Below are positions 1 to 64,000 of a DNA stretch of 64,000 bases, piece by piece. Below the pieces are notes generated by a model. That model did not search any database and was not told the origin of the DNA. It worked only from the letters and a program-made list of their open reading frames with translations. The DNA lies in sequence record LR756504.1. One strand, given 5' to 3'. Both the position numbers and the translations under genes were made by a program. Positions within the stretch are counted from its first letter, which is position 1. Each line of letters begins with the position of its first letter.

Positions 1-1061
1 GTCATTACAGGATCACCACTATCAGGTCTAATTACTAAAGTACCTTCTCTTGCTAAAATAATATCACGTAAGTCTGTTCCCCAATATTGCATACATGCCC
101 TTAAAATGTCAAATGAATCAGAAACACACGCAACTAATCCCTTTGGTTTAGATAGTAATACACGTTTAAATACCTCAAGCTCTCCATCTTCTCCCTCCAT
201 TGTACAAATAGAATGTTCTGTAGCATCAATAGATTTTCCCCACATTGTTTTAGTATTATAAAATTTCATTAGCATATCAGAACCAGCAACGTTGTCAGAT
301 CCCATGAAATTGACTAAATGTGATGCCCCGCCTATACTTGCTGATTCAACACTTGATGCGCCCCTGAATCCAAAATCATTTAAAATAAATTGTACCATTG
401 TTGGAATCATTGCTGGATTAGCACCAGTCTTGATGAGATATTCAACTACAACTTTTTTAACTTCTCTTGATAATGTTGCTACAGTGATTGGATACCAAAT
501 TTCAAGAAATAATGATTCAATAAATCCTGTTACCCAAGGGAATTCATCATCAGTACTTTCAATTAAAGCAAGAACATTTTTAACAGGTACTACAGCACCT
601 TCAGGTACAGATTTTATTCTTATTGGGAATTTCCCATCATGCTTTTTAATCATTTTTAACCATTGTTCTTTAGAGAAAGAACCGTCTTTACCAAAAACAC
701 CATTTTCACCATTCAACTTCTCTTCAGCCTCTTCTACCATATATTCGGATAAAACACTACCAACTAAATATTTTTTCAAAATATATTGAATACCAAACAT
801 TACAGTCTCTTGAAATTTACCACCTCTAGATTCTAAATACGAAATCATTTTAGTTAAACCTGGTGTATAAAACTTCGGATGTGAATATTTATATGCATCA
901 GTTAATAAAATTAAATTCGGCTCAATAGATTGTAATGCACGTTCTAATGCTTTGATTACAGCATCTTTTGTCATAACATTATTAATGGCTTTATTAGAAA
1001 ATCTTAGTAATAGTCTTCTAGTTTCTCTATTTAAAGTAATTGTATCTGTATTTGTTTCCAT
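1..1061 (-). CDS. nadV: Nicotinamide phosphoribosyltransferase (NAMPT/NadV), 3' end runs off window
   Basis: Missing from ORF track; hand translation from ATG at 1061 gives METNTD...NLILLTDAYKYSH..., YLESRGG, FGIQYILKKYL, ending ...GTLVIRPDSGDPVM at the window edge (NAMPT motifs). Confidence 0.93.
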   Translation of the reverse strand, partial: METNTDTITLNRETRRLLLRFSNKAINNVMTKDAVIKALERALQSIEPNLILLTDAYKYSHPKFYTPGLTKMISYLESRGGKFQETVMFGIQYILKKYLVGSVLSEYMVEEAEEKLNGENGVFGKDGSFSKEQWLKMIKKHDGKFPIRIKSVPEGAVVPVKNVLALIESTDDEFPWVTGFIESLFLEIWYPITVATLSREVKKVVVEYLIKTGANPAMIPTMVQFILNDFGFRGASSVESASIGGASHLVNFMGSDNVAGSDMLMKFYNTKTMWGKSIDATEHSICTMEGEDGELEVFKRVLLSKPKGLVACVSDSFDILRACMQYWGTDLRDIILAREGTLVIRPDSGDPVM

Positions 1062-1078
1062 AATATTAAATTTATTTT

Positions 1079-2065
1079 TTATGCTTGTTGTTTTTGAATA
1101 TATTGAAAATGTGGATGATTCATGAATATGTTAAGACACTTTCTATGTTCTCTTACTACACCTTCTTCTAAATTGAGTTCTGAAAATTTAAACCATTTTA
1201 CTTTAGCTAAATCATCACTTGCTTTAGCATGACTATTAATTACTTTATCATGCCATCCTGAACCAATATGTACAGAATAAATAGTAGTCATGATACTATG
1301 TTCAGTACCAATATATCTCCAATCATTTACTCTTACTTGATCAATGATATTAAATAATGATGGTGATGCACTAATACAAGTTTCTTCACAAAGTTCTCTT
1401 GATGCAGTATCTCTACCAAATTCATCAGTAGGATCTATAAATCCACCAGGAATTCTCCATAAGTTCTTACCTACTTCATATGATTTTTGACCAAGAAGAA
1501 CTTCTAATTCACCATCTAAAAATCTAGTTGCAATAACATCTACTGTAGCGAACGCTGTAGGGTAAAAATTATTGTATTGTGCATATATAATACCTTTTCT
1601 AAAATCATCAGAATTGATATATTCATTTGCTGTTATTTCTCTTAATTCTGTGGCATTATGATTTTCTTTTTGTGGAATAATTATAGATTTATATTTACCA
1701 CCATGTCTTAAATACGTATTAATACACGAGTCTCTACTACCATATAGAACTACATTTTTATCGGGTATTAATTCATTGATTATACCTTCTAAACTTATTA
1801 CCCAATCTTCATTAGATTTGTGATCATAAAGTGGGTAAATTTCTATCGATGGATATAAAGATTTAACCATCATTTCTCTATTCTTATAATCCAATGCGTT
1901 TTTTCTTGACATAACAGGCGTTACTCCCAAGAAAATAATAACTCTTTTGTGATTTTTTATTACTGTATCTACAAGAAATCTTTGACCTTCATGAAGGGTA
2001 TGATTTTGAAATCGAGCTACTATTATTCCTGTTTTCATATTTTGTGTTATTTCATTTGTGTACAT
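1079..2065 (-). CDS. nadM: Bifunctional NMN adenylyltransferase / NUDIX hydrolase (NadM-Nudix)
   Basis: N-terminal GIIVARFQ..HEGQ (HxGH-like) nucleotidyltransferase; C-terminal ATVDVI...RIPGGFID...RELCEET Nudix box; directly upstream of NAMPT. Confidence 0.9.
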   Translation of the reverse strand: MYTNEITQNMKTGIIVARFQNHTLHEGQRFLVDTVIKNHKRVIIFLGVTPVMSRKNALDYKNREMMVKSLYPSIEIYPLYDHKSNEDWVISLEGIINELIPDKNVVLYGSRDSCINTYLRHGGKYKSIIIPQKENHNATELREITANEYINSDDFRKGIIYAQYNNFYPTAFATVDVIATRFLDGELEVLLGQKSYEVGKNLWRIPGGFIDPTDEFGRDTASRELCEETCISASPSLFNIIDQVRVNDWRYIGTEHSIMTTIYSVHIGSGWHDKVINSHAKASDDLAKVKWFKFSELNLEEGVVREHRKCLNIFMNHPHFQYIQKQQA

Positions 2066-2134
2066 TATACACAGTATATATTAAAAGTTTTACCCCTTTA
2101 TGTATTTATTACACATATAAGTAGTTAAAATTTT

Positions 2135-2488
2135 TTACAATAAAGTTTTAATGATAAATTTTCTTGGTATCTCATTATTTACCAATACTTTACACATTTT
2201 ATTAATCTTTCTGTATTTTTTGATAATTTCGATAAAATAGTAAACTTTTGTTCCAAATGTAGCATCGTAACTAATATGTAAGTTCACCTCTTCATTATCA
2301 TGTTTTTCGAGAGTGATATGTACATTTTTATCAAGAAATTCTATTTTAGCAGAAACGTTTATCTTAGCAGAATAAAACAAGATAGTATGTGAATATTCGT
2401 ATATAGGTTCTCTGAATTCGAATTTTTCACCACTTTCATTAAAAATTTTTAGAGCCAAGTCTATACACTCTTGCTTTTCCATAAACAA
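2135..2488 (-). CDS. Hypothetical protein with C-terminal RxxxIxxLL tag
   Basis: 117-aa ORF in co-directional operon; ends RKFIIKTLL. Confidence 0.75.
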   Translation of the reverse strand: MFMEKQECIDLALKIFNESGEKFEFREPIYEYSHTILFYSAKINVSAKIEFLDKNVHITLEKHDNEEVNLHISYDATFGTKVYYFIEIIKKYRKINKMCKVLVNNEIPRKFIIKTLL

Positions 2489-2522
2489 AATTATGGAATT
2501 ATTTACGAAAAAGCAAGCTTTA

Positions 2523-2825
2523 TTAAAAAATGTTATTATCTTTAAATAAAATAGCTTCTAAAAGTTTAACTTTTTCTTCTAAAAGTCTAATTTTCTCTTC
2601 TTGGAATTCATTATTTAAATTATCAATTCTCTCACCACGGGTAGGTGGAGCTAATAAATTAGTCTTCAATTCAATCAATCTATTGGATTCGCCACGTGTG
2701 CCAATTCTATGAAATTCTATTTTAGGTGGATAATATTCATTGTTTAATATTGCAAATTCTCTATCATCAATTTTTATGGCTAAAGATTCTACAATTGATA
2801 TTAGTTCAAGTAAAGTATCTTTCAT
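2523..2825 (-). CDS. Hypothetical protein, coiled-coil C-terminus
   Basis: 100-aa ORF in co-directional operon. Confidence 0.7.
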   Translation of the reverse strand: MKDTLLELISIVESLAIKIDDREFAILNNEYYPPKIEFHRIGTRGESNRLIELKTNLLAPPTRGERIDNLNNEFQEEKIRLLEEKVKLLEAILFKDNNIF

Positions 2826-2826
2826 G

Positions 2827-3495
2827 TTATTTATCTTCTAATACATCATCAATTTTACTTTTCCTTTCACTTTTAATATAAGTTAAAGGAACATAAATAT
2901 CATTTCTTACAACCGATACAAAAATTATTTTATCAGAATTTTCTTTTTCTAAAATATGAAGAATAGGTTCTTTTTTATAAGCTTTTATTGTTGGCCATAC
3001 ATTATAGTCACCCTCTACTATTTCTATCCATGATGTATTTGGTGGTGGATTATGAGTAACTTTAGAATAGTATTTAAAATCTGATGACCATTTATCAATA
3101 CTATTTTTAATTTTTACTATATCTTTTATATTAGTAGGTGATAATTTTCCGCGATATTCATTTGCTTGCATAAAAGTCATATTATAACTTCTACTAATTT
3201 TTAATATACTGGATTTCTTAATTAAGACACCACCATCATCTATAATAGATTTTAATTTATTTAAAATATTGGGTGAATATTCATCTACGTTTCTATTAAA
3301 TCCTAAACTTTTTATTATTTTAATATCATCATCACTTATTAGTTCGAATTCATCTAATATTTTTTTATGTGTTTCTTCACTATCTTCTTTTAATTCATTG
3401 AAGATTCCAAAACTATTCCATGATGTATAATTTAGTTTAGGTACATTGAATATACCAACTCTATTAGCTTTTTTCTTTTTTAAAAATCCAAACAT
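2827..3495 (-). CDS. Hypothetical protein with C-terminal RxxKIxxVL tag
   Basis: 222 aa; ends ERKSKIDDVLEDK; start overlaps the nrtR stop. Confidence 0.8.
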   Translation of the reverse strand: MFGFLKKKKANRVGIFNVPKLNYTSWNSFGIFNELKEDSEETHKKILDEFELISDDDIKIIKSLGFNRNVDEYSPNILNKLKSIIDDGGVLIKKSSILKISRSYNMTFMQANEYRGKLSPTNIKDIVKIKNSIDKWSSDFKYYSKVTHNPPPNTSWIEIVEGDYNVWPTIKAYKKEPILHILEKENSDKIIFVSVVRNDIYVPLTYIKSERKSKIDDVLEDK

Positions 3496-4157
3496 TATAT
3501 TTCAAAATAAAAACCGTTCTCTAATTTATTTTCGTATTTCTTTTTATTAAATTTAAATAGACTACCTGCTCTATACGGCACATCCATTTGCTTCTCACTC
3601 AATTGATCAATAATATTTAATTTTAGAAATTTCTTTCTAAAATTTCTTCTATCAAATGGTATATCTAAGATAGTTTCATATAAACTTTGTAATTGAGAGA
3701 ATGGAAATTTAGATGGTAATAACTCAAATCCTATTGGTTGATATGATACTTTACTTTGCAGTCTTCTATATGCAATTTCAATTATGTTTATATGATCGAA
3801 TGCTATCAATGGGAGAGTCTTAACTGAAAACCATTTTGCGTCACATGCATCTGTTTTTGCGTGTAATAGATGTTTATCAGGATTTACTAAACCATAATAT
3901 GCAACAGACACAATTCTTTCTCTTGGATCTCTTTTTACTTCACCAAAAGTATACAGTTGTTCTAAATAAATATCTTCAATACCTGCTTCTTCTTTTAATT
4001 CTCTTTCTACTGCATCATCAACAGACTCTTCTTCTAAAACAAAACCTCCAGGTAATGCCCAAGAATCTTGAAAAGGTTCATATTTTCTTTTTATTAAAAG
4101 AATTTTCAAATCTTTTTCAACATAACCAAATACTACTGCATCTACTGTTAATTTCAT
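3495..4157 (-). CDS. nrtR: NrtR-family NUDIX + winged-helix transcriptional regulator of NAD metabolism
   Basis: TVDAVVF, WALPGGFV, RELKEEAG, LEQLYTFG..RDPR, FDH, LPSKF..SQLQSLYE, DRRNFRKK motifs. Confidence 0.9.
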   Translation of the reverse strand: MKLTVDAVVFGYVEKDLKILLIKRKYEPFQDSWALPGGFVLEEESVDDAVERELKEEAGIEDIYLEQLYTFGEVKRDPRERIVSVAYYGLVNPDKHLLHAKTDACDAKWFSVKTLPLIAFDHINIIEIAYRRLQSKVSYQPIGFELLPSKFPFSQLQSLYETILDIPFDRRNFRKKFLKLNIIDQLSEKQMDVPYRAGSLFKFNKKKYENKLENGFYFEI

Positions 4158-4432
4158 TAATGATAAAATTCGTCCAATTCAATTTTTTTACCTCTATACT
4201 CGTGTTCTGATTCATCGAGATATATTATATGACCATTTTTAATAAATGAATGACATTTAATATTTTTATGAGAAATTATTTTAATATCTGCATTTATTGT
4301 CGGTGTATAATTATCACCATTCCATTCAATTTTATCTGTATCTACAGAATGATTTGATGAACAAGCTTTACACCAAAATAATAGTTTTTTCTCACCTCTT
4401 ACAATCGCTTCGTATATTTTTAGCTTTCCCAT
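4157..4432 (-). CDS. Small metal-binding protein, DUF6527-like
   Basis: FWCKAC...H, WNGD..TPT, CHSFIKNG.I.YL pattern. Confidence 0.6.
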   Translation of the reverse strand: MGKLKIYEAIVRGEKKLLFWCKACSSNHSVDTDKIEWNGDNYTPTINADIKIISHKNIKCHSFIKNGHIIYLDESEHEYRGKKIELDEFYH

Positions 4433-4433
4433 T

Positions 4434-4655
4434 TTATTTCCATTTTATTACGTGTTCTTGTTTTACTTCCCAAAAACCAGATGTTGCCTTTTTGTAGAAA
4501 ACAACATCAGAAATATCAGAATCATATACAAATTCATTATATTCATTAAACCATTTGTGAACAAGTCCTGAAGCTGTACCTATTCCAATTTTTTCACCAA
4601 TGTCTGAAATAACTCCAACTGGTGGATCAATTTTAGTGTTAATATAAATTTTCAT
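4434..4655 (-). CDS. Hypothetical protein
   Basis: 73-aa ORF tightly packed in operon. Confidence 0.7.
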   Translation of the reverse strand: MKIYINTKIDPPVGVISDIGEKIGIGTASGLVHKWFNEYNEFVYDSDISDVVFYKKATSGFWEVKQEHVIKWK

Positions 4656-4701
4656 ATTTATTTTTATTTTTTTAATTATAGTATAAAATTCATTAAATGT
4701 T

Positions 4702-5055
4702 TTATTTAAAAAATTTTAAAATTTTCATATGTCTCGAAATTTCTTCAATTGTATCAATTCTAAGTTTACAACTAGATATAAAACCTTGATTATTAGTTTG
4801 TATTATTACTGGTTTAGCAGTTATAATGATAAAATACTTTCCTTTTTTAGTATCAAAAAGTATTAAATCTCTCCATTCCATATCACTTTTCCATATTTGA
4901 AAGTATTTTGTCAGTTCTATGTCTTTATTTTCCGTATCTATGAAAATTTCACATGATTTATTAGTGAATGCTAATTGCGTAGAAAATGAATAAGTTTCTA
5001 ATTGTAATAATTTTTTATTTTCCCATTCAATGAAAACCATAGAAAATACATGCAC
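4702..5055 (-). CDS. Hypothetical protein, weakly tail-tube-like, C-terminal RxxKIxxFF tag
   Basis: YFQIW...WRDLIL...AKPVII; ends SRHMKILKFFK. Confidence 0.65.
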   Translation of the reverse strand: MHVFSMVFIEWENKKLLQLETYSFSTQLAFTNKSCEIFIDTENKDIELTKYFQIWKSDMEWRDLILFDTKKGKYFIIITAKPVIIQTNNQGFISSCKLRIDTIEEISRHMKILKFFK

Positions 5056-5088
5056 TATTTTATGTATGTATTCTATGTATATTTCTTC

Positions 5089-5424
5089 CTATTGTAATTC
5101 TTTTATTGCTTGTTCGTACTTTTCAACAAACCAACTATTAGTAATATTATTAATATCTGCTGATATTTGACTATTTACTCTAATCATAGTCTGTCCAATA
5201 GGCGATTTTAAAAACAATAAAATTTCGTCAATATCTGATTCTGTTAAATTTTTCTCATAAAATGGTAAAATTCTTTCTTCTAATTCTTCAATATTAAAAT
5301 GTCTTTTAAATTGCGAACTTAAAACTGATTTTTCACCATCACCGTCTATTAAAGCGCTTAATTGTGCTTTAGTTAAATCATAAAATTGAGTTAACTTTAA
5401 AAATTCTTTTATTTTATCTTTCAT
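5089..5424 (-). CDS. DUF2059-like protein
   Basis: PFYEKNLTESDIDEILLFLKSPIGQ matches the Y...(L/F)T..E...l..F..SP.G pattern. Confidence 0.7.
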   Translation of the reverse strand: MKDKIKEFLKLTQFYDLTKAQLSALIDGDGEKSVLSSQFKRHFNIEELEERILPFYEKNLTESDIDEILLFLKSPIGQTMIRVNSQISADINNITNSWFVEKYEQAIKELQ

Positions 5425-5765
5425 AATAAATCTTTTATTTTGTCTTTTCGTATTTCGTATTTTAACATTTTATTTGTGTATTCATCTGATACATTGAAAT
5501 AGCAATCATACATTAATGATACTTCATATAAACCATCTCTATCAACAGTTGAAATACTTGTAGGAAATACACCATTTAATATAAACCCTGACCATTTTTC
5601 ATTTTTTTTATATGTTAAAAATATTTCTTTTGCTTTAACATTATAATTAACTATATTTTTTGACCATTCCAAATAAAATTCATAATTTAATGATGGTATG
5701 TCAAATGTTATAATGTCTTTATTTATAGTATAAGAATTTAAAATTATGTAACTTGGAAAATTCAT
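5421..5765 (-). CDS. Short gp19-like (tail tube) fragment protein with C-terminal RxxKIxxLL tag
   Basis: FYLEW...KEI...FILNGVFPTSI...EVSLMYD resembles the gp19-family C-terminal half; ends IRKDKIKDLL. Confidence 0.5.
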   Translation of the reverse strand: MNFPSYIILNSYTINKDIITFDIPSLNYEFYLEWSKNIVNYNVKAKEIFLTYKKNEKWSGFILNGVFPTSISTVDRDGLYEVSLMYDCYFNVSDEYTNKMLKYEIRKDKIKDLL

Positions 5766-6454
5766 TATTTACTTAGAATTTTATCAATCAATCCATAACC
5801 TAATGCTTCTTTAGCATCTAACCATTTATCTCTATCACAATCTCTCCATACCTTCTTAAATGGTTGTTTTGTGTTATCTGCTAATGTTTGTACTAATTCT
5901 CTCTTAATTTTTTTAATTTCTTTAGCTTCAATTTCTATATCAGATGCTTGTCCCCAAGTTCCACCAAGAGGTTGGTGTATCATAACTCTACTTCTACTAA
6001 GTGAACATCTTTTTCCTTCTGTACCATGACTTAAAATTACAGCAGCCATAGAAGCTGCTAATCCTGTACAAACAGTTGCTACATCAGTTTCAACTAAATC
6101 CATTACATCGAGAATGGAATTACCATCATAAACAGAACCACCTGGGCTATTAATGTAAAGTTTAATATCAGCCGTTTTATCTATAGATGTTAAATAAAGA
6201 AATTGTGCGGATATAACATTTGCAACATAATCATCAATTTCAGTTCCTAAAAAAATAATTCTATCCATCATTAATCTCGAAAAGACATCCATTATAGCAA
6301 TATTTAAATTTCTCTCTTCTACTATAGCAGGTGTTAAAGATGCTTGTGGAAATAGTTTTTTATATTTATCTAATGTGGTGGAAGGTACACCTTTAGATTT
6401 AGCAAATAGTGCAAAGTCTTTATCTAAATTCATAGTTTTTTCTATTTTTTTCAT
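5765..6454 (-). CDS. clpP: ATP-dependent Clp protease proteolytic subunit
   Basis: EER...MDVFSRLMMDRIIFLG, YINSPGGSV, AASMAAVIL, MIHQPLGG, CDRD motifs; Bacteroidota-like N-terminus. Confidence 0.96.
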   Translation of the reverse strand: MKKIEKTMNLDKDFALFAKSKGVPSTTLDKYKKLFPQASLTPAIVEERNLNIAIMDVFSRLMMDRIIFLGTEIDDYVANVISAQFLYLTSIDKTADIKLYINSPGGSVYDGNSILDVMDLVETDVATVCTGLAASMAAVILSHGTEGKRCSLSRSRVMIHQPLGGTWGQASDIEIEAKEIKKIKRELVQTLADNTKQPFKKVWRDCDRDKWLDAKEALGYGLIDKILSK

Positions 6455-6579
6455 AGTTTATATGAATAATTCTTATTTAGTTTAATCTATAACAATGTAA
6501 TTATTGATAATTTTTGATAATTTTTAAAACATTTGGTTTTTAAAAACGTAGAATGGTTAAATTATTGAATATTTTAGTT

Positions 6580-7629
6580 ATGAGCGAAAAAATAAATCCT
6601 GACGTAAAGAAAAAAATTGATAACATATTTGATGATGATAATACTGATAATCAAGTTGTTACTGTAAAAGAAGAAGCTATATCATCAGTAATACCTACTG
6701 ATACTAAATCTAAAGCATCTAAATTTTTAGATGATGTTGAGGATGAAGAACCTAAGAAAGCTGAGAAAAAAATTGATACTACGCCAATTAAACAAAGAAT
6801 TAAAGAACTTTATATACAATGCTTAGAATCTGCTAAAGTAAAAGATAAAGAAGGTATTTTATCAACATATGTAGAGGATTTGTATAATCCCGATACTACA
6901 AAACTCGATGATGGAAACTTACTTTTAAATTTATTAGTATTATCTCGTTTACAGGAATTAAATATTATTGATTTTTATTTTGATGATAATATGAAAAATC
7001 ATTCATCTACTGACTATCAATTAGATTTAAAGTGGTATGAGAAAATATTAGAGCAACCTGTAGAAGAACAAGCTAAATATGTTCATATTCTTGAAAGCAA
7101 TTTTAAATTGAAGTTCTATAAGAATATGTTTGAATCAATTTTGAAGTCTGCTGATAAAATGGCATACAATCAGAATAAGGTTAAAATGAAAAATGTGTGG
7201 AAGTTTATTGAAGATGAAACATCCACAGATTTCGATATTGAAGAATATTTTATTCAATTTATCGAAGATAAAACATTAGATGGTTCTGTTATAATGGTTA
7301 CACCAGATTTAACACCTTACTTCAAATTTGAAACCAAAAATGATGAAGAGTATGCAGAAAAACCTTATATAAAACTTGTCGGTAAATGGAAAAATAGATT
7401 CATTTATGAAATTGATACAAACCAAGTGGCATATCTTAAGGGTTTTAAACGTGGTGCGTTCTTTATTAAAGAAGGTAATAGATACGTAGTTAATCCTACT
7501 AGGCCACTAGTTTATTTTAATACTGTAAAAAATCCATTTGTTAATAATCCAATATTGTTGTTGTTTGCATCATTAGATTTTAATTTCTATACATCTGCTA
7601 CAACTTTCTTGAGAGTAGAAGATATGTAA
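6580..7629 (+). CDS. Hypothetical protein
   Basis: About 350-aa ORF; ATG at 6580 preferred over the track start at 6553. Confidence 0.8.
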   Translation: MSEKINPDVKKKIDNIFDDDNTDNQVVTVKEEAISSVIPTDTKSKASKFLDDVEDEEPKKAEKKIDTTPIKQRIKELYIQCLESAKVKDKEGILSTYVEDLYNPDTTKLDDGNLLLNLLVLSRLQELNIIDFYFDDNMKNHSSTDYQLDLKWYEKILEQPVEEQAKYVHILESNFKLKFYKNMFESILKSADKMAYNQNKVKMKNVWKFIEDETSTDFDIEEYFIQFIEDKTLDGSVIMVTPDLTPYFKFETKNDEEYAEKPYIKLVGKWKNRFIYEIDTNQVAYLKGFKRGAFFIKEGNRYVVNPTRPLVYFNTVKNPFVNNPILLLFASLDFNFYTSATTFLRVEDM

Positions 7630-7638
7630 ATAAATAAC

Positions 7639-7956
7639 ATGAATAAATATTTAAGAATTTTAGAAGATTTGGATAAACATGGTGTTGGTAAAATGAAGTG
7701 TTTTGGAAATTCAATGACACCAATTTTAAAAACGGGCTCTTTAATCACATTCGAAAAACAAGATGAATATCAAGTTGGTGATATAGTCTTTTGTAAAGTG
7801 AACGGCAGATTTATTGATGCTCATAAGATTACTAAAATAGATGCAGAAGGTAGATTTTTGATTGCAAATAATCATGGTTGGGAAAATGGATGGACTAAAC
7901 ATATTTTTGCTAAAGCTATTAAATCTGAATGTGATGATAATGAAAAACAATTGTAA
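7639..7956 (+). CDS. S24/S26 family peptidase-like protein
   Basis: GNSMTPIL..G, VGDIVF, AHKI motifs. Confidence 0.75.
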   Translation: MNKYLRILEDLDKHGVGKMKCFGNSMTPILKTGSLITFEKQDEYQVGDIVFCKVNGRFIDAHKITKIDAEGRFLIANNHGWENGWTKHIFAKAIKSECDDNEKQL

Positions 7957-7958
7957 CT

Positions 7959-7986
7959 AAAAAAGGGAGTTAAAACTCCCTTTTTT
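7959..7986. terminator. Bidirectional intrinsic terminator
   Basis: AAAAAAGGGAGTT-AA-AACTCCCTTTTTT between convergent genes. Confidence 0.85.
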
Positions 7987-7999
7987 ATATTATTTAAAA

Positions 8000-8443
8000 T
8001 TATTCAGCATCTTCTTCAATATCTAAGTCTTCACCTTCTTCATCTTCAGTTTTCTCTTCGCCTTCTTCTTCGTGAGATTCTTCGGATTCTTCATCATCAG
8101 CAATTAAGATAGCTTGAACTTTATCTTCAATAGCATCAACAATAGCATCAGCAATGACATCTTTGTCTTCATCATCACCTAATTCATTCATAACACCATC
8201 AATAATATCTCTAAGATTATCAGCATAATTGGAATCTAAAATAGCAACAATTTTATCTTTTAATTCTGTGTTTTCTTCTTCAACGTCTTCTTCGTGAGAT
8301 TCTTCATCATCAGCAAATTCATCATCATTATGAGTTTCTTCTGTATTATTATCTTCTAATTCGTCTGGTAATAGCGCATCATCTTCGAATTCATGTAAAT
8401 AGGATTCTTTGAATAATGAGAAAGATTTAATTCTTCTTTTCAT
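8000..8443 (-). CDS. Highly acidic protein with capsid-targeting-like N-terminus
   Basis: MKRRIKSFSLFKE|S; D/E-rich; TTATATATA upstream. Confidence 0.75.
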   Translation of the reverse strand: MKRRIKSFSLFKESYLHEFEDDALLPDELEDNNTEETHNDDEFADDEESHEEDVEEENTELKDKIVAILDSNYADNLRDIIDGVMNELGDDEDKDVIADAIVDAIEDKVQAILIADDEESEESHEEEGEEKTEDEEGEDLDIEEDAE

Positions 8444-8520
8444 GAGTTATAAACTATTTTTTAGTATATATAAAGATAATATATTCACTTTTTGACAGTT
8501 TATACCAAATTTAATTTATT

Positions 8521-8552
8521 TTTGTGATTTAAAATAATATCTTGTATATTTG
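8521..8552 (+). promoter_or_regulatory. Bacteroidota housekeeping-sigma promoter (-33 TTTG, -7 TATATTTG)
   Basis: TTTG 8521-8524, 20-nt spacer, TATATTTG 8545-8552, upstream of RNA ligase. Confidence 0.75.
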
Positions 8553-8585
8553 CATTTTATATTATCTTTATGTATATTTACTATT

Positions 8586-9248
8586 ATGAAGATTAAATAC
8601 CCAAGAAGTTTTCACATTCCATACTCAGAAAATTGTACTACAGATGATAAAATGTGTAAATCTGATGCACATTTCGAAAATGAAGTAGTTGTTGGAACTA
8701 TAAAAATGGATGGTGAAAATACAACAATATACAACGATTATATTCATGCTAGATCATTATCATCGAATATGGATACGGAAGACCGTAGATGGATAGATAC
8801 ATTAAGACTTTTAAAAATTCGAGGTAATATATCAGAAACTCAAAGAATTGTTGGTGAAAATTTATTTTATAAACATACTTGTAATTATAATAGTTTATTG
8901 GATTTTTTTTATATGTTTTCTTTATGGGATGGTGATGTGTGTTTAAGTTGGGAAGAAACTAAAAATATTGCAAATAAGTTAAATTTGGTTACTGTACCAG
9001 AATTTTATTATGGTATTTATGATAAAGATAAAATATTAAAAGATTTTGATAATTACATAAAAAATTCTTCTGATGATGTTGAAGGATTTGTTATTAGAAA
9101 AGCTGACAGTTTTAATATTAATGATTTTAGTAATAATTTAAACAAATTTGTTAGAAAAACGTTTATTATACCACAAAATCACTGGAGACATAGTAAAAAA
9201 GAATTTAATAAATCTATTGATGGTGTAAATCCTTGGGAAAAATTATGA
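8586..9248 (+). CDS. RNA ligase (Rnl2-like / ATP-dependent nucleotidyltransferase family)
   Basis: KYPRSFH.P, KMDGEN (motif I), GENL, FSLWD, EGFVIR, KFVR. Confidence 0.85.
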   Translation: MKIKYPRSFHIPYSENCTTDDKMCKSDAHFENEVVVGTIKMDGENTTIYNDYIHARSLSSNMDTEDRRWIDTLRLLKIRGNISETQRIVGENLFYKHTCNYNSLLDFFYMFSLWDGDVCLSWEETKNIANKLNLVTVPEFYYGIYDKDKILKDFDNYIKNSSDDVEGFVIRKADSFNINDFSNNLNKFVRKTFIIPQNHWRHSKKEFNKSIDGVNPWEKL

Positions 9249-9724
9249 AATATAGAGTAAAGCAAGATGTAAGAAAAGGAAGATTTTATCCACAAATAAG
9301 AATTTTAGGTTTGTGGTTATATTTTAGCTATGATAATTCTATTATAATAGCTAAAACAAAAAATGCTTATTATACGGATAGTGTGGAGACATCGTGGGCG
9401 TGCGTAAATGTTCATAAGCATCATAAGGGAACTAATGGAACTACATATGAATATTTACCCAATATGCTCGGATTTAGACTTAAAAAGGTAACTAAAAATG
9501 GTAATATTAAATATCATGCGCAAAAAAGATTTATCTTTATATGGTATAGATTTGGTAGAAATAATGATATAAATTATGAAAGACATGTACACTATAGTGC
9601 CCAAAGTGGATGGGATTATATTATAAGATTAGATACACTATTTAAAACACCAAAGCCGAAAAAAGTACTTTACCATTACCCAGAAAAAACAAGAAAAGAA
9701 AAAATTAAATCTTTAAAGGTATGA
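9245..9724 (+). CDS. Hypothetical protein with internally duplicated module and C-terminal RxxKI tag
   Basis: KYRVKQ..RFYPQ.R.LGLW and FRLKKV..KYHAQKR.IFIW repeats; ends RKEKIKSLKV. Confidence 0.7.
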   Translation: MKYRVKQDVRKGRFYPQIRILGLWLYFSYDNSIIIAKTKNAYYTDSVETSWACVNVHKHHKGTNGTTYEYLPNMLGFRLKKVTKNGNIKYHAQKRFIFIWYRFGRNNDINYERHVHYSAQSGWDYIIRLDTLFKTPKPKKVLYHYPEKTRKEKIKSLKV

Positions 9725-9909
9725 AATATTTAAAATGGATTTTACTACTTTCAGCTATTTTGCTTATCATTATAAGTATATGTTCAATATTAAAAATTAA
9801 AAGTGTTATAGCATTTGGTTTGAGTATTGTTATAGTTGTTGCATTATTAGTTTTGAATTTTTGTAATTTCAAATACATTAATGATATTAAAAAGAAATAT
9901 GATTTATAA
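9721..9909 (+). CDS. Small two-helix membrane protein
   Basis: Two hydrophobic stretches; ATGA overlap with upstream gene. Confidence 0.7.
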   Translation: MKYLKWILLLSAILLIIISICSILKIKSVIAFGLSIVIVVALLVLNFCNFKYINDIKKKYDL

Positions 9910-9939
9910 GCGAATTAATAATTTTACTAAAAGTTTAAA

Positions 9940-10057
9940 GGATGCCTATTACGTCTAATAGGCAGAGCCTTATGGTCATATCTTACTCCTATGTAATTTG
10001 ATTCACCGAAAAAGTCCTCAGCAAGTGTGCATCTTCATCATAGGTAGAGAGGCATCT
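9940..10057. ncRNA. Candidate structured RNA element between convergent genes
   Basis: GC-richer than flanks; 9-bp hairpin 9943-9964, GATGCCT/AGGCATC long-range pair, CCTATG/CATAGG pair. Confidence 0.35.
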
Positions 10058-10103
10058 AAGGAACTAATAATAAATAAAGCTATTCTAATATTTTTTCTAT
10101 TTT

Positions 10104-10904
10104 CTATTTTCTTCCTAGTCCAAAGTAAGCTCTTAATTTAGATTCATAATCCTTAACTTTTAGTATCTTTGGTTCATCAATTGATGGTGGAATATAAACT
10201 AATGCGCAAGAATCAACGTGAATATCATATTCAGAAAGAATTAATTTATATAAATTTAATTGAATTGAATACTTATTTAATTCATTCTCCCATTCATCAT
10301 GAAATGGTGCTTTAAGTTTTTGCCAACATTTATCAGCATCAGTGGACATTTTAGCATTAGTTTTATAATCTAAAATCATCAATTTACCATTTCTCATAAA
10401 AAGTCCATCAATAGTTCCAGCCAATTTTAATTTTCTTGAAAATATTCTTAATTCTTGTGCAATTGGAATTACATTAGTTAATTTTGATTCATATAATGTT
10501 TCAAATTTATCAATCCTTCTTAGGGTTTCTAAGTCTTCGAAATTATCTCTTGTGATTGTTGATCCAGGTGTAAATTTATTTTCAATATAAAAATGAACAT
10601 TTGTACCCATATCACAAGCAGTATCCCTCTTTTTATCCCATTCGCCAATAATTTCTTTTATTGTCAAATCTAAATCAGGATCATTATCTTTTATTTGCTC
10701 ACGCGAAATACCTCTTTTCTCAGCTATTCTATCTTTAGCTTTTCTCTTACTCCAATATTCAGCATCAAATGGTTCTGAGAAATTTTTAATAAAAGTAGTT
10801 ACTGATGTTAATTTCTCTTTTCCATATGTATAAGCATGTGCTTTTTCATCGAAAACAAAATTATCATCATTAAATATTTTTATTTTGTCTAAAATTTCTT
10901 GCAT
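10104..10904 (-). CDS. PD-(D/E)XK exonuclease (RecB/Cas4-like phage nuclease)
   Basis: SVTT, GTNVH.YIE, ELRIFS, AGTIDGL, ILDYKT, YSIQLNLY. Confidence 0.88.
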   Translation of the reverse strand: MQEILDKIKIFNDDNFVFDEKAHAYTYGKEKLTSVTTFIKNFSEPFDAEYWSKRKAKDRIAEKRGISREQIKDNDPDLDLTIKEIIGEWDKKRDTACDMGTNVHFYIENKFTPGSTITRDNFEDLETLRRIDKFETLYESKLTNVIPIAQELRIFSRKLKLAGTIDGLFMRNGKLMILDYKTNAKMSTDADKCWQKLKAPFHDEWENELNKYSIQLNLYKLILSEYDIHVDSCALVYIPPSIDEPKILKVKDYESKLRAYFGLGRK

Positions 10905-10986
10905 TTTATAAATATTTTACTTTTATACAAGAGAATTAAATTTAGTTTAGTGATAAAACAAAATTAAAATTTAGTATAAATATGCT

Positions 10987-11334
10987 ATGGAAACTATAAT
11001 TATCAACTTAGACAGTGATGAATCATTATCAAATATTGCACAATATAGTTTAACTTGTAATGTTTCAAAATCTAAAAATAGAAAATTTTTTAGAAAATGG
11101 ATTAATGATATTTTTAGTTATGAGGTTAGTGGAAGTCGTGCTAAACATATTATATTTATATGGAATAATGATATTATTGGATTTGGTAATGTGATAATAA
11201 CATCAATAGAAACATATGTTGGTGATGAAAATAGAATGGAAGTTAGTTTAGTATATGATTACAATTTGAATATTAATAATAACTCAGAAATGAAAAGACT
11301 AATGAGAAAAAAAATAATTAATCAATTAATTTAA
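10987..11334 (+). CDS. Short tail-tube-like protein with C-terminal RKKIIxxLI tag
   Basis: FFRKWINDI...ITSI...EVSLVYDY; similar to 5421-5765. Confidence 0.5.
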   Translation: METIIINLDSDESLSNIAQYSLTCNVSKSKNRKFFRKWINDIFSYEVSGSRAKHIIFIWNNDIIGFGNVIITSIETYVGDENRMEVSLVYDYNLNINNNSEMKRLMRKKIINQLI

Positions 11335-11598
11335 TAAATCTGAATCTAAATCAGTATTATAAGGATTGCATTTTTTGAAATAATTCTCAACTTCCCCATC
11401 AAATTTCACATCTGCTCTAATATGACTTTTTATATCTTCGATAGTAATCATACTATCATCAACGTTGATTACTTTATAAGTAGTTCCTCTTTTTAATTTA
11501 TCATCATAATCTTTTATGAATACTATTTCTTCACCTTTTTTGTAATTTAACGCACATTTTGGAGTTTTAAAGCTTTCGAAAGTTTTGATGTGTTTCAT
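11326..11598 (-). CDS. Small protein with capsid-targeting-like N-terminus
   Basis: MKHIKTFESF start. Confidence 0.7.
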   Translation of the reverse strand: MKHIKTFESFKTPKCALNYKKGEEIVFIKDYDDKLKRGTTYKVINVDDSMITIEDIKSHIRADVKFDGEVENYFKKCNPYNTDLDSDLLN

Positions 11599-11600
11599 AA

Positions 11601-12074
11601 TTAAAATCTATTAGTCTTTGTAATTGTTGGTTTTATTTCAAGCCATTCTTTAGCTATATTTATCAAATTGTTTATACATTTTTCATATGTAAGCATTATA
11701 CTCTGTTCTGCGTAAACTTTTTTGATTTTTTTTATGGTAGATTCTATTTTTCTATACGCTTCGATAATTTTAGTATCATCTCTAACTATAACTTTACCAT
11801 CAACATGTTTAATATAAGGTATTACAGCGTTTGTGGTTATAATTTTATTAAATATTTCTGTTACTTTTTCTAATTGATGAACATAGTCTTCGAACATATA
11901 GTCTTCTTGTTCTTTTGAAAGTAAGACATATCTTTTTTCTAATTCATTTGTAGCTGAATATAATTTTATTATTAATTTTTGTACCATAACTTCATCAGTT
12001 TCTTCCTCTCTTTTTTTAAATAATGACATTAATCCTTCATTTAAAAAATCATTAAATTGTAGTATATGTTTCAT
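11601..12074 (-). CDS. Helical protein with capsid-targeting-like N-terminus
   Basis: MKHILQFNDFLNE|G; TTATATATA immediately upstream. Confidence 0.75.
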   Translation of the reverse strand: MKHILQFNDFLNEGLMSLFKKREEETDEVMVQKLIIKLYSATNELEKRYVLLSKEQEDYMFEDYVHQLEKVTEIFNKIITTNAVIPYIKHVDGKVIVRDDTKIIEAYRKIESTIKKIKKVYAEQSIMLTYEKCINNLINIAKEWLEIKPTITKTNRF

Positions 12075-12136
12075 ATAGTATATATAAAAAAAGACTTGAT
12101 ATTTTTAATATATAATAAAAAGTATTAAGATATACT

Positions 12137-12589
12137 ATGAAAAATAAATATGTAAAAGGTTTCGACGATTACAGAAAAGCTATCAAAGAAGGATTAAACA
12201 TTTATGAATTTGAAGATGATGTTCAAGAACCTGTTGCTGATTTAGATACTGAAACTGAAAAAGCAGAAGAAGCACCATCAACAGAAGAAACTCCCATAAC
12301 TGAACCAGAAACTACGGAAGAACCTATTGAAGAACCTGCTGTAGAAGAACCTGCTGTAGAAGAACCAAAGGAAGATGTTTCTGAACCTGTTGCATCTAAT
12401 GATGAAGCTAAACCATTAGATTTTGGTGATAATGGTAATGGTAGTATGTCGGAAGATGAATTGACAACTAAATTGGATTTCATTAGCGGTATTATCGATG
12501 AATATAAAAAACTTATCAAAAAAGGTGATGTTGTGGATACTAATAAAATTCAAACAAAAATACAAAGTGCATTTGATTCGGTATCATAA
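12137..12589 (+). CDS. Acidic E/P-rich protein with capsid-targeting-like N-terminus
   Basis: MKNKYVKGFDDYRKAIKE|G; EEPAV repeats; AATATATA upstream. Confidence 0.75.
   Translation: MKNKYVKGFDDYRKAIKEGLNIYEFEDDVQEPVADLDTETEKAEEAPSTEETPITEPETTEEPIEEPAVEEPAVEEPKEDVSEPVASNDEAKPLDFGDNGNGSMSEDELTTKLDFISGIIDEYKKLIKKGDVVDTNKIQTKIQSAFDSVS
12329..12366 (+). repeat. In-frame 15-nt tandem repeat (EEPAV)
   Basis: GAAGAACCTGCTGTA x2 plus partial third copy. Confidence 0.8.
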
Positions 12590-12592
12590 ATT

Positions 12593-12619
12593 AAAAAGCC
12601 TCTAATTTAGAGGCTTTTT
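12593..12619. terminator. Bidirectional intrinsic terminator
   Basis: AAAAAGCCTCTA-ATT-TAGAGGCTTTTT between convergent genes. Confidence 0.85.
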
Positions 12620-13306
12620 TTATAATATTTCATAAACAATTTCAAAAAATGAATCAATATAACTATTCTCCAATTCATTTAAATTAAACTTCATTTTATC
12701 AAACGGTATTCTATTTAAAGAATCTTTTTTATGTTCAAAAAAAACATCTAATTGATTAAACAATAATTTTTCTAATCTAAATTTTTTTTCATCATCTGTA
12801 ATATCAGGTGATATAATATCTCTTTTTATAGTTATAAGTTCATCAAAGAAAGGAGTGTTAATAAATAATTCTTTTATTTTATCAATTAGATAATAAAACT
12901 TAACGCCAGAGTTTCTAAAAATTTCCTCGTGTTCTTTACCATTATAAACATTAAGGGCTACAACTTCTTTTATATTCTTCCTTGCTATTCTTTTAGCGCA
13001 CATTTTACACGGTGTCATTGTTACAAATAAAATGTGATTCTCTGGATCAATCATATTAGCTTCAATGATAGCATTTTCTTCTGCATGAAGAAATCCTGAT
13101 TCACCAGACACCATAGAATCCCTTTCATTGGGACCACCAGGATAATTACCATTATATCCTATAGCAGCAATTTTAGAAAATTCCTTATTAACTACAATTG
13201 AACCAACTTGATACTTCTTATCATAACTTAAAGATGCAACCCTTTCTGTCATTTTCATAAAAGTAAGATTCTTTAAAATTTTTCTAAGATTGCTATTAGA
13301 TGTCAT
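12620..13306 (-). CDS. dCMP deaminase family protein
   Basis: QVGS.V, IGYNG, HAEENAI, PCKMC zinc motifs. Confidence 0.9.
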   Translation of the reverse strand: MTSNSNLRKILKNLTFMKMTERVASLSYDKKYQVGSIVVNKEFSKIAAIGYNGNYPGGPNERDSMVSGESGFLHAEENAIIEANMIDPENHILFVTMTPCKMCAKRIARKNIKEVVALNVYNGKEHEEIFRNSGVKFYYLIDKIKELFINTPFFDELITIKRDIISPDITDDEKKFRLEKLLFNQLDVFFEHKKDSLNRIPFDKMKFNLNELENSYIDSFFEIVYEIL

Positions 13307-13353
13307 TTAATATCAGAGTTTTTATATATAGAAAAAAGTTATAATAAGTTTTA

Positions 13354-15672
13354 ATGAAATATTTAAAAAGATTTGATTTTTTATTTGAAGGTTTAATTTT
13401 AGAAAAAGTTGTAGTTTGTAGTGATGAATTGGTTAAAATCCTTAAAACTATGGAAAGCCCTGTAGCTAAAACTCTGTTAAAAGCACAGGAAGAGAGTGCT
13501 GATGTAGTTGATAATTCTTATATAGATTTTGATAAGGAAGATGGTTTAGTTTCTTATTTACCTGCTAATAGAGAAATTAACAGAGATAATGGTCAAGAAA
13601 TAGCAGACAAATGGAATGTTAGAGGTAGACAAAAGATTTCTATTGGTAAATTAGCGAAAGCTATAGTAATTAAATTAGGTGTACATTATTCAGAATCAGA
13701 AATAGAGAAATTTGTAAATGAATATAAATCCAAGCAAAAACCAACAAGATTTGTTTTAGCAAAAGACGAAGCATCCATAAAGAAATATTACTACGAAGAT
13801 AATTACGATAGATTTAGTATGGTTGGTGATTCATCTCTTATAAATAGTTGTATGAGAGGCACTAATGCACAAGATTTCTTCTCTATTTACTACAATAATG
13901 ATACACCATGCAAACTTTTAGTTTTATTGAATAATGAAAACAATAAAGTTATGGGTAGAGCCATTATATGGGATAATGTTATCGATAATAATGATAATGG
14001 TAAAATATTTACATTTATGGATAGAATATACACCATTGATTCAGCATTAGAAGAATCATTTAAAGCATATGCAAGAGAAATAGGGTGGTGGTATAAAGAA
14101 ACTCAAAGTAGTGGGAGATATGCTATAACTGATGGTAAAACATCTAAAGAGTTACCGCTTTTAAAAGTTTCTGTACCTAATATAGAATGGGATGCTGTAG
14201 AAATGCCTTATATGGATACGTTTGCATATTTAGGATATGAGTATATAGATGGTAAATTTCAACCATTTTTATATAATGAAGTTTATAAAAGTAGTAAATT
14301 ACATAACTGGTATCTTAAATTTCGTTCTCAATCTGGAGGTAATGAAGAAAAAATCTATTATAACAGAAATAAAGATGTTTTTGGAAATAGAATAATTAAT
14401 CCCAATGCAAAAGTATTAAAAGAATATGATGATTATGTGTGGATGATAGATGACGATAATGATGATTTATTGGATCCAAATAATTTTGAAACTGTTTACA
14501 TATTATTTAAAAAAAATCGAAATGGTATCGGGGATGCTATAGTTGCTTTAGGTATTGATAATACAAATGATGAAGCCGATGGTTTATGTGTGGTAGAAAC
14601 TGCAATATACGAAAATAGATTTGGAGATTACATATCATTTAGTTCAGAAATAGCTGACATAGTTAAACAACAAAATAATCTAATAAAGTACAAAGATTGG
14701 GAATATGATGGTAACTTTAAAATACCAGGACATATAAAAGATCCTGAAATTCTTAATACAATTTTAAATCATACTGATAAACAATGGATAGAGCATGGTA
14801 TAGCTTTATATGAAGCTACCAATAAAGAATGTGCGGAAGTAATATTAAAATATAAACCAGATATTCTAAAAAATAATAATGTTTCCAACTTACTTAGTTT
14901 AATGAAATATGGCTTGATTGAAAATAATAATATTGGCGATAAAATAAAAAAATGTGGTGTATCCGATTTAGTGTATAAAGATGATTTTTTATGGGTTTCA
15001 TTTGAAGAGTATATTCAATTAATTTTTATGTTTAATGATAGTGATAAAGTTTATCACAGAATATCATCAAGAAAATATGCAAAAGATATTTTAAGCGGGA
15101 GTTGGGATTATGGTTATATAGAATATTCTTTAAATGATATTGATTTTTCTACAATAAATGAAAAAAATAGAGAAACTATATTAACATTAATGGAAAATGA
15201 TATTGCTATTATTAAGTCTTGGTTCGAAGAAAATGAACTTGTGTGGAATGATAATTGGAAAGATATATTTAGAAATAATATTTCTGGTAAATTGATACGG
15301 CTAGTTCTTAAAACTGATTATAAAGATATTAGTGATGCTATAAAATATTCTATGAATAATGCACAAGAAAATGCTGATTTAGAACAAGCGTATGATAAAA
15401 TCACAGATAGACTTGTTGATATTACTACTATTGTAATGGATGATGTAGAAAGTGGGCCAAGATTTCAATTTAAATACGAATGGTTAATAGCGGTAAAATA
15501 CGATGATAAAAAAATTCTTAATGCTATAAAACGTTATTATGAAGATTGGGAAGATTTTAATATAGATGAACCACGATTTACTACAGTTAATATTCCGCAT
15601 CGTGGATGGCAGGGTGATGTATCTAATGCTCAATTTAATGAGGAATTACAGTATAGATTAGGAGAAATTTAA
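13354..15672 (+). CDS. Large protein with capsid-targeting-like N-terminus and SCM...RAIIW...DRIY (PcfJ/GNAT-like) domain
   Basis: MKYLKRFDFLFE; NSCMRG, VMGRAIIW, FMDRIY, PYMDTF motifs; fold call is inference. Confidence 0.5.
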   Translation: MKYLKRFDFLFEGLILEKVVVCSDELVKILKTMESPVAKTLLKAQEESADVVDNSYIDFDKEDGLVSYLPANREINRDNGQEIADKWNVRGRQKISIGKLAKAIVIKLGVHYSESEIEKFVNEYKSKQKPTRFVLAKDEASIKKYYYEDNYDRFSMVGDSSLINSCMRGTNAQDFFSIYYNNDTPCKLLVLLNNENNKVMGRAIIWDNVIDNNDNGKIFTFMDRIYTIDSALEESFKAYAREIGWWYKETQSSGRYAITDGKTSKELPLLKVSVPNIEWDAVEMPYMDTFAYLGYEYIDGKFQPFLYNEVYKSSKLHNWYLKFRSQSGGNEEKIYYNRNKDVFGNRIINPNAKVLKEYDDYVWMIDDDNDDLLDPNNFETVYILFKKNRNGIGDAIVALGIDNTNDEADGLCVVETAIYENRFGDYISFSSEIADIVKQQNNLIKYKDWEYDGNFKIPGHIKDPEILNTILNHTDKQWIEHGIALYEATNKECAEVILKYKPDILKNNNVSNLLSLMKYGLIENNNIGDKIKKCGVSDLVYKDDFLWVSFEEYIQLIFMFNDSDKVYHRISSRKYAKDILSGSWDYGYIEYSLNDIDFSTINEKNRETILTLMENDIAIIKSWFEENELVWNDNWKDIFRNNISGKLIRLVLKTDYKDISDAIKYSMNNAQENADLEQAYDKITDRLVDITTIVMDDVESGPRFQFKYEWLIAVKYDDKKILNAIKRYYEDWEDFNIDEPRFTTVNIPHRGWQGDVSNAQFNEELQYRLGEI

Positions 15673-15700
15673 TAATTTTTGAAAAATATTATAGAATTTG

Positions 15701-15731
15701 TTGGTTTTTACTAAAAAATACATTAACTTTG
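15701..15731 (+). promoter_or_regulatory. Bacteroidota housekeeping-sigma promoter
   Basis: TTG 15701-15703, 20-nt spacer, TAACTTTG 15724-15731. Confidence 0.7.
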
Positions 15732-15752
15732 TATCTGTAATTATCAAAGAAT

Positions 15753-16826
15753 ATGGCATTAAAACACATCAAAGATTATAACGCTCATGGTATTTCAGAA
15801 TCAGTTGTAAACTGGATTCAAGTCATTGTTGAAGTGTATTACAAAGAAATGTTGAAGAAGTTTTCTGACACTAAAAATGATACATTCACCAAACATTCAG
15901 CCGATTACTCACTTGTACATAATGTATTTATGGATAAAAAATACATTGAAAAATTTGTACACAAGAATGATATAGTTCTTAAAATGGCGGATAAGTGGAA
16001 TATTAAGTTTAATCTTTATGGACAACTAGATGTTAAGGACTATCCACTTGATATGTCTGCAAACATCATTTTGGACGACAAAACAGTAAATTTGATAGTA
16101 AACTGTAATTTTAATGAAGAAGATTGGAGAGCAATTTTAACAAATGACGATTTTCTCGATGAACTAGAAGATACGTTGGCTTATGAGTTGACTAAATTAA
16201 TAGAAAAATTAAATTTAAAGAAAAACAAGAAGAAAACATTTCATAAAGGATATCAACTTAACGCGATTAAAAACTATTTTAAATCAGGTGTTATAGATGA
16301 TAATGACTATGCAATGATTTATCTACTAACTTGTATAAGTTTGAGTGTTAAACATGAAATTAGTGCAAGGGTAAATCAGTTCTTTCAAGAAGTTGAAAGA
16401 TATGATGTTGAAAACACTCATTCTTTTGAGGATTTTTGGAGAAAATCAATACACTATAAAATTTATGAGGCTTTGAAAAATTTTAATGCAGATGAAATTT
16501 TCAATGAGCTTGTTAAAGTTCATGGTGTGGAATATTTAAAAAATGAAATCATTTTACAATGGGATGAATACGCTAAATCTAACGATGAACTATCGGATGT
16601 TAGAGTCAAAAAGAAGTATATCGATAACCCATTAGAATTTATAAAATATTGGGAATCTGTATTTAAGAGCGCTGCCGAATATTATAGAAGAAAGTGTATG
16701 AAAGCTTACTCAGCACATTTCTCAATGGATGATATTAAGAAGAAACGAGACGAAGAAAGAAAAAAAGAAGAAAAGAAAACACCAACATATAACTATCAAA
16801 GTAATAGTTATGATAATTGGGATTAA
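15753..16826 (+). CDS. Hypothetical protein, capsid-targeting-like start, degenerate zincin-like motif
   Basis: MALKHIKDY...ISE|S; LAYELTKL where HExxH would be expected. Confidence 0.6.
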   Translation: MALKHIKDYNAHGISESVVNWIQVIVEVYYKEMLKKFSDTKNDTFTKHSADYSLVHNVFMDKKYIEKFVHKNDIVLKMADKWNIKFNLYGQLDVKDYPLDMSANIILDDKTVNLIVNCNFNEEDWRAILTNDDFLDELEDTLAYELTKLIEKLNLKKNKKKTFHKGYQLNAIKNYFKSGVIDDNDYAMIYLLTCISLSVKHEISARVNQFFQEVERYDVENTHSFEDFWRKSIHYKIYEALKNFNADEIFNELVKVHGVEYLKNEIILQWDEYAKSNDELSDVRVKKKYIDNPLEFIKYWESVFKSAAEYYRRKCMKAYSAHFSMDDIKKKRDEERKKEEKKTPTYNYQSNSYDNWD

Positions 16827-16836
16827 ATAAGAAATG

Positions 16837-16862
16837 AAAAAGGACTCTTATGAGTCCTTTTT
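16837..16862. terminator. Bidirectional intrinsic terminator
   Basis: AAAAAGGACTC-TTAT-GAGTCCTTTTT. Confidence 0.85.
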
Positions 16863-17354
16863 TCTATTATATGTAATGAATTGTATATTTAATTCAACAT
16901 TCTCTTTTTTATCAAAATCTGTAATATTTTCAATATTGTGTATAGAGAAATTTTTCAATTCATTCTCTAAAAATTTGATATTAGCATCATATTTTCTTTC
17001 ACATTCGACTTTCGTTAATTCTATCACATCTATATAAGGCATAAATAGTTGACAAATTTCAGAACCACCAATAACCCAAATATCCTCTGTTTTAGCCATT
17101 TCAAGAACTGGTATAATTGAATCAAATATCAAATCAGGATTTTTATTTAACTCCATATAAGCCCTTGAAATCACTATATTTGTCCTATTAGGAAGCTTGA
17201 ATGGTAAGCTCTCCCATGTCTTCCTTCCCATAACAACAGTTTTCTTTGATGTTAATTCTTTAAATCTTTTTAAGTCCTTTGCGAAATGGTATTGTAAACT
17301 ATTTTCAAATCCAATACCCCAATTATTATCACATGCTAATATTATACTTATCAT
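16848..17354 (-). CDS. folA: Dihydrofolate reductase
   Basis: IILACD.NWGIG, DLKRFKELT, VVMGRKTWESLP..LPNRTNIVIS, WVIGG. Confidence 0.95.
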   Translation of the reverse strand: MISIILACDNNWGIGFENSLQYHFAKDLKRFKELTSKKTVVMGRKTWESLPFKLPNRTNIVISRAYMELNKNPDLIFDSIIPVLEMAKTEDIWVIGGSEICQLFMPYIDVIELTKVECERKYDANIKFLENELKNFSIHNIENITDFDKKENVELNIQFITYNRKKDS

Positions 17355-17533
17355 TTTAGTAACTCTTTTATAATTTTTTTGCGGTTTTTAATTTTTTCAT
17401 TTCTAATTTGTATTTCCAACTTTTTTATATGCTCTTCAAAAGCATCAGCAGGATAAATTCTACCCGAATTTGCTTGTGGAAACTGTAGAAATATACTTTC
17501 TAATATTATTCTATCGTTCTGACTCGATTTCAT
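17351..17533 (-). CDS. 60-aa protein resembling the gp21 prohead protease N-terminus fused to an RKKIIxxLL tag
   Basis: LESIFLQ...NSGRIYP...EE; ends NRKKIIKELLK; no catalytic His/Ser region. Confidence 0.55.
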   Translation of the reverse strand: MKSSQNDRIILESIFLQFPQANSGRIYPADAFEEHIKKLEIQIRNEKIKNRKKIIKELLK

Positions 17534-17627
17534 TTAAAAGTTCTTTAATTCTTATATTATTTATTGTTATATAGTTTAAAAAATAGAATAGAAATAAAAA
17601 AGTGTTGTATTCCAACACTTTTTTAAC

Positions 17628-17999
17628 TTATTTCTTAATAGCATTTATAATTTTCTCAACTTTTGCTACAGTATCATCCAATACTGCTAAAAATTCACCG
17701 TCAACTTGTGCAAAATTACAACTCTCTAAATCTGAACCTAACACATTTTCCCAATTATCAAATGTTTTTTTACTTTTTATAATTAAACAATCATCGGTAT
17801 AAAAAACTCCAAGTGAAGTAATATCTTTATTACCCACTTCTTTTCTGATGATTTCATATTGTTCAGCAGTAATCTTTTTAATTTCATCTTTACATCCTAA
17901 AAGATTTAAAACATCGGTTTCTTTAGTAGTTAAAGATTCAGTAATTTTTTCTATATTTCTTGTTTCTTCGCTGAAATAAGTGAATTTCTTAATTGACAT
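17628..17999 (-). CDS. Hypothetical protein with capsid-targeting-like N-terminus
   Basis: MSIKKFTYFSEE; AATATATA upstream. Confidence 0.7.
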   Translation of the reverse strand: MSIKKFTYFSEETRNIEKITESLTTKETDVLNLLGCKDEIKKITAEQYEIIRKEVGNKDITSLGVFYTDDCLIIKSKKTFDNWENVLGSDLESCNFAQVDGEFLAVLDDTVAKVEKIINAIKK

Positions 18000-18095
18000 A
18001 TATTCAATATATTTTCTGTATATATTATTTTTTATGCCTAAAAATAAAACAAATTGATATTATTTATTAATAATGTAACTATAATTAATCCGAAT

Positions 18096-18362
18096 ATGAA
18101 TAGACGAAAAACTGAAATAACTAAGCTAAATGAATATTATAAATATCTTAAAAGTTTTGGAAATGATTTAGAGGATATTGAACTAATATGTAAGTATTGT
18201 GACAATATGATTAAAAACTCATCAATACCTTTAAAATTCGTTATGGATAGAGAAACTGATGCGGAATATTATTATTCTATGTTGAGTGTTAAATTTCCAG
18301 ATAAAGTAGACACATTTTCCAAATGGAATAGAAAACAAAGCAAAAATATAAAACAAAAATGA
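18096..18362 (+). CDS. Hypothetical protein
   Basis: ORF, ATG at 18096 preferred. Confidence 0.6.
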   Translation: MNRRKTEITKLNEYYKYLKSFGNDLEDIELICKYCDNMIKNSSIPLKFVMDRETDAEYYYSMLSVKFPDKVDTFSKWNRKQSKNIKQK

Positions 18363-18396
18363 TTTTTTGTTTATAATTAAAAATACTTTTTAGAAA

Positions 18397-18624
18397 ATGA
18401 AAATAAAAGATTTAGTAGAATTCCTAGGATCTTTACCTGAAGAGTTTCAAAACTTTGAACTTGTTATTAGAAGCTTTGGAACAGAAGAAGATAATAATAC
18501 TTATATGTATGATTTACCTATAATTTCTGGATTTGTAGACGAAGAAAATAAAGAGTTATGCTTATTGGATGAAGATAATACGGAATTATATAAAAAATTA
18601 AATGAAGAAAATGAAAATAAATAA
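18397..18624 (+). CDS. Hypothetical acidic protein
   Basis: 75 aa, overlaps nusA start. Confidence 0.7.
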   Translation: MKIKDLVEFLGSLPEEFQNFELVIRSFGTEEDNNTYMYDLPIISGFVDEENKELCLLDEDNTELYKKLNEENENK

Positions 18625-19873
18625 AGAAGAAAATACTTTAGTAAGCTCTTTTGCAGAATTTGCTAAAACAAAGAATATAGATAGACCTACTACAATTAGA
18701 ATTATAGAAGATGTATTTAAAACCATAGTTAAAAAGAAATATGGTGATGATACTAATTTTAATGTAATTGTTAATATAGAAAAGGGTGATTTAGAGATTT
18801 GGAGAAATAGAGAAATTGTCGATGATGAATTCGCAGAAGACAGTTTTGATTACGATGAAAACAAACATATTTCTCATACAGAAGCAATAAAGATTGCTGA
18901 TGATTTTGAAATAGGCGAACAGTGCTCAGAAGAAATTAAAATTGATGATTTCGGTAGAAGAAATGTACTTATAGCAAAACAAGCACTTCTTCAAAAAATA
19001 AAGGATTGGGACAACCACTTATTAACCGAAAGATACGAAGAGCTACTAGGTGAAATAATTCATGGTGAAGTAATTGGTTTTACTAATAATAGAAGTATTA
19101 TAATTCATGATGCTCTTGGTAAAGAACTTATTTTACCTAAAGAAGAACAAATATTTGCAGACAGATATAAAAAAGGTGATACAATTAAAGCATTGGTTCA
19201 TAAAATTGATACTTTTAAAGGTAAACCTGTAATTATTCTATCGAGAACAAATTCTTTATTTTTAGAACGTTTAATGGAGAATGAAATTCCAGAAGTTGGC
19301 GATGGACTAATCTCCATTAAATATGTTGTTAGAGAACCAGGTGAAAAAGCTAAAATATTAGTTGAATCATATGATGATAGAGTAGATCCAGTTGGTGCTT
19401 GTGTTGGTTCAAAAGGAAGTAGAATAAATACTATAGTAAAAGAATTGAGAAATGAGAACATTGATATTATTAACTATACTGAAAATTTCGATTTACTTAT
19501 TCATCGCGTTCTTTCTCCTGCTAAAGTCTCCGATGTAAAAATTGAAGAAAATAAAATAATTGTTTTCTTAAATAACGATCAAGTTCCTTTAGCAATTGGT
19601 AGAAAAGGAGTTAATATTAAATTAGCAAGTAGAATATTAGGTAAAACTGTTGAAATATTCAGAAAAACTGTCGCAATTGACGAAGATGATGTTGATTTAC
19701 AAGAATTTTCTGATGAAATTGAAGCATGGATTATAAACGAATTTAGAAAAGTTGGTTTGGATACAGCTAAACAAATTTTAGCATCTGATAAAAAAGATTT
19801 AATAAAAAGAACTGATTTAGAAGAAGAAACAATAGATGATGTAATACAAATTTTATCAAATGAATTTGAATAG
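18602..19873 (+). CDS. nusA: Transcription termination/antitermination factor NusA
   Basis: NusA N-domain, S1, two KH domains (VREPGEKAKI, VDPVGACVG.KGSRI, AIGRKGVNIKLAS) and Bacteroidota-type C-terminus (DLEEETIDDV). Confidence 0.95.
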   Translation: MKKMKINKEENTLVSSFAEFAKTKNIDRPTTIRIIEDVFKTIVKKKYGDDTNFNVIVNIEKGDLEIWRNREIVDDEFAEDSFDYDENKHISHTEAIKIADDFEIGEQCSEEIKIDDFGRRNVLIAKQALLQKIKDWDNHLLTERYEELLGEIIHGEVIGFTNNRSIIIHDALGKELILPKEEQIFADRYKKGDTIKALVHKIDTFKGKPVIILSRTNSLFLERLMENEIPEVGDGLISIKYVVREPGEKAKILVESYDDRVDPVGACVGSKGSRINTIVKELRNENIDIINYTENFDLLIHRVLSPAKVSDVKIEENKIIVFLNNDQVPLAIGRKGVNIKLASRILGKTVEIFRKTVAIDEDDVDLQEFSDEIEAWIINEFRKVGLDTAKQILASDKKDLIKRTDLEEETIDDVIQILSNEFE

Positions 19874-19882
19874 AATGATAAT

Positions 19883-19905
19883 GGGCGTTGAAAAACGCCC
19901 TTTTT
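19883..19905 (+). terminator. Intrinsic terminator after nusA
   Basis: GGGCGTT-GAAA-AACGCCC-TTTTT. Confidence 0.85.
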
Positions 19906-19909
19906 AATT

Positions 19910-20197
19910 ATGAACTGGCAAGAAAAGAAAGATAATTGGCAACCATCGGAACGTTATTTAAAACGTGAAGAAAATAAATTTATAATGAAAATGATTAGTA
20001 AAATGCCATCTTCATATAAAGAATGGTGGTCATATTTAAAAGATTCACAAAAAGATTTAGTATTTAGAAGATATGAAACTTCTTATTATAAGGAAAGTTT
20101 TTCTAATAGTATTTTTTGGAAATGGTGTTATTCCGATATTAAAATAGATAAATTTGAAGTAAGGAAAAAAAGAATAAATGATATTTACGATGAATAA
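19910..20197 (+). CDS. Hypothetical protein with C-terminal RKKRIxxIY tag
   Basis: 95 aa; ends VRKKRINDIYDE. Confidence 0.7.
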   Translation: MNWQEKKDNWQPSERYLKREENKFIMKMISKMPSSYKEWWSYLKDSQKDLVFRRYETSYYKESFSNSIFWKWCYSDIKIDKFEVRKKRINDIYDE

Positions 20198-20669
20198 AAT
20201 AATTATAGCGGGAAAATGCGGGTGTGGTAAAACATATCTTAAAGAAAGATTCATTTCAAGAGGATATATACCATCCATAAGCTATACATCAAGAGCTATT
20301 AGAATAGAGAATGATGAAGTTAATGGTAAAGATTATAATTTTGTATCTAAAAATGAATTCAAGGAATTAATTGAGAATGATAAATTACTCGAATGGGAAG
20401 AATTTAATGGTGATTATTATGGAACACCCATAGATACGGAAGGTAATATATTAATTATGTCCACTGATGGCATTAAACAAATACCAAAAGAAATAAGAAA
20501 ATAATATTTTATAATATACCTTGATATTCCACGTGATATTCTTATTAAAAGAATGGAAAATAGAGGTTGGAACGATGATAAAATTCATAAACGTCTTATT
20601 GAAGTTGATGATGTTAAATTTGAAGGTTTTGTAGATTATGATTTAAGGGTAACTAACTCATATTTCTAA
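20190..20669 (+). pseudogene. gmk: Guanylate-kinase-like NMP kinase interrupted by one in-frame TAA (20502-20504)
   Basis: IIIAGKCGCGKT P-loop, SYTSRAIR..EVNGKDYNFVS, FNGDYYGT; same frame continues YFIIYLDIP..LIKRM..RG...RL to TAA at 20669. Confidence 0.8.
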
Positions 20670-20712
20670 TTCCAATCTTAATATATAACTAACAAAATAT
20701 AATGTTTTTATA

Positions 20713-21678
20713 ATGAAATATCTTAAAAATAGAAAACAGTACACTGAACAAATAAAAGTACCTAAAGTTAACGAAGGTGTAGAAAATGTTAATTTACACA
20801 ATACTATTATTAAACAAATATGTGAAATTAAATTACCAGATCCTCAACATGGTGATTTAAAATTAAGTATGCTTCAATTTGAAAATAATAGTGAATGGAT
20901 AAGTTTACCAGAAGGATTTAAAATATGGGAGGAATCATTTAATAATATTATTAAAATGATTCCATTACAAGAAGGAGCTAATACACATTATGTAACTATT
21001 GATACTAAATTTTTTACTAAACCTGAGTTTTTAAGAAGAGAAGGTGTTCATGCAGATGGTAATTTTTGTGTAGATCCTAATTTTGTATCTGAGAAAAAAA
21101 CTTTTAAATCATCTTGGGGTGATACCAAACCTACTTGGGGAGGAGCAAAAGCAAATGTTGAGGAAGAAGAGTCTATAAAATCGTCATGGGGCGGTGCAAG
21201 TCCTAAACCAACATGGGGTGGTGCTAAAATAAACGATGAAGAGGAAGAAACATTAAAATCATCTTGGGGAGATACTAAACCATCTTGGGGAGGAGCAAGA
21301 GCTAAAAAAAATTATGTTGTAAAAGAAGATAATAGCCATGTTTCTATGGATTGGGTATTACCATATAATATAACTATTCCTATTGGTGATTACATATCAG
21401 AAAAGAAAGGTGGTATTCTAACAGTATCTACAGAGGTTGGTTGTCAGGGATGGCACGGAACATTTAAAGGTGAAATTCTATCAGAAGGTGCTTATGATGA
21501 TATGACTGATCAATTAACAGATGATAAAAAAGTACTATTTGAAAAAAATATGCTTTATTTCATGACTAGTAATACACCACACGAAACATTATTAATAGAT
21601 AAAGGTAAAAGAAGAACTTTCATGAGAATAACATTGAATCATGAATATAAAAATGAATCAATGTTAAGTAAATTATAG
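20713..21678 (+). CDS. 2OG-Fe(II) dioxygenase-like protein with internal SWG/WGG repeat insert
   Basis: RREGVHADG (HxD) ... TPHE ... RRTFMR; capsid-targeting-like MKYLKN start. Confidence 0.6.
   Translation: MKYLKNRKQYTEQIKVPKVNEGVENVNLHNTIIKQICEIKLPDPQHGDLKLSMLQFENNSEWISLPEGFKIWEESFNNIIKMIPLQEGANTHYVTIDTKFFTKPEFLRREGVHADGNFCVDPNFVSEKKTFKSSWGDTKPTWGGAKANVEEEESIKSSWGGASPKPTWGGAKINDEEEETLKSSWGDTKPSWGGARAKKNYVVKEDNSHVSMDWVLPYNITIPIGDYISEKKGGILTVSTEVGCQGWHGTFKGEILSEGAYDDMTDQLTDDKKVLFEKNMLYFMTSNTPHETLLIDKGKRRTFMRITLNHEYKNESMLSKL
21106..21298 (+). repeat. Three imperfect in-frame repeats KSSWG(D/G)xxPTWGGA
   Basis: Near-identical DNA units at 21106-21148 and 21256-21298, diverged unit between. 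Confidence 0.85.
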
Positions 21679-21683
21679 TAATT

Positions 21684-21709
21684 AAAGGACTTTTTTAAAA
21701 AAGTCCTTT
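21684..21709 (+). terminator. Terminator-like palindrome
   Basis: AAAGGACTTTTTT/AAAAAAGTCCTTT. Confidence 0.65.
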
Positions 21710-21714
21710 ATATT

Positions 21715-21746
21715 TTTGGATAAATTAAATTTTTATCATATATTTG
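21715..21746 (+). promoter_or_regulatory. Bacteroidota housekeeping-sigma promoter
   Basis: TTTG near 21715-21718, TATATTTG 21739-21746. Confidence 0.7.
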
Positions 21747-21765
21747 TATACAAATATATCTAATT

Positions 21766-22041
21766 ATGGCTACATATAAAGATTTAACAGTAAATGTATC
21801 ACAAGAGTTCTTAGACGCAGTTCTAACATTTCTTGTAGTTCAACCATCCATTCATTTCTATACAACTATTTTCTTGGATGAACTTGAAGAAAACGTAGAT
21901 TTGGAAGATGAAGAAAATGAAGGCTTCATTATAGGAATTCTTGATGGTGATGGAATTCAAACAATTGAAAAATGTTTTGTTGATAATCTATCAACGGATG
22001 AAACTGCCGAACAATTCTTTAACACTTACCTCCAAGCATAA
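21766..22041 (+). CDS. Acidic hypothetical protein
   Basis: 91 aa behind host-type promoter. Confidence 0.7.
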   Translation: MATYKDLTVNVSQEFLDAVLTFLVVQPSIHFYTTIFLDELEENVDLEDEENEGFIIGILDGDGIQTIEKCFVDNLSTDETAEQFFNTYLQA

Positions 22042-22409
22042 TGAAATTACAAGATAAGAAAAAAATAAAACAGGTTATTCTACATGCAAATGAGAATAAA
22101 TTAGATTTAAAACAAATGATTTCTATTGTTAATGGTGAAAGCCATCCAGTAGGAGATGATGTTAATTTTACAACTATTTTAAGTGATAGTAATAGAATTG
22201 CTTTTAGTATAGAAGAACATCCACATGGTTGGTGTAGACATATATCAATTAGCAAAAATAATAAACCACCTGTAATGAAAGAAGCAGGTATAATTTTACA
22301 AGAATTTGAATTCGATCTAAATGTATCCATGACATTCTATGAAGAGGAATTCATTTCAAATGATATTAATATTATTTCTATTAATTGGATACAGAAAATA
22401 GAAGAATAA
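22041..22409 (+). CDS. Hypothetical protein (RHISIS motif)
   Basis: FSIEEHP.GWCRHISIS pattern seen in phage hypotheticals. Confidence 0.7.
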   Translation: MKLQDKKKIKQVILHANENKLDLKQMISIVNGESHPVGDDVNFTTILSDSNRIAFSIEEHPHGWCRHISISKNNKPPVMKEAGIILQEFEFDLNVSMTFYEEEFISNDINIISINWIQKIEE

Positions 22410-22452
22410 ATTAGGAAAATTAAAAAAATAATTGTAATTTTGTAAAACATTT

Positions 22453-22541
22453 GGCGTGTTCGTCTAGTGGGAAGAGGGTAACTCTTCGGTAGGACAGTAT
22501 CTTTTCAGATAAAAACATAGGTTCGAATCCTTTACACGCTA
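22453..22541 (+). tRNA. tRNA-Glu(TTC)-like gene with hairpin inserted in D-loop and 6-nt anticodon loop
   Basis: Acceptor GGCGTGT/ACACGCT, D-stem GTCT/GGAC, TATC-TTTTCA-GATA, GGTTCGAATCC; extra GAAGAG-GGTAA-CTCTTC; promoter TAATTTTG at 22435-22442. Confidence 0.65.
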
Positions 22542-22556
22542 CTAAAATTAAAAAGT

Positions 22557-23546
22557 ATGAAAAAATTGTTAGTATTATTGTTATTAATGTTTATGCAATT
22601 AAACAGCTACGCCCAATGTCCAATAGATGTTAATTCTACGAATGGGTATAGTGTACATATAAATGTAAATATCACATCAATGATAGTAACACCTAATGGG
22701 TGTAATCCAGGTTATTGTTTATGTGGTTATGTTTATAACTATGTTGTAAGCTATAATGTTACATTTAGCGGTTTAAATATTCCACCAAATTTATATACGC
22801 TACAAGGTGTAATATATGATAATAATGGTAGTTCATTTTATAATTTACCCAATACTGGTGGAACTGGCACTACAACATCAGCAAATGTATCCACATTACA
22901 AAGTAATTGCAATACTGTAACATATAACTATTTTAACCCTTGTATTACAGTTGAAATTAAGGGTCCTGGTATTCCTGACCAAACAATATCATTAACGTGT
23001 CCGTGTACATCTACAGCACCAGTCGAATTAGTCTATTTTAAAGGAGACTCAAAAAATAATACCGCTATTTTAACATGGAGTACAGCAATGGAAAAAAATA
23101 ATGATTATTTCATATTAGAAAGAAGTGATGATGCGGTATCATGGAATGAGTTAGGAAAAATAAAAGGTAATGGTACATCAACATCAACAAATTATTATTC
23201 TTATTCAGATATCAATCCATTTCCAGTTAATTATTACAGATTAAAACAGGTAGATTATAACGGTGATTATACATACAGTCATATTGCTAATGTTAATTTA
23301 TCTATAATCACTACATATGTTTATTCAAATCAAACGGATGTTAATATTAAAGTAATATCGGAATCATTCACAGGTGTTAATTTCATTTTATATGATGCTT
23401 TTGGTAGAGTAATTTATAATGATTATGTTCTTAAAACAAGTGTAGAAATGCTACATAAAATGCAGACACAAGGCAAGCAATTATACATATTAAAAATTGT
23501 TCAAGATAATTATGTAATCGGTATTCATAAATTTATTTCAGAATAA
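22557..23546 (+). CDS. Secreted Cys-containing protein with T9SS-type C-terminal region
   Basis: Signal peptide MKKLL...SYAQ; PVELVYF.G...LTWSTAMEKNNDYFILERS.D...YYRLKQVDYNG module typical of Bacteroidota T9SS cargo. Confidence 0.8.
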   Translation: MKKLLVLLLLMFMQLNSYAQCPIDVNSTNGYSVHINVNITSMIVTPNGCNPGYCLCGYVYNYVVSYNVTFSGLNIPPNLYTLQGVIYDNNGSSFYNLPNTGGTGTTTSANVSTLQSNCNTVTYNYFNPCITVEIKGPGIPDQTISLTCPCTSTAPVELVYFKGDSKNNTAILTWSTAMEKNNDYFILERSDDAVSWNELGKIKGNGTSTSTNYYSYSDINPFPVNYYRLKQVDYNGDYTYSHIANVNLSIITTYVYSNQTDVNIKVISESFTGVNFILYDAFGRVIYNDYVLKTSVEMLHKMQTQGKQLYILKIVQDNYVIGIHKFISE

Positions 23547-23608
23547 TTAAAGAAAGAGAAAACATTTTATAAATATATACGTTATAATAAGTATAAATAA
23601 ATAAAGCA

Positions 23609-23692
23609 ATGAAAAATTTAACTAACATATTTTGGCATTTTCATTTTAAAGCTACAAGAAGACTTGGAATGGAAAACCTATATGTAAGTTAA
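23609..23692 (+). CDS. Attenuator leader peptide MKNLTNIFWHFHFKATRRLGMENLYVS
   Basis: 27-aa ORF below track cutoff; codons TTT TGG CAT TTT CAT TTT at 23630-23647; followed by terminator. Confidence 0.75.
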   Translation: MKNLTNIFWHFHFKATRRLGMENLYVS

Positions 23693-23748
23693 TCTAAACA
23701 TAAAGGAAGAAATTAAAAACCCAAGTCTTAAAAGGCTTGGGTTTTTTT
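23638..23748 (+). promoter_or_regulatory. Transcription attenuator (1:2, 2:3 and 3:4 hairpins)
   Basis: 23638-49 pairs with 23664-75; AAGACTTGG 23659-67 pairs with CCAAGTCTT 23721-29; terminator CCCAAGTCT-TAAA-AGGCTTGGG-T7 23720-23748. Confidence 0.75.
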
Positions 23749-23758
23749 GTTTTTATAC

Positions 23759-23836
23759 ACACCGATACTAGAATGATCTCCAAAATCATAATCGTATAAT
23801 TGGGTGAAAATACAGGTTCGAGTCCTGTGCGGTGTC
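23759..23836 (+). tRNA. D-armless tRNA-Trp(CCA)-like element with long variable region
   Basis: Acceptor ACACCGA/GCGGTGT; ATGAT-CTCCAAA-ATCAT; ACAGG-TTCGAGT-CCTGT; only 7 nt where the D-arm should be; overlaps tRNA-His 5' end. Confidence 0.55.
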
Positions 23837-23905
23837 TGTAGTGTAGTGGTTTAAGCACAATACTTTGTGGAAGTATTGGGATGGTTTCGAATACCATCGG
23901 ACACA
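23832..23905 (+). tRNA. tRNA-His(GTG)
   Basis: GTGTCTG/CGGACAC acceptor, G-1 encoded at 23831, GTGT/GCAC D-stem, ATACT-TTGTGGA-AGTAT; atypical T53:A61 and A73. Confidence 0.8.
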
Positions 23906-23909
23906 CAAA

Positions 23910-23981
23910 GGGGGTTAAGCTAATCAGGTGAAAGCAGGCCATTGAAGCTGGTCAGAGACGGATCGATACCGTTATCCCCCA
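23910..23981 (+). tRNA. tRNA-Phe(GAA)
   Basis: GGGGGTT/ATCCCCC acceptor, GCT/AGC D-stem, GGCCA-TTGAAGC-TGGTC, GACGG-ATCGATA-CCGTT; atypical A8 and A54. Confidence 0.75.
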
Positions 23982-23999
23982 CAATGTTATTATTTTGGT

Positions 24000-24021
24000 N
24001 NNNNNNNNNNNNNNNNNNNNN
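24000..24021. other. Assembly gap (22 N)
   Basis: Run of N right after the tRNA cluster. Confidence 1.
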
Positions 24022-24031
24022 TGTATATTTA

Positions 24032-24667
24032 TTACCACATTTCTGATGGTAAATTTGGATTATGCTTCTGCTCACTTGATTCAGAATCATCTTCATCCGA
24101 TACTTCTTCTTCAAACTCATCCATATCCGCTTCATCATCTTCGTCTATTTCATCGTGTTTAAAATCATCATGATGGTGATGTGAATAAGCTTCTTCGTCG
24201 TCCCAATCATCAAATTTTAAAACATGTGAATCATCATCTTCGTCTTCGTCATCATCTTTAGAATGACTAAAATCATCCTCAGCAAAATCGTCATCCGAAT
24301 TATCTTCTGAATCATCTTCATCAAATTTTGCATTTCTTATAAAATTTGAAATTTCTTCATCAGAATCTTCTTCACGCGGCTCTTTTCCATCTTCATGGTT
24401 AATCATGTCTTCTTCCTCTTCTTCTAATGTAGCTTCCTCATCTGACATAACTTCACAAGATGCTTTAGCTGCATTTACATCCTCTAATGCACTATGAAGT
24501 TCTTCTTCGGACATAACACTTAACTCATCTTTTGTAAAAGCATGATACTCACATTCATTTGGATCAATGCTATTTTGAATAGCTAATATTTTATCAACCA
24601 ATCTGTTAAATATTTCTAAATCAAGGCTTTCGTTTATGAATGTTTTAAATCTTTTTAAATGTTTCAT
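24032..24667 (-). CDS. Highly acidic protein with capsid-targeting-like N-terminus
   Basis: MKHLKRFKTFINE|S; D/E-rich C-terminal half; TTATATATA upstream. Confidence 0.75.
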   Translation of the reverse strand: MKHLKRFKTFINESLDLEIFNRLVDKILAIQNSIDPNECEYHAFTKDELSVMSEEELHSALEDVNAAKASCEVMSDEEATLEEEEEDMINHEDGKEPREEDSDEEISNFIRNAKFDEDDSEDNSDDDFAEDDFSHSKDDDEDEDDDSHVLKFDDWDDEEAYSHHHHDDFKHDEIDEDDEADMDEFEEEVSDEDDSESSEQKHNPNLPSEMW

Positions 24668-24770
24668 TAATTAATTTGATATTTTTTTTAGTTAAAAGTA
24701 TATATAAATTTTAATACCTCTTTTTTAATCTATATAATCATTTAGAAAACTAAAAATTTATATATATTAA

Positions 24771-26135
24771 ATGAAATTATTTAGCAACTCTTTTTTAAAT
24801 GATTATAGTATCTTAAAACAAGCTGTTATAGGCATAGAATTTGAAGCATATTCTAAGGCCAATTATCCAATTACATTAGAAATATTTAATAGAGAATTAT
24901 CACCAATTAAAGTGTGGGGTTATCAACATTGTGATAAAAATTTTAAAGTTGATTCTAAAAATTTTAAAATTTTGCCAGATTTGAGTGGAGGATTCAATTG
25001 TTTAGAATTAGTAACTGGGCCGCAAACATATTTGGAATGTAGACTAACATTATCCAAAATATTGAAAGTATTACAACAAATAGCACACACTACCGATAGA
25101 ACTGGATTACATATCAATATTTCGTTTCCAAATGATTCTGGTAAGAATATAGAAAAACTTAATATTCTAAAACTTATCTTAAATTTAGAAGAAACTAAAA
25201 TTTATGATTCATTTCCAGATAGAAAAGATAACGTATATGCTAAGTCTATTAAAAACATAATACCTTATAAAGATTACGATTACACAAATTCAACCGCAAA
25301 TATTCTTGGAAACTCATTATTACTACCCAATACTAAATATTATGGAATTAATTTTGCAACAATGGGAGAAGGTAGATTAGAATTTAGATACATTGGTGGC
25401 GAAAATTATCAATTCAAAGTAAATGAAATTTTAGACTTAATGGATTACTTTATTTTATTAACATGGAATTCTATAGGCGAACAATTGGATAATAATGAAG
25501 CTAAAATGTTAAGAGTTTATTTAGATGAAAACATTAGAAAATATAAGGCTTTAAATAAACTTGATACCTTTATGGCCCAATTCCCTACAGTGGAACTTCA
25601 AATTGATAAAAGAAATGATTATGAAATAGTAAGTGCGTACTATTCAATTTTATATGATGATATTTATGAATTAATTAGACATAGTAAAAATTTTAAAAAT
25701 GCAATCATAAATTATGACACTGAAACTAGATGTATTGAAATTGTTGGTGGTGAAAATATAGAATTTACAGGACCAGTTTCTCAGTTGGATTTTATTAACT
25801 GTACATTAGAACAAGGTGATTTTACAGAATGTAATTTTATCAGAAGTCAAATTAAGAATAGTATAATGTTATCGAGTAATTTATCAGACTCCTACGCAGA
25901 AGAATCAAAACTACTGTCTTGTAAAGTAGATAAAGAATCTGAAATAAAAGATTGCTATTTCACAGAAGGTGTTATGGGTGGTAATATGGTCGGTGGAGTA
26001 TTTCGTTCAGGTAAAATTGGTGTAGATGGTCATGTTAGTCAAGAAACTAAAGTACTTAATGATGAACAAGACTTTTTTAATATTAAGAAATATGGTACTA
26101 ATGATATAAATAAAAAAGGATTTAAAAAGAAATAA
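24771..26135 (+). CDS. Putative amidoligase (COOH-NH2 ligase type 2) with C-terminal beta-helix-like repeats
   Basis: IGIEFE, PDLSG, LELVT.P, TGLHINIS, KYYGIN, RLEFR. Confidence 0.8.
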   Translation: MKLFSNSFLNDYSILKQAVIGIEFEAYSKANYPITLEIFNRELSPIKVWGYQHCDKNFKVDSKNFKILPDLSGGFNCLELVTGPQTYLECRLTLSKILKVLQQIAHTTDRTGLHINISFPNDSGKNIEKLNILKLILNLEETKIYDSFPDRKDNVYAKSIKNIIPYKDYDYTNSTANILGNSLLLPNTKYYGINFATMGEGRLEFRYIGGENYQFKVNEILDLMDYFILLTWNSIGEQLDNNEAKMLRVYLDENIRKYKALNKLDTFMAQFPTVELQIDKRNDYEIVSAYYSILYDDIYELIRHSKNFKNAIINYDTETRCIEIVGGENIEFTGPVSQLDFINCTLEQGDFTECNFIRSQIKNSIMLSSNLSDSYAEESKLLSCKVDKESEIKDCYFTEGVMGGNMVGGVFRSGKIGVDGHVSQETKVLNDEQDFFNIKKYGTNDINKKGFKKK

Positions 26136-26145
26136 TACACCAACA

Positions 26146-26817
26146 ATGAAATATTTAAAATTATATGAAGATTTTTCGGATTGGGATGATGAAGAGGAAG
26201 AAGATGATGAAGATATTATAAAAATTGATAAATTTATAGAAACATTAGAATCAAATCCTAAACTTATTAAAGATTATGTATTCTACAATATTACTAATAA
26301 TGATGAATATGATAATAATAAGTATATAGTTTCTGCATATAATTTAGAATCTGCTAAAATAGCACAAAATAAATATACAAATTTTGAAGAATTTTTAAAT
26401 AATATAAATATGGTTAACTTTGTTGTATATATTACAAATATAAATAAAGTGAAAATTTTCAATTATAGATTAGCATATTTAGATATTTATTTAAATAGAT
26501 ACTTAGAATTACCTAATGTAACTAAAATTATATTGGATAATATAGAAAAAGATGATAGTTTAGTTTATGCAATATTTACATCATCACCTGATAATATGTG
26601 TTTTTATGATAAAAATTTTAATATTATAATGAATTACATTAATTACTTTTTAGAATCATATGGTAAATATTTAATTTATTACAAAGTAGTAAAAAAAGAT
26701 AGAACATCTACATATTTTGTTTTAGACTCACTTACTGGTGAATTAGTTACTACAAAAACTTTAAAGGATTATAGTGAAATAAATAATGAATTATTAGAGG
26801 AGTTGGGCATAAAATAA
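26146..26817 (+). CDS. Hypothetical protein with capsid-targeting-like and acidic N-terminus
   Basis: MKYLKLYEDFSDWDDEEEEDD, shared with 44060-44470. Confidence 0.75.
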   Translation: MKYLKLYEDFSDWDDEEEEDDEDIIKIDKFIETLESNPKLIKDYVFYNITNNDEYDNNKYIVSAYNLESAKIAQNKYTNFEEFLNNINMVNFVVYITNINKVKIFNYRLAYLDIYLNRYLELPNVTKIILDNIEKDDSLVYAIFTSSPDNMCFYDKNFNIIMNYINYFLESYGKYLIYYKVVKKDRTSTYFVLDSLTGELVTTKTLKDYSEINNELLEELGIK

Positions 26818-26820
26818 AAT

Positions 26821-26852
26821 ATAAAGGGAGTTAATTAATTAACTCCCTTTAT
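26821..26852. terminator. Bidirectional terminator (near-perfect palindrome)
   Basis: ATAAAGGGAGTTAATTAATTAACTCCCTTTAT between convergent genes. Confidence 0.8.
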
Positions 26853-26874
26853 ATTTTATTTTCATCAAAAATCA

Positions 26875-27312
26875 TCATTTTATTTTTCTAGCATCTACTA
26901 AAAAAATGCCTTTTGGTGTTTTAAATTGAATTTTATATTCAGGATATTCGACTTCATTTTCAATAGATACCAATGTTATATTATTTGATATTGGATATTC
27001 ATCTATTATTGGATATTCAATATCATCCTTATTCTGTAAATTTTCTTTAATTTCTGACAATTCTTTTTGAGCAGTTTTAAAAATTGGTTCATCATTAGAA
27101 ACATTAGCTACGAAATCTATCATAGAAGCGGCTTTCTTTTTTCCAACTTTTTTAACTAGATCTTCTGCTAGTTCTTTACCTGAAGTATATACATCTGATA
27201 TTTTTTTATCTTCTGGAATACCAAGCACATCGTGCATTTTACCCTTTTTGGGATGGACATCTTTTGCCCATTTCTTTTCATTTAAAAATGTGTTAAATTT
27301 CTTAATGGCCAT
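26875..27312 (-). CDS. Small basic protein with capsid-targeting-like N-terminus
   Basis: MAIKKFNTFLNE|KKW; TTATATATA upstream. Confidence 0.75.
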   Translation of the reverse strand: MAIKKFNTFLNEKKWAKDVHPKKGKMHDVLGIPEDKKISDVYTSGKELAEDLVKKVGKKKAASMIDFVANVSNDEPIFKTAQKELSEIKENLQNKDDIEYPIIDEYPISNNITLVSIENEVEYPEYKIQFKTPKGIFLVDARKIK

Positions 27313-27436
27313 AATTATTAATTAAACTTTTTTATTAATTATATATAAAATATGAGTATTGATATTTATCAAAACAACAAACCCTAATTATAATATTTAT
27401 ATGACAAATTGAAATATTGAAAATAGATTTAAATAA

Positions 27437-27757
27437 TTATTTGTCTAATTTTAATGATATATATTCTTTTAAATTTTCGATTTCTTTGATCACTATTTCA
27501 TTCGAATGTTTTTGATTTTCTAATACTTTATCAAGAGTATTATTTACATCATTCAAAATTTGTAAGTTCTCTTTATCACTTTCTCTGATATATCCATTAA
27601 GAGTATCTATTTCTTTCTCCTTTTTATTTACTTGTTTATAGAAATATATACATACTAATATAGCAATAGTAACTACAGGACCTTGTTCAGCTAATTTTTC
27701 AAGCATTTTATCAACTGCACCTGCTTGTAAAATAAAATTTGAAATTAAATATAACAT
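27437..27757 (-). CDS. Single-TM coiled-coil protein, holin-like (BhlA/UviB-type architecture)
   Basis: GPVVTIAILVCIYFY TM followed by coiled coil; holin role is inference. Confidence 0.45.
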   Translation of the reverse strand: MLYLISNFILQAGAVDKMLEKLAEQGPVVTIAILVCIYFYKQVNKKEKEIDTLNGYIRESDKENLQILNDVNNTLDKVLENQKHSNEIVIKEIENLKEYISLKLDK

Positions 27758-27865
27758 TATTACTACTATACTATTTACATTATATATTAATTATTTGAAT
27801 AGAAATATAGTATCTATGGGAAATTATGGCTTATTTTGCCAAATAAAGCACTATTTTATTAAATA

Positions 27866-28240
27866 TTATCTAAATATTGCTCTAACACCAACATCATTAA
27901 CAGTAATATCAATAATAAGGATGTCTTGTAAAGTACCTTGCATTAATGACACATCAAGCGTATAATTAAATTGTGTCAATTCGGGAATATATTGCGAGAA
28001 TTGTTGTTGTATAACACCTTTAATAAATTCTGGTGATACTGTAGTCTGCCATAAATAAAAATCAAGATCAGCACCTAAATCAACATCACCAATATAATCT
28101 CCCTTATTAGTAAATAAACATAACTCAATCTTCTGTATTACTACTGAAACAGGATCTTGCTGAATAATCTCACCATCTTTGTATCTGGGGTGGCCTGGCC
28201 ATGTAATGTAAAAGTCTCTGAAATCTAATGGTGATGCCAT
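27866..28240 (-). CDS. gp25-like baseplate wedge protein
   Basis: IELCLFTNKGDY.GD.DLGADL..YLW...I.QQF..YIP pattern. Confidence 0.75.
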   Translation of the reverse strand: MASPLDFRDFYITWPGHPRYKDGEIIQQDPVSVVIQKIELCLFTNKGDYIGDVDLGADLDFYLWQTTVSPEFIKGVIQQQFSQYIPELTQFNYTLDVSLMQGTLQDILIIDITVNDVGVRAIFR

Positions 28241-28261
28241 AAAGTATAAACTCCTTTTTAT

Positions 28262-29023
28262 TTATTTTTTTATACAAAAAAAGAACGTGTTCGCATTCAT
28301 AGCTTTTATTTCTTCTTTAATTTTATCAATTTCAGTATCACCTTCATTTTTAATTGCTTCACCATTTATTTGAACATTACCTGGTAATGGCATATTATAT
28401 CGAGTAAGTAGTCTACCCAATTGTTGTTTAGATAAAGCTAAAGCATATCTTTTAAAATGATCCATTTCGAAAATATCTTCTGCTGGAATTCTTGAATAAG
28501 TTTCTAAAATAATATCAGTAGTTGCTGATGTTAATAAGTGAAACTTTTTTGATTGAAAGTGATAATCAAACTTTAATGTATGTTTAGATAATTGATTTAA
28601 CATATCAGAGAAACTATCAATAATAACTTTATAAACGCCTAATTCTCCTATCGTGGTGACCATTGAATTTAAATAGGGTTGATTAGTTAATCCATTATTA
28701 ACACTAACATTTCCTTGACCATTTCCTGTACCAAAACCGAGTGAGAATAAACTTCTATCTGTAATTTGATAAGTCCATATAACATTTTGAATTTCGTCTG
28801 GTAGAGTAATATATTTATATTGAGTAAACTGCTCAGTACATAAAGTATCAAGTGGTAAATAATAATAAGCTCTTATTACAGAAAATGGATGGTGTTCATA
28901 GAACCAAGGTAATGCTATTTTTTCAACCAATCTTTTAATTTCAATTGTTGGAAGAATTTGAGGCAAACTACAAGACATCGTTAGATCCATATTAATCAGG
29001 TCAAAAATTTCTAAATCTGTCAT
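28262..29023 (-). CDS. gp13-like neck protein
   Basis: C-terminal KRYALALSKQQLG..L.RY...LPGNVQINGE.I..EG..EI pattern of T4 gp13 family. Confidence 0.75.
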   Translation of the reverse strand: MTDLEIFDLINMDLTMSCSLPQILPTIEIKRLVEKIALPWFYEHHPFSVIRAYYYLPLDTLCTEQFTQYKYITLPDEIQNVIWTYQITDRSLFSLGFGTGNGQGNVSVNNGLTNQPYLNSMVTTIGELGVYKVIIDSFSDMLNQLSKHTLKFDYHFQSKKFHLLTSATTDIILETYSRIPAEDIFEMDHFKRYALALSKQQLGRLLTRYNMPLPGNVQINGEAIKNEGDTEIDKIKEEIKAMNANTFFFCIKK

Positions 29024-29109
29024 AATTTAATATCATTTTATGTATATATTAAAAAAAAATTAAAACATTTAACAAAAATAGTATATAACAAAATAGTAAT
29101 TGTTAAAAC

Positions 29110-30903
29110 ATGAAAATTTTAGAAATAATAAAAGAAAAAGAAAATAATATAGGATCATTAATTTTATTCATAAATAAAAGACCAGAATTATTAAATGAGA
29201 TAGAAGACTTAATTCAAACTAATATAGGAGAAAATAATTTAACTATATCACAAAAATTATGGCATATAATAAATAAAAATTGGAATTTACAATTATGTAC
29301 TTGTGGTAAGTTGTGTAATTGGATTGGTTTTAAAAATGGATGGAAAATATCATGTGGTAATAAAATATGTTATATACCTATGGTTAAAAAGAATAATTTA
29401 GAAAAATATGGCGTTGAAAATCCAGCACAATTAGAAAGTATACAAAAATTGAAAAAAGTTAATTATAAAAATAAATATGGTGTAGAACACCAAATGAAAA
29501 GAATCGATATTCAAAATAAAGTGAAACAAACAACATTTGAAAGATATGGTGTAGAACACCCGACACAAAGCAAAGAAATTTTAAAAAATGTTAGAAATAC
29601 ATGGAACAATAAAACTGATGAAGAATTACAATTAATTAAAGATAAATTAAGTAATACTTTTTTAAATAAAAGTGATGAAGAGAAGGAGTCTATTTTAAAT
29701 AAAAGGAAAAATAATCTTAAAGAAAATTATGGAGTAGAACATACTTTTCATGTTCCTTATATTAAAGAAAAAATAAAACAAACCCATTTAGAAAGATATG
29801 GTGTGGATCATCCAATGAGAAATGATGAAATTCAAGAAAAAAGAATTGAATCTTATAAAAAAGGATATATCGAAAATCTTTTAACTAAAGTTGAAAATGT
29901 TGAATATATCAATCATGTTAATAATAAAAAGGGTGGATTACACTTACACTGTAATATATGTGACAAAAACTTTACAATTCATCCTACATTATTATATAGT
30001 AGATTAAAAGCTAATGTACATATATGTACTAAATGTGTAGATAAAACTTCTACATCAACAGGAGAAAAAGAATTATTAGACTTTATAAAAAGTATCTATA
30101 ATGATGAAATAGTAATAAATGACAATAAACAGATAGCTCCACGACATTTAGATATTTATATTCCAAAATTGAAAATGGCATTAGAATTTAACGGTTTATA
30201 TTGGCATAACGAATTATTTAAAAGTGATGACTACCATAAAGAAAAATCGGATAAATGTTTAGCTAATGATATAAGGCTTATTCACATATGGGAAGATGAT
30301 TGGAATTATAAAAAAGATATTGTAAAATCTAGAATTAAAAATTTATTCAAACTTAACAGTGAAAAAATATTTGCTAGAAAATGCGATATTAGAGAAATTT
30401 GTGCGAATCAATGTAGAGATTTTTTAGATGAAAATCATTTACAAGGTTTTATAAATTCTAAATACTACATAGCACTATATTATGATGATGTAATAGTTTC
30501 TATTATGACTTTTGGTGTATTAAGAAGTGTAAAAAATATAGATAATTATTTTGAATTATATCGTTTTTGTAATAAGCTAAATATTAATGTTGTAGGAGGT
30601 GCATCAAAAATGTTTAAATATTTTATTGATAAATATAAGCCAATTGAGATAACAACATATTTCGATAGATCTTGGGGATACTCTATCGTATATAACACAA
30701 TTGGTTTTAAATTTGACTCACTTACAATACAAGGTTATCATTATGTAATATCGGGTATTAGAGAACATCGATCAAAATGGAATAAGAGTAAACTAGTTAA
30801 ATTGGGTTATGATAAAAATAAAACAGAAAAAGATATTATGTTAGAAAATAAAAAATACAGAATTTATAATAGTGGTAATGAAAAGTGGATATGGAAGCAA
30901 TAA
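29110..30903 (+). CDS. Hef-like / PD-(D/E)XK homing endonuclease with KYGVE repeats
   Basis: CTCGK zinc knuckle, YGVE(N/H)P repeats, CNIC..CTKC, LDIYIP..K.A.EFNGLYWH, FLDENHLQG C-domain. Confidence 0.8.
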   Translation: MKILEIIKEKENNIGSLILFINKRPELLNEIEDLIQTNIGENNLTISQKLWHIINKNWNLQLCTCGKLCNWIGFKNGWKISCGNKICYIPMVKKNNLEKYGVENPAQLESIQKLKKVNYKNKYGVEHQMKRIDIQNKVKQTTFERYGVEHPTQSKEILKNVRNTWNNKTDEELQLIKDKLSNTFLNKSDEEKESILNKRKNNLKENYGVEHTFHVPYIKEKIKQTHLERYGVDHPMRNDEIQEKRIESYKKGYIENLLTKVENVEYINHVNNKKGGLHLHCNICDKNFTIHPTLLYSRLKANVHICTKCVDKTSTSTGEKELLDFIKSIYNDEIVINDNKQIAPRHLDIYIPKLKMALEFNGLYWHNELFKSDDYHKEKSDKCLANDIRLIHIWEDDWNYKKDIVKSRIKNLFKLNSEKIFARKCDIREICANQCRDFLDENHLQGFINSKYYIALYYDDVIVSIMTFGVLRSVKNIDNYFELYRFCNKLNINVVGGASKMFKYFIDKYKPIEITTYFDRSWGYSIVYNTIGFKFDSLTIQGYHYVISGIREHRSKWNKSKLVKLGYDKNKTEKDIMLENKKYRIYNSGNEKWIWKQ

Positions 30904-30934
30904 TTCAAAAAACTATTGCTTCCATATCCACTTT
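30882..30934. repeat. Perfect 21-bp inverted repeat at endonuclease gene 3' end
   Basis: AAAGTGGATATGGAAGCAATA (30882-30902), 11-nt loop, TATTGCTTCCATATCCACTTT (30914-30934). Confidence 0.9.
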
Positions 30935-31175
30935 ATCTAAATTTTGGCATAATGATATTTTCCTTTTTATGGGTAGTTTCATATTTCTTAATTTTTTTAG
31001 CCATTTTCATATCCCTGTGTAAACTTTTTACATTTCTACGAATGGCTTTCTTAGGATTAAGTTTGGACATACCCAAGTTTTTACATTTATGCTTCTTTTC
31101 CTTATCATTAGAAACAGCAAATGTTATATTAATACTTAATATAAAAATTATTATAAATACCAATAGCTTCTTCAT
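30933..31175 (-). CDS. Small basic secreted protein
   Basis: Signal peptide MKKLLVFIIIF...TFA; K-rich mature part. Confidence 0.65.
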   Translation of the reverse strand: MKKLLVFIIIFILSINITFAVSNDKEKKHKCKNLGMSKLNPKKAIRRNVKSLHRDMKMAKKIKKYETTHKKENIIMPKFR

Positions 31176-31263
31176 AATTATTTGATTTATACTTAAATAT
31201 ACTAAATTTTTTCTATAAAGTCTATATTTTTTCAATATTTATTTACAAAACCTTTAAAATTTT

Positions 31264-31845
31264 CTATTTTCTGAGTTTTGCTATGGATATTTCATCTAAA
31301 TCGAAGATGGGTACTTTAGTACAAAAATCCCATCTTTTTTGACCATCCCAATCAGCCCTCGTATAAAGGGTGTAAATTTCCACATTTTTATAATAAGTTT
31401 TATTTAAAGAATTAGACACTTTCATTAAGTTATAATGATTCGAAATATTTTCTTTTAGTGTTAAATTATCATCATATTGGAAATTTGTTTTATCGGTAGT
31501 ATAAAACTGTAATTTATCTTTCAATAAATTCCAAATATCTTCTATTTTCACAAGCAAGAAACTATCAGATGTTTCAAATGCTATTATTTCAGCTTTAGAA
31601 GCCATCCAGCCACTATTTCCTCTAACATCTATGAATTCCACACATCTTGTATTATCGTCTGTCTTAGGGCTTGATTTTATTTGAATTGATACATTAGTTT
31701 TACCCATATAATAATCAATCTTATTTACCATATCATCATTCGAATTACTTTTTTCAAATGATACACCTTTTTTAGCTAATAATTCTTCAAATAATAGTTC
31801 AGTCGTTTTACCATCTTGGAAGCAAATATTCCTTCTATTGTTCAT
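31264..31845 (-). CDS. PD-(D/E)XK-like nuclease
   Basis: GK..E..FEE, KIDYY, IQIKS, VEF..VRG..GW pattern. Confidence 0.6.
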   Translation of the reverse strand: MNNRRNICFQDGKTTELLFEELLAKKGVSFEKSNSNDDMVNKIDYYMGKTNVSIQIKSSPKTDDNTRCVEFIDVRGNSGWMASKAEIIAFETSDSFLLVKIEDIWNLLKDKLQFYTTDKTNFQYDDNLTLKENISNHYNLMKVSNSLNKTYYKNVEIYTLYTRADWDGQKRWDFCTKVPIFDLDEISIAKLRK

Positions 31846-31926
31846 AAAAATTATATATGAAAATGATAAAATGTTTAGAATTTAACCTTTACATTTTTAT
31901 ATATAATAAAAATTATCATTTTAATA

Positions 31927-32787
31927 ATGAAGTATTTAAAGAAGTATCAAGATTATGGTAAAATAAATGAAGCGGTTGATGCAGCTAAATTACAAATATC
32001 AATTCAACTTATTGGGTATGCTGTTGGTGAAAAATACAAAAAAGGTATTACAGGTGCATGCACATTCCTCTATGATGGAAAGCCTTTAAACACAGCCCCA
32101 ATGAATTTTACTTTCCTTGATAGCGAAGATAGATTCATTTACTCTACTAATGAGTCTTTTAATATTGCAACAGGTTCTTCTATTCATGGACCATTTAAAA
32201 TGGGTATCTTAAAAAAGAATATCGGTGCTGATGGTAAAGCTGTAATTGGAAATTATGGTACAGAACAAAACACATGGGTTTTAAATCTTAATAAAAATGG
32301 TACTGCTTGGATGGCTCAGGGTATTATAGTACCAGGTGGTGCTAATCCAGTAACAATAAAACCAATTGAATTAGATTTAGGAAATTTCTTTGCACCCAAT
32401 GTTGATGTTATAGACGAAACTAAGAAGACTGAATTAAATGATATGTTAAAACCATTTGAAACATATTTTACTGAAAATAAAGGTGCTTTAAGAGCGCCAG
32501 GTGCTACCGATAAGTATACATTTACTTTTGTTGGTGGTGCATCACAAGTTGCCACTACATATCAAGGTGGAAACCAAGCTTTAGCACAAGCAAGAGCTAA
32601 CAATTTGAAAAATTATGTCATTACTTTATATAAAACATCCAATCCAGATTTATCGAGATTTATATCACAAGTTGCGACAGTAACTACAGTAATGGGGAAA
32701 ACACCATACGTGAAAGGTACAGACAATCCACAAGATCCTAAATTCTTAGCTGAACAATTTGTTAAACTTAGCTTAAAAGTTAAATAA
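31927..32787 (+). CDS. Capsid-targeting-like N-terminus plus OmpA-like C-terminal domain
   Basis: MKYLKKYQDYGKINE|A; F..N...I, GGAS, NQALAQARANNLKNY, EQFV. Confidence 0.65.
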   Translation: MKYLKKYQDYGKINEAVDAAKLQISIQLIGYAVGEKYKKGITGACTFLYDGKPLNTAPMNFTFLDSEDRFIYSTNESFNIATGSSIHGPFKMGILKKNIGADGKAVIGNYGTEQNTWVLNLNKNGTAWMAQGIIVPGGANPVTIKPIELDLGNFFAPNVDVIDETKKTELNDMLKPFETYFTENKGALRAPGATDKYTFTFVGGASQVATTYQGGNQALAQARANNLKNYVITLYKTSNPDLSRFISQVATVTTVMGKTPYVKGTDNPQDPKFLAEQFVKLSLKVK

Positions 32788-32815
32788 AAAAGGGAGTTTT
32801 TAACTCCCTTTTTTT
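32786..32815. terminator. Bidirectional intrinsic terminator
   Basis: AAAAAAGGGAGTT-TTT-AACTCCCTTTTTTT. Confidence 0.85.
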
Positions 32816-33981
32816 ATTACATTTTTTAAATAATTAATTCGATTACAATCAGTAGATTCATCAATCATTATTATATAACCCAACGACTTTATTTTACTAT
32901 TAGAAAATGTATTAATATTTTTAAAATAAATATCCCATGTCAAGTCTACATAATATACTTTATTTTTAAATACCAAAATATTATTAGCGTGTAGCCCATT
33001 ATTAGTACTCAACGTTATATGATAACACTCTATATTATTTTTATTTAGAAAATGCTTTAAAATGATAGCATACCCATTACATATAGTAGTTCGATATAGA
33101 ATTATTTTTTCTATATTAGTGTAATTTGTATATGTAGTAGTATTTTTTTGTGCGTATGATAAAAATGCTCTAAAGAAATAATATGTTACGAATATCTTTT
33201 CACTATCACTAAAATTCGTATTTGTGTATAAATAATCACATATTTGTTTTTCGTTTATAAACCGTTTAGTTCTAATTACATTTTTAAAGAAAACATATGC
33301 ATCATTTTGAATTGACATTACTTTACCAGAAGGAGATTTAGTAGAGTTCATTAAATCAAAATCTTCGGAATATAAATTTAATAAATCTACATTCTTATAT
33401 TTACTCATGAATTTTACTAAATTCGAATTATTAACTTTAAATATTTTATCTCTTGCTATAGTATCCTTTTTCGAAAGGAAATTATACAATTCACTGAGTT
33501 TAAGTGTTTGTCGAATATCACTTTTTATTTCTTTAATATCATCAATTTCTATAGGATGACTTGATAATGCATTATCAACAAGTATTTTAAACTCATCAAT
33601 AATGGGAGTGTTATATAGACTATCTATCCAATTTAAAAACTTAGGATACACATCTTCTTTGGAAAAATATTTTAATATGGCATCATTTTGTACGATATAA
33701 TTATAATAGAAAGCATCAGAATTTATATTATATAAACTATGAAGCTCATAATACTTCATTTCAGATGAAATATAAGTAATATTATCATTAAATTTTATAC
33801 CAAATGGTGTTAAACTATACCCACTATAGCTACCTTTAGCTATCACACGTGTTAAATCATAACACTTTTTATATTCGGCGTTATCGTAATAAGTTTTTAG
33901 ATAGGTATCCAAATTTAAAGTTTTTGAAAAACCTGTAATGGATATTGAAAATAGAATTAACAATATAAACAATCTCTTCAT
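32800..33981 (-). CDS. Secreted transglutaminase-like protein
   Basis: Signal peptide; ICNGYA (Cys), HANN (His), VDLTWD (Asp) triad; host promoter TAACTTTG at 34000-34007 on minus strand. Confidence 0.75.
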   Translation of the reverse strand: MKRLFILLILFSISITGFSKTLNLDTYLKTYYDNAEYKKCYDLTRVIAKGSYSGYSLTPFGIKFNDNITYISSEMKYYELHSLYNINSDAFYYNYIVQNDAILKYFSKEDVYPKFLNWIDSLYNTPIIDEFKILVDNALSSHPIEIDDIKEIKSDIRQTLKLSELYNFLSKKDTIARDKIFKVNNSNLVKFMSKYKNVDLLNLYSEDFDLMNSTKSPSGKVMSIQNDAYVFFKNVIRTKRFINEKQICDYLYTNTNFSDSEKIFVTYYFFRAFLSYAQKNTTTYTNYTNIEKIILYRTTICNGYAIILKHFLNKNNIECYHITLSTNNGLHANNILVFKNKVYYVDLTWDIYFKNINTFSNSKIKSLGYIIMIDESTDCNRINYLKNVIKKGS

Positions 33982-34056
33982 ATTTCTATAATTAGAGAAC
34001 AAAGTTATAAAATATTGTAGACTAATACAAATATTTTATAACTTATTTTGAGAAAT

Positions 34057-34557
34057 TTATTCTATAGATTTAAAAAAATGTTGATAATCTGGATTTTTCC
34101 ATACACCGCCCCAATTCCACCCATATTTCTTAAAAATTTGGATTACATCATCATTTATAGTGCCTTTATTTCCTATTTTATACACTCTACCTTCAATTTT
34201 ATGTGCATTTATATGTATCCATGGATTTTGAAAAGGATTTATATCTATGGCACATCCTTTAGCATGTTCAGATAATTCGGTTGTACCTACTACGACTCTA
34301 TAATTAAAGCACGAAGTATTGTTTGCTTTACAAGACTGATAATCAGACCATTCAAATTCAGAAATAGGAATAATTGAATGTATAGGAAATTTAATAGAAA
34401 ATAAATCTTGAAATATTCTTTTTACATCATCCTCTAATTTTTTATGCACAATTATCTGTCCTTGATGAATTGTATCATCAAATCCATAATATTTAACAGT
34501 TGTAATAACCAAAACTTCTAAAATTTCTTTAGGAATTTTTTTACCTTTTAATATCAT
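34057..34557 (-). CDS. M15 family peptidase (endolysin candidate)
   Basis: FNYRVV, SEHAKG.AIDINP, WGG.W, DYQHF. Confidence 0.88.
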   Translation of the reverse strand: MILKGKKIPKEILEVLVITTVKYYGFDDTIHQGQIIVHKKLEDDVKRIFQDLFSIKFPIHSIIPISEFEWSDYQSCKANNTSCFNYRVVVGTTELSEHAKGCAIDINPFQNPWIHINAHKIEGRVYKIGNKGTINDDVIQIFKKYGWNWGGVWKNPDYQHFFKSIE

Positions 34558-34566
34558 TTGTAAGTT

Positions 34567-35514
34567 TTAATATCTCGGTTCTATTACGCTTGGTTTATAT
34601 TTAATGTCATTATCACATAATATATTCAAACATTCTACTAAATCTGCTAAATGTAGAGATAGTACACTATTATAATCATCTTTTCTATAACCACCGAATA
34701 GTGAAAGAGCTAAAGGAAATGGCTTTTTTAATTCTTCTTCAATACTTTTAACAAAGTTGTATACTATTTTAGAACATTCTATCCATTGTTCAGTATTTAA
34801 TTGTGTACCATAGTCGTCCCAAAAATGGGAGTCAGCACCATGACAGAATACTAAATAATGTGTTTTTCCTTGAATTATTCGTTCTCTTAATTTTTCTAAT
34901 CTTTCCTGTAAATCAATAATGTAATATTTACTATGATATTGAGGATTAATATTACATTCTGTAGGAACAGCTTCATTTAAATCAGGTGCAAAATACCTAC
35001 TGTCTTCTAAACTATTTCCAAAATGCCCATCTAAATCGAGATATGCACCAGATAATCCAAGTTCTCTATAAATTTTTAGTGATGCTATTACTTGTCCTGA
35101 AAATGTACAAAATCCCATTCCTTCATCAGGTGTAGCATGATGGAAACCAGCAGTATTACTAAATGATACTTCATCTGGATTTTTTATAGAATTTAAAATA
35201 GCATTATATAAACTCGCATTAGTATATCTTACCGAATCTGCAAATTGAGCATTCCACTTCAAACCATTTGATGATGCTTGTGGTTCTATACCATTAAAAA
35301 AATTGTCAACATATTTTTCGAAGTGTGCTGTATAAAAAACTTCTTTTTCGAAAGGTTCAAACTCCTTGATGTCGAAATATTCCAATAATCCGTTTTTATG
35401 GATGTATTCTATAATTTTTTTTGGTTTTAATGGTGATTTGGAAATATTTGGCACATTTTCGTCCATTAAAACCATTCTTTCATCATAAAATGTTGATATT
35501 GTCTTTTTTCTCAT
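34567..35514 (-). CDS. Histone-deacetylase-family (Zn-dependent) deacylase
   Basis: GFHHA, GFCTFSG, LDLDGHFGN, GADSH..D, GGY. Confidence 0.88.
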   Translation of the reverse strand: MRKKTISTFYDERMVLMDENVPNISKSPLKPKKIIEYIHKNGLLEYFDIKEFEPFEKEVFYTAHFEKYVDNFFNGIEPQASSNGLKWNAQFADSVRYTNASLYNAILNSIKNPDEVSFSNTAGFHHATPDEGMGFCTFSGQVIASLKIYRELGLSGAYLDLDGHFGNSLEDSRYFAPDLNEAVPTECNINPQYHSKYYIIDLQERLEKLRERIIQGKTHYLVFCHGADSHFWDDYGTQLNTEQWIECSKIVYNFVKSIEEELKKPFPLALSLFGGYRKDDYNSVLSLHLADLVECLNILCDNDIKYKPSVIEPRY

Positions 35515-35616
35515 TGCTCATAATAACGTTTTTTTTAATATAAATGTTATATAAATAATGAGAAAAAAATTTAAGTGTCGATAAAATATATTGAGAATAT
35601 GTTTAATATATACAAC

Positions 35617-35862
35617 ATGAAAAATAAAAAAAGAAAACACTTGAAGTCATTCAATCAATTCTTGAAGCCTTCTTTTCCAAATTATCCACCGATGGGAATA
35701 TCATATTTTGATAATGACCAAGATTGTTTTATGAATGGTGTAATAGAAGAAGATGAAGAAATTTTTAAAAAAGGTGAAATTTGTACTTGTGGTGGAAATG
35801 GTTGTTCAGAGTGTAATGGTATAGGCTTTAAAAGATTAGATTCAAATGAGGAATTAGACTAG
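35617..35862 (+). CDS. Small Zn-ribbon protein with capsid-targeting-like N-terminus
   Basis: MKNKKRKHLKSFNQF; CTCGGNGCSECNG; AATATATA upstream of 35617. Confidence 0.65.
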   Translation: MKNKKRKHLKSFNQFLKPSFPNYPPMGISYFDNDQDCFMNGVIEEDEEIFKKGEICTCGGNGCSECNGIGFKRLDSNEELD

Positions 35863-36122
35863 TTAACAATATCATCTATAATAACTTTCCTTCTAACATT
35901 TTTATTTTTAAAATTTAAGCAATTTTGACAAACAGGTATAAAAGTATTATAATATTTCTCTTCGTATGATATTTTACCTCTCTTTTTACAGTATTGACAT
36001 TTTTTAAATTTTTTAGACAGATATAATATTGGTATAGCAAATATTGACAATATTAATACTATAACCAATATTATTACTCCTAATATAATTTTTTGAAATT
36101 TTAATAGAATCTCTTTTTTCAT
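35859..36122 (-). CDS. Membrane-anchored CxxC protein with C-terminal RxxIIxxIV tag
   Basis: TM helix, CQYC...CQNC; ends RRKVIIDDIVN. Confidence 0.7.
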   Translation of the reverse strand: MKKEILLKFQKIILGVIILVIVLILSIFAIPILYLSKKFKKCQYCKKRGKISYEEKYYNTFIPVCQNCLNFKNKNVRRKVIIDDIVN

Positions 36123-36142
36123 GAATATTTTATTATAAATAG

Positions 36143-36760
36143 TTATTTTTTGTATTTTTTATCAAAAGCTGACCTATCTGTTAAATCACTTTCAAAAATA
36201 ACATCAAATTTAGAGCAACACCATATATCAGCAGGGGTTGTTCTAGCTATAGTACCTGTGAAAAATGTATTGTAAGCATTAGCAATAACTTCTGAACATT
36301 CAATTGTTCTTTTTCCGTCTTCGTTATTTTTACCTGTCCACCAACCTTTACCAAATACTTTTTTAGTTAATAGATATATTACTTGTGTGAATAATAGTGT
36401 ACCATAAGCATATGGTTTATTAACTATATCAGTAATATTATTATACACCGTTTCAACAGTATATCCAAATTCTGGTTTAGCTCTTAAAACTGCTATTTCT
36501 CTAACATCACCTAATTCTGTCATATATTTATCCAATCGTTTAGTGACAACAAAACCATTAGCTACAGCTTCAGCTATGTATAAAGTATCTAAATAGTTAA
36601 CAACTAAAGCAGCATGATTATAATAACATTTAGTCAACATTCTAATAACTGGTGAAGGTATATCACTTATAGATGATATTTTATTTTTGTGTACCAAAAT
36701 AACATCTGTTTCATTAAACGTTATGTTTTGTCCTTTGTAAGTAAATTGTTTAGTTATCAT
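36143..36760 (-). CDS. Permuted papain-like NlpC/P60 (YiiX/YebB-type) amidase
   Basis: YNHAALV, IAEA, KPY, late ECSEVIA (His before Cys). Confidence 0.8.
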   Translation of the reverse strand: MITKQFTYKGQNITFNETDVILVHKNKISSISDIPSPVIRMLTKCYYNHAALVVNYLDTLYIAEAVANGFVVTKRLDKYMTELGDVREIAVLRAKPEFGYTVETVYNNITDIVNKPYAYGTLLFTQVIYLLTKKVFGKGWWTGKNNEDGKRTIECSEVIANAYNTFFTGTIARTTPADIWCCSKFDVIFESDLTDRSAFDKKYKK

Positions 36761-36856
36761 ATATTTTTAATTATTTTTTTCATTTAGTTTTTGATATTAC
36801 ATCTCATTATCCATAGATAGTAATATTTTAATATATATTAAAAAAGTATAGACTTT

Positions 36857-37564
36857 ATGTATAGTTATATTGGAGTTGATTTATCGTTAACATCTGCTGC
36901 ATTAGTTATCAAAACTAATGGTGTATATCACTATCTTTCATATGTTAAAAATTTCAAATATGGGAAATGGACTAAGTTAATGAATTTTGTTAATATTACG
37001 AGTACAGAGTTTAAAATTAGTGATAATTATTCTACAAACGAAAACAATAAATTAATTGATTATGATAGAATAACTGATCAAATAATTTTTGATATTAAAA
37101 AAATAACAGGTGATGATAATATAATTTATAATATAGAAGGGTTTTCCTATAGCAGCGGTGGTAAAACATCTTCAATTATTGACATAGTAACATATACGAC
37201 TTTATTTAGAAGTAAAATGAAAAATATATTAAACGCAAAAATGAATGTTATATCACCATCAACTTTAAAAATGCAAGCTTGTTATTTAGTATATGGTGGT
37301 GAAATTAAAAAAAATAAAAGTGGTAATATTATTAAAATAATCACAAAAACATCAGATGGTATAAGTGGGGGCTCTATGAAAAAACATCAAATCTTTAAAG
37401 CTTTAAATGATTCGAATATTAATAATGATTTAACAAAATTTATTAGAGAAAATTTTAAAGAAATTTATAAAATGTCTTCTATTATAAAACCATTAGATGA
37501 TATAAATGATGCTTTTTTCTTATTACTATTTTTAGAATCAAATATTGTGGATATTATAAAATAA
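36857..37564 (+). CDS. RuvC-like Holliday junction resolvase
   Basis: IGVDLSLTS, IEGFSY, SPSTLK, DDINDAF. Confidence 0.8.
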   Translation: MYSYIGVDLSLTSAALVIKTNGVYHYLSYVKNFKYGKWTKLMNFVNITSTEFKISDNYSTNENNKLIDYDRITDQIIFDIKKITGDDNIIYNIEGFSYSSGGKTSSIIDIVTYTTLFRSKMKNILNAKMNVISPSTLKMQACYLVYGGEIKKNKSGNIIKIITKTSDGISGGSMKKHQIFKALNDSNINNDLTKFIRENFKEIYKMSSIIKPLDDINDAFFLLLFLESNIVDIIK

Positions 37565-37596
37565 AAAATAATATATAGTCAATATTACAATTTATT

Positions 37597-39210
37597 ATGA
37601 AACGTATATTCAATTTCACACAATTTATAAAGGAAGCATTAAAGGATGAGATTCCAAAACATCAACAAGACATATTAAAGAATAACATTTTACAGTATGA
37701 TCCAGACGATGATGACTATTCAGTTTATAATATAGATGCATATGATATATTAGATACTGATGTTCCAAAGAAAACAGATAATATCACCGATGGCTTATGG
37801 AAACTTTCAGAGGAAGATAAAGATAAGGCAATTCAACTAATGTTTAACATAAACATATCATCTGTAGAAAACTCTTTAAAAGAATTTAAACCATCTGAAA
37901 GATTTTTAGATATAGTTAAGCAATCCTATATACACGATAATGAAATTAATATAATTAAACCTACCATTAAAGATATAAAAATGTTATATGGTAATAATTT
38001 TAGGATGCTGAGTATAAGTGAAACCAAAGGTGATAGAAAAGTAATACGTGATAAAAGTGGTATACCTCTAAGAAAAGATGGTGAGTTATCATATGAAGAT
38101 AAATTACCAGGTGAACCAGTATTTACAGATAATAAATCTAACATTAATAGCTTATTTATGGGTTATCACAATTGTTATGGTGGTGATATTTCAAATCCAT
38201 ATATTTTAGAAGCTTTCAAAAATATCTATTCAAGGATTAATGATATTACTAGAAATAATTTCGATATTGATATTTTAGGTAAATTTGATTTAGAATTATA
38301 CATTTCATCAAAAGCAGAAGATATGTTAAATATGTCTTTATCAGCATTTTACGATTCTTGTCAAAATATGTATAATGGTGGATATAGACATCAATTACCT
38401 TCAAATGTGTTTGATAAAAATTGTAAAATTTGTTTTTTAAGATTTAATACACCATTTATAGATATAGGGAATAATATAATACCATTCACACCATTTTCAA
38501 GATGTCTTATAAGAAATATTAAAGGAAAATTATATTTTGAATCAGCTTATCCTAAAATGTATGATATGAATGAGTTTCATCATGGAATGATAGAAAAATA
38601 TACTTCTATGAAAAATACTTATAAAGGTGATAGATATTTTTACAAAAATACAAAAGGATTAGCTACACCTTATATGGACACATTAGGTATAGAAGAAATA
38701 AAATCAGCATTCAATGATACTAAAGCAATTTTATTATCAAAAGAGCTTAATTTAGATATAGAATATATTGTTAAAGATAAGTCATGTGAATATACCTATG
38801 TTGATGAAGAGTCTAAAACATTCTATATTTTTGATATTACAAAAGATGAAACTGTAATTATTGATAAAATGTTTTCTTCGTTGAAGAATAATTTCACTGA
38901 AATTTATCCTGTAGATGATTGGGCACATTATATTGATATGGATAGATTTAGAGGTGAATTTTCTACAACTGTTAATGAAACAGCTAAAAAGTATAATATG
39001 GATAGAAAAGATGTTGAAGCAGAAGACGTTTATAAATATCTCAGGTCAATATTGGGTAGAAGTAATCTTATAGGTTATTTTTATGATTTTATTGATAGAA
39101 AATTTTATGATAAAATACTTTTAGATTGGAAAAATCAAATAGTCAGGGTTTTGGGTGGGAAAAACAAAGAAATTCGAGTAGGTGATTACTTAATTATTCA
39201 GAAATCTTAA
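37597..39210 (+). CDS. Paralog 1 of tandem trio (MLNMS...DSCQN domain), capsid-targeting-like start
   Basis: MKRIFNFTQFIKE|ALKD; SSKAEDMLNMS..FYDSCQN..SRCLIRNIKG. Confidence 0.8.
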   Translation: MKRIFNFTQFIKEALKDEIPKHQQDILKNNILQYDPDDDDYSVYNIDAYDILDTDVPKKTDNITDGLWKLSEEDKDKAIQLMFNINISSVENSLKEFKPSERFLDIVKQSYIHDNEINIIKPTIKDIKMLYGNNFRMLSISETKGDRKVIRDKSGIPLRKDGELSYEDKLPGEPVFTDNKSNINSLFMGYHNCYGGDISNPYILEAFKNIYSRINDITRNNFDIDILGKFDLELYISSKAEDMLNMSLSAFYDSCQNMYNGGYRHQLPSNVFDKNCKICFLRFNTPFIDIGNNIIPFTPFSRCLIRNIKGKLYFESAYPKMYDMNEFHHGMIEKYTSMKNTYKGDRYFYKNTKGLATPYMDTLGIEEIKSAFNDTKAILLSKELNLDIEYIVKDKSCEYTYVDEESKTFYIFDITKDETVIIDKMFSSLKNNFTEIYPVDDWAHYIDMDRFRGEFSTTVNETAKKYNMDRKDVEAEDVYKYLRSILGRSNLIGYFYDFIDRKFYDKILLDWKNQIVRVLGGKNKEIRVGDYLIIQKS

Positions 39211-39228
39211 ACTTTTTTTAAAAAAATG

Positions 39229-39258
39229 TTGGTTTTTAAAACTTTTATGGTATATTTG
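39229..39258 (+). promoter_or_regulatory. Bacteroidota housekeeping-sigma promoter for paralog 2
   Basis: TTG 39229-39231, 19-nt spacer, TATATTTG 39251-39258. Confidence 0.65.
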
Positions 39259-39287
39259 TATAAATGTATTTGAAAAAGCAATAACAT

Positions 39288-40922
39288 ATGTCGTTAAAAG
39301 ACCTCTTACCAAAACATCAATTAGAATTGATGGATAAAAAAATAGGTAAAAAATACCTAAATCTTGAATTACCCACAAAGGCTGAAAACATTATTGAGGG
39401 TGAATGGACATTAACTAAAGAGGAAAAGGATGGTGTTATCCAACTTCTTTTTGGTGTTGACGTTAAGGGTATTGATAAAGTATTGGCTAAATTTAAACCA
39501 ACTGAGCATTTTTTAGAAATTTTTGAGCTTTCAAGAACTACTAAAGACGCAATTAATCTTTTAAAACCATCAATTATTGATATTAAAATGCTTAATTCTA
39601 ACAGTTTTAAGCTTATTAATGTTGGTGAAACAAAAGGTGATAAAATGATTCTTAGAAATGATAACGGTCATCCTATTACGGAAGGATTATTGAAAATGCC
39701 TAAAAAAGTAGATAAAAAGAAAGGTGAAATTGTATTTTCAAACAATAAATCTAACTTCAATGCTTTCTTAGAGTCTTATAATTCTGCATGTGACGCTAAA
39801 ATAGAAAATCCTTTCATGAGTAGAGAGTTTACAGAAGTTCTTTCTTATGTAAAACAGGGTAATTTCGACTTTGAGCTATTTACCAAATTCGACTTACAGC
39901 TTTACATATCATCTAAGCCAGAAGATATGTTGAATATGTCAATTTCCAAATTTTATGATTCATGTCAAAATCTTTATAGTGGTGCTCAAAATAATTGTCT
40001 TGCGCCAAATTTGTTCGATAAGAACTGTAAAATTGCTTATTTAAAATTTAATACACCATATACCGATAGAAATGGAAATGTTATGCCCTTTACATCTTTT
40101 ACAAGATGCATAGTTAGAAACATTAAAGGTAGAATTTATTTTGATATGGTATACCCTAAATTTTCAAATGATTTGAGATTATTTGTACACTCAATCATTG
40201 AAAAATATACAGGAATGAAGAATTCTTTTGCTGATAAAGAATCAAAGACTTATTATTATACCGAAGTTGGATTAGGTCGTCCTTATTTTGATAGTGTAAT
40301 CGGTGTTCCTATTAAATTCAATCCTGATGCTTACAAAGACATAAAACTTCAAGCATTAGCTAAATTCTTAAAAACTGAAGCTGATTATATACTCGAAGCT
40401 GATAAGAATGTTTATGGAACTGACCAAGGAGACTTTCTTGTGTTATCTATCGAAGAAGCTTTAAATGCAACTAAACATTATATTACAGAAGAAATGATTT
40501 ATAAGCAAGATATTTACAAAAAATATGTTGATATCGAAAAATTCTTCGAAGAAAATAAAAGTAAATGTTTGGTTAACTATAGTGGATCATGTGACTTTGA
40601 TGAAATTACTAAATGGGCAGAAGAACCACCAACACCTAAAAAAGAAAAAAAGAAAAAAAGAGATTTAAATGAAGATGATGATGAAAGGCGTGGTTCAGAT
40701 TTAGGATTTGATCCTAAAAAATTTGGTGGAAATAATAAACATAATATCACCAAACACAATCTTTATCGTTTTATGAAACCGTATTTGGATTCAAAATTCT
40801 GGGAAGAAAGATTAACCGATGAAAGTATTTCAAGTAAAAGAAATAAACTTTCAGTTGATGAAAATGAAATTAACATGGGTGACTATTTCGCATACAAACA
40901 AGAAATAAAGAAGAGAAATTAA
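39288..40922 (+). CDS. Paralog 2 of tandem trio, lacks the N-terminal propeptide
   Basis: Starts MSLKDLLPKH, aligned with the post-Glu residue of paralogs 1 and 3; same conserved core. Confidence 0.8.
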   Translation: MSLKDLLPKHQLELMDKKIGKKYLNLELPTKAENIIEGEWTLTKEEKDGVIQLLFGVDVKGIDKVLAKFKPTEHFLEIFELSRTTKDAINLLKPSIIDIKMLNSNSFKLINVGETKGDKMILRNDNGHPITEGLLKMPKKVDKKKGEIVFSNNKSNFNAFLESYNSACDAKIENPFMSREFTEVLSYVKQGNFDFELFTKFDLQLYISSKPEDMLNMSISKFYDSCQNLYSGAQNNCLAPNLFDKNCKIAYLKFNTPYTDRNGNVMPFTSFTRCIVRNIKGRIYFDMVYPKFSNDLRLFVHSIIEKYTGMKNSFADKESKTYYYTEVGLGRPYFDSVIGVPIKFNPDAYKDIKLQALAKFLKTEADYILEADKNVYGTDQGDFLVLSIEEALNATKHYITEEMIYKQDIYKKYVDIEKFFEENKSKCLVNYSGSCDFDEITKWAEEPPTPKKEKKKKRDLNEDDDERRGSDLGFDPKKFGGNNKHNITKHNLYRFMKPYLDSKFWEERLTDESISSKRNKLSVDENEINMGDYFAYKQEIKKRN

Positions 40923-40971
40923 TTTATATTTATTCAATATATTATTTATATATCATAAAAACTTATTTTCA

Positions 40972-42699
40972 ATGAAGAATAGTAAAAATATTAAATCTCT
41001 TGAAGAATTTCAAGTAAAAGAAGCACTAAAAGATCAAATTCCTGATCACCATAAAAAGATTTTAACCAAGAGGATTGGTAAAAAATATCTTGATATGGAA
41101 GTTCCTGATAAAGCCGAAAACTTAACCGAGGGTGAATGGATATTGACCAAAGAAGAGAAAGATGAAGCAATACAATCGATGTTTATGGTGAACGTTAAAA
41201 AAATTGAATTGCTTCTCGAAGGATGGAAACCATCAACTAAATTTATCAACACTATAAAAGAAGCTAAAACCATAGATGGTGTTATTGATATCGAAAAACC
41301 ATCTTTGCTTGATTTAAAATTAATGACTTCTAATATTTATAAATTAATTAGCATTGGAGAAACAAGAGGTAATAGAATAATGATAAAAGGAGATAATGGA
41401 AAACCATTATTAGGTGAAGACAATCTACCAACATATAGAAATAAAGAACCTGGTGAAATTATTCTATCAAATAACATATCCAACTTCAATGGTTTTTATG
41501 AAAGTTATATGTTAGCTTTCCCTGGAGAGAATGATATGAAAAACCCATTTATTAATCCAGCCTTTACTAATATTCTTTCAATGGCTGTTGATAGAAATTT
41601 TGACATTGATTTATTTTCTAAATACGACTTACAGCTTTACATATCTTCTAAGTCAGAAGATATGTTAAATATGTCCATATCAAAATTTTATGATTCGTGT
41701 CAAAATCTTTATAGTGGATCACATAATAAGCATTTACCAGCAAATTTATTTGATTCAAACGTTAAAATTGCTTATCTAAAATTCAATACACCGTTCACAG
41801 ATAAAAAGAAAAACATTGTACCTTTTACTATATTTTCAAGATGTTTAATTAGAAATGTTAAAGGTCAAATATTCTTTGATATGGTATATCCTGGTGTTTT
41901 AAAACAATTCTTCCATAAAATTGTTACGAAATATACGGGAATGAAGAATGAATATAAAGGTGGAAATTATTTCTTTACTAATATTGGTTTGGGCGCACCG
42001 TATATGGATACTTTAGCTGCGAGAAGTATTAAAACTAATCCAAATGCTACTAAAGATAGTAGATTAATGGCACTCGCTACTTATCTAAACCATACACCAG
42101 AAGATATTTTCGAAATTGAAAAAAACATATATGTCACTGATAAAGGAACATTCAAAGTAATGACTGAGGAAGAAGCTAACAAAGCTACTTATAGTTATTT
42201 AACCGATGAAATGGTTTATAGACAAGATATTTATAAAAATTATGTAAATGTTCAAGCATTTTATGATGCTAATATAGAAACATCAGAATTAAAACCTGAC
42301 ACAAAAACAAGAAATAGAAAGTCTACAGAAAAACTTTTGAAATGGTATAACGGGTCTGTTAATTTTGATGAAATTGCTAAATGGGCAGATGAACAGCCAT
42401 TCAAAAAAGTTAAGAAGAAAGATGGTACTGTGGAAAGAGTTCCTGTACCTGATAAGAAAAATAGAATTACTAAACACAATCTCTATCGTGCAATGAAACC
42501 ATTTATTGATCCTATATTCTTTGCTGAAAGAACTACACCTGAACAAATTGCAAATAAACGTAATAAACTTGCTGTTGACGATATTCAAATACCTTTAACA
42601 GATAATTTATTCGCATATAGAATACAAGATAGGCAATTACCTGGTGATGAATATGACTATGATTATGATGACGAAGACGGTAATGAAGACGATGGCTGA
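40972..42699 (+). CDS. Paralog 3 of tandem trio, capsid-targeting-like start
   Basis: MKNSKNIKSLEEFQVKE|ALKD; same core; acidic tail. Confidence 0.8.
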   Translation: MKNSKNIKSLEEFQVKEALKDQIPDHHKKILTKRIGKKYLDMEVPDKAENLTEGEWILTKEEKDEAIQSMFMVNVKKIELLLEGWKPSTKFINTIKEAKTIDGVIDIEKPSLLDLKLMTSNIYKLISIGETRGNRIMIKGDNGKPLLGEDNLPTYRNKEPGEIILSNNISNFNGFYESYMLAFPGENDMKNPFINPAFTNILSMAVDRNFDIDLFSKYDLQLYISSKSEDMLNMSISKFYDSCQNLYSGSHNKHLPANLFDSNVKIAYLKFNTPFTDKKKNIVPFTIFSRCLIRNVKGQIFFDMVYPGVLKQFFHKIVTKYTGMKNEYKGGNYFFTNIGLGAPYMDTLAARSIKTNPNATKDSRLMALATYLNHTPEDIFEIEKNIYVTDKGTFKVMTEEEANKATYSYLTDEMVYRQDIYKNYVNVQAFYDANIETSELKPDTKTRNRKSTEKLLKWYNGSVNFDEIAKWADEQPFKKVKKKDGTVERVPVPDKKNRITKHNLYRAMKPFIDPIFFAERTTPEQIANKRNKLAVDDIQIPLTDNLFAYRIQDRQLPGDEYDYDYDDEDGNEDDG

Positions 42700-42711
42700 A
42701 TGTAAATATTT

Positions 42712-42740
42712 AAAGACTTGTAAATTTACAAGTCTTTTTT
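42712..42740 (+). terminator. Intrinsic terminator
   Basis: AAAGACTTGTAAA/TTTACAAGTCTTT-TTT. Confidence 0.7.
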
Positions 42741-42800
42741 ATGTTTTTAATCAAACTGATTTCTTTTTCTGTGTATAATACTAAAATATTATATTACACG

Positions 42801-43406
42801 ATGTGCTTATTACAAGATATAGGTATAGTAACTGGAAAATCTAAATCTACAAAAGTAGCAGTGATATTTGAAAGTTTAGAAGGAGATTTCAGAAATTTAG
42901 AATACAATACTCCATCCGAATACATTAAAAAATATTGGGATAGCTATACAACTAAAATTAAAAATAAAAATAATAGCCAAAATGGTAAAATTTTTGAATA
43001 CATTTTAGCAACACTTTTATATAGAGAAAACATAATTCCATTTTACATGGGTGCTAAAGTATCTTTTGTTGCAGACATAAATTTTGATATTATGATGTAC
43101 AGCAAAGAAGTTGGTCCTTTATGTATAAGTGCAAAAACAACTTTGAGAGAACGATATAAACAATCTGATTTTGAATCATTGATGTTAAAAGACGTACATA
43201 AAGGTTCTAAATCATATTTGATTACACTTGATGAAAGTTTTGAAAAATATAAATCAAAGCTTGAAAAGGGACACATCAGAACTCTAAACGGCATAATACA
43301 TGCACAATCTACCGAATTTGATACATTTATTGAAAAATTAAAAAAGTATACTATTACAGCATCACCATCAGTAAAAATAATAGATTCAAAACTATTTATA
43401 AAATAA
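42801..43406 (+). CDS. Type II restriction-endonuclease-like protein (EcoRII-C/Cfr10I-like), orphan
   Basis: NGKIFE, NFDI, ISAKTTLRERYKQ motif; no methyltransferase in the window. Confidence 0.7.
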   Translation: MCLLQDIGIVTGKSKSTKVAVIFESLEGDFRNLEYNTPSEYIKKYWDSYTTKIKNKNNSQNGKIFEYILATLLYRENIIPFYMGAKVSFVADINFDIMMYSKEVGPLCISAKTTLRERYKQSDFESLMLKDVHKGSKSYLITLDESFEKYKSKLEKGHIRTLNGIIHAQSTEFDTFIEKLKKYTITASPSVKIIDSKLFIK

Positions 43407-43425
43407 TTAAAGATATAATAATTTA

Positions 43426-43632
43426 ATGCGAGAGGTTTATATTGATATAATGATGGCTTCTTACCCTGTTACATTTCTACTTTGTAAATGGGCAAGACAT
43501 ATTGACACCAAGAAAAGAATTAATCTTTCGTTTTCGTATAAAATGTTTTTTCTATTTCCTTTTTGGAATATGGTATTAGCATTCATTTACTTATTGGTAA
43601 TTAAATTCATTTACTTAAATGATAAAAAATAA
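43426..43632 (+). CDS. Small membrane protein
   Basis: Two hydrophobic segments. Confidence 0.6.
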   Translation: MREVYIDIMMASYPVTFLLCKWARHIDTKKRINLSFSYKMFFLFPFWNMVLAFIYLLVIKFIYLNDKK

Positions 43633-44043
43633 TTATTTTAGATTGTTCAATATTGATAACGAATTATATATGTCCACTACTCTAGTCTTTAGAACACCAA
43701 TAACATTTTGTGAATAATATTTAGCATCCTTTTTTCTAAGCATTGCTGTTATGTATATAATATCACCGCGCGAAACTTCTGTATTTCCCAAATCAGCATT
43801 AACAATAACAGCTTCTTTTATTTGCGGCTCTTCTTTTGTAAAATCAATTATGCTCACAATTTCCCAATCATTATCTTTTAACTTGATAGGTTTTTGTTGT
43901 TTTTCAATTTCATCTTGAATGGGCTCTAAATCATTAGTAAGAGGTTCCAAAGTATTTCCTTTTTTTGGCATTTCGAAAGGCTTTTCTACCTCTTTCTCTT
44001 TTCTTCTACTTGCATCAGCAACAAACTTTTTAAATGATTTCAT
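43633..44043 (-). CDS. Hypothetical protein, short capsid-targeting-like start
   Basis: MKSFKKFVAD. Confidence 0.7.
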   Translation of the reverse strand: MKSFKKFVADASRRKEKEVEKPFEMPKKGNTLEPLTNDLEPIQDEIEKQQKPIKLKDNDWEIVSIIDFTKEEPQIKEAVIVNADLGNTEVSRGDIIYITAMLRKKDAKYYSQNVIGVLKTRVVDIYNSLSILNNLK

Positions 44044-44059
44044 TTTTAATATTTATTTT

Positions 44060-44470
44060 TTAACATAATTCTACACCAATTCCACGTTTAAAATTTAAAA
44101 TAAATGTATTGTATTTTATATTGTTTACAATAGTTTCTATAAAAGATAAACTCTTAAAATCATTATCTATTTTTAAAATTACTTCTTCATCAACTTTATC
44201 ATATCGGGGATAAATATGAGAATATAATTCATATTCACTAAATTGTTCATCACCCCAATCTTTATTATTTTCAACCATTATACCTTCAATTAATATACCG
44301 TTAACTTCAAAATATCTTCTTAATTCATTATAGTTTACTTTAATATATGTATCATAACCACCATACCCATTAATAATTTCAAATACTGAATCGAGCGTAT
44401 CATCTTCCTCCTCTTCATCTTCATCATCCCATTCTTCTGAGAAATTTTCGTATAATTTTAAGTACTTCAT
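44060..44470 (-). CDS. Hypothetical protein with capsid-targeting-like and acidic N-terminus
   Basis: MKYLKLYENFSEEWDDEDEE; AATATATA upstream. Confidence 0.75.
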   Translation of the reverse strand: MKYLKLYENFSEEWDDEDEEEEDDTLDSVFEIINGYGGYDTYIKVNYNELRRYFEVNGILIEGIMVENNKDWGDEQFSEYELYSHIYPRYDKVDEEVILKIDNDFKSLSFIETIVNNIKYNTFILNFKRGIGVELC

Positions 44471-44535
44471 GAACTATATATTATTCTTGGACAGTTAAAA
44501 TTTAATATATAATAAAAATTAACCAAATCAATTTA

Positions 44536-45792
44536 ATGGGTTATTTATATTCGGATTCAGCTAGAAGAGCAAATTTAGCAAGATTGAGAAATTGGGATAA
44601 AATTGTAGAAGTTCAAACCGCGCACACAACTCTACATTTAGAAAGAAAGGTTAATGATATAAAATATTATGAAAATAATAATAAAAAAGTAGTAGAATTT
44701 GTATTACGACATGATTATTATCCAGAAATTAAACTTAATGAAGATAATACATATGTTCCGAGATTTAATATTAAAAAATATACAAATCCATTATTTACTA
44801 AATTTCCACCAAATAAAGAGCTTAAATATAGCAAAGAATTAATGTCTATAGCTATTAATTATGGTATGATTCTACAGATTCAATATAGAGGTGATAAAGA
44901 TGATTTCGTTCAAGGAAGACAGAGAGTTATTTATCCAATGGTTGTTGGTACAAGCAGTAAAGGTAAACCACTTTTAAGAGCATATCACTTGAAAGGATGG
45001 TCATTGTCACAAAATGGTAAAGTTGATAAGACATGGAGAATGTTTAGAACAGACAGAATACTTTCAATGTCTTTTACAGGACATTTCTTTAGACTACCTC
45101 CTGCGGGATATAATATGAACGATAAGGGTATGAGAGGCGGTATTATTGCTGCCGCTGACTTCAATAAAATTAGAAATAATCAAAAGACATTAATTCAAAA
45201 AAACATTATTCAAAATAAAGAACAAATAAGTCTCAATGATTCTATAGAAGTTGATAAAACAGATACTAAGCTAAATTTAGGAGAACCTTTCGTAAATCCA
45301 AATATTAATGAAGATGATAAAAAACTCATTAGAATGACTTTCTTAAAGTCTATTACATCAAATCATTATATAGCTATTTTGGGGGCTTTGGGTGAGAAGA
45401 ACAAAATTGTCAGAGTATATTCACGTGATAAGTATTTGGGTCAATATAAAGTCTTAAAATGGATTATGGGTGATGCTTTGGGTAAGCCTCATATGAGAAA
45501 TATTGATGGTCAAACTGAATTTGATTTATTGGTATTCATTAAAAGATTAGCATTCGCACCTAACCGCCCATCCGAACAAATAAAAGTAGAGCCTAAAAAA
45601 GAAGAACCCAAAGAAGAAGTTGCTGTAGCAGCTGAAGAACTTCCTTCTAAAATAAAAGCTGAACCAAGTCAAGAAGTTAAACCCAATAAACCAACCAAAT
45701 TTGAAGAAATGACTAATAAGATAAATCAAATGGGAAAACACTATAAAGAAAGAACTGAAAAATCAGATAATTCTAAAGAAGGAACTACTTAA
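44536..45792 (+). CDS. WYL-domain-like protein
   Basis: IQYRG...RVIYPMVVG...LLRAYH...WRMFRTDRILS. Confidence 0.6.
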   Translation: MGYLYSDSARRANLARLRNWDKIVEVQTAHTTLHLERKVNDIKYYENNNKKVVEFVLRHDYYPEIKLNEDNTYVPRFNIKKYTNPLFTKFPPNKELKYSKELMSIAINYGMILQIQYRGDKDDFVQGRQRVIYPMVVGTSSKGKPLLRAYHLKGWSLSQNGKVDKTWRMFRTDRILSMSFTGHFFRLPPAGYNMNDKGMRGGIIAAADFNKIRNNQKTLIQKNIIQNKEQISLNDSIEVDKTDTKLNLGEPFVNPNINEDDKKLIRMTFLKSITSNHYIAILGALGEKNKIVRVYSRDKYLGQYKVLKWIMGDALGKPHMRNIDGQTEFDLLVFIKRLAFAPNRPSEQIKVEPKKEEPKEEVAVAAEELPSKIKAEPSQEVKPNKPTKFEEMTNKINQMGKHYKERTEKSDNSKEGTT

Positions 45793-45794
45793 TT

Positions 45795-46082
45795 TTATAA
45801 ACTATACCAATAGTGCATAGAACCCATCGGACAATTAAATGAATTTGGATAATTTTTTGTCTTTACTAAAATACCACACTTTCTACATTGATAATTTCTA
45901 TCACCAACTTCACCTAAATTACACCAATTGTGTGTAGAACCACTCGGACAATTAAATGCAGAAGGAAATGCATTAGATTGAATCAAAGTTCTACATTTAG
46001 AACATTCATAATATGATAATGTTAGTGTTGTAGCTAAGGTTAATATTGGTAATAAAGCCAATATAATAAGAAATTTTTTCAT
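45795..46082 (-). CDS. Small secreted protein with two CxxC...C...H repeats
   Basis: Signal peptide; YECSKC..P..FNCPSG..HNW and YQCRKC..P..FNCPMG..HYW. Confidence 0.75.
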   Translation of the reverse strand: MKKFLIILALLPILTLATTLTLSYYECSKCRTLIQSNAFPSAFNCPSGSTHNWCNLGEVGDRNYQCRKCGILVKTKNYPNSFNCPMGSMHYWYSL

Positions 46083-46091
46083 AAATATTTA

Positions 46092-46622
46092 TTAATTTCG
46101 TCTTTTAAATAATCTAAATCTTCTCTTCTTAACTACTTTTTCTTCTATTTTATCAGTTATATTTGAATCAATTTTTTTAATGGGTTCTACTGGTATAATA
46201 TCATCTTTTATATCAGTATTCTGAATAGTTTCTTCCGAAATATTAGGGACAGTTTGTATATAATCATTATTAATTACATTTTTAGAAACTTTTGATGTAT
46301 CAACCTTTACCTTTGCTACAATTTTTTCTTTTTTAATTTTAAGTGTATCTTTTAATGGTTTAGATTCAACTACAGGGATTAAAATAGTAGATTCTGGAAT
46401 ATGACTTACCGAAACAATGGTGGTATCACCAAAGTCATCAATAATAGTAATAGTGTATGCATTATCAATATTTTTATGAAATGGTTTTTTAAAAATTTGA
46501 GAAAATTGTTCTCTACATAAAAACCCTATAACACATATTACCACTATAAATAATAGTGATTTTTTCCAAATAGGTTTTTCATATCTAATTGGACTCTCAT
46601 ATCTTTTATATCTATTATCCAT
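46092..46622 (-). CDS. Membrane-anchored hypothetical protein
   Basis: N-terminal TM; low-complexity C-terminus ending KKRRFRLFKRRN. Confidence 0.7.
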   Translation of the reverse strand: MDNRYKRYESPIRYEKPIWKKSLLFIVVICVIGFLCREQFSQIFKKPFHKNIDNAYTITIIDDFGDTTIVSVSHIPESTILIPVVESKPLKDTLKIKKEKIVAKVKVDTSKVSKNVINNDYIQTVPNISEETIQNTDIKDDIIPVEPIKKIDSNITDKIEEKVVKKRRFRLFKRRN

Positions 46623-46623
46623 A

Positions 46624-47943
46624 TTATTTAATTTTAGTTATATTATCTGCTTCTGTTTTATCATTTCTAATTTCTTCTAATCTCGGTAAGAATAATGAAT
46701 GATTTCCATGTTTATCAACTATTCTAACATTGTATATAATTTTTACAATTTTACCAATATAATATTCAGGATTTTCACTAATTTCATTAATGAATTCATC
46801 AGAAAAACCAGATCCAACATCAACTTTTAATTCACCACAAGAAGATTCACAACAAAATCCTCCGACTTTACCCTTTCTTTTTCCTTTACCTTCGTACCAA
46901 CCTGTAATTTTTAAATCGCAGTCTTGAATTTCTTTTATTTTATTCCAATTTTTAGAACGCTTTAATTCATAAATGTGTTCAGGTTTTTTAACAATTACAC
47001 CCTCGCCGCCAATTTTTATTAAATCTCTATAAATATCCATTATTTCATCGGGTGTTGTAGCTTTCCAACGTGTAGAAAGTCTAAGAACATCTTTGTTATC
47101 AACATGATATTCATTAAGAACATCATTCAACATATCTCTCCTTCTTTCATAAGGAGTTTTAGTCAATTTATCAAAAATACTAACATCTTCAAAATCAAAA
47201 AGATGAAATAAAAAATCATCGTCTATATTTACAGGAGCAGTACCTTTAAGAATTCTATTAACTTTACCGCTTACACTTTTTCTGTCCAAATCTGTCAACT
47301 CACCATCAACAAACACATTATTATATTTTTCAAGTAATTTTTCAACAGCACTTTCCACTTTAGACATCCCTATAAGCTGATTGAAATTTCTTGTCAAAAA
47401 TGTAATGATACCATTCTTTTTAATTGCTATTACACGAACACCATCATATTTCTCTTCTACCCACACATGTCCATAAGTATCAAGCCATCTATTTATTTCT
47501 TCTTCGTTAGATTCTGCTAACATCACATCGACATCAGGTATAAGCGTTTTACCAACTGCTTTATTAACAGATTTAGCACCAATACCTATATTGAGCGATT
47601 TAGATACTATTTTACCAAGCATTTCTCTTTCTCCATAAGAAAGTCCCGCACCATTTAATACTAAATGTAATTCAGTACGTAAATCATTATTAGCAGCTTT
47701 GGAGTTAATTAGTTTTGTCAATACTAATTTTGTAGAATCTATAGTAGTTGATATATCTGTTATAGATTCACGTTGAACATCAATTTTGTTAATATTTGTT
47801 TTAATAAAAGGATCTAAAGCTATTTGTAAAAAATATTCCAATATATTACTATAATTCTCTCTTATAAGTTGCTGTTTTATAGCTTGTGAGCCTGTTCCAG
47901 TGGTTTTTTCAACTTCAATAAGTACAGAAAGTTCTTTCTTCAT
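46624..47943 (-). CDS. lig: ATP-dependent DNA ligase (T4 gp30-like)
   Basis: EEKYDGVR, VDGEL, LFDF, EGVIVK, KIKE..DCDL, SLFLPR; host promoter TATATTTG at 47964-47971 on minus strand. Confidence 0.95.
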   Translation of the reverse strand: MKKELSVLIEVEKTTGTGSQAIKQQLIRENYSNILEYFLQIALDPFIKTNINKIDVQRESITDISTTIDSTKLVLTKLINSKAANNDLRTELHLVLNGAGLSYGEREMLGKIVSKSLNIGIGAKSVNKAVGKTLIPDVDVMLAESNEEEINRWLDTYGHVWVEEKYDGVRVIAIKKNGIITFLTRNFNQLIGMSKVESAVEKLLEKYNNVFVDGELTDLDRKSVSGKVNRILKGTAPVNIDDDFLFHLFDFEDVSIFDKLTKTPYERRRDMLNDVLNEYHVDNKDVLRLSTRWKATTPDEIMDIYRDLIKIGGEGVIVKKPEHIYELKRSKNWNKIKEIQDCDLKITGWYEGKGKRKGKVGGFCCESSCGELKVDVGSGFSDEFINEISENPEYYIGKIVKIIYNVRIVDKHGNHSLFLPRLEEIRNDKTEADNITKIK

Positions 47944-48020
47944 AGAAATAATTAATATTTTAACAAATATACATAAAAAAATTGTATTTGTCAAGTTTTA
48001 TTAAAAATCTATGATAAACT

Positions 48021-48407
48021 CTATTTTACAGGAACATTAAAATTTTTAGCAAAATCAATTATAGCTTGTTTTAGGAATTTTATATTATCCTCTGTTGCTT
48101 TATACTTAACTTTAAGATAATTACACATAATATCTAATTTATCTTTATAAATTGGTTTGGGATTTTTAGAAAATAATGCTAATATTACACGTTTCATACT
48201 ATCAACACTTTCGTTAGCATCTTTAAATACTTGTATCATTTCATCCATAGTGCCAAATTTTTTAATCAATTTGTCAATATCAATTTCATTAGCAAATTCA
48301 AATATCTTCTTTAACAAATCGATATTATTGATTAATTTTAATACATCACCAAATCCTTCAGTAGATTCATTGATAGTATATTGGTTAAACGATTTTATAT
48401 GTTTCAT
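48021..48407 (-). CDS. Helical protein with capsid-targeting-like N-terminus
   Basis: True start MKHIKSFNQYTINE|S at 48407; TATATATA upstream. Confidence 0.75.
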   Translation of the reverse strand: MKHIKSFNQYTINESTEGFGDVLKLINNIDLLKKIFEFANEIDIDKLIKKFGTMDEMIQVFKDANESVDSMKRVILALFSKNPKPIYKDKLDIMCNYLKVKYKATEDNIKFLKQAIIDFAKNFNVPVK

Positions 48408-48455
48408 ATAGGTATATATATTATATATATAACAAAAATAAGACAAGAGAAAAAA

Positions 48456-49754
48456 ATGTCTAAATTAATACCGCTTACTCAATTAAACATCGAAAACTTT
48501 ATAGAATTATTAAAAGATTCTGAAATATTAGTATATGAAAATATACAAGGTTCTAAGATATTTTTTAAATATGATGGAAATAACATCATTATTAAAGCTA
48601 GGAATCTTAACTCCGATCCAATCAATAGAATTGATTTAGCACTTCAAAAGTATTACAATCCTGTGTGGAATTATCTTGAAGGATTAGACGAAAGAGTTAA
48701 AAAATTAATACCTAAAAATTGGTGGTTTTGTTGTAATTTTTTCTTTGATGAACAACCATCACATGTTAGATATGATAAACTACCAAAGAATAATTTAATT
48801 TTAACATCAATAGTTAAAGACAATAAATTTATATTTGATTATAATGAAGTGTGTGAATATTCAAATTTATTTGATATAGATTTTCAACCTGTTATTTTTA
48901 AAGGCAAAATGACAGATAAACAATTAGAGTTAATAACATATTTCTTAAATACATCACCAGATGATTTAGAATATATTTTCGGAGAAAATAACTTTGCATA
49001 TTTTTTCTACAAAATTTTAAATCCCCAAATATCAAATTCCATTTTGATGGATGATGGAAACTTTCAAACAAATTTAGAAAAATTAATTATAAGAATTGAT
49101 AGTGACGAAGAGATAGCATTTTCGGTGTTAAATCCTCTTTACAAACAAGCACAGGCAGAAAAAAGCGAACATGTTGATGTATATACTATACTTTTAGCTG
49201 AGTTCTTAGAATTTCTTCAATTAGTAAGTTTTGATAAATTACCACTAAAATCTAATACAGGTGATGAATTATATTTAGAATTAATGTCGGCTTTATTTAA
49301 TTCTTATTGTAAAAATAGAGAAATAAAAATTACAAATTTCGATTTTAATATTCCCATATTTTTTCAAGCAGATAAATATAAAATTAATATCGATTTAGTA
49401 CAGAATACCCAAACACGTTATTGGGTATCAAAAAATCCTAAATTTGAATATTTCTTTAAAATTATTTTAAGTTCTTTTAGACATAAAAAGAAAAAAGCTA
49501 TTGGCGTATTTAATGATACAACTTTGAAAATTTTTAATGATGCAGTTGATAGAATAACTTCAACAATTGATAAGAAATTAAAAATTGAAAGAGAATTAAA
49601 GATTGATAAAGATAAGCTGATGGGATTTAATGATTTTTATGAAATAAAATATCCTGCTGATGCCAGCGGCTCTGTATACCCCGACTTATATAAAGATTTA
49701 AGCTCGGAAGTAGAAGTTGGAAATAAAAATAAAACTATTACAAAGAAGAAGTAA
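48456..49754 (+). CDS. Degenerate RNA-ligase-fold protein (catalytic Lys apparently absent)
   Basis: VYENIQGSKI in place of YEKxDG, QPVIFKG, EKLIIR; start MSKLIP at 48456. Confidence 0.45.
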   Translation: MSKLIPLTQLNIENFIELLKDSEILVYENIQGSKIFFKYDGNNIIIKARNLNSDPINRIDLALQKYYNPVWNYLEGLDERVKKLIPKNWWFCCNFFFDEQPSHVRYDKLPKNNLILTSIVKDNKFIFDYNEVCEYSNLFDIDFQPVIFKGKMTDKQLELITYFLNTSPDDLEYIFGENNFAYFFYKILNPQISNSILMDDGNFQTNLEKLIIRIDSDEEIAFSVLNPLYKQAQAEKSEHVDVYTILLAEFLEFLQLVSFDKLPLKSNTGDELYLELMSALFNSYCKNREIKITNFDFNIPIFFQADKYKINIDLVQNTQTRYWVSKNPKFEYFFKIILSSFRHKKKKAIGVFNDTTLKIFNDAVDRITSTIDKKLKIERELKIDKDKLMGFNDFYEIKYPADASGSVYPDLYKDLSSEVEVGNKNKTITKKK

Positions 49755-49845
49755 AATAAACTATGATAGGTAGCTTCATATTACTTATCTTATAATTTTA
49801 TATCATATATATAGATGTAGCAATTAAACATATTTATACCACTAT

Positions 49846-50400
49846 TTATATTTTTAAATTATTATCTTCTAATATCTTTTTTATGTTTTCTATCGTATTT
49901 TCAAAATAATGTTTTTCTCTATGACAATTAGAACACAATAAATCACATTTATCTACTTCTTTTAATATATTTGACCATTTACTATTAGATAATATTCTTG
50001 TATTTAAAGAAAATTCTTTCATATTAGAATCTTTATGATGAAATTCTAATGCTGTTATATTTTTATTGTACCCACATTCTTCACACCCACCACCCTTTAA
50101 TTCAATAAGATTTATTTTTCTTTGAAATCCTTTTAATTCTTTATAATGTATTCCACTTATTTTTCCACCATTATTATAAAAATCTTTTTGTTTACATTTA
50201 TTAGAACAAAATTTTGTTCTATTTCCTTGTAAATTACTATTACAAATTTTACATTTAAGATTATTGTATAATACCGTAGTATTATGACAATTAAAAGGTG
50301 AACAATCTAAACAATACTTCCTATTATTAAAATTTCTTTTTTTACCATCTATTAACATGGTATTCGGAAATTCAGAATTACACTTATTACAATTTTTCAT
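49846..50400 (-). CDS. HNH homing endonuclease
   Basis: Zn-finger CxxC pairs; CEECGY...ALEFHH...KCDLLCSNCHREKH; just downstream of a tRNA. Confidence 0.88.
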   Translation of the reverse strand: MKNCNKCNSEFPNTMLIDGKKRNFNNRKYCLDCSPFNCHNTTVLYNNLKCKICNSNLQGNRTKFCSNKCKQKDFYNNGGKISGIHYKELKGFQRKINLIELKGGGCEECGYNKNITALEFHHKDSNMKEFSLNTRILSNSKWSNILKEVDKCDLLCSNCHREKHYFENTIENIKKILEDNNLKI

Positions 50401-50469
50401 TATATACTTTTTTTAGTATATATAAAAATTGTTAGCTATGTTTAATACATATAACTTTTAAGGCTATTG

Positions 50470-50546
50470 TGGGCCCTGGGGGATTCGAACCCAAAACCAA
50501 CCACCTGTGTATGAGACAGTTGCACCACCAATTGTGCTAAGGGCCC
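50470..50546 (-). tRNA. tRNA with CAT anticodon, Ile2-like, 4-nt bulge in T-stem
   Basis: GGGCCCT/AGGGCCC acceptor + A73, GCAC/GTGC D-stem, CTGT-CTCATAC-ACAG, GG(TTTT)GGG-TTCGAAT-CCCCC. Confidence 0.75.
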
Positions 50547-50553
50547 TTTTTTA

Positions 50554-50718
50554 TTAAAATTGTGTAATTCCTGTAAAGTGTTTGAATACAAAGTTTGAAA
50601 TTTCGGCATGTTCAATAAGAATTTCATCCATAGCATCCATCTCTGATTGATTTAAAGGTTTAGTATCAACCTCATTCAAAATATTAACGGAATTTAATAT
50701 ATTATTGTTATTTACCAT
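50554..50718 (-). CDS. 54-aa hypothetical protein (below track cutoff)
   Basis: MVNNNNIL...GITQF; host promoter TAACTTTG 50736-50743 with TTTG 20 nt upstream; co-directional with tRNA. Confidence 0.55.
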   Translation of the reverse strand: MVNNNNILNSVNILNEVDTKPLNQSEMDAMDEILIEHAEISNFVFKHFTGITQF

Positions 50719-50783
50719 ATACATTTATTACTCTACAAAGTTAGCAAATAAATTTAATGTATACAAATTATTTTATATATTAT

Positions 50784-51428
50784 TTACAAAGAAATATTAA
50801 GTTTTGTGAATGTAGTTCCTGCTAAATTAGCACCCTCTTTAAAAAATATTTTTGCTTTATCTATATCTTTAATTTCGGCTATAACTTTAACTTTAAAAAT
50901 ATTAGGAATTAACATTTTAAATTCGGTGAATTTTTCCAATGTGGTAGTTTTATCTATTAATCCAGAAGAAGTTACTACATCTTTAATTCCAACTTCTTTA
51001 AAAAATTCTATTGTATCTTTAATATAATCTGCTGAATCTATACCAAATTCTAACATTGGTCTAATTATTTTACCTTGTGATAAGGCTTTAAGTACCACGC
51101 TTCTCCACTGTTCTTTTTCTAAAATATATTTCTTATCCCACGGAAATTCAATTTCATCAGCTTTAACACTTTCAATTTCTCTAAAAACTCTTGATGACGA
51201 GAATAATTTAGGATAATTTACTAATGCTATTTTCTTACATGGTATTTCTTCAAAATGCTCTATATTTTCAGAAAATGTAGCAATTGCTCTAAAATTGTTT
51301 AATTTAACAACTTTATAAATATCTCTTAATCTAGTAGTAGACAAATCATCTAAAATATAATAATAATCAAGTTTAGCACCCGTAGCATTATATTTCTCTT
51401 GGAATAATTCGAATGATTTAATAGACAT
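50784..51428 (-). CDS. DeoC-like TIM-barrel protein lacking catalytic Lys, capsid-targeting-like start
   Basis: MSIKSFELFQE|K; ADEIEF, GIKDVVTSSG (vs FIKTSTG), KVKVIAEI (vs VKASGGI), GANLAGTT. Confidence 0.6.
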   Translation of the reverse strand: MSIKSFELFQEKYNATGAKLDYYYILDDLSTTRLRDIYKVVKLNNFRAIATFSENIEHFEEIPCKKIALVNYPKLFSSSRVFREIESVKADEIEFPWDKKYILEKEQWRSVVLKALSQGKIIRPMLEFGIDSADYIKDTIEFFKEVGIKDVVTSSGLIDKTTTLEKFTEFKMLIPNIFKVKVIAEIKDIDKAKIFFKEGANLAGTTFTKLNISL

Positions 51429-51455
51429 GAACTATATATAAAAAATAACAGGATA

Positions 51456-51905
51456 TTATTCCTTACTTTTTAATAAGCTATTAACAGTATTAAGGCTACG
51501 ACTCACTTTATCTATTATTGCAAGTCTTTCATCTTTATCAACAATCATATTACCATTATATACCATAGAAACATCTCCACTAGCAAATGATATTATAATT
51601 TCCGATTCAACTGAGCCATTATTAATTTTCTTACATGTATAGTAGTTTAAATTACTTCCATTAAATAACATTTCTTCTATTGTATATTGAGACTTATATG
51701 AATGCTATATTGTAATTGTCGCTCTTAATGGTAGCCCACCTTTAATATGAATATCATAAAATTCAATGTATCCACTTTCAAATGTTTTATCTTTAAAAAA
51801 TGATAGTTTTTGTTCCTTTAAAACAGGATACACTTTTGTTGTGTCTTGCGCTTTTACACTGAAACTCAACAGAATTAGAACGATAATGATAAATATTTGC
51901 TTCAT
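51456..51905 (-). pseudogene. Secreted protein split by one in-frame TAG (51705-51707)
   Basis: Signal-peptide ORF 51705-51905 and ORF 51456-51671 are in frame, joined by HSYKSQYTIEE (33 nt). Confidence 0.6.
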
Positions 51906-52003
51906 TTCATATATATAAAAGTGTGAATATTCTTTTAAAATAAAAAGGATTGTAATTTTACTTCTATTTTACAACCCTTTTCTATATTTATATAAATATT
52001 TTA

Positions 52004-53494
52004 TTATTGTATAATCATCCTCTTAGTAGTTACACCTTTGTTTGTTTTTATTGATACAATTATTAATCCTTTCATAGCAGTTGTTATATCAGTGCCATTG
52101 AAAATTGCTTTTTCTGTTTGTCCCAATTGATTAGTTAACATTACTTCAACCACATCAAAGGAAGTTGCGATATTAAATGTACCACTGTTTGGATTTGGGT
52201 ATAATATTAAATCTGATTCGGAAATTTTATTTTCAACACCAGTCGTTACATTACCAAATAATACTGAATCGGACTCAGCAATTCCTGATATTTGTGTAAT
52301 ACCCACTTTATAATAACCTGATTGTGTTGGTGTATAAGAATATGATGTAGCACCTAAAACTTCTGTAAATGTTGAAGATGTTCTAAGTCCAGGAGCAGAT
52401 TCAGAATAATACCATTTATACGAAGCATTATCAACTACAATCGTGGACAATGATGTATTATTATCTACAGTTATGATTGGATTTGCATCAAAGTCATATA
52501 CATAAATACCTGTAGTAGTAGCTAAATACAAATCGCCTTCATCACTAATTTCAATATCTCTAATCCCTGTTGATAAAACAATACCGTGTGAGAAATTAGT
52601 ACCATCATATTTTTCAACTTTCATAGTTGTAGTACCATACTTGTAAGTATACCAAATATTACCATCTTTATCATAGGTAGCATAGGTAGCTTTAGTGATT
52701 GGCATACCATCTTTTGTAATAAATGATTTAGTTTTAGTTGCAATATCAAAGATTCTAACATAACCACCAGATGTAAATACAAACTTAGTAAAATCACTAT
52801 TTACTGATAAATTGGATACAACACCCGAAGTATAATATGTAGTTTTAGTATCATTTTTAATATCCCAATCCACTATAACTGGTGATATTAGTACACCATC
52901 ACCTGATGCGTACCATACGTGGTCTCCCCAATCTGTTGATGTAGTAGTACCTGCTACCCATTCTTTATAAATATGTCTTCGTGTAGTATCAAGTAAAATT
53001 GAATTATAAGAAATTGGTGCAGTTATAGTACCAACTGCATAGTTTCCACTACCATCATTTGAAGATAGTCCCATTACACCGCCACAAAAATCAACACCAG
53101 TTACACTATTTGTTGGCGCATAACTTGTAACATACCCGCTTGATGAACCCATATTTACATTATGATTAGTCCAAGTAGTTCCATTAAAAATAGAAACACC
53201 ATTAAGTCTACCCGCAATAACATTACCATTTACACATTTTATATAACTAACAGTGCGGGCTGTTGAAGTACTTGTTGCTAGATTGTATGTAGCTTCATCA
53301 TTTGGGTTATTTTTATTATATCTATATACGCCCTCTGTTGTACCAGCATATACATTTCCGTTATCATCAAAATCAATGCTATATACACTGTTTGATGGAA
53401 TTTTAGAATTTGTTGTTGTTTTTTGATTAAGAACTTGACCATAAGTAATAATCATAGAAACAAACATTAAAATTAGCGTGAATAGAGTTTTCAT
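52004..53494 (-). CDS. Secreted beta-propeller protein with T9SS type A sorting domain
   Basis: Signal peptide; IPSNSVYSIDFD..GN, D.DGNIW propeller repeats; C-terminal LILYPNP..G.FNI...KMIIQ; host promoter TAAATTTG 53531-53538. Confidence 0.85.
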   Translation of the reverse strand: MKTLFTLILMFVSMIITYGQVLNQKTTTNSKIPSNSVYSIDFDDNGNVYAGTTEGVYRYNKNNPNDEATYNLATSTSTARTVSYIKCVNGNVIAGRLNGVSIFNGTTWTNHNVNMGSSSGYVTSYAPTNSVTGVDFCGGVMGLSSNDGSGNYAVGTITAPISYNSILLDTTRRHIYKEWVAGTTTSTDWGDHVWYASGDGVLISPVIVDWDIKNDTKTTYYTSGVVSNLSVNSDFTKFVFTSGGYVRIFDIATKTKSFITKDGMPITKATYATYDKDGNIWYTYKYGTTTMKVEKYDGTNFSHGIVLSTGIRDIEISDEGDLYLATTTGIYVYDFDANPIITVDNNTSLSTIVVDNASYKWYYSESAPGLRTSSTFTEVLGATSYSYTPTQSGYYKVGITQISGIAESDSVLFGNVTTGVENKISESDLILYPNPNSGTFNIATSFDVVEVMLTNQLGQTEKAIFNGTDITTAMKGLIIVSIKTNKGVTTKRMIIQ

Positions 53495-53591
53495 ATTTTG
53501 CTTTAATTTAATTGAATTTGAATAACAATACAAATTTACAAACAATATTACAGAAAAGCAAAAAACTTCATATTATTTTTTTAAAAAAAAG

Positions 53592-53636
53592 ACAAGGAAA
53601 TAAGAGAATATTAAAATAATACTCTTATTTCCTTGT
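53592..53636. terminator. 15-bp perfect inverted repeat downstream of sigma gene
   Basis: ACAAGGAAATAAGAG (53592-53606) / CTCTTATTTCCTTGT (53622-53636). Confidence 0.65.
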
Positions 53637-53661
53637 AAAATTATGTTTTTAATGTTAATAA

Positions 53662-54255
53662 TTATACACCTGTATGATCAATTTCCCAAAATGAGCCTTT
53701 ATCCAATCTTTCTAACTCAGGTTTTATATATTTCTGTAGTAATAATCTACCTTGACGAATTCTCGATTTAATAGTATTTTCATTCAATTTTAAAACATCT
53801 GAGATTTCTTTATATGTAAATCCATCTATTTCTCTCATTGTTAATACTGTCGCATACTTTTTTGGTAAATCTGGTATTTTTCTTTTTATAATTTCAGCTT
53901 TTTTAAGTATCATGGTATCTACCATATTCATATTTCTATTATCCGACATAAGAAAATCTCCTATATTAGCACCGTCATGATCTTCTTCTATAGACTCAAA
54001 TTTCTTTTTCACCTTCATTCTTTGAATCATAAGTCTCTTAGTAATAGTGAATAACCAAGTTGAAAACTGTGATTTTTCAAAATCATATTTCCTGATTTCG
54101 TTTAATGCTTTTTCAAAACCATCATCAGCTACTTCTTCTGCTTCGGCTAAATCATTAGACATTCGCATTAAATACCAAATCAATTTTGGTCTATATTTTT
54201 TATAAAAATCATCAAAATTTATTCCAGTTTTCTCGTAGAATAATTGCTCAATCAT
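53662..54255 (-). CDS. ECF-type sigma-70 factor
   Basis: AEEVADD.F.KA, FSTWLFTITK, LTMREIDGFTYKEISDVL...TIKSRIRQGR. Confidence 0.9.
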   Translation of the reverse strand: MIEQLFYEKTGINFDDFYKKYRPKLIWYLMRMSNDLAEAEEVADDGFEKALNEIRKYDFEKSQFSTWLFTITKRLMIQRMKVKKKFESIEEDHDGANIGDFLMSDNRNMNMVDTMILKKAEIIKRKIPDLPKKYATVLTMREIDGFTYKEISDVLKLNENTIKSRIRQGRLLLQKYIKPELERLDKGSFWEIDHTGV

Positions 54256-54500
54256 AATTGCTGTCCCTCTGTTCCGTTAATTTTACTTATTTTATTGTTT
54301 GTGTTTGAGCGTAATAATGGTGTCAATTTTACCACATATGTGGATTTTAGTGTGGATTTAATTTTACATATATTCTACAAAATAGCATGAGGTTATCACT
54401 ATTTTTGAATATTTTTATATTTTTCTTACACCACATTAAAAAATTTTAATAATTTTGTACATATAATAAAACACTTTTACATTATTTTGATATAAAGTAC

Positions 54501-55640
54501 ATGAATTTAGACATAGACTACATAAAAAACGTAATAAAAAATATCTTAGAAACGAATCATAATATCAAGAGTAAGAAGGAAGTAAGGCTATCTCCAACAT
54601 CATCTAATCCAGACAGATTAAATTTTGCATGTCCTATTTGTGGAGATTCGGAGAGAAACACTTCTAAAAAAAGAGGTAATTTATACATTAAAAGTCTAAG
54701 ATTCAAATGTTTTAACTGCGGTGAAACCGAAACCTTCTTTTCTTTTGCTAAAAGATTTGACCAAGAGATAGATTTAGATAAAAAAATCCAAATGGTTGAT
54801 TATATCAACGAAAATATGGATAAAATCAGATGGACAGAAGATGATTTTGTTGTAAATAATCTAAATAAGCTAATACCTATAGAAGATTTAACAAAATATT
54901 TCGAAACTAATGAAAATTCACCAATAACTGATTTTAGACCAGTTCAAAAAGGAGGAAAAATATTTAATTATCTAAATGATAGAAAAATATTTAATCACGA
55001 TGATATTTACGAAGGTACATATTGGCATACAAGAAAATGGTGTGAGCCAATATTAATCAATATAAATCAATCTAAAGGTAAAGTGCTTGGTATTCAAGTA
55101 AGAAATATTAAAGGTAGAGATACTCGTTTTTATAAAATTTACGCATTTTCAGAGCTTTATAAAAGAGTTTATAAAACAGATATTGATGATATTGAAAAAT
55201 TAGGATATGATAAATTAAGCTATTTATACAACATATTAAAAGTTAATTGGGAACAACCGATAACAGTTTTTGAAGGATTTTTGGATACAAAGTTCTTTCC
55301 AAATGCTATAGGTTGCGTAGGAACTAACACCGATCTTACATTCCTTCTTAATCAAGATATAAAAATTAGATTCTTTTATGATTATGATAAAGCAGGTTTA
55401 AAAAAACAAAAAGAAATGATTAATGATGGACAAAGCGTATTCTTATGGGAAAGATTTTTCGAAGAGTGGGCATCAACAAGCAAAAATCCAACATCGGCTC
55501 TATATAAATTAAAATCACATATAGTAGATTTAAATGATATAGGGAGGCTAATCAATAACCCATATAAATCATTAGAATTGGAAAAACACTTTTCTGTTGA
55601 TGAAATGGATTTATTTTGGATAAAAGATTTAAACCATTAA
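54501..55640 (+). CDS. DNA primase (T4 gp61-like)
   Basis: FACPICGDS...KRG...KCFNCG zinc finger; TVFEGFLD TOPRIM; YDYDKAG. Confidence 0.85.
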   Translation: MNLDIDYIKNVIKNILETNHNIKSKKEVRLSPTSSNPDRLNFACPICGDSERNTSKKRGNLYIKSLRFKCFNCGETETFFSFAKRFDQEIDLDKKIQMVDYINENMDKIRWTEDDFVVNNLNKLIPIEDLTKYFETNENSPITDFRPVQKGGKIFNYLNDRKIFNHDDIYEGTYWHTRKWCEPILININQSKGKVLGIQVRNIKGRDTRFYKIYAFSELYKRVYKTDIDDIEKLGYDKLSYLYNILKVNWEQPITVFEGFLDTKFFPNAIGCVGTNTDLTFLLNQDIKIRFFYDYDKAGLKKQKEMINDGQSVFLWERFFEEWASTSKNPTSALYKLKSHIVDLNDIGRLINNPYKSLELEKHFSVDEMDLFWIKDLNH

Positions 55641-55650
55641 TATATAAAAA

Positions 55651-56112
55651 GTGAAATTAAAAGAAAATAAGAATCGAATAAAAAAATGGACATTCAAAGA
55701 TGCTACTGAATGGTTTATGAATTTTCCATTGGTGAAAGCATTCTACTTAGAAGGAAAAGACTTTAAGGATATGATGAATATCTTTTCTATTTTATTAATG
55801 GAAAAATTAAATATAAATCATAGACAAGATATTCCAACAACGGAAGAAGTTAAAGAAGCTTTAAAACAATTGAAGAATGTACCTAAAATAATGCCATTTG
55901 TTGCACTATTGCTTATGCCTATACCAGGTGTATTAACTAGTTATACATTAATTTCATTTTTATTACACAAACTCAGTGGCGGACAAATAAATATACTTCC
56001 TGATAAATTCAATATAGTTATTGACGATTTAAAAGATAAGAAAGTATTCACATTTCTTAAAAATAATAAAAAGAAACCCACCGAACTTCCATCAAAGTCT
56101 GAAGATGAATAA
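55651..56112 (+). CDS. Hypothetical membrane-associated protein (GTG start)
   Basis: PFVALLLMPIPGVL hydrophobic segment; AATATATA upstream. Confidence 0.65.
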   Translation: MKLKENKNRIKKWTFKDATEWFMNFPLVKAFYLEGKDFKDMMNIFSILLMEKLNINHRQDIPTTEEVKEALKQLKNVPKIMPFVALLLMPIPGVLTSYTLISFLLHKLSGGQINILPDKFNIVIDDLKDKKVFTFLKNNKKKPTELPSKSEDE

Positions 56113-56114
56113 TA

Positions 56115-57896
56115 TTATGTTATAGTAAAACTAACAGTTGAACTCATTAAAAATAACCCGTGATTATCATACACAGTTATTTTTACAGTATGTACTCCTA
56201 TAATACCTATCCAACCTTTTGTATAAGTACTACCAGATAAATAAACACCATTTCCTATAGAAATACTATCTACAAAGAATTCGACATAATTAATACCATC
56301 ATCAATATCCGTAGCCGTAGCTGAAAACGTAAGTGATTGTCCAGCAGAACCCCATGTTCCTGCACCTGATGGATCTGACATTACTGCCGAATTAGGTGGT
56401 AAATTAGTTACTGTAGTTATTGATATTGGTGGTGAATAATTAATTCCTTCTTCACCCAAATTATCAACCGCTCTTGCTGTATATGAATATGTTCCTGCTG
56501 ATGGTAAAGTGTGAACTATTTGATATGGTGAAGTATTATCAGAATCACCAGTATAAATACCACCCTTATATAACTTTATTGATGAAATTGTACCATCAAC
56601 ATCTGTTGCAGTTGATGTAAAAGTTACTAAATCTCCACTAAAATATGTACTATTATAAACAGGTGATGAAACAGTGAATGTATTAACTATGGGTGTAGTG
56701 TTTTGTGCTACAGTATAATTCAATGGTTTTGTAAGTATAATATCATTAGTTGAATTTTTTATTTCAATAACACCCCACGCAGAACCATTAGTTGCTAATG
56801 GAACTAAATCATAATTAACAGTAAATGTGAATGTACCACTTGTCATTGTAATTGGGGATGTAATAACTGTAGCATTAAAACTTCCGCTATTGCTTGAAAG
56901 TTTATTCGACACATTTCCGCTATCTTTAAATATTACACTCATTGTATCATTAACATCATTCATAACAGGTATGTATACAGTATACGATCCTGATGTAGAT
57001 TGATACTCTGCTAAATTTGTTGAATCTATATTAATATTAGAATGACATGTTAAATATGTATAATTAATATTAAATGATTCTGATGTTTTTATAACATACA
57101 CTTTAAGTTTTTTACTTGAGTCTATAGTAAAAATTGGTTTTTGTGCTAATGGTGAAATAGTAAATGGAAAATTAGCAGTTGAATCATAAGTATATCCATA
57201 ATGTGTTGGTGTAGTTGTATAAATAGGGCTTCCACTCGAATTATTTATTGTTGTTGGTGAACCACTACTTATAATACCATCAGTTTTATTTTGTATAGTA
57301 AATTTAATGGTATCATCTGATTGTATAGCATAAGCATGTAATTTTACGGGTATTGATGATGATGCTAAACTAATATCTAATGTACTATTAGATGGTGTTG
57401 GTATTGTTATTGGTGATATAGTAAAAGTTTTTTTACCATTAGCATCAGCATAATATGAATTTGAAATGTTGAATGTAAAATCTCTTTCAAAATCAATAAT
57501 ACCTTCATTTAATCTAATTATAATAGTATATGCAATTTCTGTTAAAAAAGTTGACGGGCTATAATTAAATCTCAAACTATTTTTAGCAGAGCTAATAGTA
57601 TATGTATTTGCAACATCACCATTTACATTAGATGTAGAATATGTATTTCCATTTTTAATTAATTGAATTTCTGTTGCACTAATATTAGTAGCTTCTCTTA
57701 TATAAACATTTAAAGCATTATAACCAGATGTAGAATTAATATAATTATAATCAGCAAAAATACTATCTAAATTAGAATTAAAAATTAATTCCACATCAAG
57801 ATAAGTTTTACTATTATATCTAACATCCCATTTCGATAGAATGAAATCTGCAATTTCATTAATATTTTCTGAACTTCTAATTATCCCTTTATTCAT
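56115..57896 (-). CDS. Structural protein with two C-terminal Ig-like (Big) domains
   Basis: VTF.STATDVDG.I..I..Y...SPY...GTYSYTARAVDNLG repeated. Confidence 0.75.
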   Translation of the reverse strand: MNKGIIRSSENINEIADFILSKWDVRYNSKTYLDVELIFNSNLDSIFADYNYINSTSGYNALNVYIREATNISATEIQLIKNGNTYSTSNVNGDVANTYTISSAKNSLRFNYSPSTFLTEIAYTIIIRLNEGIIDFERDFTFNISNSYYADANGKKTFTISPITIPTPSNSTLDISLASSSIPVKLHAYAIQSDDTIKFTIQNKTDGIISSGSPTTINNSSGSPIYTTTPTHYGYTYDSTANFPFTISPLAQKPIFTIDSSKKLKVYVIKTSESFNINYTYLTCHSNINIDSTNLAEYQSTSGSYTVYIPVMNDVNDTMSVIFKDSGNVSNKLSSNSGSFNATVITSPITMTSGTFTFTVNYDLVPLATNGSAWGVIEIKNSTNDIILTKPLNYTVAQNTTPIVNTFTVSSPVYNSTYFSGDLVTFTSTATDVDGTISSIKLYKGGIYTGDSDNTSPYQIVHTLPSAGTYSYTARAVDNLGEEGINYSPPISITTVTNLPPNSAVMSDPSGAGTWGSAGQSLTFSATATDIDDGINYVEFFVDSISIGNGVYLSGSTYTKGWIGIIGVHTVKITVYDNHGLFLMSSTVSFTIT

Positions 57897-57912
57897 ATCC
57901 TATTTATATATT

Positions 57913-60900
57913 TTATGGTCGGTAAATTGTTAATTCCAATGATGTAAAATCCGAATAATTTGGTTCACCAACATTGGTTTGAGTAGGATTCCATTTATAT
58001 CCAACTCCTTGTAATATAGATGGAATAGTTCCACCATCACCTATTATAGAGTGGTTATGTCTCCATATACTCTTAACCCAGTCAACCGAAGATACTGCAT
58101 AATGACCATTATAGAAACTATTTAAATATGTTAAAACTGATGCGTTGGTACTTGTAATATTTTTCCAAACTCCACCATCATTATAAATAGGATATGATAA
58201 ATCATATGGTATAAACAACGACATCAATTTATCTGTTTTAGTTACCTTAATTTCATTAACAAATTTATCACTAACACCATCGATTGAAATCTCACCAGTT
58301 GTATTATTTTTATAAAAGTATTTACCAATTGATGCAAATATTGATAATACTGGTCTATTAGAATCATTAACATTGGTATTATCATCAAACAATGCACCAT
58401 TAACGAATGTACCATTGAAAATAGAGAAATATCTAGTAGAACCACTTTTTATCATTGCTTTACCAAATAATGACGCTATATTATTTATTGCCAAATTTAC
58501 ACTACTTAATTCAAAATCCAATTTAGCTTTAGATATACCAAACATATTATCTAAATCCCAATCACCTTCGCTAGTATAAGCATTTGCTTTAATACCCATA
58601 AATAAACATCTATGACCATTCGTTTCATTTAAATATTCGTATGTTGTCCCATATGATGGTGATTGTCCAATAACATTCTTATCATTATAGTATGAGAAAT
58701 ATCCAGATAGCCACAATCCTCTAACCCACACACCAAGTGAAATTTTATTATTTTCACCATCATCAAAGAAATCAAATGAATCTATGCTTGTTATTTCTTT
58801 ATGTGAAAACATACCTCTTTGCCATACACCACCATGCCACACAGAGCCACGCATCCAACCATTAACCCAAACAGATGCAAGATTGTCTACACCACCCAAA
58901 TATCTCAAACTCTTAGTACTTATTATATTATCAATATTTGTAATAAATGTACTATCATTATTATATGTTAATGTTGTTGGATCACCTATCATAGTTGTAG
59001 GAATATTAGCATGATTTACAGCAAATGTATAATTTTTACCAGTTATTGTTGTAGTAAGAGCTAAAGTTGTTCCTTTGTATGTTAAATTTGTATTTGATGA
59101 TACACCACTTCTCCAAACAGACAAGTCAAATAATCCACCTTCCCACACACCAGCATTCCAAACAGAACGTGAAAATATACCGTCAGTAATTTCGATGTTA
59201 TCTGTAGTACCTGTTAAACCATCAGCCTTCCAATAACCTTTTTCCCACTGTGAACGATAGAATAAACTATTAGGAATTATCGTAGATGAATTTGTGGTAT
59301 TATTTGATGATCTATTGTTCCATAATCCCCCTTTCCAATAAGATGAATAGAAACAACCGTTATCAAACATAGATTCATTTCCTGATTCAGAAATAATTCC
59401 CAAATCTACATTATTAATACTTTTATTATCCCAATATGAGAATTGGAATATACCATTACTCCATTCACCTCTTTTCCAATAAACAGACAATATACCGTCA
59501 TTATTAAATTGACTCAACACTCTATTTTTAGAATTGGATACTGTTAGTGTATCTTTATTAAAATCAAATACTTTTTTACCTAAAATCGTTGTTGAATTAT
59601 TAGATAATTTAAATTTAAATTTAGTTGAATCCCAAACGAAATCACTACCTGGTGTGATAATATCAAAATTTGTAATATCACCAAATACAGTTTCCAAATT
59701 AGAAGTATTTGAATTTACTACACCACCCTCCCATATAGAATTTATCATCATACCACTATTCCATAAAGAAAATGATTTATGATATTTATATCCAAGATCT
59801 ATTTCATATCCAATTAAACCAGATGTGGCAGCAGATGCAGAGTGCCAAGTACCATTAGCAAATATACCACCATTCCATACACCTCTTAACCATTCACCAC
59901 CTAACCAAATTGAATTTACAACAGGTAATTCTATTTGTTTACCATCATTCAAATTATAAAATTTATATTCATTACTTTGATAAGTAAATTCTTTATCACC
60001 AATTAAATCAGAATTCCAAGTACCCCCATGCCATATAGAAGGATTATAGTGTGTAGTATATAATGTTGTTATTGTAGGTTTTGTGAAAATATAAGTATTA
60101 CTTTTTTCAATAATTCCTTCAGATACAAACACCACAGTATTTGTGTAATCAGTTATAGATGCGTCTTTAATCCATTTAATAGCACTTGCTGTATACATAC
60201 CATTATTTTTAATTAATACTTTATCACCTTCTTTAACAAGAACACCATCAATTATAGGCAATCCTGTTGCAAATGCTATAGTTGTAGCAACTCTAACTAC
60301 TCTAAAATTAAATTTAGAATACCACTCACCTTTATTCCACACCGACCAATCATCAGAAGTATATTGATTATTAAGACTCAATGATAACCAGTTTCCACCA
60401 TTCCATACACCACCTCTCCAGTATCCACGATACCAAATAATATTTTTAACAATACTTGTAGGATTACCAATATGGAATCCACCTAACCAATGTAAATGTG
60501 TATAAACTGGTAATAATTTATCAGAAGATATAGAACCATTATGTTTAATACCATATTTCCATATAGAACTTGTTATACCATCAAGATTTATATTTCCACT
60601 CACTAAAATTCCATTATACCATACTTTTGAATTAAATTTACCACCGTAGAAAAATGAATTTCTTGAAACATTAATATCAGATTGATTTAAATTAAATTGT
60701 TCTGAGAAAGTATAAGACAATGGTATAAAGCTTGTACTACCATATTGAATAAAATCTGTACCTTCATTACCTTCAACTGTATTAATTATATAATAATCAT
60801 TTATTATTCTTGCTGAATCATATACATAATCATACATCACACTTCCAACTTTACTGTTATTATATGATGTAATTAATTTTATATTTAAATTAGAAGTCAA

Positions 60901-63900
60901 ATAATCATAGTCTTTAGTTATTATTTTACCAATAAAATTATTATCATCATGTGTTACAATACGTGGCACGTAGAGAATATACTCAGTATTCTTACTTTCA
61001 TATACAATTTTACTATTTGTATTAGTTGAAGGATGATTAACATTTAAAATACTATCATCATATCCTACTATGTAATCATTATCTGTATTTTTATATTTAT
61101 AATATCTAAATCTATTTAAATCATTTACATAATTCCATGTAGCATCACTTCTTCTAATACCTTGAATTTTTTGATGTGAAGGATCATTTTTAATTCTTCT
61201 ATTATAAAATAAAATATTTGAATTTATTTTATCAAGTCTTATTGCAAAATAATTAAAGTTTGATTGTATAGTAGGATATGGTGGTGTCGAACCACTGTTT
61301 CTCACAACACCATTAACCACAGTTGAATTATAACTATCATTATATAAAGTAACATAATATCTAAGTATAACTTCATCTTCTCTATCTGCTATTTCCCATT
61401 TAGAACCAGTAGCAGGTGGATATAAATCAGTAAACAACATGTATATAATATCAATAGAGCTTATATATTTATATCTATAATCAACGAATGGTACGTCATT
61501 CATACTATAAGCATTGAAGTAGTTTTGAGTAGCAATCAATGGATCATCAACGAGTGTCATAATACCATTTGTTGATATTCTCATTTTAGCATTACCCGAA
61601 GTATCAGCAAATTTCTTACCAAATAATTCAAAATTTGACATATTAGATATTGTTAAAACAGTTGAGAAATCGTCTAACATATTTCCAACTGTTATAAAGT
61701 CAGTTCCTTCTAGCCAAGTAGAACTTGGTAAAGCTGTTGAAATTTTATCCGTATCAATAAATCTTAAACTATCATCAAAGTCAGATGAAATAATAGATCC
61801 ACTATCTCTAATATCTTTGTTATAAATTATTTCATCTCCTGATACCGAACTTTTATAATAATTTTCAGTTGTATAAATATAATGTTCCCAACTCATAGAA
61901 CCATCATTATTAAAATAAGGTATTTCAATTAATGATGAAGTAGATGCTGATATATTATTAGATATAATTCTATTACCAGAAGTTCCAAACGACTCCGAAA
62001 CAGAGAAATTTGTTATATCCTCTGGTGATATAATTCTATAGATGATATAATCTTCTTTAGTATTATTGTTTTCAAATATATTTACATTCTTTATGAAACC
62101 TCTTAAATATGTTGGTTGAACGCCATTTACATAAAGCGCTGCAACTGTATCATATTTAGAAGTGGGTGAGTAAGAACTATCACCTAAAGATACTCTAACT
62201 TTAACTGTTTGTTTAAATATATCTCTATTTCTAAATGAAATTTTCGATTCTGGTATAACAATACCATTAATATAAATACCATTTTCGGTTATTATTACAT
62301 TATGCCATTTCCAATATTCTATTTCACAAGGAATTGAATAGTAATTTTCTCTGCCCGCAACTACATTGTTTCCAGAAACTATGGTTTCTTTATATTTAAA
62401 ACTAAATGTTCCTTTTCTACCAGAAGATGACGCATCATTATCAATACCAAATAATTCAACAATATATTTAAATCCTGATACTCCCGATTCAACAAACCTC
62501 TCTTCTTCTATAGCTATAATTTTAAATGCACCATTTCTACTTTGTGTTAACATATCAAATTCATAGATAGCATTATTAACTTTAGTAAATGACAAAGTAT
62601 CAACTTTTTTAAATTCATTATCAAAAGCAAAATAATTTTCTTCTTTAGGATAATATTTAGCATTATCAATATCATAGTTTTCACCACTAAAGTATGCTAC
62701 AATTTGAGGTATATAACCATTTATAAATCTTTTATTTTGAAATAAATGTGGAGATAAGAAATAATCATACATATCTTTATTCCAAATTCTAATTTCATCC
62801 AATTGACCAATTAAGAAATTACTTACTATATTATTAGATAATCCAAATACGCATTGACCAATTAAATTTAAATCATAATTAACATTATCTACAAAAGAAT
62901 CCCATGTTGAAATATCTTTGGTATTATAATATGAATTAACAATATATTTAAGTGATGATGATGCAGTGCTATTATTTACGAATAATGAGATATTATTCCA
63001 TGTTCCGCTAGTTAAACCACCGTGTTCTAACTCTATAGTTACAGCCCCTTTATCTTTTTGATATTCTAAATATATTTTATCTATACCACCATCTTTTTTA
63101 ATGTATAATTTAAATCCTGTTCTTTGTACAGTTTCAGTATTATGAAAACCAAATATAGAACTCCTATCACCTTCCAACAAAGTATTATATTTAAATGCTA
63201 AATCAACAGTCATTTCACCTACACTACCAGTATTTAATGCCAAATCAACTAAATCACCTGTTGCAATACTATTATCACCATTAAAATTAATTACTAAACC
63301 ACCTGATGTTGCTCCGATATTTTTATCCATTAACGTATGCATATTTACATCATTAGTTGATGCTAAATTGACATTATAATCAACAATTAATGTATTATCT
63401 TCTAATGTATAAACATCAGAATTTTTATAATCCACTCTATATCTTGTAATATTTACTGGATAGTTACCTTCTTCTAAATAAATATTAGTTGTATACTCAG
63501 CTATTAAATTACCACTAGTACCATCATATTGAACATCACTATAAAAACCTTCTAAAACATCAACTAATTCAATGTTATTAAAAATTGAATTAAATTTAAT
63601 GTATATCAAATCCTTCTCTCTAACAATTCCGTTCAACCCTCTTATTGTAAGTAAGAATTTATTACCCAAATCATCTCTATTTAATTGTATCTCACCTTGC
63701 CAGTTAGAAGATTCTGGACTACCAAACCATTTACCATTAAAATTACCATCTCTGAAATTACCAGCATTCCAAATAGAATTAAAATCACCATAGAAGTCGC
63801 CACCATTCCATGATGAAACTGATGCCCAACCGTATTCAAATATGAAATTTGTTCCACCCGTATCAATTTTAGCATCAATAGAAGAAGTAGTAAGTGCTTT

Positions 63901-64000
63901 TAAAGACATTGTTTGTTTTTGAATTTGTAATTCATCAACATTAAAATCTTTCAAATATGGTGATGAATTTGTAGAATTTAAACCATAATAATATTTAAAT
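57913..64000 (-). CDS. Giant tail/baseplate-type protein, 5'-truncated by window; LamG domains plus WxxGxW repeats
   Basis: Frame stays open to base 63999 (track start is an internal TTG); W.NIS...LDEIRIWN and WHNVII...IKNVNIF LamG-like; many WxGGxW clusters. Confidence 0.75.
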   Translation of the reverse strand, partial: FKYYYGLNSTNSSPYLKDFNVDELQIQKQTMSLKALTTSSIDAKIDTGGTNFIFEYGWASVSSWNGGDFYGDFNSIWNAGNFRDGNFNGKWFGSPESSNWQGEIQLNRDDLGNKFLLTIRGLNGIVREKDLIYIKFNSIFNNIELVDVLEGFYSDVQYDGTSGNLIAEYTTNIYLEEGNYPVNITRYRVDYKNSDVYTLEDNTLIVDYNVNLASTNDVNMHTLMDKNIGATSGGLVINFNGDNSIATGDLVDLALNTGSVGEMTVDLAFKYNTLLEGDRSSIFGFHNTETVQRTGFKLYIKKDGGIDKIYLEYQKDKGAVTIELEHGGLTSGTWNNISLFVNNSTASSSLKYIVNSYYNTKDISTWDSFVDNVNYDLNLIGQCVFGLSNNIVSNFLIGQLDEIRIWNKDMYDYFLSPHLFQNKRFINGYIPQIVAYFSGENYDIDNAKYYPKEENYFAFDNEFKKVDTLSFTKVNNAIYEFDMLTQSRNGAFKIIAIEEERFVESGVSGFKYIVELFGIDNDASSSGRKGTFSFKYKETIVSGNNVVAGRENYYSIPCEIEYWKWHNVIITENGIYINGIVIPESKISFRNRDIFKQTVKVRVSLGDSSYSPTSKYDTVAALYVNGVQPTYLRGFIKNVNIFENNNTKEDYIIYRIISPEDITNFSVSESFGTSGNRIISNNISASTSSLIEIPYFNNDGSMSWEHYIYTTENYYKSSVSGDEIIYNKDIRDSGSIISSDFDDSLRFIDTDKISTALPSSTWLEGTDFITVGNMLDDFSTVLTISNMSNFELFGKKFADTSGNAKMRISTNGIMTLVDDPLIATQNYFNAYSMNDVPFVDYRYKYISSIDIIYMLFTDLYPPATGSKWEIADREDEVILRYYVTLYNDSYNSTVVNGVVRNSGSTPPYPTIQSNFNYFAIRLDKINSNILFYNRRIKNDPSHQKIQGIRRSDATWNYVNDLNRFRYYKYKNTDNDYIVGYDDSILNVNHPSTNTNSKIVYESKNTEYILYVPRIVTHDDNNFIGKIITKDYDYLTSNLNIKLITSYNNSKVGSVMYDYVYDSARIINDYYIINTVEGNEGTDFIQYGSTSFIPLSYTFSEQFNLNQSDINVSRNSFFYGGKFNSKVWYNGILVSGNINLDGITSSIWKYGIKHNGSISSDKLLPVYTHLHWLGGFHIGNPTSIVKNIIWYRGYWRGGVWNGGNWLSLSLNNQYTSDDWSVWNKGEWYSKFNFRVVRVATTIAFATGLPIIDGVLVKEGDKVLIKNNGMYTASAIKWIKDASITDYTNTVVFVSEGIIEKSNTYIFTKPTITTLYTTHYNPSIWHGGTWNSDLIGDKEFTYQSNEYKFYNLNDGKQIELPVVNSIWLGGEWLRGVWNGGIFANGTWHSASAATSGLIGYEIDLGYKYHKSFSLWNSGMMINSIWEGGVVNSNTSNLETVFGDITNFDIITPGSDFVWDSTKFKFKLSNNSTTILGKKVFDFNKDTLTVSNSKNRVLSQFNNDGILSVYWKRGEWSNGIFQFSYWDNKSINNVDLGIISESGNESMFDNGCFYSSYWKGGLWNNRSSNNTTNSSTIIPNSLFYRSQWEKGYWKADGLTGTTDNIEITDGIFSRSVWNAGVWEGGLFDLSVWRSGVSSNTNLTYKGTTLALTTTITGKNYTFAVNHANIPTTMIGDPTTLTYNNDSTFITNIDNIISTKSLRYLGGVDNLASVWVNGWMRGSVWHGGVWQRGMFSHKEITSIDSFDFFDDGENNKISLGVWVRGLWLSGYFSYYNDKNVIGQSPSYGTTYEYLNETNGHRCLFMGIKANAYTSEGDWDLDNMFGISKAKLDFELSSVNLAINNIASLFGKAMIKSGSTRYFSIFNGTFVNGALFDDNTNVNDSNRPVLSIFASIGKYFYKNNTTGEISIDGVSDKFVNEIKVTKTDKLMSLFIPYDLSYPIYNDGGVWKNITSTNASVLTYLNSFYNGHYAVSSVDWVKSIWRHNHSIIGDGGTIPSILQGVGYKWNPTQTNVGEPNYSDFTSLELTIYRP

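What the first reader, a model, noticed from the sequence alone, without database searches (positions are those of the whole stretch)
37561..42699. Paralog trio as a natural experiment: propeptide plus late promoter versus no propeptide plus host promoter
Three tandem 540-575 aa paralogs share SSK.EDMLNMS..FYDSCQN...RC.IRN.KG. Copies 1 and 3 start MKRIFNFTQFIKE|ALKD and MKNSKNIKSLEEFQVKE|ALKD, with AATATATA/TTATATAT upstream. Copy 2 starts MSLKD, exactly at the predicted post-Glu cleavage position, and has a Bacteroidota TATATTTG promoter instead. Inference: the same activity is made both as a virion-packaged, injected form and as an early cytoplasmic form, analogous to T4 Alt versus ModA/ModB. 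The conserved Cys core resembles that of 13354-15672 (SCM...R...DRIY, possibly PcfJ/GNAT-like), suggesting a family of host-modifying enzymes.
Basis: partly seen in the sequence, partly recalled or inferred. Interest (0 to 1): 0.78.

Follow-up and report, generated by a model that had tools for sequence, protein, structure and literature searches.

The report
Megaphage paralogs with and without packaging leader
A 636-kb phage encodes families of an unknown enzyme-like protein in two versions: one has a T4-like "pack me into the capsid" leader and a structural-gene promoter, the other has neither and sits behind a host-type promoter, which suggests the same protein is both injected with the DNA and made afresh early in infection.

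Summary
Three tandem paralogs (537, 544 and 575 aa) lie at 37597-42699. Copies 1 and 3 carry 13- and 17-aa N-terminal leaders ending in Glu before ALKD. Copy 2 starts MSLKD, and an in-frame TAA two codons upstream rules out a longer start.

The window is 100% identical to LR756504.1, a 636-kb megaphage with a predicted Bacteroidetes host.
- About 61 of 904 ORFs carry the same leader (MKx[IL]Kx[FY]xxF[IL]xE), against 12.7 expected.
- The leader closely resembles the T4 capsid targeting sequence (MKTYQEFIAE|A).
- The genome encodes a T4 gp21-type prohead protease, major capsid protein and portal.

Leaders go with an upstream ATATATA motif (OR 9, p=2.5e-15) that also precedes the capsid and portal genes. 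Leaderless paralogs carry TATATTTG, part of a Bacteroidota-type -33/-7 promoter class. The same split recurs in three more paralogs, in a distantly related 14-member family that includes the ORF at 13354-15672, and in two related phages.

The core domain folds confidently (pLDDT 92) into a weakly GNAT-like fold. It lacks the acetyl-CoA motif, so its biochemistry is unknown. Packaging, cleavage and timing are inferred, not shown.

The parts
37570..37577 (+). AATATATA promoter-like motif upstream of copy 1. It belongs to the class shared with the capsid and portal genes, so it is a candidate late promoter.
   Evidence: Coordinates. Genome-wide enrichment and fixed spacing. The same motif lies upstream of the major capsid and portal genes.
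37597..37635 (+). Leader of copy 1 (13 aa, MKRIFNFTQFIKE). It is a candidate capsid-targeting propeptide ending I-K-E, followed by ALKD.
   Evidence: Leader class statistics. T4 CTS comparison.
37597..39210 (+). Copy 1, 537 aa, leader-bearing paralog. The conserved core covers aa 225-373. Conserved residues are C255, R302, R306, E315, Y318, Y359 and D361.
39228..39231 (+). GTTG, a 3-of-4 match to the Bacteroidota -33 TTTG element, 19 nt before the -7 element of copy 2.
   Evidence: This is a weak element on its own.
39251..39258 (+). TATATTTG, a Bacteroidota-type -7 element (TAnnTTTG), 37 nt before the copy 2 ATG.
   Evidence: Genome-wide -33/-7 architecture. The same element lies before copy 2 orthologues in two related phages and before other leaderless paralogs.
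39282..39284 (+). In-frame TAA two codons upstream of the copy 2 ATG. It excludes a longer N-terminus.
39288..40922 (+). Copy 2, 544 aa, leaderless paralog starting MSLKD. After Met removal its N-terminus would sit at the same position as the predicted cleaved forms of copies 1 and 3.
   Evidence: AlphaFold2 model with pLDDT 91.3, residues 1-24 at pLDDT 96-97.
39873..40337 (+). Conserved core domain of copy 2 (aa 196-350). C226, R273 and Y333 are invariant. S218, S220, S225, N241, F243, D244, N246, R277, D286, Y289, Y322 and D335 are nearly invariant. The fold is weakly GNAT-like.
   Evidence: pLDDT 92.8; best Z 6.0; the top 50 are almost all GNAT-superfamily chains.
40946..40953 (+). TTATATAT upstream of copy 3. 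It is a near-match, one base short of the ATATATA core. This 8-mer is itself 9.9x enriched upstream of genes.
40972..41022 (+). Leader of copy 3 (17 aa, MKNSKNIKSLEEFQVKE), an atypical longer form ending V-K-E before ALKD. It is conserved in the orthologue P0006.
40972..42699 (+). Copy 3, 575 aa, leader-bearing paralog with an acidic C-terminal tail.
42712..42737 (+). The only terminator-like hairpin in the region (11-bp stem followed by a T run). The trio may therefore be one transcription unit with internal promoters.
13324..13330 (+). ATATATA motif 30 nt upstream of the 772-aa ORF.
13354..15672 (+). 772-aa leader-bearing ORF (MKYLKRFDFLFE-G...). It belongs to a 14-paralog family with invariant SCM, R, MDRIY and PYMD motifs, and is probably a distant relative of the trio's core.

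Best explanation
The trio belongs to a phage-specific paralog superfamily: six close copies plus one divergent copy, and probably a 14-member sister family. All are built around a conserved Cys/Arg/Asp-Tyr/Pro-Tyr-x-Asp core with a GNAT-like alpha/beta fold and variable C-terminal domains. The phage makes these proteins in two delivery formats.

Format 1 (copies 1 and 3). The gene has an ATATATA-type promoter of the class that also drives the capsid and portal genes. The protein starts with a 12-17-aa leader (M-K-x-[I/L]-K-x-[F/Y]-x-x-F-[I/L]-x-E). By analogy with the T4 capsid targeting sequence, this leader would bind the protein to the prohead core and be cut off after the Glu by the phage's gp21-type prohead protease. 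The ALKD... protein would stay inside the capsid and be ejected with the DNA.

Format 2 (copy 2). The gene has no leader. The protein starts at the residue that would follow the cut, and Met-Ser, Met-Ala and Met-Pro all allow Met removal. It sits behind a Bacteroidota-type -33/-7 host promoter, so host RNA polymerase can make it in the cytoplasm early in infection.

Shown here: the sequences, the genome-wide leader class, the two promoter-motif classes and their coupling to the leader, the presence of the protease, capsid and portal genes, and the confident fold.

Inferred: targeting, cleavage, packaging, injection, timing, and that the core is an enzyme. A transferase that uses the invariant Cys is my best guess, at low confidence.
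For: Leader class:
- 61 of 904 ORFs against 12.7 +/- 3.2 in shuffles, and 29 of 328 against 4.7 in the IMG/VR record.
- P3 is L/I/F/V in 44 of 61.
- Synonymous codon use in the leader equals the genome's, so selection acts on the peptide rather than on a nucleotide element.
- 88 of 103 family representatives carry a 9-22-aa leader, and its Glu is at least 90% conserved.

T4 comparison:
- T4 IPII and IPIII start MKTYQEFIAE|A, and IPI starts MKTFKEF....
- The T4 CTS is 10 aa. Residues 4 and 7 target, residues 8 and 10 direct processing, and gp21-type proteases cut after Glu (PMC9026906).

Head genes in LR756504.1:
- gp21-family protease, phrog_207, E=6e-35.
- gp23-type capsid protein, phrog_138, E=1e-19.
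- gp20-type portal, phrog_213, E=2e-60.

Promoters:
- ATATATA lies at -28 of the capsid gene and -32 of the portal gene.
- Leader versus ATATATA: OR 9.1, p=2.5e-15. Leader versus TAnnTTTG: 3/61 against 110/843.
- TAnnTTTG has a TTTG about 20 nt upstream in 50 of 89 cases, against 70 of 903 in background.
- The predicted host phylum is Bacteroidetes (PMC7162821).

Replication of the split:
- Among the 21 paralogs, 7 leader-bearing genes have strict ATATATA and copy 3 has a near-match. Four leaderless genes (five with the divergent member) have TA..TTTG. None is crossed. My Fisher arithmetic on that table, [[7,0],[0,4]], gives p=0.003.
- In related phages, copy 1 orthologues keep leader plus ATATATA and copy 2 orthologues keep TATATTTG.
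- In L014 the third copy has lost the leader (MQLRD) and has TATATTTG at -27.

Other:
- All three copies keep the invariant residues, with one D-to-E change in copy 1.
- One leader-bearing protein has an endolysin-like domain, as virion-borne cell-wall hydrolases do.
Against: - There are no proteomic or transcriptomic data. The only public run holding this DNA is a DNA run.
- P1' after the Glu is not always small: A and S occur 9 times each, but K, E and N are also common.
- My regex has false positives (for example the peptidase family's own N-terminus and a 99-aa family) and false negatives (copy 3 itself).
- No terminator lies between the three genes. Copy 3 could therefore also be transcribed from copy 2's promoter, and copy 2 from copy 1's.
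- Copy 3's motif is one base off consensus.
- The copy 2 orthologue P0002 has a 15-aa basic extension without Glu, and the copy 3 orthologue P0007 has a 70-aa extension. N-terminal variation is therefore not strictly two-state.
- 'Late' rests on only two structural genes plus a candidate gp55-like sigma whose family also hits 8 of 14 control genomes.
- The GNAT resemblance is weak (Z at most 6) and the acetyl-CoA-binding motif is missing.
Confidence: 0.58

Rival explanations
1. The leader is a real sorting or interaction signal but not a capsid-targeting propeptide. For example, it could be an uncleaved amphipathic helix that directs late proteins to a membrane, to a phage-made compartment, to a chaperone, or to a phage-encoded ATP-dependent protease for timed turnover. 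The paralogs would then differ in localisation or stability rather than in packaging.
For: - The leader has a hydrophobic periodicity (positions 4, 7, 10/11) typical of an amphipathic helix.
- P1' is often K, E or N rather than a small residue.
- The genome encodes an FtsH/Lon-like ATP-dependent protease (phrog_4871).
- No cleavage has been observed.
Against: - The resemblance to the T4 CTS is close in both pattern and the terminal [L/I]-x-E (PMC9026906).
- A gp21-type protease that cuts after Glu is encoded next to the capsid gene.
- Leaderless paralogs begin exactly at the residue after the Glu, as expected if the mature proteins are equivalent.
- The leader is co-regulated with the capsid and portal genes.
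Confidence: 0.17
2. All members are structural or assembly components of the very large head, like the inner-body or paralog families of phiKZ and SPN3US, and are not enzymes. The conserved residues would be structural. Leaderless copies would be assembly factors, or would be packaged by binding their leader-bearing relatives.
For: - Giant phages carry head paralog families of 2-20 members with unknown function, some processed by the gp21-type protease (PMC5694885).
- The nearest structural neighbours are uncharacterised jumbo-phage proteins.
- No cofactor motif was found.
- The GNAT match is weak.
Against: - An invariant Cys, two Arg, Asp/Tyr and Pro-Tyr-x-Asp held across 103 sequences at 13% mean column identity, within a compact alpha/beta core, looks like an active or ligand site.
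- Variable C-terminal domains, some LRR-like, fit a catalytic module plus a targeting module.
- A host-type promoter on the leaderless copies argues for a role before heads exist.
Confidence: 0.15
3. The two upstream motifs do not separate early from late. ATATATA could be a middle or constitutive phage promoter, or part of a translation-initiation context. Read-through could equalise expression of the trio, so the 'natural experiment' would concern only the leader and not timing.
For: - No terminator lies between the copies.
- ATATATA also precedes non-structural genes such as a peptidase and an ATP-dependent protease.
- A TAnnTTTG match can be a chance hit inside coding sequence. The tail-sheath example was an artefact of my start call.
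Against: - The tight 25-30-nt spacing and the extended T-rich/A-rich flanks of ATATATA are promoter-like.
- ATATATA precedes the capsid and portal genes.
- TAnnTTTG has the matching -33 TTTG in 56% of cases against 8% background.
- The annotated TAnnTTTG genes include DNA ligase and a tRNA nucleotidyltransferase.
- The two classes are almost mutually exclusive with respect to the leader.
Confidence: 0.1

Closest known systems
T4 capsid targeting sequence (CTS) of internal proteins IPI/IPII/IPIII and Alt, removed by prohead protease gp21
   Same: - A short N-terminal leader shared by otherwise unrelated proteins. It has M-K at positions 1-2, an aromatic or aliphatic residue at 4, Phe at 7, [I/L]-x-Glu at the end, and often Ala or Ser after the cut.
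- A gp21-family protease and T4-type capsid and portal genes are present.
- The cargo genes are hypervariable and paralogous.
   Different: - The leader is 12-17 aa rather than 10, with an extra hydrophobic position.
- It marks about 50-60 ORFs rather than a handful.
- The cargo families have no T4 counterparts.
- The host is Bacteroidota.
- Nothing has been shown experimentally.
T4 Alt versus ModA/ModB (paralogous ADP-ribosyltransferases, one packaged and injected, two made early)
   Same: The logic of deploying paralogs of one activity both as an injected virion protein with a cleaved N-terminal propeptide and as early-expressed cytoplasmic proteins (PMC9026906; the ModA/ModB timing is from my own knowledge).
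   Different: - The fold is different: weakly GNAT-like, not an ADP-ribosyltransferase.
- Here the two formats lie in tandem.
- The scale is far larger, 21 paralogs.
Head paralog families and processed ejection proteins of giant phages phiKZ and SPN3US
   Same: - Large phage, gp21-homologous protease that cuts after Glu.
- Multi-member paralog families of unknown function.
- BFVD structural neighbours are uncharacterised jumbo-phage proteins (PMC5694885).
   Different: - The cleavage motif there is A/S/G-x-E, and propeptides are often long.
- No systematic leaderless, host-promoter twins are described there.
- There is no detectable sequence homology to those families.
GNAT (Gcn5-related N-acetyltransferase) superfamily
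   Same: The core (aa 196-350 of copy 2) aligns to many GNAT structures over 90-119 residues. Nearly all of the top 50 hits are GNAT-fold proteins, and an Atlas row carries Acetyltransf_1.
   Different: - Z is only 4.3-6.0 with rmsd about 4 A, below the level the tool regards as specific.
- There is no Q/R-x-x-G-x-G/A acetyl-CoA loop between beta4 and alpha3.
- There is no sequence match to any PDB chain.
- The invariant Cys is not a GNAT hallmark.
Bacteroidota sigma-A promoters (-33 TTTG / -7 TAnnTTTG)
   Same: TATATTTG lies 37 nt before copy 2. Genome-wide, the -7 element is accompanied by TTTG about 20 nt upstream. The host prediction is Bacteroidetes.
   Different: At copy 2 itself the -33 element is only GTTG. 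No transcription start is mapped.

Membership tests
T4-type capsid-targeted, protease-processed internal head proteins | A short N-terminal leader shared by otherwise unrelated proteins of the same phage | tested here: met
   61 of 904 ORFs against 12.7 +/- 3.2 in shuffles. The leader is found on unrelated ORFs, on two paralog families and on an endolysin-domain protein. Conservation is at the peptide level, not the nucleotide level.
T4-type capsid-targeted, protease-processed internal head proteins | The leader ends in a gp21-type cleavage motif, (L/I)-x-Glu | tested here: met
   P3 is L/I/F/V in 44 of 61. The trio has I-K-E and V-K-E before ALKD. The Glu is at least 90% conserved across 103 family members. 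T4 reference N-termini were read from AF158101.
T4-type capsid-targeted, protease-processed internal head proteins | A gp21-family prohead protease is encoded by the phage | tested here: met
   phrog_207 (the family of T4 gp21) matches LR756504.1 186557-187495(-) at E=6.3e-35, next to a gp23-type capsid gene.
T4-type capsid-targeted, protease-processed internal head proteins | The protein is found in the virion with the leader removed, and is ejected into the host | not testable with these tools
   The phage is uncultured. No proteome exists, and only one DNA run holds the sequence.
T4-type capsid-targeted, protease-processed internal head proteins | Late expression together with head genes | tested here: inconclusive
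   The ATATATA motif is shared with the capsid and portal genes and there is a candidate gp55-like sigma (E=1.3e-9), but that family also hits 8 of 14 control genomes. No transcript data exist.
GNAT acetyltransferase superfamily | GNAT alpha/beta fold | tested here: inconclusive
   For the domain model (pLDDT 92.8), the best hit has Z 6.0, 95 aa aligned and rmsd 3.7 A (6yug_B). The top 50 are almost all GNAT-fold chains, but all have Z below 8. Foldseek finds nothing at E <= 1e-3.
GNAT acetyltransferase superfamily | Motif A, Q/R-x-x-G-x-G/A, at the beta4-alpha3 junction (acetyl-CoA pyrophosphate binding) | tested here: not met
   Between strand 282-289 and helix 294-308 of copy 2 the sequence is P-K-F-S-N-D-L, with no Gly. 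The family consensus there is YPxxM.
PcfJ-like (PF14284) | A match to the Pfam family model | tested here: not met
   None of the 37 homologues of copy 2 or the 37 of the 772-aa ORF has any precomputed Pfam domain. Atlas feature scores are 0.84-0.86, which count as leads only.
ADP-ribosyltransferases of the Alt/ModA/ModB type | ART fold and catalytic motif | tested here: not met
   No ART structure appears among the fold-search hits, and there is no PHROG or NCBIfam hit. Only the deployment logic is analogous.
Bacteroidota sigma-A promoter | -7 TAnnTTTG with -33 TTTG about 19-20 nt upstream, ahead of a gene | tested here: met
   As a class, 50 of 89 upstream TAnnTTTG sites have TTTG 14-27 nt upstream, against 70 of 903 in background. 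At copy 2 the -7 element is exact and the -33 is GTTG with a 19-nt spacer. The orthologues in L012 and L014 have TTTG.

The most novel reading that the evidence does not exclude
The largest known phages use a T4-like but distinct N-terminal 'zip code' to load roughly 50-60 different proteins (about 6% of the proteome) into the capsid. Two expanded families, 21 paralogs in all and about 6% of the genome, encode an uncharacterised Cys-dependent GNAT-like enzyme with swappable C-terminal targeting domains. Each of these families is deployed in matched injected and early-expressed versions. Gain or loss of a 13-aa leader, coupled to a promoter swap, would be the evolutionary switch between the two delivery routes. 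This would define a large, unrecognised arsenal of host-takeover effectors. It would also give a portable packaging tag for Bacteroidota megaphages.
Probability: 0.4. Interest if true: 0.82.

Novelty: new variant of a known kind. Interest (0 to 1): 0.68.

Why it matters
Megaphages of more than 600 kb are uncultured, and most of their genes have no assigned function.

A recognisable packaging leader would give a sequence-only way to predict which of their roughly 900 proteins travel inside the capsid and enter the host first. The matched leader-plus and leader-minus paralogs point to activities the phage needs from the first seconds of infection until its own early transcription takes over. That makes these proteins the best candidates for host-takeover or anti-defence effectors.

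The family itself has 171 clusters at 50% identity, no Pfam or PHROG annotation, and a confident fold. It is a defined target for biochemistry.

The two cleanly separable promoter classes also give a first regulatory map for this clade, including direct support for a Bacteroidota host.

Tried and rejected
- PHROG and NCBIfam scans of the trio and its neighbours gave no hit for the trio. Eight more leader-bearing ORFs of the window gave no PHROG hit.
- Profile searches against PDB sequences returned only noise, E >= 0.03.
- Foldseek against PDB found nothing at E <= 1e-3 for either the whole model or the domain.
- The profile of the trio compared with the single 772-aa sequence gave no relation (0.5% probability). 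Only after building a family profile (A5) did a local match appear.
- Atlas feature search suggested EcoRI_methylase (0.94), PcfJ and PBECR4. The tool's own consistency check marks the top family as probably wrong and the three leads disagree, so I did not adopt them.
- An E. coli-type sigma-70 scan found 46 sites against 43.4 expected, which is uninformative for this host.
- I looked for RNA data to map transcript starts. Only one DNA run, the likely source, holds the region.
- The tail sheath gene first appeared in the TAnnTTTG class. Inspection showed that my ATG call is too far downstream and the motif lies in probable coding sequence. I rejected it as a counter-example.
- The second late-sigma family, phrog_12791, had no match.
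- For genome-wide statistics I fetched LR756504.1, another copy of this genome. I masked the 22 positions that correspond to the window's N run (24000-24021) and did not read them.

Full report
**What is there.** The region holds three tandem ORFs on the + strand: 37597-39210 (537 aa), 39288-40922 (544 aa) and 40972-42699 (575 aa).
- Copy 1 starts MKRIFNFTQFIKE-ALKD.
- Copy 3 starts MKNSKNIKSLEEFQVKE-ALKD.
- Copy 2 starts MSLKD.

An in-frame TAA at 39282-39284, two codons before the copy 2 ATG, excludes a longer N-terminus.
- AATATATA at 37570-37577.
- TATATTTG at 39251-39258.
- TTATATAT at 40946-40953.

**Whose genome.** Copy 2 is 100% identical to LR756504.1, a 636,363-bp uncultured phage. 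The only other phage records with relatives are LR745206.1 and LR756502.1, at about 30% identity. These are the phages of more than 630 kb from Al-Shayeb et al. 2020, all predicted to replicate in Bacteroidetes (PMC7162821). The record held as the window's own genome is a 288,572-bp IMG/VR entry.

For genome-wide statistics I fetched LR756504.1. I masked the 22 positions that match the window's N run, 24000-24021, without reading them.

**The protein family.**
- There is no PHROG, NCBIfam, Pfam or PDB-sequence match.
- A profile search finds 171 cluster representatives at E <= 1e-3 in a library of proteins predicted from public genomes and metagenomes.
- Across 103 aligned members, C226, R273 and Y333 (copy 2 numbering) are invariant. 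S218, S220, S225, N241, F243, D244, N246, R277, D286, Y289, Y322 and D335 are nearly so.
- All three copies keep these residues, apart from one D-to-E change in copy 1.
- The C-terminal parts vary between members. Some look like leucine-rich repeats by eye.

**The fold.** AlphaFold2 with this alignment gives a confident model: pLDDT 91.3 for the whole protein and 92.8 for the core, aa 196-350. Foldseek finds no PDB match. An exhaustive structural alignment returns almost only GNAT-superfamily chains for the core, but at Z 4.3-6.0 (best hit 6yug_B: 95 residues, rmsd 3.7 A). The Atlas shape search also lists an Acetyltransf_1 cluster and an arginyl-tRNA transferase C-terminal cluster.

The GNAT acetyl-CoA loop (Q/R-x-x-G-x-G/A) is absent between strand 282-289 and helix 294-308. 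I therefore call the core 'weakly GNAT-like, cofactor unknown' and do not file it as an acetyltransferase. Structural neighbours among viral models are uncharacterised proteins of jumbo phages such as Dickeya JA29 and Agrobacterium Atu_ph07, at E about 1e-5.

**The leader is a genome-wide class.**
- In the 288-kb record, 29 of 328 ORFs begin with M-[K]-x-[I/L/V]-K-x-[F/Y]-x-x-[F]-...-E, against 4.7 expected from shuffled N-termini.
- In the full 636-kb genome the count is 61 of 904 against 12.7 +/- 3.2.
- The residue two before the Glu (P3) is L, I, F or V in 44 of 61.
- Synonymous codon use inside the leader matches the rest of the genome, so the constraint is on the peptide.
- Within the family, 88 of 103 representatives have a 9-22-aa leader and 7 are leaderless. 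The leader's Glu column is at least 90% conserved.

My regex is imperfect. It catches the intrinsic N-termini of a peptidase family and of a 99-aa family, and it misses copy 3. The true number is roughly 50-60.

**Resemblance to the T4 capsid targeting sequence.** Read from the T4 record, IPII and IPIII start MKTYQEFIAE followed by A, and IPI starts MKTFKEF. In T4 the first 10 residues suffice for packaging. Residues 4 and 7 carry targeting and residues 8 and 10 carry processing. Gp21 and its giant-phage homologues cut after Glu, and Alt loses a 7-residue propeptide (PMC9026906). The internal proteins are diverse and share only the CTS (PMC3012670).

The megaphage leader has the same skeleton: M-K, a hydrophobic residue at 4, Phe at 7, and [L/I]-x-E at the end. 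It is about three residues longer. The megaphage also has the machinery:
- A gp21-family protease, phrog_207, E=6.3e-35 at 186557-187495(-).
- A gp23-type capsid gene, phrog_138, E=1e-19.
- A gp20-type portal, phrog_213, E=1.6e-60.

An ORF between the protease and capsid genes is rich in [I/L/V]-x-E sites, as a T4-type scaffold would be (this is an inference).

**Two promoter-like classes.**

ATATATA class:
- ATATATA-type 8-mers are 13-18x enriched in the 60 nt before start codons.
- The motif sits at a fixed distance, median 27 nt and interquartile range 25-30, with T-rich upstream and A-rich downstream flanks.
- It precedes the capsid gene at -28 and the portal gene at -32.

TAnnTTTG class:
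- TAnnTTTG upstream of genes is accompanied by TTTG about 20 nt further upstream in 50 of 89 cases, against 70 of 903 in background. That is the Bacteroidota -33/-7 promoter architecture, as I know it from established work.
- Annotated genes in this class include an ATP-dependent DNA ligase and a tRNA nucleotidyltransferase.
- The tail sheath appeared in this class only because my start call was wrong.

A small ORF next to the portal gene matches the T4 gp55 late-sigma family at E=1.3e-9, but that family also hits ordinary genomes, so this is only a candidate.

**Coupling of leader and promoter.** Genome-wide, 39 of 61 leader ORFs have ATATATA within 60 nt against 137 of 843 others (OR 9.1, p=2.5e-15). 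Only 3 of 61 have TAnnTTTG and none has TATATTTG.

The genome holds six close paralogs of the trio family:
- The three with a leader have ATATATA or, for copy 3, a one-off variant.
- Two of the three leaderless ones (MSLKD and MPLRD) have TATATTTG at -37 and -38.
- The third leaderless one (MALRD) lies 44 nt behind MPLRD on the same strand.

Two related phage contigs keep the trio:
- Copy 1 orthologues have a leader plus ATATATA.
- Copy 2 orthologues have TATATTTG.
- In one contig the third copy has lost the leader (MQLRD) and has TATATTTG at -27.

After Met removal, which is allowed before Ser, Ala and Pro (established MetAP specificity), the leaderless proteins would begin at the same position as the predicted cleaved ones. 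In the model that N-terminus is ordered, at pLDDT 96-97.

**The 772-aa ORF at 13354-15672.** Its family has invariant SCM, R, MDRIY and PYMD motifs, in the same order as the trio's SCQ, R, FD..Y and PYMD. Profile-profile comparison aligns the R...D..Y block at 62% probability, E=7.4e-5, over 34 columns. I regard remote homology as likely but not proven.

This family has 14 paralogs in the genome and is its largest paralog family. It shows the same split:
- Leader forms (MKYLKRFDFLFE-G..., ...LLQE-KEIILSD...) have ATATATA.
- Leaderless forms that start at M-P-K-Q-IILSD... have TATATTTG.

Over both families:
- 7 leader genes have strict ATATATA, plus copy 3 with a near-match.
- 4 leaderless genes, or 5 with a divergent member, have TA..TTTG.
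- None is crossed. My Fisher arithmetic on that table, [[7,0],[0,4]], gives p=0.003.
- The rest either sit 1-3 nt behind another gene, have ambiguous starts or lack either motif.

**Most likely mechanism.** Leader-bearing copies are made with the head genes, bound to the prohead core through the leader, trimmed after the Glu by the gp21-type protease, packaged and ejected with the DNA. Leaderless copies are transcribed by host RNA polymerase from Bacteroidota-type promoters and act in the cytoplasm without passing through the capsid.

The T4 Alt versus ModA/ModB comparison is apt as logic, but these are not ADP-ribosyltransferases. The activity is unknown. The invariant Cys, the Arg pair, the GNAT-like core and the variable C-terminal domains suggest a transferase with a targeting module, which is a low-confidence inference. 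One leader-bearing protein with an endolysin-like domain fits a virion-borne cell-wall hydrolase.

**Caveats.**
- No proteome or transcriptome exists for this phage.
- The only terminator-like hairpin follows copy 3, at 42712-42737, so read-through may mix the two programmes.
- P1' is not always small.
- Some orthologues have other N-terminal extensions: P0002 has 15 aa without Glu, and P0007 has about 70 aa.

**Novelty.** Leaders, protease processing and head paralog families are known from T4, phiKZ and SPN3US (PMC5694885). I found no paper linking megaphages with capsid targeting or propeptides (the searched library is limited). New here are:
- The leader class in the largest phages.
- The unannotated protein superfamily.
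- The systematic pairing of leader loss with a promoter switch.

Noticed in passing
whole window / G000: The record held as the window's own genome is a 288,572-bp IMG/VR entry classed as having inverted terminal repeats. The same sequence is 100% identical to part of the 636,363-bp LR756504.1 (window position p = LR position p + 286,060). The IMG/VR record looks like a partial or differently assembled copy.
   Followed up: partly
window 34567-35514 (-): This 315-aa ORF has motifs that look like an arginase/histone-deacetylase-type amidohydrolase (GFHHA ... DLDGHFGN), by eye only. It gave no PHROG or NCBIfam hit. It lies 2 kb from the GNAT-like trio.
   Followed up: no
window 36143-36760 (-): This 205-aa ORF gives weak matches to phrog_1128 (E=3.6e-6) and to the YiiX permuted papain-like family (E=0.007, far below the cutoff).
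   Followed up: no
window 44060-44470 (-); also LR756504.1 603575-604252 (-): Several leader-bearing ORFs continue straight into very acidic runs, for example MKYLKLYENFSE-EWDDEDEEEEDD. They might be DNA-mimic-like or T4 internal-peptide-like cargo. This is pure speculation.
   Followed up: no
LR756504.1 241456-243129 (+) (= G000 135304-136977, outside the window): A 557-aa leader-bearing protein (MKYLKKYGNFSINE-A...) with ATATATA upstream and an endolysin-like domain (phrog_2649, E=7e-10). It is a candidate virion-associated cell-wall hydrolase.
   Followed up: partly
LR756504.1 192391-192795 (+): A 134-aa ORF beside the portal gene matches the T4 gp55 late-sigma family (phrog_234, E=1.3e-9). 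The family also hits 8 of 14 control genomes, so this is only a candidate late sigma.
   Followed up: partly
LR756504.1 1.5-28 kb and 624-630 kb: Both genome ends carry dense tandem arrays of small paralogs: families of 4-7 members, each 70-145 aa.
   Followed up: no
LR756504.1, 8 loci (e.g. 206229-207425, 238784-241384, 565502-567604): An eight-member peptidase family (phrog_4191 for the five members scanned), mostly behind TAnnTTTG. Most members share an N-terminus MDFKKTF..LTQW that mimics the leader regex but usually lacks the Glu.
   Followed up: partly
window 24000-24021: A masked run of 22 N. I left it untouched and masked the matching positions in my working copy of LR756504.1.
   Followed up: no
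L012 6214-6681; L014 9004-10311: In related phages the trio is followed by a Peptidase_M23 gene (L012), or lies about 4.5 kb from an ATP-dependent DNA ligase gene (L014). The flanking genes are not conserved with the window.
   Followed up: no
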